A stretch of DNA of 32,000 nucleotides from Nostoc sp. PCC 7120 = FACHB-418. Its GTDB lineage: Bacteria > Cyanobacteriota > Cyanobacteriia > Cyanobacteriales > Nostocaceae. The DNA lies in NCBI RefSeq assembly GCF_000009705.1, contig NC_003272.1:2940001-2972000 (forward strand). Direction: 5' to 3'. Below the pieces are notes generated by a model. It was not told where the DNA came from. It made no database searches and worked only from the letters and a program-made list of their open reading frames with translations. How positions within the stretch are numbered: position 1 is the stretch's first letter; every line of letters starts with the position of its first letter. A program made the translations under genes and the position numbers. Below are positions 1 through 32,000 of this stretch, piece by piece.

Positions 1-1
1 T

Positions 2-490
2 CTCAAAACGCAGTTAGATGAACGCAGTACGCAATATATGCGGATCGCGGCAGATTTTGAAAATTACCGCAAGCGCACTCAAAAAGAAAAAGAAGAGTTG
101 GACTTACAGGTAAAACGAAACACAATTTTGGAGTTGCTACCTATTGTCGATAATTTTGAGCGGGCGCGATCGCATCTTAAGCCACAAACTGAAAGTGAGA
201 TGACAATTCACAAAAGTTATCAAGGAGTATACAAACAACTCGTAGATTCCCTGAAGCGCCTGGGTGTATCACCAATGCGTCCCGAAGGACAAGAGTTTGA
301 TCCCAACCTTCATGAAGCAGTAATGCGGGAACCTACTGATGAACATCCTGAAGGAACAGTGTTAGAAGAGTTAGTACGTGGATATTACTTGGGCGATCGC
401 GTGCTACGCCATTCTATGGTCAAGGTGGCTGCTCCAAAGGAAGATACGCTGCCTGCACAAGAAAATCAGTCGAGTCCAGCCGACAGTTAA
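2..490 (+). CDS. grpE: Nucleotide exchange factor GrpE, 5' end cut by the window edge
   Basis: The frame is open from base 2 ([25 protein letters not shown]...). It has the GrpE hallmark FENYRKR and the C-terminal [16 protein letters not shown]. It lies directly upstream of dnaK. Confidence 0.95.
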
Positions 491-552
491 GCTGTATCAG
501 CTCGCCTCGCTGACCAATAGTGCTTAGGTCATAGAAGAGGCGAGCATTGTTA

Positions 553-596
553 GGGATTGGGGACTGGGGACTGGAGATTGGGAACTGGGGACTGGG
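553..596. repeat. Tandem heptanucleotide array (GGGGACT and variants, about 6 units)
   Basis: Read directly: gggattg gggactg gggactg gagattg ggaactg gggactg gg, in the grpE-dnaK spacer. Confidence 0.9.
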
Positions 597-659
597 TAAT
601 AGTAAAACTTCTGCCTAGCGCCTGCGGTTTGCCTTCAGCGACTACCTCCTATCTTCTTC

Positions 660-685
660 AATTTTGAATTTTGAATTTTGAATTG
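660..685. repeat. Tandem heptanucleotide array (AATTTTG x3 plus a partial unit)
   Basis: Read directly: aattttg aattttg aattttg aattg. Confidence 0.9.
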
Positions 686-772
686 ACTTAGCTTCCTAAC
701 ATTAAAGTCAGCCTAAGTTCGTACCCAAAAAAAGATAGTTCGCGCAAAAGCACTCAGTAAAAATATTTACGT

Positions 773-2734
773 ATGGGAAAAGTTATTGGGATCGACTTAG
801 GCACGACAAATAGTTGTGTCGCGGTTTTGGAAGGTGGTCAACCGATAGTGATCGCCAATTCTGAAGGCGGAAGAACCACACCGAGCATTGTGGGGTTTGG
901 CAAAAGTGGCGATCGCTTGGTCGGTCAACTAGCAAAACGCCAAGCTGTAACTAATGCCGAAAACACGATTTTTAGCATTAAACGGTTTATCGGTCGTCGT
1001 TGGGAAGATACAGAAACAGAACGCGATCGTGTACCTTATGGCTGTGTCAAAGGTCGAGATGATACTGTTGATGTGCAGATTCGTGGACGAAATTACACGC
1101 CCCAAGAAATATCCGCTATGATTCTGCAAAAACTCAAACAGGACGCGGAAAACTTTTTGGGTGAAGCAGTTACACAAGCAGTAATTACCGTACCTGCCTA
1201 TTTTACTGACGCTCAAAGACAAGCTACTAAAGATGCTGGTACTATTGCCGGGCTGGAAGTTTTAAGAATTATCAATGAACCAACGGCTGCGGCTTTAGCC
1301 TTTGGGTTAGAAAAGCAAGACCAAGAGCAGCTAATTTTAGTTTTTGACTTGGGCGGCGGAACTTTTGACGTATCGATCCTCCAATTGGGGGACGGTGTAT
1401 TTGAAGTCAAAGCCACCAGTGGTAATAATCAACTAGGTGGTGATGACTTTGACGGCTGTGTCGTGTGTTGGATGATTGAACGATTCCAACAACAAGAAAA
1501 AATCGACCTAGCCCAAGATAAGATGGCGCTGCAACGCTTACGAGAAGCAGCCGAGAAAGCTAAAATTGAACTCTCCAGTATGGCAAGTACCTCAATTAAC
1601 TTGCCTTTTATTACGGCTGATGAAACTGGACCCAAGCATCTAGAAATGGAACTTAGTCGTTCTAAGTTTGAAGAGTTGGTAGGACAGTTAATTGAAGCTA
1701 CCATCCAGCCAATGATTCAAGCCCTTAAAGATGCAGATCTGAAACCACAAGATATAGATAAGATTATTTTGGTGGGTGGTTCTACCCGTATTCCGGCGGT
1801 GCAGAATGCCTTAATCAAGTTTTTTAACGGTAAAGCCCCAGACCGTTCGGTTAATCCTGATGAAGCCGTAGCTCTGGGTGCAGCAATTCAAGCTGGGGTA
1901 CTAGGTGGCGAAGTTGATAATCTCTTGCTATTGGATGTCACACCTTTATCTTTAGGGATTGAAACTTTAGGAGAAGTATTCACCAAAATCATCGAACGTA
2001 ACACCACAATTCCTACCAGCAAATCTCAAATATTTTCCACTGCTGTTGATGGTCAAACCTCGGTAGAAATCCACATCCTCCAAGGTGAACGGACAATGGC
2101 ACGGGATAACAAGAGCTTAGGCAAATTTCTTTTGGCAGGCATTCCTCCAGCATCCCGTGGAGTCCCACAAATTGAAGTTTCCTTTGAAATTGATGTCAAC
2201 GGCATTCTCAAAGTTGCTGCTCAAGATAAAGGCACAGGCAGAGAACAAAGTATTAGAATTACTAATACTGGTGGATTAAGTACCAATGAAGTGGAAAGAA
2301 TGCGGCAAGAAGCAGAAGTTTTTGCAGAAGAAGATAGGAGACGCAAAGAACTGGTCGAATTGAAAAATCAAGCAGATAATTTGTTGATTATTTATGAATC
2401 TACTTTAAAAGATAATGGTGATTTAATTGGAGAACAAATAAAAGTTTTAGCCAACGAAAAAGTTGCACAAATTCAGAGTGTAATGACTAATCCTGCCATC
2501 TCCCTCAAAGAGTTTCAACAATGTTTAGATGATTTCCAACAAACACTCTTTTCTATCGGCGCTAATGTTTACCAGCGAGCTAACACTCAAACAGATGATG
2601 AATTAGAGGTAATGTCTGATGGTTCATCACCTTCAGATATAGAACACCCCATCAGTGGAACCTTAATACCACAATTTAACTTTGATTTTGATGATGAAAG
2701 TACAGCACAGGCTGATTATGAAGCGATAGATTAG
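773..2734 (+). CDS. dnaK: Hsp70 chaperone DnaK (the paralog adjacent to grpE)
   Basis: 653-aa ORF with Hsp70 signatures [20 protein letters not shown] and [10 protein letters not shown]. It has an ATG start and grpE/dnaJ neighbours. Confidence 0.97.
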
Positions 2735-2777
2735 AGATTGGGTATCGGCGATTAAGTATTAGCTATTGAGAATTAAA

Positions 2778-2987
2778 TATAGGAATATGATTTGATAATT
2801 GAAAAAATCTCAGTCTGTAGGGTGGGCAAGGAGCAACGAACGTCACTTGCTCCAAGCTGGGGAATCCTTTCGGCAGTTGCTCATGGAGAAACCCCATGAG
2901 CCAATCCTCCCCTGTCGGAGACGCTACGCGAACACCAACGCAGTGGCTCCCCTACATACATTTCAGCAATCAAGTATGAATCCTATA
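2778..2987 (+). mobile_element. MITE-like dispersed repeat, family 1, copy 1 (about 210 bp)
   Basis: Imperfect terminal inverted repeats (TATAGGAATATGATTTGAT ... ATCAAGTATGAATCCTATA). The ends and internal blocks (cacttgctccaagc, caacgcagtggctcccctac) are shared with 10545-10740 in the same orientation. Confidence 0.7.
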
Positions 2988-3359
2988 GTAAATAATCCCC
3001 AGTTCCCAGTCCCTAATCTCTAATCCCCAACATGGAGGGTTTTCCACACCTAATCGTGCGGCTAGCCCCTCTAGTTCATGAAGGGGTTTCCTCGTAGCAC
3101 GTAGCACAATTGTAAAAGAGACAGCCGACTTAGCAGTGAAAGCCCAAACTTATGGTTCCCCTGCTCCTAACTTCGGTTGCTTTTTCCGTTTTACGAGGAA
3201 AGTACCCATTACTTGACTTGTTAATGATTTTTGTTAAAGGTAAAAGGTAAAATCAGTTATTAACATAATTTAACTTTGCCTTCTATCTAGCCCCGGCAAG
3301 TTGACCTTGTGGTGTCTACTGCCTATTGCTTTCTTCCTCCTAACCTTTACCTTTGCTAT

Positions 3360-4490
3360 ATGGCCCGCGACTATTATGAGATTCTAGGCGTTGCTCGTGA
3401 CGCTGACAAAGAAGAAATCAAACAAGCCTACCGCCGTCTAGCCCGGAAATATCACCCTGATGTGAATAAAGAACCGGGAGCCGAAGAGCGTTTTAAGGAA
3501 ATTAACCGTGCTTATGAAGTACTTTCTGAGCCGGAAACCCGCGCACGTTACGATCGCTTCGGTCCGGAAGGTGTTTCAGGTGCTGGTGTCGGCTTCCAAG
3601 ATATGAGCGATATGGGTGGTTTCGCCGATATCTTTGAAAGTATTTTCAGTGGTTTTGCTGGTGGCGGTATGGGTGGCCCAACGCAGCAAAGAAGACGCGG
3701 CGGGCCAGCGCGGGGTGATGATTTACGGCTAGACCTAAAGTTAGACTTTCGAGAAGCGGTATTCGGTGGGGAAAAGGAAATTCGCATTTCCCATTTAGAA
3801 ACCTGTGAAACCTGTAGTGGTTCAGGAGCAAAACCAGGAACTCGTCCCCGCACTTGTTCGACTTGTAGCGGTTCCGGTCAAGTCCGCCGCGTCACCAGAA
3901 CCCCATTTGGTAGCTTTACTCAAGTCTCTACTTGTCCTACCTGTAATGGTACAGGCATGGTAATTGAAGACAAATGTGATACTTGTGATGGTAAGGGGAC
4001 AAATCAAGTTACCAAAAAACTAAAAATTACCATTCCCGCAGGTGTGGACAATGGTACGCGCTTACGTATCAAAGACGAAGGTGATGCGGGTCAACGTGGT
4101 GGACCTCCAGGGGATTTATATGTATACCTATTCGTCAATGAAGACGAAGAATTTCAACGGGATGGCATTAATGTTATCTCGGAAATTAAAGTTAGCTACT
4201 TGCAAGCAATTTTAGGTTGCCGGCTAGAAGTAAACACAGTAGATGGGCCTGTGGAGTTGATTATTCCTGCGGGTACTCAACCGAATACGGTGATGAAACT
4301 AGAAAATCGTGGTGTACCTCGCTTGGGGAATCCTGTTAGTCGGGGCGATCATCTGTTAACAGTATTAATTGATATCCCCACTAAAGTAATCCCTGAGGAG
4401 AGAGAATTGCTAGAGAAGCTGGCTAAAATTAAGGGAGACCGTACCGGTAAAGGTGGTCTGGAAGGATTTTTGGGAAATTTGTTTAAGTAA
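3360..4490 (+). CDS. dnaJ: Co-chaperone DnaJ (type I: J domain, G/F region, four CxxCxGxG zinc motifs)
   Basis: [11 protein letters not shown]...KYHPD is the J domain. The zinc motifs are [24 protein letters not shown] and CDTCDGKG. The ATG at 3360 is preferred over the GTG at 3309 in the ORF track. Confidence 0.95.
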
Positions 4491-4747
4491 TGACGCTCTC
4501 TTCTGTTTCAACGCCTGATGCTCAACTTGACCTCCGTGGCACTCCTTGTCCGATTAATTTCGTGCGAACAAAACTCCGTTTGGAGAAAATGCCCCCAGGA
4601 GCATTATTGGAAGTCTGGTTAGACCCAGGGGAACCAATTGAGCAAGTTCCTGATAGCTTGACAATGGCAGGTTATCAGGTAGAACAAATCACAGACTGTA
4701 CTGGCTATTTTTCTTTATTAATCCGCCGTCCTGTAACTGCCCAATGA
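4490..4747 (+). CDS. TusA/SirA-family sulfurtransferase-like small protein
   Basis: 85 aa with LDLRGTPCPINFVRTK (a CPxP-type active-site motif). Its start overlaps the dnaJ stop (TAATG) and its stop overlaps the rsgA start (ATGA). Confidence 0.8.
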   Translation: MTLSSVSTPDAQLDLRGTPCPINFVRTKLRLEKMPPGALLEVWLDPGEPIEQVPDSLTMAGYQVEQITDCTGYFSLLIRRPVTAQ

Positions 4748-5856
4748 GAGTTTTCACCACTGGACAGTTATTGGGTACGGTTGTAGCCGTGCAGGCCAAT
4801 TTTTACAAAGTACAGCTAGACCAAGAGGTAAGGGAGCAAGGGAGCAGAGGTGCAGGGGAGGAGGTGCATTTAGATTCTCCTCTACCCCTCTGTCCCCTGT
4901 CTCTTCTTCTTTGCACTCGCAGAACCCGGTTGAAAAAAATCGGGCAACAGGTGATGGTGGGCGATCGCGTGGTCGTAGAGGAGCCAGATTGGGCTGGGGG
5001 ACGGGGGGCGATCGCTGATGTTCTATCGCGGCAAACCCAGTTAGATAGGCCACCAATCGCCAATGCTGACCAAATCCTGCTGGTTTTTGCTGTGGCTGAC
5101 CCTCCCCTCGAACCCTATCAACTTAGCCGATTTCTCGTGAAGGCGGAAACTACTGGACTAGATGTGGTTTTATGTTTGAATAAAAGCGATCTAGTTTCAC
5201 CAGAAATACAGCAACAAATTAGCGATCGCCTATTAGCTTGGGGTTATCAACCCTTATTTATTAGCGTCGAAAATCAGATAAATATTGACCAAATAGCCAA
5301 ATATCTCAGCAATAAAATTACCGTAGTTGCTGGCCCTTCTGGTGTGGGTAAATCCAGCTTGATTAATGCTCTGATTCCCAACATTAACCTGCGCGTGGGG
5401 GAAGTTTCCGGTAAACTGGCTCGTGGTCGTCATACCACCCGCCATGTAGAGTTATTTGAGTTACCCAACGGTGGTTTACTGGCAGATACGCCGGGATTTA
5501 ATCAGCCTGATGTGGATTGTAGTCCAGAAGAATTAGTACATTATTTCCCAGAAGCCAGAGAACGTTTAGCGATTGCTAGTTGTCGGTTTAACGACTGCTC
5601 ACATCGAGACGAGCCAGATTGTGCTGTGCGTGGTGATTGGGAACGATATGAACATTATCTAGAATTTTTAGCAGATGCGATCGCCAGGCAAACTCAGCTT
5701 TACCAACAAGCCGATCCCGAATCTACTTTGAAGCTCAAAACCAAAGGCAAAGGTCAGAGTCAATACGAACCTAAACTAGAAAGTAAAAAATATCGCCGAA
5801 CCTCCCGACGCACTCAAGTACAAGGCTTGCAAGATTTGTATCAAGAGGAAGAATAG
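4744..5856 (+). CDS. rsgA: Ribosome small-subunit biogenesis GTPase RsgA/YjeQ (circularly permuted GTPase)
   Basis: The permuted motif order is LNKSDL (G4), then AGPSGVGKSSLINAL (G1), then DTPGF (G3). The C-terminal zinc knuckle is CRFNDCSHRDEPDCAV. A low-complexity insert lies in the N-terminal OB region (see findings). Confidence 0.95.
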   Translation: MRVFTTGQLLGTVVAVQANFYKVQLDQEVREQGSRGAGEEVHLDSPLPLCPLSLLLCTRRTRLKKIGQQVMVGDRVVVEEPDWAGGRGAIADVLSRQTQLDRPPIANADQILLVFAVADPPLEPYQLSRFLVKAETTGLDVVLCLNKSDLVSPEIQQQISDRLLAWGYQPLFISVENQINIDQIAKYLSNKITVVAGPSGVGKSSLINALIPNINLRVGEVSGKLARGRHTTRHVELFELPNGGLLADTPGFNQPDVDCSPEELVHYFPEARERLAIASCRFNDCSHRDEPDCAVRGDWERYEHYLEFLADAIARQTQLYQQADPESTLKLKTKGKGQSQYEPKLESKKYRRTSRRTQVQGLQDLYQEEE

Positions 5857-5866
5857 GGACAATTAA

Positions 5867-5891
5867 GGGGCAGGGAGCAGGGAGCAGGGAG
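5867..5891. repeat. Tandem heptanucleotide array (GGGAGCA-type)
   Basis: Read directly: ggggca gggagca gggagca gggag, just downstream of rsgA. Confidence 0.85.
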
Positions 5892-6054
5892 AATAACTTT
5901 AGCCAGCACTCATGGCTCCCCTCTCATCAGTCAACAGCCAACAGTCATCACTTTTATCAAGTCAATCGGATACGATCCCCAGAAGGTCTTAAAATATTGT
6001 TAATTTCCCCCTTATCCCTCGACCTTCACTTTACAAGTATCACCCCAGAACACT

Positions 6055-7644
6055 ATGGCTATCGGCTACGTCGCGCTCGTACTTCACGCACATCTACCCT
6101 TCGTTCGTCACCCAGAAAGTGACTACGTGCTAGAGGAAGAATGGCTCTATGAAGCCATCACCGAAACATACATTCCCTTGTTGAAAGTATTTGATGGTTT
6201 AAAGCGAGACGGTATCGACTTTAAAATTACTATGAGTATGACACCGCCTCTTGTGTCGATGCTCCGCGATCCTCTATTGCAAGAACGCTATGACGCACAT
6301 TTAGCCCAACTCGAAGAACTGATAGAACTGGAAGGCGAACGTAATGCCCAAAATGGACACCTGCGTTACTTAGCTGAACACTACGCCACTGAGTTTAACG
6401 AAGCGCGTCAGATGTGGGAGCGCTACAACGGTGATTTGGTAACAGCTTTTAAACAGTTCCAAGATTCTAACAACCTAGAAATTATCACTTGTGGTGCTAC
6501 CCACGGCTATTTGCCACTGATGAAAATGTATCCCCAAGCAGTGTGGGCGCAGATTCAGGTGGCTTGTGAACACTACGAGGAAACTTTTGGTCGTCCACCC
6601 AAAGGAATATGGTTGCCGGAATGTGCCTATTATGAAGGGTTGGAACGAATGCTGGCGGATGCCGGTTTACGTTACTTCCTCACTGATGGACATGGTATTT
6701 TGTATGCTCGTCCTCGTCCTCGGTTCGGCACTTATGCGCCAATTTTCACGGAAACTGGTGTTGCAGCCTTCGGTCGAGATCATGAGTCTTCTCAGCAGGT
6801 GTGGTCTTCTGAGGTTGGTTATCCAGGTGCAGCAGAATATCGAGAATTTTATAAAGATTTGGGTTGGGAAGCTGAGTATGAATACATCAAGCCCTACATC
6901 ATGCCCAACGGTCAACGTAAAAATACAGGTATTAAGTATCACAAAATTACTGGACGTGGTTTAGGTTTATCAGATAAAGCACTATACGATCCTTATTGGG
7001 CAAAGGAAAAGGCAGCAGAACACGCAGCCAATTTTATGTATAACCGCGAACGCCAAGCAGAGCATCTGTATGGAATTATGCAGCGTCCGCCGATTATCGT
7101 TTCGCCCTACGATGCTGAATTGTTTGGCCATTGGTGGTATGAAGGGCCTTGGTTTATTGATTACCTGTTTCGCAAGTCATGGTATGACCAAGGAACTTAT
7201 GCGATGACTCATTTGGCAGACTATTTACGGAATGAGCCTACACAACAAGTCTGTCGTCCTTCCCAATCAAGCTGGGGTTATAAGGGTTTCCATGAATATT
7301 GGTTAAATGAAACAAATGCTTGGATTTATCCACATTTGCACAAAGCGGCTGAACGCATGATCGAAATATCTACCCTAGAACCAGAAGATGAGTTGGGATG
7401 GAGGGCGCTTAACCAAGCAGCAAGAGAACTGCTGTTGGCACAATCTTCTGACTGGGCATTTATTATGCGGACGGGAACAATGGTTCCTTATGCTGTGAGA
7501 CGGACGAGATCGCACCTCATGCGTTTTAATAAGCTATACGAAGACGCCAAAGTCGGCAAGTTTGACAGTGGTTGGTTAGAAAAAGTCGAGGTAATGGATA
7601 ACATTTTCCCCAATATTAATTATCGGGTTTACCGTCCTTTGTAA
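6055..7644 (+). CDS. Glycoside hydrolase family 57 protein (putative 1,4-alpha-glucan branching enzyme)
   Basis: 529-aa ORF. The N-terminal VALVLHAHLPFVRHPE and the later WLPECAYY and SPYDAELFGHWWYEG blocks are typical of GH57 as I recall the family. A hairpin terminator follows. Confidence 0.85.
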   Translation: MAIGYVALVLHAHLPFVRHPESDYVLEEEWLYEAITETYIPLLKVFDGLKRDGIDFKITMSMTPPLVSMLRDPLLQERYDAHLAQLEELIELEGERNAQNGHLRYLAEHYATEFNEARQMWERYNGDLVTAFKQFQDSNNLEIITCGATHGYLPLMKMYPQAVWAQIQVACEHYEETFGRPPKGIWLPECAYYEGLERMLADAGLRYFLTDGHGILYARPRPRFGTYAPIFTETGVAAFGRDHESSQQVWSSEVGYPGAAEYREFYKDLGWEAEYEYIKPYIMPNGQRKNTGIKYHKITGRGLGLSDKALYDPYWAKEKAAEHAANFMYNRERQAEHLYGIMQRPPIIVSPYDAELFGHWWYEGPWFIDYLFRKSWYDQGTYAMTHLADYLRNEPTQQVCRPSQSSWGYKGFHEYWLNETNAWIYPHLHKAAERMIEISTLEPEDELGWRALNQAARELLLAQSSDWAFIMRTGTMVPYAVRRTRSHLMRFNKLYEDAKVGKFDSGWLEKVEVMDNIFPNINYRVYRPL

Positions 7645-7717
7645 GGAGTGCTGAGTTGTGAGTGAATCAATTTCATCTCTTGGTTAGCCTCGGACTTCCT
7701 TTTTTGTCATGAAAAGC

Positions 7718-7752
7718 AAAACCCCCAATATCAACGATTGGGGGTTTTATTT
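7718..7752. terminator. Bidirectional rho-independent terminator hairpin
   Basis: AAAACCCCCAAT (7718-7729) pairs with ATTGGGGGTTTT (7737-7748) across a 7-nt loop. A/T runs lie on both sides. It sits between the convergent GH57 gene and the 7776-8003 gene. Confidence 0.85.
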
Positions 7753-7775
7753 GTATGGGTGTAAGCATTTTACTG

Positions 7776-8003
7776 CTATTGGGGCAGAGTCCGGCTGGTG
7801 TAAGCATCCATCGCATAAGCAGGAGCGCGATCGCTGTAATCTATTTCCATACCAGTAATCGATTTCGCCAACTTCTCAAAAGACTCAGAACGCCAGTTGC
7901 GCTCATGGATGGGCTTTTTCTGTTCTCCCAGGAAGTAGGCTAGAGAACCTATAACCGAAGCTGCAACCCAACCTAAAAGTAATACTGCAAATAAGATAGC
8001 CAT
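7776..8003 (-). CDS. Small membrane protein (one N-terminal TM helix), function unknown
   Basis: 75 aa from the ATG at 8003 (MAILFAVLLLGWVAASVIGSLAYFL...). A GAGG Shine-Dalgarno lies about 8 nt upstream, and the terminator lies directly downstream. Confidence 0.6.
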   Translation of the reverse strand: MAILFAVLLLGWVAASVIGSLAYFLGEQKKPIHERNWRSESFEKLAKSITGMEIDYSDRAPAYAMDAYTSRTLPQ

Positions 8004-8200
8004 CACAAACCTCTTTTTTATATTTATGTAACTTTATGTAAATAAATATAACTTTATTGCAACAAAATTTGCAATACCTTTAGAGGTGTGCATACCGATC
8101 AGTCCGGTAGGGTATTTCCCACCTCTAGCTTGAAAGAGCAGGGGGAGAAAAGCATCTTTCTTGTTTGACTGTGAAACTTGCTTCTTCAGGACTTTAAGAA

Positions 8201-8228
8201 ATAAAAAAGACAGGCTGTAGCCTGTCTT
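8201..8228 (-). terminator. Rho-independent terminator of petA
   Basis: AAGACAGGCT (8207-8216) pairs with AGCCTGTCTT (8219-8228). On the minus strand it is followed by TTTTTTAT, 25 nt after the petA stop. Confidence 0.85.
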
Positions 8229-8252
8229 AAAAGTATTGATTTATCAGAGAAT

Positions 8253-9254
8253 TTAGAAATTCATTTCCGCAGCTTGGACTTTTTCCACCTGCTTCTTCTT
8301 CAGAACTAGCATGACTTGAGCTAACATCACCAGAGCAACGAAAGCAATCAACCAGCCAACTCTATTAGCATCTTGGAGAACAATTTCTGCGTCTAGTTGA
8401 CCGAAACCACCAACGTTAGGGTTATTGGTCAAAGCGTCGCCTGCTGTCACTGCTTGTCCTTCAGAAACAATCAGTTCTGGGCCTGCGGGAATAGTGTCGC
8501 TGACAACCTCTCCAGACTCAGTTTTGATGTCTACTAAATATTTAACGCTACCATCTTCGCCTTCTTGTTTAGCAATCTTGCTAATTGTACCGGTAGCAGC
8601 AGCGCTATAAAGGTTGTTGTTGCTCTTTTCACCTGTAGGATAAACTTGTCCGCGTCCCCGGTTGCCACCAACATGAACTGAATATTTACCGAAGTGAATG
8701 TTCTTGTCGTTGGCGGGGTTGGGAGAAAGAACAGGGAAGACGATTTCCTGATACTGTTCACCGGGTAAAGGCCCGACAATGACGATGTTGTCTTTATCTT
8801 CGCCGTAGGGTTGGAAGTAAACATCGCCGATTTCTTCTTTCAGTTCTTCGGGAATGCGGTCTTCAGGAGCAATCTTGAAGCCTTCGGGTAACATCAGTAC
8901 AGCACCGACGTTTAAGCCGACCTTAGAGCCATCAGCACCAACTTGTTGCACGCTGGTGTCGTAAGGGATTTTGACAACTGCTTTAAATACGGTGTCGGGT
9001 AGTACGGATTGAGGAACTTCTACTTCTGTGGGCTTTGCTGCTAGGTGACAGTTAGCGCAAACAATTCTACCTGTCGGTTCGCGGGGGGTTTCTGGGTAAG
9101 TTTGCTGCGCCCAGAAAGGATATGCAGCAGCTGATTGGGGAAGGGCTAAGTCGCTGGTGAAGAAAAATGTCACGCTGGCGATCGCTATGAACAATGTTTT
9201 TACCATCGCTCTAGCAGTGCGAGTTAACCTCGCTCTTGTACAAGCATTTCTCAT
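8253..9254 (-). CDS. petA: Cytochrome f (apocytochrome f precursor)
   Basis: A signal peptide is followed by the mature N-terminus [26 protein letters not shown] (CxxCH heme site). There is a C-terminal TM anchor. An alternative internal start (MVKTLF, 9206) is possible. Confidence 0.97.
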
Positions 9255-9294
9255 CTCTATAGGGGCAACGATTGAATTTAGTCAAGAGTCAATA

Positions 9295-9323
9295 GTCAGT
9301 GGTCAGTGGTCAGTGGTCAGTGG
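9295..9323. repeat. Tandem heptanucleotide array (GTCAGTG x4) in the petC-petA spacer
   Basis: Read directly: gtcagtg gtcagtg gtcagtg gtcagtg g. Confidence 0.9.
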
Positions 9324-9366
9324 CAAATTCACAACTAACAACTGACTACTGACACAGAACAAATCA

Positions 9367-9906
9367 TTAAGACCACCAGGGTTCTTCACCGGTGCGGAAG
9401 TCGGTTTCAGTCCAAGAAGTTAAAACGATTTTGTCGTTTTCGGTTTTAGCGTGACTCAAAGCCAGAGACTTTGGTGCTGGACCGCGAACAACCTTACCAG
9501 TTGCATCGTATTGGGAACCGTGGCAAGGGCATTTAAATTTGTTTTCTGCCGCGTTCCAGGGGACGACACAACCCAAGTGGGTGCAAACGGCGTTGATGCC
9601 GTAATCTGTGATGGCTTCTTTGCTTTCTACCACGATATAGGTGGGGTCACCCTTGAGTCCTTGAACTAGAGTGCGATCGCCTACATTATGGCTTTCTAAA
9701 AATTTGCTGACGCTAACATCGTTGCCCAGCTCGTCTTTTGCTGTTGTACCGCCACCAGCGCCACCAGCAGCAGGTGGAATAAAGTAATTGACAACGGGAT
9801 ACAATGCACCCAGAGCCACACCAGTAACGGTTCCAAAAGTTAGCAGGTTCATGAACTGACGTCGCCCCATATCGGGAACGTCTACGGATTCAGAAAATTG
9901 AGCCAT
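9367..9906 (-). CDS. petC: Cytochrome b6-f complex Rieske iron-sulfur subunit
   Basis: The Rieske boxes CTHLGCVV and CPCHGSQY are present, with an N-terminal TM helix. It is immediately upstream of petA on the same strand. Confidence 0.97.
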
Positions 9907-10134
9907 AATCTACGCGCTCTTCGTGTATTTTGTTAAGCATTCGACAAGAGCGCTAAATGCTTGAGCAACTCCTGTCTGGTTGAAATGCTAACGCTTGTAA
10001 CGATGCTGTTATTCTTTGTTTCAAGATATATCTCGCATCCTTTCTGTTAGCATTACATTTCTTTATATCCTTATCATACTTGAGTTACGGAACTTAACGT
10101 CATAACTAAATGTAAAATCTGGTTGAGAAAAACT

Positions 10135-10443
10135 ATGACAGGACAGGAATTACGCCAACTATTGCTGGATAAATGGGGATACTCTTATGATGTCCAGTTT
10201 CGCCGGACACAAGGCAAGATATTTTTGCAAGTAATGTGGAAATATTTGGAGCAAGCTTCTTTTCCTATGAATGAAACCGAATATCAAGAACATCTTGATA
10301 GTGTCGCCAATTACCTTCATGCTTTAGGCGGTGCAGTCCAGGTGAAAACATTTATTACACAAACCAAAGAGCGCCCGCGACTCGGTAAAGCTGTGAGCAT
10401 ACCTCTAGATTTAGGTGAACGTGCTTCTGAATGGATTATCTGA
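10135..10443 (+). CDS. DUF3067-family conserved cyanobacterial protein
   Basis: 102 aa from the ATG at 10135 (MTGQELRQLLLDKWGYSYDVQFRR...), which I recognise as the DUF3067 layout. The TTG at 10123 in the ORF track is less likely. Confidence 0.7.
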   Translation: MTGQELRQLLLDKWGYSYDVQFRRTQGKIFLQVMWKYLEQASFPMNETEYQEHLDSVANYLHALGGAVQVKTFITQTKERPRLGKAVSIPLDLGERASEWII

Positions 10444-10544
10444 AAGATTAAGATTAGAAAGTGGTGATTATTAAGGAGTCCTAAAATAATTTTTTATAAT
10501 TTCGGCTACAGGCTATAAAACTCTCTTACCTAAAGGGACATCTC

Positions 10545-10740
10545 TATAGGAGTCCGATTTGATTTCTGTTGGCGTAGCCTGCGCTTACGCATAAAATTCT
10601 CAGTATCTGCAGGGTGGGCAATGCCCACCAAAACCATGAGCCGGTGGGCATTGCCCAACGCCACTTGCTCCAAGCCGGGAAACCCGTCCAACGCAGTGGC
10701 TCCCCTACGTGTATTTCAAAAATCAAGTATGAGTCCTATA
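10545..10740 (+). mobile_element. MITE-like dispersed repeat, family 1, copy 2 (about 196 bp)
   Basis: The TIRs TATAGGAGTCCGATTTGATTT ... AAATCAAGTATGAGTCCTATA match at 17 of 21 positions. It shares end and internal blocks with 2778-2987. It carries two tandem 17-nt palindromes of the GGTGGGCAATGCCCACC type. Confidence 0.75.
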
Positions 10741-11209
10741 TCTGGCTGAGTTAAAGCAACTTCATCATCATTTAAAAATACCACTAACACAAAAACTTCA
10801 GATAGAAAATCAGCTATCTGACATGGGGAAAAATTAGTCACAGATAATATTAATCTATTGATTGATATTATCTTTTGACTGATAAAGTTTGATAATTTGG
10901 GCGCTAGATTTTTTAATGCCCAAATCACCAAAACCTATCTATAGTTCGTATGCTGGTTTTCGTGCTTTAGAAAATTCCTCTACATTTAATCACTTTGCTA
11001 ATACGAATCTCAACTTTTTCTAAGGTTTCATTACTAATTTTATTAACTTTTTCAGTTGGGATTTCAAGCGAGGTAGGAATTCAGAAATCAGAATTAAAAA
11101 TGATATAAAATCAAGAAATCCTCGTAGTTTTTGTTTTCTTCAAAATACTAAACCGAAGATATCAAAACCTGATATATCCTGACTTCTGAATTCTCCCGTC
11201 GCAGGTTTT

Positions 11210-12004
11210 TCATTTACCTGTGAGCTTCACTACACCAATACCACCAAAGTAAAGGGCAAGCACCGCGCCCGCCAAAAGACTTTGAGTTAAGGGGTCAGTA
11301 GAAGGTGTAAGTACAGCACCTAAAACTACGGCTGCCATAATTACAAATCGCCAGCCAGAAACCATTCTTTGGGATGAAACAATCCCTAAATTAGCTAGTA
11401 AAAGTTGAATTATGGGAACTTGGAAAGCCAACCCAGTACTAAATAAAAGCAATAGTACAAATTCAAAATATTTGTCGATAGACCAGAGTTGTTCCACAAC
11501 ATCCGCGCCGTAACTGATGAAAAAATTCAAAGCGGCGGGAATCAAAAGTAAATAAGCAAAGACTAAACCGCCGGCAAACAGCACGCTTGACCCTAAAACA
11601 ATAGGCCCAAGTAGACCACGTTCGCGCCGAGTCAATCCAGGAAGAACAAACAAAATAATTTGGTAGAGAATGAAGGGACTAGAAAGTAACAAGCCAGTGT
11701 AGCCTGCAACTTTGAGAGAAACAAAGAAATATTCTCCGGGGGCTAACTGGAGAAATTTAACACCTTGGGCTGGGACTTCTAGTAACTGAACAATTGGCTT
11801 GACAGCGAAGAAGCAGCCAACTACACCCACTGCTACGGCAATCAGTGAATAAAAGATGCGCTGTCTTAATTCTTCTAGGTGGTCGAATAGAGACATTTCG
11901 ACTTCACCAGGCAACTCATCGGGAGAATCAATATCTGAGTTGCCGTATCCTTCTGTATCAATCTCAGGAGTGGTTATTGTATCTACTTCTTGTGAGGGGG
12001 TCAT
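11210..12004 (-). CDS. tatC: Twin-arginine translocase subunit TatC
   Basis: 264 aa and polytopic. It has the TatC N-terminal motif [14 protein letters not shown], followed by six hydrophobic segments. Confidence 0.93.
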
Positions 12005-12419
12005 GGCTCAGGTGGTAGGCAACATTTGCTAACTATTGTATCTGGGGAAGCAGCTACCACGATAGAAGAAACCCATTCAAAGCTAAAATTTACAGATTGG
12101 GCGAGGATGAACAGAAAAATATGTCAGACTATAAGAATATGGGGAAGTAATCCACTCTTGACTCTGCACTTGGAAAAAATACTTGCTCCGTGAGTTTAGA
12201 TAACAACTGCTACGACAAAAGCAGGAAAAATTAATTTTTTCATCACGTCTCTGCGAACAGCAGCATTAAGTAACTTGAGATAGCATCAATTATTACAATG
12301 TACAGAGTTTCTAAACTCCGGTTCACCAGGTGGCATCTACAGAACATAACGATAGGCTCTCCTTGCTATTTTCGCAGAGCTTCCACTGTAGGTGATTGAA
12401 AATTTTTGCTGAGGTTGGG

Positions 12420-12650
12420 ATGAATAGGCGGATATACATTAGCCTCATGGCATTACCTATGTGTTTTTCTAATGCCGGGGTCAATCTTGTTAGTGATAGT
12501 AATGTTTCAAGTTTCGTGACTCAGGTGTTGAGTAAAACTGCTTTGACTGCTGATAGCAAAAATACTCAATCACAGATAATTCCGTGGCAACTATCAGCGA
12601 GAGACGAGCAAACAGGAGAGTGCTTGCGTCAGCGTAAATGTAAAGATTGA
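12420..12650 (+). CDS. Hypothetical small protein with a signal-peptide-like N-terminus (weak call)
   Basis: The ATG at 12420 is preceded by GAGG. The product is MNRRIYISLMALPMCFSNAG... I recognise no family, and the ORF sits in a 0.9-kb gap that is otherwise ORF-free. Confidence 0.3.
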   Translation: MNRRIYISLMALPMCFSNAGVNLVSDSNVSSFVTQVLSKTALTADSKNTQSQIIPWQLSARDEQTGECLRQRKCKD

Positions 12651-12940
12651 AAGAAAATTATTCTATAAAAACTGCACTCACAGTTTATTTTACTATTTCC
12701 CTGATTTGGGTGTTATAATAGGAGGCTGTTGGCTATTTAACTGGTTAATTGAGTACTCCCCTACACCACTCGTAGGCAAAATATCCGTAGCAGGATTAAG
12801 GAAAAATCGAATTTATACCCAGTTTGGTACTTTATCAGGCTTAAAATCAGGCTGATAAAGTGCAATCAAATAGACAAGTAGACATAACACCTACTTTTAG
12901 GTGACAAAACAACTGGGTATTGAAGGTTACTGTGTTAGTG

Positions 12941-13438
12941 TCAAAGTCCTATAACATATTTTTGCCACTCTTGATGCAATCCACTTTTGAGATGCTTGCT
13001 GACCTCAAAATAGAGACTGCTATAGGGTTGACGAGGAAGATGGCGCAAAGGCATACGTGCCTCTTGGGGTGTGCGACTGCCTTTTTTGACATTGCAACGC
13101 ACGCAAGCCGTTACAATATTTTCCCAGCTATCGCCACCGCCGCGCGATCGCGGATTTACATGATCCAGTGTCAATTCGTCCCCGGTATAGCCACAGTATT
13201 GGCAAGTATGTCCGTCACGATGCAATATATTGCGACGGGTCAGAGGAATTTCTTTATACGGAACGCGGACGTAATGACGCAACCGGATTACAGTTGGTAA
13301 CGGAAAGTCCGAGTAAAGGAACCTACCGTTATGTTCAACGCGTTCTGCTTTGCCTTTGATTAACAGAACTACAGCGCGTCGCCAGCTCGTTATATTGAGC
13401 GGTTCGTAAGAGGCGTTTAGGACTAAAACCTTACCCAT
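12941..13438 (-). CDS. HNH endonuclease family protein
   Basis: 165 aa with CQYCG...LTLDHVNPRSRGG...WENIVTACVRCNVKKG (an HNH/zinc-finger core). Confidence 0.85.
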   Translation of the reverse strand: MGKVLVLNASYEPLNITSWRRAVVLLIKGKAERVEHNGRFLYSDFPLPTVIRLRHYVRVPYKEIPLTRRNILHRDGHTCQYCGYTGDELTLDHVNPRSRGGGDSWENIVTACVRCNVKKGSRTPQEARMPLRHLPRQPYSSLYFEVSKHLKSGLHQEWQKYVIGL

Positions 13439-13913
13439 TGATCAGCGCTCAAGGTATTAGTTTTACATATATTAACACGATTTTCCTCTTCTTGGGAGAG
13501 GAGGTTAAAGTATACTTCCGCAATAATTGAGTAATTGATCCTGTCGGTTATTGGTAATGGCTCAGAACCCCTATTAATTGGCTATTACCTCAGTCAAAAA
13601 CAGAAGTTTAGCTCTTATTACTGCTAGTTATTAGTAGCAAAAAGAACCTGTTAATTTTAATTAAGAGGTGGAGTATTGAGTAAAATACACTAGGTTCCAG
13701 TCTCTAACCCCCTCCCTGATCAACATCTGAACGAGAAAATTTCAAAATTTTACTCAAGTATGTTGTATCTGTTGCGAAATGCGAGTTAAACTTCCTGATT
13801 AACTCTGATGTGGCTATAAAACCAATTCGCAATAGCCTGCGGCAAGGCTAACGCCAACGCAATTCGGAATAAATACGCATTTAAAAAGCAGTGGTGTGAT
13901 AAGGGGGAGTGAA

Positions 13914-15101
13914 ATGTTAAGTCGCCAACAAGCCTCAAGTATGGCTTCTCATCAACAATGTGATACCTATGCTTGGTTTTCACAACGCGCTTGGGTAGAA
14001 ATTGACCTAGAGGCGTTGTCGCACAATGTCCAGCAACTTAAGCAGTTTTTATCACCGCGTACTCAGTTAATGGCAGTAGTTAAAGCAGATGCTTATGGTC
14101 ATGGTGCTGTGACGGTGGCACAGACAGCATTACAAGCGGGGGCTAGTTGTTTGGGTGTCGCCACTGTTCCAGAGGGTATTCAATTGCGAGAGGCCGGTAT
14201 TCAAGCGCCCATTTTGATTTTAGGGGCTACCCATACACCAGAACAAATTCAGGCGATCGCTCAATGGCAACTCCAAGCAACTATTGGTAGTCCCAAACAA
14301 GCTTTAATATTTTCCAATACCTTGGAAACCATCCAGCATGATTCTCCTATACCTGTACATATTAAGTTAGATACGGGTATGTCTAGACTGGGTACTAACT
14401 GGCAACAAGCAGGGGAGTTTGTACAGTTAGTAGAGCGTTTACCCCATTTGGATATTGCTAGTGTTTACTCCCACCTAGCGACCGCAGATAGCCCAGATCC
14501 AGGGATTATGGAAGAACAGCATAGAAGATTTGAGGAGGCGATCGCTCAAATCAAAACTTTGGGTATTAAAATTCCTAGCCTGCATTTAGCAAACTCGGCT
14601 GCAACCCTGGCAGATCCGAGATTACACTATGATATGGTACGGGTAGGTTTAGCCGTGTATGGACTCTATCCAGCCCCTCATTTACAGAATAAAATCAGCC
14701 TAAAACCAGTCATCCAAGTCCAAGCGCGAATTACCCACGTCAAAACAATTGCTGCCGGTACTGGCGTAAGCTACGGACACCAATTTATAGCCCCTCATGA
14801 AATGCGCCTTGCCGTTGTGAGTATTGGTTACGCTGATGGCGTACCGCGTAATCTATCCAACAAAATGCAGGTTTTAATTCGTGGTCAACGAGTGCCACAA
14901 ATCGGTGCTATCACGATGGATCAGTTGATGATAGATGCTAGTGCTTTACCAGACCTACAAGAAGGGGAAATTGTCACCTTACTTGGGAAACAAGGAAAGG
15001 AAAAAATCACAGCCGATGATTGGGCAGAAGCGTTAAACACTATTTCCTGGGAAGTTCTTTGTGGATTTAAACATCGCCTACCTCGTGTAGGCGTGATGTG
15101 A
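13914..15101 (+). CDS. alr: Alanine racemase
   Basis: The PLP-lysine motif is VVKADAYGHG. The C-terminal domain has GYADGVPR and ITMDQLMID. The ATG at 13914 has an AAGGGGGAG Shine-Dalgarno and is preferred over the GTG at 13896. Confidence 0.93.
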   Translation: MLSRQQASSMASHQQCDTYAWFSQRAWVEIDLEALSHNVQQLKQFLSPRTQLMAVVKADAYGHGAVTVAQTALQAGASCLGVATVPEGIQLREAGIQAPILILGATHTPEQIQAIAQWQLQATIGSPKQALIFSNTLETIQHDSPIPVHIKLDTGMSRLGTNWQQAGEFVQLVERLPHLDIASVYSHLATADSPDPGIMEEQHRRFEEAIAQIKTLGIKIPSLHLANSAATLADPRLHYDMVRVGLAVYGLYPAPHLQNKISLKPVIQVQARITHVKTIAAGTGVSYGHQFIAPHEMRLAVVSIGYADGVPRNLSNKMQVLIRGQRVPQIGAITMDQLMIDASALPDLQEGEIVTLLGKQGKEKITADDWAEALNTISWEVLCGFKHRLPRVGVM

Positions 15102-15181
15102 TTGTTACGAATTTTTAACTAATACCTATTATCTATTGCCTATTCCCTGAGATAAAGTGCTATACTAGTATAGTTGCATAA

Positions 15182-15263
15182 GCGGATGTGGCGGAATTGG
15201 CAGACGCGCTAGATTTAGGTTCTAGTTCCGAGAGGAGTGAAGGTTCAAGTCCTTTCATCCGCA
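15182..15263 (+). tRNA. tRNA-Leu (anticodon UAG), class II with a long variable arm, no encoded CCA
   Basis: The acceptor GCGGATG pairs with CATCCGC, with discriminator A. The anticodon stem is CTAGA/TCTAG with loop TTTAGGT. The variable arm is TCCGAGAGGA. The T arm is GAAGG-TTCAAGT-CCTTT. Confidence 0.9.
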
Positions 15264-15282
15264 CTATAGTTCATAGAATAAT

Positions 15283-15330
15283 AAAAGGGGTTTCAGATAA
15301 ATATTAGTCTTGAAGCCCTTTTTATTATTT
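15283..15330. terminator. Imperfect bidirectional terminator hairpin between tRNA-Leu and the convergent ATPase gene
   Basis: AAAAGGGGTTTCAGA (15283-15297) pairs with TCTTGAAGCCCTTTT (15308-15322): 15 positions with 2 mismatches. T-rich runs follow on both strands. Confidence 0.6.
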
Positions 15331-15374
15331 AAATTTTTATTGTCAAATCCTTAATATCGAATAAAACTTCAAAA

Positions 15375-16703
15375 TCACAAGCTAAATTCAGCTGCATTAT
15401 CTTCATCTACACCGATATCTTGACCCACAGCAGTAGGTTTAAAACTAGAACTATGAACTAGCTCGCTAAACTTAATGTTTTGATTGTGGTGTAGGATGTT
15501 CAACACACTAATAAAATCCCTAACAATTTCTCCTGGTGTTAATAAGGCTTCTGCGCCTAAACGACCGACGATTTCCTTGACAAATTCTTGTAATTCCTTG
15601 TTGGTCAAAATCTTGTCATAACCAAAATGGAGGGCGTGAATTTCCGTTAAACGTTGCAAAAGTGTCAGAATTTCTGCTTCACTTAAAGGATTAAGGCGGA
15701 TGACTGGCCCAATAAACTCTTGTATATCGCTTTGTTGCACAAAGCGGCTCTCTTTTGTGCGTCTACGCCAAGCTTGGTCTGCAAAAAGTCCTCGATTCGG
15801 GTCTTCTAAAAACTTTGTTGTCCCACCTATAACAATACCTAAATGTTCTGCTTTACACTGCATAGTGTCATTAAACATTGCTAGTAATCTGTTATAGTTC
15901 TTCTCACGAGTAACTGTAGTAGATATTTGGTAGAGGTTCACTGCTTCATCCATTAAAATCAGCAATCCTTTATAACCAATCTCTGCCACGAATTTAGCTA
16001 AGAGTTTAATATAGTCATACCAACTATCATCATCAATAATTACCCTTACGCCTAAAGCTGTCCTGGCTTCAGTTTTAGTATTAAATTCTCCCCGTAACCA
16101 ACGCAGTGCAGAATTTTTTAAATCATCATCGTCTAAGCGGTAGCCACGCCAATAAGCAACAATAATGCTACCAAAATCAAACCCATGAACTAAGTCTTCT
16201 ATATACTGAACAACTTCTCGAATTTTGGCTTCTACTTGGTCATCAAAACCCTCATCATTGGGACGTAGCTGAGTTTCTTTAACTACCTCTTGCTGAATTT
16301 TGTTAATCCATCCTTCTAGAATTGAAACTAACGCACCACCATCAGGACGGGTTTTGGTGGAAAGGCTACTCATCAATTCTCGATAGGTTGCTAGACCTTC
16401 ATTGTTGCTTCCTGCTAGGCGATGTTCCGAAGATAAATCAACATCACCAACTACAAAACCTTGCTCCATTGCTCGGTTACGAACCATCTGGAGGATAAAG
16501 CTTTTTCCCGCGCCATAGTTACCAATGATAAAACGAAATGCTGCTACACCTTCGGCAATATCATCGAGATTTTGTAATAGGCTTTTAAGTTCTTTTTCTC
16601 GACCAACTGCTATGTGTTCTACTCCTAATCTGGGTACTACTCCTGCACCTAGTGAATTAATCAAAGCAGTTGAAGTTTTTTTCGGGATTTTGAGCTTTGC
16701 CAT
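15375..16703 (-). CDS. P-loop ATPase of the DUF2791 / BrxD-like family
   Basis: 442 aa from the ATG at 16703 (the track's TTG at 16733 is less likely). Walker A is GNYGAGKS (16500-16523) and Walker B is LLILMDEA. The overall layout, including the C-terminal LTPGEIVRDFI block, is recognised as BREX BrxD/DUF2791-type. The family call needs an HMM check. Confidence 0.8.
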   Translation of the reverse strand: MAKLKIPKKTSTALINSLGAGVVPRLGVEHIAVGREKELKSLLQNLDDIAEGVAAFRFIIGNYGAGKSFILQMVRNRAMEQGFVVGDVDLSSEHRLAGSNNEGLATYRELMSSLSTKTRPDGGALVSILEGWINKIQQEVVKETQLRPNDEGFDDQVEAKIREVVQYIEDLVHGFDFGSIIVAYWRGYRLDDDDLKNSALRWLRGEFNTKTEARTALGVRVIIDDDSWYDYIKLLAKFVAEIGYKGLLILMDEAVNLYQISTTVTREKNYNRLLAMFNDTMQCKAEHLGIVIGGTTKFLEDPNRGLFADQAWRRRTKESRFVQQSDIQEFIGPVIRLNPLSEAEILTLLQRLTEIHALHFGYDKILTNKELQEFVKEIVGRLGAEALLTPGEIVRDFISVLNILHHNQNIKFSELVHSSSFKPTAVGQDIGVDEDNAAEFSL

Positions 16704-16937
16704 GTATTTTTCTGTACGGGATATCGATGCCAATTTTATAGCGATGAGTGGGGATTTAAATTTATTAGTCTCTAGTCCCTAGCCGCTTTTTATTGTATGT
16801 TGTGGTGCAACCCTTTAAATAATTAGAATAACATCATGCTTTTGTTGGATAATTTCCAGTCTATATGTATATAGGTTCTGGCAATAATTACACCATATTT
16901 TTATAAAAATTTTACGATGAGCTAGGGATATTAAATT

Positions 16938-18218
16938 TCAGGATGCGTATCTAGCTATTAGATGTTCATACAATGCGACTATATTTCTGACATTGGTTAT
17001 ATGTTCTGCGTAAATCTTTGGTACGTCTAGATCGGTTTCAATTATTAATTCACCAATAGTATCATTAGCTCGCTCATTGATAGAATCAATCAGCAAATTC
17101 GGCATAGTGATGTTAGCTTCAGCAATTTTTTTGATCGATGCTTGGGGATTATCTTGCCCGATTATAATTTTTAATACTTGAATTTCATGACTAGGTAACT
17201 GCTTTAATAAAGTATGCCATTCTTCAGGCAAAGCTTGGGACGTATCATTTTTAGCATCTATTTTATCTAAATTTTCGAGAATATCTGAAAAGGAAAAAAA
17301 TGTTCCTTCTTGTTCTGATGTATTAATAGAAATAGGTTCTTGATTAACGGTTTCTATTTGTTGTAAGAGTTCCCAAACTTGATTTTGCAGGATGTCTCGT
17401 TCTTGTTGCAACAAAAAGATTTCATTTTGGATTTGTTGTAATTCATTGTGGCGTTCTGTTTTTTGAATTTGTAAATAGTCAATATTTGCAGCTAGGCTTT
17501 CCTGTTCATTGCTCGTATCTAGAAGTATTTGAGATTGCTTGCTTTTCTCTAACTCTAAATCTTGAATATTAATTCGCAGTTCATAAAGTTTTTCTTCTAA
17601 TTGAGGTTTTATCCTTCCTAGCAAAGTAATACTGTTTTCAAGTTCTTGTTTTTCTTGATTTAGATCACTAATTTGATTTCGTAACTGGGTAATTTCTGCC
17701 CGACAAACATGATGGTTAGATTCTAATCTACGTTTTTCTGATGCCAGTGTAGATAAGGAATTGTTCAGTTCTATTTGATTTTCTTCCAAGCTGCAAATTG
17801 TAGATTTTAGGTTAGCAAGCTCCGATTCTATCTGTTTCCTTTGACTGGCAAAAATTCCTAAATCTCGATGCAAACTATCTCTTTGATTACGGCTATCTAA
17901 AATTTGATTTTTTAGCTGCTGTGACTCTGTGTATAATAAACTGCGATGGGTCTCTAGTTGTTCAATTTCTCTGGCTAGCCTGGACTTCAGTCCCTCGGTT
18001 TCTTGAATGCGTTTACGGAGTGAACTTAAAAGTAATAGTTCATAATTCCTCCGTCGCTTATCTACAAATAAGGCGGCTGCATAAGTAGCTACTACTGTAA
18101 TTACACCTGTGAAAAAAGCTTGACTAAAATTCCATTTGGGAACTAGGCTCAAACCAAAACTCACACTAAAGGCAACTATGCCTAAAATAAATCGATTACT
18201 TACTATGACTTGTTGCAT
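16938..18218 (-). CDS. Membrane-anchored coiled-coil protein with an acidic C-terminal TerB-C-like domain
   Basis: 426 aa. Two hydrophobic helices span about res 10-28 and 33-53. About 240 aa of heptad-like Q/E/L/N-rich sequence follow (res 58-300). The C-terminal ~95 aa (LPEEWHTLLKQLPSHEIQVL...MPNLLIDSINERANDTIGELIIETDLD) resemble my memory of the TerB-C profile. The gene is AT-rich. Confidence 0.7.
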   Translation of the reverse strand: MQQVIVSNRFILGIVAFSVSFGLSLVPKWNFSQAFFTGVITVVATYAAALFVDKRRRNYELLLLSSLRKRIQETEGLKSRLAREIEQLETHRSLLYTESQQLKNQILDSRNQRDSLHRDLGIFASQRKQIESELANLKSTICSLEENQIELNNSLSTLASEKRRLESNHHVCRAEITQLRNQISDLNQEKQELENSITLLGRIKPQLEEKLYELRINIQDLELEKSKQSQILLDTSNEQESLAANIDYLQIQKTERHNELQQIQNEIFLLQQERDILQNQVWELLQQIETVNQEPISINTSEQEGTFFSFSDILENLDKIDAKNDTSQALPEEWHTLLKQLPSHEIQVLKIIIGQDNPQASIKKIAEANITMPNLLIDSINERANDTIGELIIETDLDVPKIYAEHITNVRNIVALYEHLIARYAS

Positions 18219-18371
18219 ATTGCTGATTTTTAGCGTAGTTAAGCTTTTTGACTGAGCAGCGTTGCCAATGATTACTCTTCATATTTTGGTGTTAGTCACT
18301 CTAGTTGTAAGTGTTTGTGGATGAGATTGTTGTGAAAGTAACAAAATATTGAAATCATGCAACAATTATTT

Positions 18372-26991: not shown

Positions 26992-28935
26992 TCATCTGCC
27001 CCTCGGTGAACAATATTGCTGCAATGACGGGGGTAGTTTTTGACACATCTGCTGAAATGATTGGGGACTAAGTTGCCACCAAGCAAATAATCCTATACCT
27101 GTACCCCCTACTAGTAACGCCAATAATCCCCCAACCAATAATAAAGGTTGACGGCGTTTTGGTTGTTTAATTGGGGCTGGGCTGGGTTCATCTGGGAGTT
27201 CCAAATCCAGCAATGCTTGAGAACTTTCCGTCAAGATAGATTCTTCTGGGTATCTTTCCAGTTCTGCTATTTCTGGTTCTGGAATCTCTACCAGTGGTGG
27301 CGTTGGTGTGATTGGCACTAAATATTCTTTAGAAACACGGCAAAGAGTCAGCACAACAGAAGTATTATCATGGCCATTTTTCTCATTGGCTAGATTAATC
27401 CAATGGTGGGCAGCATCTTCAACAGTCATTTGACCAGTTAATACTGGTACAGCGTAATCTTGCCAAGAATTTTCTACCCAGTTGTTATCACTTAACCCAT
27501 CGGAACATAATAATAAAATCCCATCTTCATCGATGATGAATCGCTTAATCGCCAACCGTAAAGATTCAGCATCTCTGTTTCCCAAGGCTTGAGTTAAAGC
27601 ATTGGCATCTTGTCGTTGGAGTACCTGCCGATACAAACTCCGGGCAGAACGGACTTCCCTCGTGACGATATCATCGTCTACTGTAAGCTGTTGGCAATAT
27701 TCACGAGTTATCCAATAAGCACGGCTATCACCCACATTAACCAAATAAAGCTCATGGGCATTATCTGATTGCCACTCAGATGTGGTTAATACTCGTTGCG
27801 GTACTTGTACTGCCATTACCAGCGTTGTGGCCATGCGTTCTCTACCTTGGCGCTTTTGTTCATCATTACGGGAACTGATGAGGTTGTTAGCCACACGCAG
27901 ACTAGCTTCGAGTTGTTCCTGTAACAAAGTTGGTGGGACAATTTCTGGCTGAGTTGCTACTTCGGTGAATAAAGCACGAATTTGTAATTTTAGAGACTGC
28001 ACTGCCAATTGACTGGCTACTTCGCCCCCTTGATGTCCGCCAATGCCATCACAAACGATCGCTAAATTTGGTACTAATAATTCATGGGAGTCAACAGCAG
28101 TATTGGGATAGCAAGTATCTTCATTTTGTTTGAGTTGGGGGCCTGCATCTGTCACCCCTGCCATGCTTAAAGTTAATGGCAATTCTCCGGCGGCTGCGAG
28201 TAATAAAGCATTAAGTTGAGTCGCAATAGTTTCTAACTCTACTTCTGAGTTAGCCATCTGCTGGATGATATTCTGCAACCTTGGAGTAACAGAAGTTGTT
28301 GTCAACTCTAGTAGAGGCTGCCAAGAATCGCTTAAATCTTTTAAATTAGGCTGTTCTGTAGGTATTGTGGCATTCAGGTCTAACAGTCGCACACACCAAC
28401 CTTGGACGCGCAAATTGTCGGCTTTCAGCAGGTTTTGAGCTAGTCCTAACTCCAGTAATGGTGTCCACAATTGGAGAATCTGCCATAACCAGTAAACTTG
28501 TCTGACTGGTTTGGCTTTTTCCCAGGCATCGATGATAGTTGGATAAATATTCCCTTCTTCATCGATGGGGACATTTTCTAGTAATAAGATATTGTCTGCG
28601 CCTTCTGGTAGAGAGGTAACAAAACCATAGACTTGGGGGAGATGCGATCGCTCTGGATATAAGCGAAGATAAGGAATAACATCCGGCGGTAATTCTTGAG
28701 GTACTTCTGGTAATAATCCCGGCCGAGTGTCCAACCAAACCTGTTGTCCTATTACCTCATATCTATCTGATACTTTTGTACCTAGTGGGATCTCGGTTGC
28801 TAGTGAGCCTGTAGCCCAAAGATAACGGTGAACTAAAGGAGTTTGACAACTAGCGCAAACACGTTCTCCCGCAAAATTAATCGGGTTATCACAATTTTGA
28901 TTTATGCAATAAATTATCCGTTCGATAGAAAGCAT
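26992..28935 (-). CDS. PP2C-family Ser/Thr phosphatase with an N-terminal zinc ribbon plus kinase-like (probably inactive) region and a C-terminal TM anchor
   Basis: 647 aa. CINQNC...CASC is a zinc ribbon. The PP2C motifs are NEDTCY, VCDGIGGHQGGEVAS, VGDSRAY, LCSDGLSD and GHDNTSVV. The C-terminal TM segment is LLLVGGLLALLVGGTGIGLFAWW. Confidence 0.85.
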   Translation of the reverse strand: MLSIERIIYCINQNCDNPINFAGERVCASCQTPLVHRYLWATGSLATEIPLGTKVSDRYEVIGQQVWLDTRPGLLPEVPQELPPDVIPYLRLYPERSHLPQVYGFVTSLPEGADNILLLENVPIDEEGNIYPTIIDAWEKAKPVRQVYWLWQILQLWTPLLELGLAQNLLKADNLRVQGWCVRLLDLNATIPTEQPNLKDLSDSWQPLLELTTTSVTPRLQNIIQQMANSEVELETIATQLNALLLAAAGELPLTLSMAGVTDAGPQLKQNEDTCYPNTAVDSHELLVPNLAIVCDGIGGHQGGEVASQLAVQSLKLQIRALFTEVATQPEIVPPTLLQEQLEASLRVANNLISSRNDEQKRQGRERMATTLVMAVQVPQRVLTTSEWQSDNAHELYLVNVGDSRAYWITREYCQQLTVDDDIVTREVRSARSLYRQVLQRQDANALTQALGNRDAESLRLAIKRFIIDEDGILLLCSDGLSDNNWVENSWQDYAVPVLTGQMTVEDAAHHWINLANEKNGHDNTSVVLTLCRVSKEYLVPITPTPPLVEIPEPEIAELERYPEESILTESSQALLDLELPDEPSPAPIKQPKRRQPLLLVGGLLALLVGGTGIGLFAWWQLSPQSFQQMCQKLPPSLQQYCSPRGR

Positions 28936-29109
28936 ACAAGTATAAATTTTAAAAATAAATTAAGTGGTGAAGTTCGATTAACTTTAGCAGTCAAAGGCTT
29001 GAAGGACAGAATAGACTTGTTTTGTGTACCTGTGGCTACACATTGTTACTGATTTTAATCAAAATTGCTGGGAAAAAGGTAATGAGTAATGGGTAAGAGT
29101 TATGTTTGA

Positions 29110-29146
29110 TTACCAATTACCAATCACCAATTACCAATCACCAAAT
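29110..29146. repeat. Heptanucleotide array (TTACCAA/TCACCAA)
   Basis: Read directly: ttaccaa ttaccaa tcaccaa ttaccaa tcaccaa atccag. Confidence 0.9.
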
Positions 29147-29201
29147 CCAGATAACCAGCGACTAAGTTGGTTTGTGTGAATGTAGTGTCTAGGATGGCGC
29201 T

Positions 29202-29639
29202 ATGCCAATATCTACCTTAATCTGGCTACTGGCTGGAGCAATTCTCTGCTTAACAGAATTGTTCTTACCATCGGCGTTTATCGCCTTCATGATGGGAATT
29301 AGCGCCTTAATGGTGGCGTTACTATCTCAATTGGGGTTAGCTTTATGGCTGCAAGTTGTGGCTTGGTTGTTTCTTTCTACCGTTTTGATTGCACTTTCCC
29401 GCCGATTTTTGCAACCACGACAACGTAGGTCAAAAATTCAAGATGCAATTACGGCGGAAACCTTAACAGAAATTCTCCCCGGACAAGCAGGACGAGTATT
29501 ATACGAAGGAAATTCTTGGCGGGCAAAGTGCGACGACGAGCAAATCACTATCGCTGCTCACCAAAGGGTTTATGTAGTCAGGAGGGAAGGCACTACTTTA
29601 GTGGTGATGCCTGAAAATTTGCTGCATTTTAGTCACTAG
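29202..29639 (+). CDS. NfeD-family membrane protein
   Basis: 145 aa. N-terminal TM helices are followed by a C-terminal OB-like soluble domain (GRVLYEGNSWRAKCD...). It lies upstream of an SPFH gene, which is the classic NfeD-SPFH pairing. Confidence 0.85.
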   Translation: MPISTLIWLLAGAILCLTELFLPSAFIAFMMGISALMVALLSQLGLALWLQVVAWLFLSTVLIALSRRFLQPRQRRSKIQDAITAETLTEILPGQAGRVLYEGNSWRAKCDDEQITIAAHQRVYVVRREGTTLVVMPENLLHFSH

Positions 29640-29649
29640 TCATTAACTA

Positions 29650-29765
29650 GACTTACGCATGAAAATGAAAAATCAAGGGTTTGGATAAGGGTACAGGGGT
29701 TTAGGGGTGTAAATGTTTAAAACCCTTATACCCACTCTCAACAGACAGCCTGGGCGCGTAAGTCC
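29650..29765 (-). mobile_element. MITE-like dispersed repeat, family 2, long copy (about 116 bp), between nfeD and the SPFH gene
   Basis: The TIRs are GACTTACGC ... GCGTAAGTCC. Its reverse complement aligns with 20155-20242, apart from two internal indels. Confidence 0.75.
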
Positions 29766-29813
29766 TAATTAACAGTTGGTTATAACTTATACAGAAATAT
29801 TTAGAGGTTGGCA

Positions 29814-30782
29814 ATGGAACAGTTATTTTTATTGATTGCTTTAGCGCTCGGTGGTTCTGCCGTTGCGGGGTCTGTGAAGGTGATTAATCAAGGTAATGAA
29901 GTTTTAGTAGAAAGATTAGGTAGCTACCACAAAAAGCTAGGCCCAGGACTAAATCTTGTCCTTCCTTTTATAGATAAAGCCGTCTACAAAGAAACTATCC
30001 GCGAAAAGGTTTTAGATATTCCACCCCAAAAATGTATTACCCGCGACAACGTAGGAATTGAAGTAGACGCAGTGGTTTACTGGCGAATTGTCGATATGGA
30101 AAAGGCTTGGTACAAAGTAGAAAACCTCCACTCGGCAATGGTGAATATGGTGCTGACCCAAATTCGCTCGGAAATGGGACAGTTGGAGTTAGATCAAACC
30201 TTTACGGCTCGTTCCCAAATTAATGAACTTTTATTACGGGAATTGGATATTGCCACTGATCCTTGGGGTGTAAAAGTCACAAGGGTAGAACTGCGAGATA
30301 TTATTCCTTCCCAAGCTGTGCGGGAATCGATGGAATTGCAAATGTCAGCCGAACGACGCAGACGAGCAGCAATTTTAAATTCAGAGGGTGAGAGGGAAGC
30401 GGCTGTCAATTCTGCCAGAGGTAAGGCCGAAGCCCAAATATTAGATGCGGAAGCCAGGCAAAAGTCGGTAATCTTACAAGCAGAGGCGGAACAAAAAGCG
30501 ATCGTTCTCAAAGCTCAGGCTGAACGTCAGCAACAAGTTCTCAAAGCTCAGGCTATTGCCGAATCAGCAGAAATTCTTGCCCAGAAAATCAGTTCCAATG
30601 GTACTGCTGAACAAGCCCTAGAGGTGTTATTGGCTTTGGGTTATCTCGATATGGGCGCAACCATCGGTAAGAGCGATAGCAGTAAAGTCATGTTTATGGA
30701 CCCCCGCGCTATTCCCGCTACTTTAGAGGGTATTCGCTCGATTGTTTCGGATAGTCAGTCGTCAGTGGTCAGTGGTCAGTAG
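29814..30782 (+). CDS. SPFH/band 7 (stomatin-like) protein
   Basis: 322 aa from the ATG at 29814, with an AGAGG Shine-Dalgarno. It has an N-terminal TM helix and an SPFH core ([23 protein letters not shown]...ITRDNV...VYWRIVD). An A/E/Q-rich coiled coil follows. Confidence 0.9.
30753..30782. repeat. Heptanucleotide array (GTCAGTG family) forming the last codons and the stop of the SPFH gene
   Basis: Read directly: agtcagtcgtcagtggtcagtggtcagtag. It encodes ...SQSSVVSGQ*. Confidence 0.9.
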
Positions 30783-30795
30783 TTTCGGCTATTGA

Positions 30796-31194
30796 CTAAA
30801 TTTCACTCGCGTGATTCATTTGGCACTTACCACACAAACCGAAAAACTCCAGAGTGTGGTAGAAAATCTTAAACTTATGGGCAGTTTGTAACTGTTCTTC
30901 TAAGTTGTGAACAGGGCATTGATGAATAGGAATAGATACACCGCATTGCAGGCACGTAAGATGGTGTTTATCTTGCTGCGCTAGGCTGTAGAGAGCTTCG
31001 CCATTAGGTAAAGTCCGTACCTGCACCAAGCCTTCTAGTTTTAAGGCTTCCAAGGAACGATAAACTGTTGCTAACCCCATACTCTGATTGCGATTACGGA
31101 GTTCTACATAAATATCCTGGGCAGAAATGCCTTGTTTAATGGTTTGCAACAGGTTTAAGATGCGCTCTTGACTGCGGGTGCGTATGGCTCTCAT
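30796..31194 (-). CDS. zur: Fur-family metalloregulator, Zur/FurB-like
   Basis: 132 aa with a winged-helix N-terminus (LATVYRSLEAL). The C-terminus has HHLTCLQCG and CGKC (two CxxC pairs). The symbol rests on my memory of the PCC 7120 FurB/Zur locus and gene order. Confidence 0.75.
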   Translation of the reverse strand: MRAIRTRSQERILNLLQTIKQGISAQDIYVELRNRNQSMGLATVYRSLEALKLEGLVQVRTLPNGEALYSLAQQDKHHLTCLQCGVSIPIHQCPVHNLEEQLQTAHKFKIFYHTLEFFGLCGKCQMNHASEI

Positions 31195-31338
31195 AGACTA
31201 TTATTTAAATTTGCCACTGGATTAGAAGCTGTTCTACTGCCTAACTAATAAATTAACTTTAACGTCTCGATTAACTTATTTTTACTCAGTTGGAACAGAA
31301 AGTTATAGTATAGCGATCGCAGCTTTCAGAAAAACTCC

Positions 31339-31617
31339 GTGCAAACTAAGTATCTAGCCAAAATTTTCGTGACACTTCGTCCTTCAGTTTTAGACCCGGC
31401 CGGTGTGGCCGTACAATCTGGTCTCCTGCAAATGGGATACGATAACGTTGATCATGTACGGATTGGTAAGTACATTGAACTCAACATTACTACTTCTGAT
31501 GAAGCAAAAGCGCGTCAAGACTTAAACCGCATTTGTGATCAAATGTTATCTAATCCAGTAATTGAAAATTATCGCTTTGATTTGATTGAAGTCGAAACCC
31601 AGACCGGAGTATTTTAG
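31339..31617 (+). CDS. purS: Phosphoribosylformylglycinamidine synthase subunit PurS
   Basis: 92 aa with a GTG start. IFVTLRPSVLDPAG and the downstream purQ are diagnostic. Confidence 0.88.
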   Translation: MQTKYLAKIFVTLRPSVLDPAGVAVQSGLLQMGYDNVDHVRIGKYIELNITTSDEAKARQDLNRICDQMLSNPVIENYRFDLIEVETQTGVF

Positions 31618-31640
31618 GGATCGGGCAATAAGTAAGAAAA

Positions 31641-31780
31641 CAACAATAGCAACTGACAACCGACAACTGACCCTCCGGGTGACGCTCGTTCCTCGCTAAC
31701 GCTGCGCTAACGCCAGTTACTCATGGGGGAAACCCCCAAGACCGTACTGGCTCACAACTAACAACTAACAACTGACTAAT
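31641..31780. repeat. Composite repeat in the purS-purQ spacer: CAACTGA-type heptamer arrays (31641-31671, 31755-31780) flanking an ~83-bp GC-rich unit
   Basis: Read directly. The central unit (gacgct..cgctaacgc..ctcatgggggaaaccccc) resembles internal modules of MITE family 1. Confidence 0.7.
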
Positions 31781-31781
31781 C

Positions 31782-32000
31782 ATGAAATTTGGCGTTGTTG
31801 TATTTCCTGGTTCTAATTGCGATCGCGATGTTGCCTATGTCACTAGAGACTTGCTAGGACAGCCAACTCGCATGGTTTGGCATCAAGACACCGATATTGC
31901 TGATTTGGATGTGGTGATTATCCCTGGTGGATTTAGTTATGGTGACTATTTACGCTGTGGGGCGATCGCTCGGTTCTCTCCTGTGATGCAGCAGGTGGTG
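31782..32000 (+). CDS. purQ: Phosphoribosylformylglycinamidine synthase glutaminase subunit PurQ, 3' end cut by the window edge
   Basis: [17 protein letters not shown]...[19 protein letters not shown] is the typical PurQ N-terminus. The frame stays open to the window end. Confidence 0.92.

Follow-up and report, generated by a model that had tools for sequence, protein, structure and literature searches.

Shango is a phage-defence system formed by the TerB-like protein SngA, the ATPase SngB, and the DEAD/DEAH helicase SngC (Millman et al. 2022, Johnson et al. 2022). In E. coli and P. aeruginosa, Shango was shown to be active against phages; surveillance of the membrane has been proposed as the role of TerB-type proteins. 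Ter-family modules tied to the membrane, as in SepT, are also present in BnzA of Bunzi, a TerB protein with TM helices, and in DinB of Dionysus. However, BnzA and DinB carry TerB proper and have different partners, such as pore-forming toxins, whereas SepT possesses TerB-C only. SepJ, SepI, and ZicK/ZacK are similar to SepT in being rich in coiled coils, in reaching the septum via the divisome, and in affecting nanopores or filament shape, but their descriptions include neither a TerB-C tail nor ATPase and helicase partners dedicated to them. A DUF2791 ATPase paired with an Lhr-like DEAD helicase, comparable to the pair discussed below, is also found in the BrxD-BrxHI module reported for type 2 BREX.

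SepT (All2460) of Anabaena sp. PCC 7120 was described by Velazquez-Suarez, Springstein et al. (mBio 2023, PMC10653889) as a protein of the septa and the divisome that requires its TM anchor. The TMDs were placed at residues 12-50, where deletion abolishes localisation, and three coiled-coil segments were predicted with COILS. The reported partners of SepT are MreB, SepJ, ZipN, SepF, FtsW, and RodA. Mutants in sepT are altered in cell size, peptidoglycan incorporation, and nanopore arrays, and show normal growth in the laboratory. The TerB-C domain and the all2459-all2460-all2461 synteny block were already described in that paper, and the three genes are reportedly co-upregulated after nitrogen step-down. 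All2459 was recovered in the SepT-GFP co-IP with a small signal (12% coverage with 3 unique peptides) within a lengthy list of membrane proteins, and All2461 and the helicase were not seen in the available part of the co-IP table. A preliminary description of the DNA analysed here, made from the sequence, had called the partnership with the ATPase unexplained and the pair no named system, a claim partly overtaken by these published results. The flanking P-loop NTPases were likened in PMC10653889 to MinD/ParA-type partition proteins. DUF2791/SngB, DUF815, Shango, phage defence, and a partner helicase are absent from the paper, and the words "phage" and "defense" have 0 occurrences in it. The link between the sepT locus and Shango is new with respect to the searched literature, in which no cyanophage assay for sepT, all2459, all2461, or the helicase was found.

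Identity and gene products of the sepT locus

The window, i.e. the whole stretch of 32,000 nucleotides analysed, harbours sepT as the minus-strand ORF 16938-18218, followed by all2459 (Table 1). Five gene-specific primer cores (PMC10653889 Table S2) match the window exactly and at consistent positions; primers all2459-1 and 842KO_4B map within all2459, and 842KO_2A (19696-19718) and all2461-1 match at all2461. The lengths in Data Set S2 of PMC10653889, 426 aa for All2460 and 442 aa for All2459, are those of the window ORFs. Since the PCC 7120 primers match exactly and the protein lengths agree, the locus corresponds to sepT, all2459, and all2461. Locus identity, the combination of two TMDs, coiled coil, and TerB-C, and the synteny block all place the protein in the SepT orthologous group. 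The preliminary description had located both ORFs correctly, including TM helices, coiled coil, acidic tail, and Walker motifs. Its suggestion that the protein may be CeaR is ruled out by the primer matches and the protein lengths; a pairing of CeaR with Anabaena was not found in the searched literature, and the name is gone from the Springstein preprint in its latest version. The pair it had treated as a two-gene unit is indeed conserved, but the third co-oriented gene of the block, all2461, had been overlooked.

Table 1. Coordinates of the features of the sepT locus, as positions of the window
Feature	Position	Strand	Evidence or remark
tRNA-Leu (anticodon TAG), convergent with all2459	15182..15264	+	ARAGORN and Rfam
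all2459, SngB-type (DUF2791/BrxC_BrxD family) P-loop ATPase, 442 aa	15375..16703	-	Profiles, identity, motifs
sepT-all2459 spacer, 234 bp	16704..16937	-	Alignment with five relatives
SepT residues 331-426, TerB-C core	16941..17228	-	BLASTP, conservation, AF2, Foldseek
SepT residues 56-330, coiled-coil-rich rod (56-300) and acidic linker (301-330)	17229..18053	-	Composition
SepT residues 1-55, membrane anchor, two N-terminal TM segments	18054..18218	-	Kyte-Doolittle, conservation, PMC10653889
all2461, DUF815 AAA+ ATPase with lineage-specific N-terminal ~190 aa	18372..19721	-	Third member of the conserved block
Divergent intergenic region, all2461/Tmemb_14 gene	19722..19831	.	Heptamer tandem repeats at 19728-19800

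SepT (426 aa) comprises two TM segments, a coiled coil, and a TerB-C tail. Kyte-Doolittle windows above 1.6 were found at residues 4-29 and 33-53, and the N-terminal TM part shows an identity of 0.73-0.82 across species. Residues 56-300 consist of 62% Q/E/L/K/R/N with only two prolines (205, 295); these prolines and the three published COILS segments correct the earlier statement of about 240 aa of uninterrupted coiled coil. Matches of the rod to SMC-type and other coiled-coil profiles were all under their cutoffs. Rod and linker are the fast-evolving part of the protein, where identity falls to 0.31-0.48 in several 20-aa windows, and TerB-C is the most conserved segment, with up to 0.92 identity at residues 361-380.

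The tail, residues 331-426, is acidic (14 D/E vs 8 K/R). SepT matches Pfam TerB_C (PF15615) with 61.5 bits, above the gathering threshold of 26.3, and the tail is 33% identical to the C-terminal 100 aa of Paenibacillus SngA (BLASTP, E 4e-12). Used as a query, the tail retrieved 282 relatives, both SepT-type and TerB_N-type. The match of SepT to the PADLOC model of SngA (69 bits) is confined to model positions 236-526; judged by sequence comparison, the TerB-C core is the sole module common to SepT and Shango SngA. The AF2 model of the tail, obtained with a diverse alignment, has a mean pLDDT of 87, and above 93 over the part 331-426; a first model based on a shallow alignment of Nostocales only was discarded (pLDDT 48.6). 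The best Foldseek matches were LysR/MarR winged-helix domains, with a probability of 0.98-0.99 and weak E-values of 0.02-0.06. The tail is predicted to adopt a winged-helix-like fold with a long terminal helix and an acidic surface. A sequence search of the PDB gave no match for SepT, All2459, or All2461.

All2459 possesses the Walker A motif GNYGAGKS at residues 61-68 (nt 16500-16523) and the Walker B motif LLILMDE at residues 247-253 (nt 15942-15965), and matches Pfam BrxC_BrxD (PF10923) over its full length (E 5.7e-167). PADLOC assigned 582.7 bits to SngB (E 1.3e-175, full length) vs 182.6 bits to BrxD as the second-best match, and the protein is 55% identical to SngB of the canonical SngA-SngB-SngC operon of a Paenibacillus plasmid. 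Membership of BrxD was ruled out, with 186.7 bits vs the NCBIfam BrxD equivalog cutoff of 350; the locus also differs from type 2 BREX in that PglX, PglZ, PglW, and other BREX genes were not identified in the window. The profile searches thus bear out the earlier TerB-C and DUF2791 assignments, and the ATPase, which had been called Shango/BREX-related, is of the Shango SngB type and not BrxD. The MinD/ParA analogy for this flank is replaced by a specific, different family.

Across 80 Nostocales species, the ATPase shows 84-92% identity and exceeds all of its neighbouring genes in conservation, and the Walker A G/K/S and Walker B D-E residues are invariant in 81/81 sequences. No relative was found in the phage collection, and no plasmid homologue above 60% identity was detected. 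The start of all2459 is the ATG at 16703 and not the upstream TTG at 16733, because this ATG and about 25 bp upstream of it are invariant in relatives and UniProt lists All2459 with 442 aa. Among the five relatives aligned, the ends of the spacer are conserved (about 40 bp past the sepT stop and about 25 bp before the all2459 ATG), and the length of the middle varies. A terminator-like site was not detected on the minus strand of the spacer, and promoter-like matches were not commoner than in shuffles. The promoter and terminator scans are thus uninformative on co-transcription beyond the absence of a minus-strand terminator.

All2461 matches Pfam PF05673 (DUF815) at residues 189-433 (E 4e-96), and its Walker motifs are invariant (65/65). 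Its annotated start probably corresponds to the ATG at 19718. Relatives beyond cyanobacteria align to residues ~192-427 only, and PADLOC gave no match for All2461. DUF815 as a general Shango accessory was ruled out, as the non-cyanobacterial relatives are short core ATPases in other taxa and lack a Shango context. The divergent intergenic region, which probably contains the promoter of the block, harbours the heptamer repeats TAGTCAG (x4.7) and ACTGTTG (x4.3). The Tmemb_14 gene is divergent to the block in 76/80 loci; a promoter-like match at 19918-19889 (minus strand) falls inside the Tmemb_14 ORF and does not indicate a function.

The surroundings in the window correspond to housekeeping genes, namely the dnaK operon, petCA, tatC, and alr. 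In this lineage the block is bounded downstream by the tRNA-Leu, the only match of the Rfam scan, which occupies the site of the SngC helicase gene in relatives and is absent at the same position in 14 related loci. Genes alr, HNH, and tatC were found downstream of the block in 0/80 relatives. The HNH ORF and the tRNA-Leu were ruled out as parts of the system, since neither is conserved beside the block. Matches to TerB (PF05099), TerD, or TerC were absent from all window ORFs, which separates the locus from Ter tellurite-resistance clusters, and neither a TerB_N domain nor a helicase was identified in them. The earlier statement that helicase, nuclease, methyltransferase, and TerB are missing from the window therefore holds for helicase and TerB; an HNH nuclease-domain ORF (12941-13438) and a methyltransferase-HIT ORF (24342-25196) are present, neither linked to the pair.

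Conservation of the block and position of the helicase gene

Adjacency of sepT and the ATPase gene was found in 80/80 Nostocales species loci, well beyond close relatives, as the reading in the preliminary description required. The DUF815 gene lies upstream of sepT in 78/80 loci, and both exceptions are contig ends. Richelia intracellularis retains sepT at the syntenic site, where both ATPases are gone, and more distant SepT-like genes stand alone; therefore SepT can persist without adjacent ATPases. The same cases would suit SepT as a structural septal protein whose ATPase genes are unrelated neighbours kept by low recombination. Such a meaningless adjacency is highly improbable and was already disfavoured, given that the order of a TerB-C gene followed by a DUF2791 ATPase recurs in Shango of unrelated phyla, that the block is conserved while its downstream neighbourhood varies between species, and that All2459 co-precipitates with SepT, with co-regulation reported.

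Full-length SngC, an ortholog with 48% identity to plasmid SngC, is encoded directly downstream of the ATPase in 14/80 Nostocales loci (PADLOC 827-845 bits, second-best BrxHI with 460-475 bits), among them those of Anabaena minutissima and Nostoc sp. NIES-4103. In a metagenomic cyanobacterium the genes form a tight four-gene operon, in which SngC overlaps the ATPase gene by 4 bp. A tblastn search of the window gave no SngC-like sequence, even with E <= 10, so that the earlier note of no helicase is right for the window but not for the genome. Strain PCC 7120 encodes the SngC ortholog elsewhere on the chromosome (BAB75030.1), 84% identical to an adjacent copy. The ortholog likewise stands alone elsewhere in genomes without it at the sepT locus. 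The search of PLSDB plasmids revealed no cyanobacterial SngC copy; the PCC 7120 copy is therefore not on any plasmid in PLSDB. A small ORF for a 124-aa membrane protein, located upstream of the SngC gene at its unlinked site, was dismissed as a component, being present in the PCC 7120/NIES-2111 lineage only.

SngC is unlinked in 59/73 assessable loci, among unrelated genes. Together with the tight synteny of the DUF815-SepT-ATPase trio and with the helicase not being seen in the available part of the co-IP table, this would be consistent with a reduced module in PCC 7120, in which the SepT scaffold is assembled or turned over by means of All2459, and perhaps All2461, and the helicase is an independent housekeeping protein. 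We consider this unlikely. The helicase matches the ATPase in conservation (77-96% within Nostocales), adjacent and unlinked copies are interleaved in the helicase tree with the lineage pattern of the ATPase tree, and an obligate pair is favoured by the ancestral overlap of sngB and sngC and by the homologous pairing of BrxD with BrxHI. All components were retained after the break-up of the operon.

Relation to Shango and predicted function

The sepT locus is similar to Shango in its SngB-type ATPase and in the TerB-C-bearing protein encoded just upstream of it. The canonical SngA proteins all carry TerB_N, and one of them also has the membrane domain TM2. SepT, in contrast, has TerB_C only, without the TerB_N, with or without TerB, that accompanies it in SngA; the TM anchor and a coiled coil of ~245 aa replace these domains, in agreement with the preliminary view of a TerB-C module on a membrane-anchored coiled-coil scaffold. 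Further differences from Shango are the split operon, with SngC not adjacent in PCC 7120 but present in the genome, and the extra DUF815 AAA+ gene. The set also belongs to the core genome, is vertically inherited in a housekeeping neighbourhood, and in most species has lost the intact operon; a distribution that is patchy, mobile, or tied to defence islands, which supports but does not define Shango, was not observed, the block occupying the same position in 80 species. Finally, the one characterised component of the set, SepT, shows a septal cell-biology phenotype.

We favour, at about 50% probability, the reading that sepT, all2459, all2461, and the unlinked SngC gene are the four components of a vertically inherited descendant of a Shango-like operon, now fixed in a septum, peptidoglycan, and cell-division function in heterocystous cyanobacteria. 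Within this reading and with the same confidence, the ancestral operon order would be DUF815, TerB-C protein, SngB, and SngC, and the locus would be a vertically inherited part of the core genome instead of a mobile defence island. The small All2459 co-IP signal, the persistence of SepT without adjacent ATPases in Richelia, and the weak Foldseek E-values count against it. The preliminary description had offered a cell-envelope or cytoskeleton regulator as its alternative, and this is the reading with experimental support (PMC10653889).

In the proposed mechanism, SepT is the analogue of SngA, a step we grade as experimentally shown in the literature. The winged-helix-like TerB-C tail may dock the SngB-type ATPase All2459, as suggested by gene order and shared modules: TerB-C is all that SepT and SngA have in common, both systems place the TerB-C gene directly upstream of that of the ATPase, and SepT co-precipitates All2459. 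All2459 would then be an ATP-driven switch or loader working with the SngC helicase, for which the overlap of sngB and sngC in the ancestral operon and the parallel BrxD-BrxHI pair speak. More speculatively, the DUF815 AAA+ protein could be an addition made in cyanobacteria, with remodelling of the SepT assembly as a possible role. The whole is best read as a fixed, Shango-derived, membrane-tethered ATPase/helicase machine acting at the septum.

A function still directed against phages or plasmids is possible though doubtful. The set would then be a chromosomally fixed Shango variant in which SepT replaces SngA as a membrane sensor of the envelope and septa and, upon infection, activates All2459 and SngC against nucleic acid that invades the cell; the phenotypes in septa and peptidoglycan would be side effects of losing a large membrane scaffold. 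The best PADLOC matches here correspond to all three Shango components (SngB 582 bits, SngC 827-845, and SngA 69 over the C-terminal part), Shango is experimentally anti-phage, with TerB-type proteins proposed as membrane surveyors, and the canonical SngA with TM2 provides a membrane-bound precedent. Normal laboratory growth of sepT mutants and the complete four-gene operon persisting in 14/80 species also fit. Nonetheless, a single chromosomal position throughout the sampled Nostocales, congruent trees, 84-92% ATPase identity, and the lack of defence-island neighbours are atypical of defence; the components were kept after unlinking, and SepT lacks TerB_N and TerB domains. Abortive-infection-like logic, which the preliminary description had proposed, found no support in this analysis. 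That sepT is dispensable in the laboratory and yet conserved would suit a defence gene too.

Immunity and septum architecture could also be one system, with SepT, All2459, All2461, and SngC as a Shango-type nucleic-acid machine permanently located at septa as gatekeeper of the filament, a proposal we regard as rather improbable. For example, it might sense perturbation of the envelope or septal junctions and act on DNA or RNA that is foreign or trapped, or it might remodel the nanopore array and isolate an infected cell.

Under the favoured reading of a fixed septal function, SepT gains candidate enzymatic partners, namely the SngB-type ATPase, the DUF815 AAA+ protein, and the unlinked SngC helicase. 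If true, a defence-type operon acquired a fixed core function in a multicellular lineage and was then dispersed without loss of parts; alternatively, this would be a defence system unusually core and conserved. With respect to Shango, the sepT set is a relative with a known address of its SngA-like protein, interaction partners, viable mutants, and a tractable host, which makes the docking of SngB by TerB-C straightforward to test. Automated defence censuses may score the sepT locus as "Shango" where the helicase is still adjacent.

Gene identity and the SepT protein

The two consecutive minus-strand genes set out in the preliminary description are present in the window, and encode proteins of 426 and 442 amino acids. 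Five gene-specific primer cores (Table S2, PMC10653889) match exactly, and their positions fit all2459, all2460 and all2461; the mass-spectrometry table of the same paper gives All2460 and All2459 these same lengths. Because of the primer matches and the equal lengths, the window is taken as the chromosome of Anabaena sp. PCC 7120, or as DNA nearly the same, and the genes are identified as all2459, sepT (all2460) and all2461. CeaR, tentatively suggested for the upstream product, was a wrong identification; the architecture of this product fits the published SepT. The coordinates are listed below together with other features of the window.

Features of the sepT locus and its surroundings (positions in the window)
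Feature	Position	Strand	Remarks
HNH endonuclease ORF	12941-13438	-	stand-alone, 165 aa; NCBIfam best match IscB HNH region, 72 bits, below cutoff 175
tRNA-Leu (anticodon TAG)	15182-15264	+	110 bp from all2459 stop codon
all2459, ATPase	15375-16703	-	
sepT-all2459 spacer ends	16900-16937, 16704-16730		conserved across relatives; GTTGTAAAATT motif just past sepT stop codon
sepT (all2460)	16938-18218	-	
all2461, DUF815 AAA+ ATPase	18372-19721	-	E 4e-96; co-oriented third gene, overlooked in the preliminary description
AT-rich region	20153-21298		~1.1 kb, GC about 0.32; no ORF of at least 60 aa, no Rfam match
APH-family kinase, HopA1-family protein, 4HBT thioesterase cluster	21299-24286	+	
Class I SAM-methyltransferase fused to HIT-family hydrolase	24342-25196	-	single ORF; unrelated to the sepT-all2459 pair
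Heptamer tandem repeats (TAGTCAG, GTCAGTG, ACTGTTG, others)	19728-19800, 9288-9323, 26888-26961, 29109-29144, 553-596		intergenic

SepT possesses two hydrophobic segments (residues ~4-53), a stretch composed to 62% of Q/E/L/K/R/N with few prolines (residues 56-300), and a tail of acidic composition. The TerB-C-like nature of this tail, proposed from the sequence, is borne out by Pfam TerB_C (61.5 bits, cutoff 26.3). SepT also aligns with the PADLOC model of SngA over the C-terminal part of that model, and is named TerB C-terminal domain protein in RefSeq. As published, SepT carries a TerB-C domain besides its two TMDs and three coiled-coil segments (PMC10653889). It is found at septa and in the divisome, requires its TM anchor for localisation, and has MreB, SepJ, ZipN, SepF, FtsW and RodA as partners (PMC10653889). 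sepT mutants are altered in cell size, in the incorporation of peptidoglycan and in their septal nanopores (PMC10653889).

Conservation within SepT is concentrated in the TM anchor and in residues 361-400, the TerB-C core, which includes most of a conserved helix at 372-393; the coiled coil drifts. A first model of the tail, from a shallow alignment, was unusable (pLDDT 48.6). The model from a diverse alignment of 84 TerB-C tails reached a mean pLDDT of 87, and >93 for SepT residues ~330-426, with a predicted topology of four helices, a beta-hairpin and a long terminal helix. No strong match to this model was found with Foldseek; its consistent best matches are LysR- and MarR-type winged-helix domains (E 0.02-0.06, probability 0.98-0.99, TM about 0.6 on the target). 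Since the place of a recognition helix is taken by the invariant acidic stretch MPNLLIDSINERANDTIGELII, the modelled tail would rather serve in protein docking, or in metal binding as in the Pfam description, than in DNA binding.

Kinship with the Shango system

All2459 is a full-length match to Pfam BrxC_BrxD/DUF2791 (E 5.7e-167), with the Walker A motif GNYGAGKS and the Walker B motif LLILMDE. The DUF2791 assignment of the preliminary description thus stands, but BrxD does not, as the protein fails the NCBI equivalog cutoff (186.7 versus 350 bits). In PADLOC the best model is SngB, the ATPase of the anti-phage system Shango, at 582.7 bits, with BrxD far lower (182.6). The ATG at 16703 is regarded as the real start, since neither this codon nor the preceding ~25 bp varies among relatives. 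The catalytic motifs of All2459 and All2461 are likewise invariant.

Plasmid relatives of All2459 (38-55% identity) lie in canonical operons with the order TerB_N protein, ATPase, DEAD/DEAH helicase, the closest being Paenibacillus SngB (55%). The 100 C-terminal residues of SngA from this Paenibacillus operon can be aligned with residues 311-413 of SepT (33% identity, E 4e-12). TerB-C is the only module common to SngA and SepT. The gene order is alike, with the TerB-C-bearing gene directly upstream of the ATPase gene in both. With the SepT tail as query, 282 relatives were obtained from 1.84 billion representative proteins. The nearest are of the SepT type, with two N-terminal TM segments, a coiled coil and a C-terminal TerB-C in 300-600 aa; they form dozens of 50%-identity clusters, and all that carry a name are cyanobacterial. 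More distant relatives are TerB_N + TerB_C proteins of the SngA type. Membrane anchoring of the TerB-C subunit is not unique to SepT, since the SngA of a canonical Shango operon on Bacillus cereus plasmid p1 (L082:5071-7011) has an N-terminal TM2 membrane domain.

In a metagenomic cyanobacterium (L095-L097) we found a tight four-gene operon that encodes, in this order, a DUF815 protein, a SepT-like protein, the ATPase and finally a DEAD/Helicase_C protein of 728 aa; the ends of the ATPase and helicase genes, stop on start, overlap by 4 bp. The ATPase is 75% identical to All2459, the DUF815 protein 68% to All2461, and the SepT-like protein 39% to SepT over its full length. The helicase is 48.5% identical to Paenibacillus SngC and scores 827 bits with the PADLOC SngC model. 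Judging from the gene overlap and from the analogous pairing of BrxD with BrxHI, ATPase and helicase would act together. The TerB-C of SepT may dock the SngB-type All2459.

Earlier work had already covered the gene pair, its synteny and the TerB-C annotation. Much of the pairing that the preliminary description called unexplained is in the SepT paper, in which all2459-all2460-all2461 is a conserved synteny block, SepT-GFP co-immunoprecipitates All2459, nitrogen step-down raises each of the three genes about twofold, and both flanking P-loop proteins are likened to MinD/ParA (PMC10653889). The same paper makes no mention of Shango, DUF2791, DUF815, phage or helicase (PMC10653889). Within the literature searched, all2459 and all2461 are mentioned in no other paper, no link between Shango and the sepT locus was found, and functional characterisation of DUF815 is essentially absent. 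Relative to this literature, the SngB and SngC assignments at the sepT locus, the four-gene ancestral operon split in PCC 7120, and the view that SepT is an analogue of SngA appear to be new, and earlier mention elsewhere is possible. The link between Shango and SepT connects two fields, and points directly to specific experiments of low cost.

Conservation of the block and fate of the helicase

In all 80 species-level Nostocales genomes compared, sepT immediately precedes the ATPase gene on the same strand. The DUF815 gene is upstream of sepT in 78 of the 80 loci, the two exceptions being contig ends, and 76 loci have a divergent Tmemb_14 gene. All2459 is 84-92% identical across these species, above SepT (56-80%), DUF815 (69-87%) and every neighbouring gene. 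A meaningless adjacency of sepT and the ATPase genes is considered very improbable; loci where sepT or SepT-like genes occur by themselves would speak for it. In Richelia intracellularis HH01 (L091:7001-8251) a sepT 40% identical lies beside APH and HopA1, and no DUF815, SngB-type ATPase or Tmemb_14 gene, nor any remnant, was found at the locus. This heterocystous symbiont, with its reduced genome, offers a natural test case for the dependence of SepT on its ATPases. Distant SepT-like genes also stand alone, twice beside DUF2459: two different proteins with TM, coiled coil and TerB-C (L087:3978-6129 and L093:6229-8380) are each divergent to it, with no ATPase nearby. Adjacency to DUF2459 is possibly another conserved setting of proteins built in this way. 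Outside cyanobacteria, DUF815 relatives are short core ATPases with no Shango context. These three cases are exceptions that limit the proposed model. The N-terminal ~190 aa of All2461 are lineage-specific.

With the metagenomic helicase as query, a full-length ortholog was detected directly downstream of the ATPase gene in 14 of the 80 loci, and the intact four-gene operon is present in, for instance, Anabaena minutissima FACHB-250 and Nostoc sp. NIES-4103; in 59 it is absent within at least 3 kb, and seven could not be assessed. In the window no trace was found even at E <= 10. Orthologs with 78-98% identity are nevertheless encoded in many genomes whose sepT locus lacks one: in two complete chromosomes the helicase gene is alone, with neither SngA nor SngB nearby, and in Calothrix NIES-2100 it is 2.7 Mb from the sepT locus. 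The helicase is unlinked, not lost. An exact sequence match for the unlinked helicase is BAB75030.1, which we take to be that of the PCC 7120 chromosome; it has a T2SSE/KaiB-like pair on one side and an ABC-transporter cluster on the other, and is 84% identical to the ATPase-adjacent SngC of Anabaena minutissima. Just upstream of unlinked SngC, on the same strand, is a small ORF (~124 aa; L102:7492-7866, L098:7495-7872) whose product has several hydrophobic segments, conserved in the PCC 7120 and NIES-2111 lineages and present at no sepT locus.

In the helicase tree, adjacent and unlinked copies are interleaved, with the same lineage pattern as in the ATPase tree; both are neighbour-joining trees of very similar sequences, of which the broad pattern only is to be trusted. 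This shared pattern indicates one helicase ortholog, a putative ancestral four-gene operon and several probable independent unlinkings. A reduced SepT-ATPase module, from which the helicase has become independent, would agree with the many separated copies; we consider it unlikely.

We favour, with a probability of about 0.5, a domesticated machine, in which SepT, the ATPase, DUF815 and the helicase would now serve a core cellular function at the septum. The single chromosomal site throughout the sampled order, the congruent gene trees, the very high conservation, the housekeeping neighbours and the retention of all parts favour domestication over classical defence. Active immunity is a possible, if more doubtful, reading: sepT is dispensable in the laboratory, the kinship with Shango is clear, and the intact four-gene operon survives in some species.

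Surroundings of the locus

The other genes of the window are housekeeping genes, including grpE-dnaK-dnaJ, rsgA, GH57 branching enzyme, petCA, tatC, alr and Fur. The preliminary description had seen no helicase, TerB, nuclease or methyltransferase in the window; this holds for helicase, TerB and TerB_N, but HNH and methyltransferase-HIT ORFs are present. The HNH ORF is unrelated to the sepT-all2459 pair, and is beside the sepT block in none of the 80 relatives; the downstream neighbours alr, HNH and tatC are common to none of them. The tRNA-Leu junction is specific to the window lineage, and relatives have the helicase or other genes there.

The middle of the sepT-all2459 spacer varies from about 60 to 330 bp across relatives, and the spacer could be an internal promoter or RNA element. 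The APH/HopA1/4HBT cluster remains close to the sepT block in Nostocales and Richelia; L095 has it too, in rearranged form, and the operon contig there carries Carot_N, HopA1 and APH genes. Such a conserved set of three genes is unusual for a cyanobacterium. The HopA1 family takes its name from a type III effector. One heptamer array is located within the divergent promoter region of all2461. The heptamers are presumably STRR-type repeats, which are typical of heterocystous cyanobacteria.
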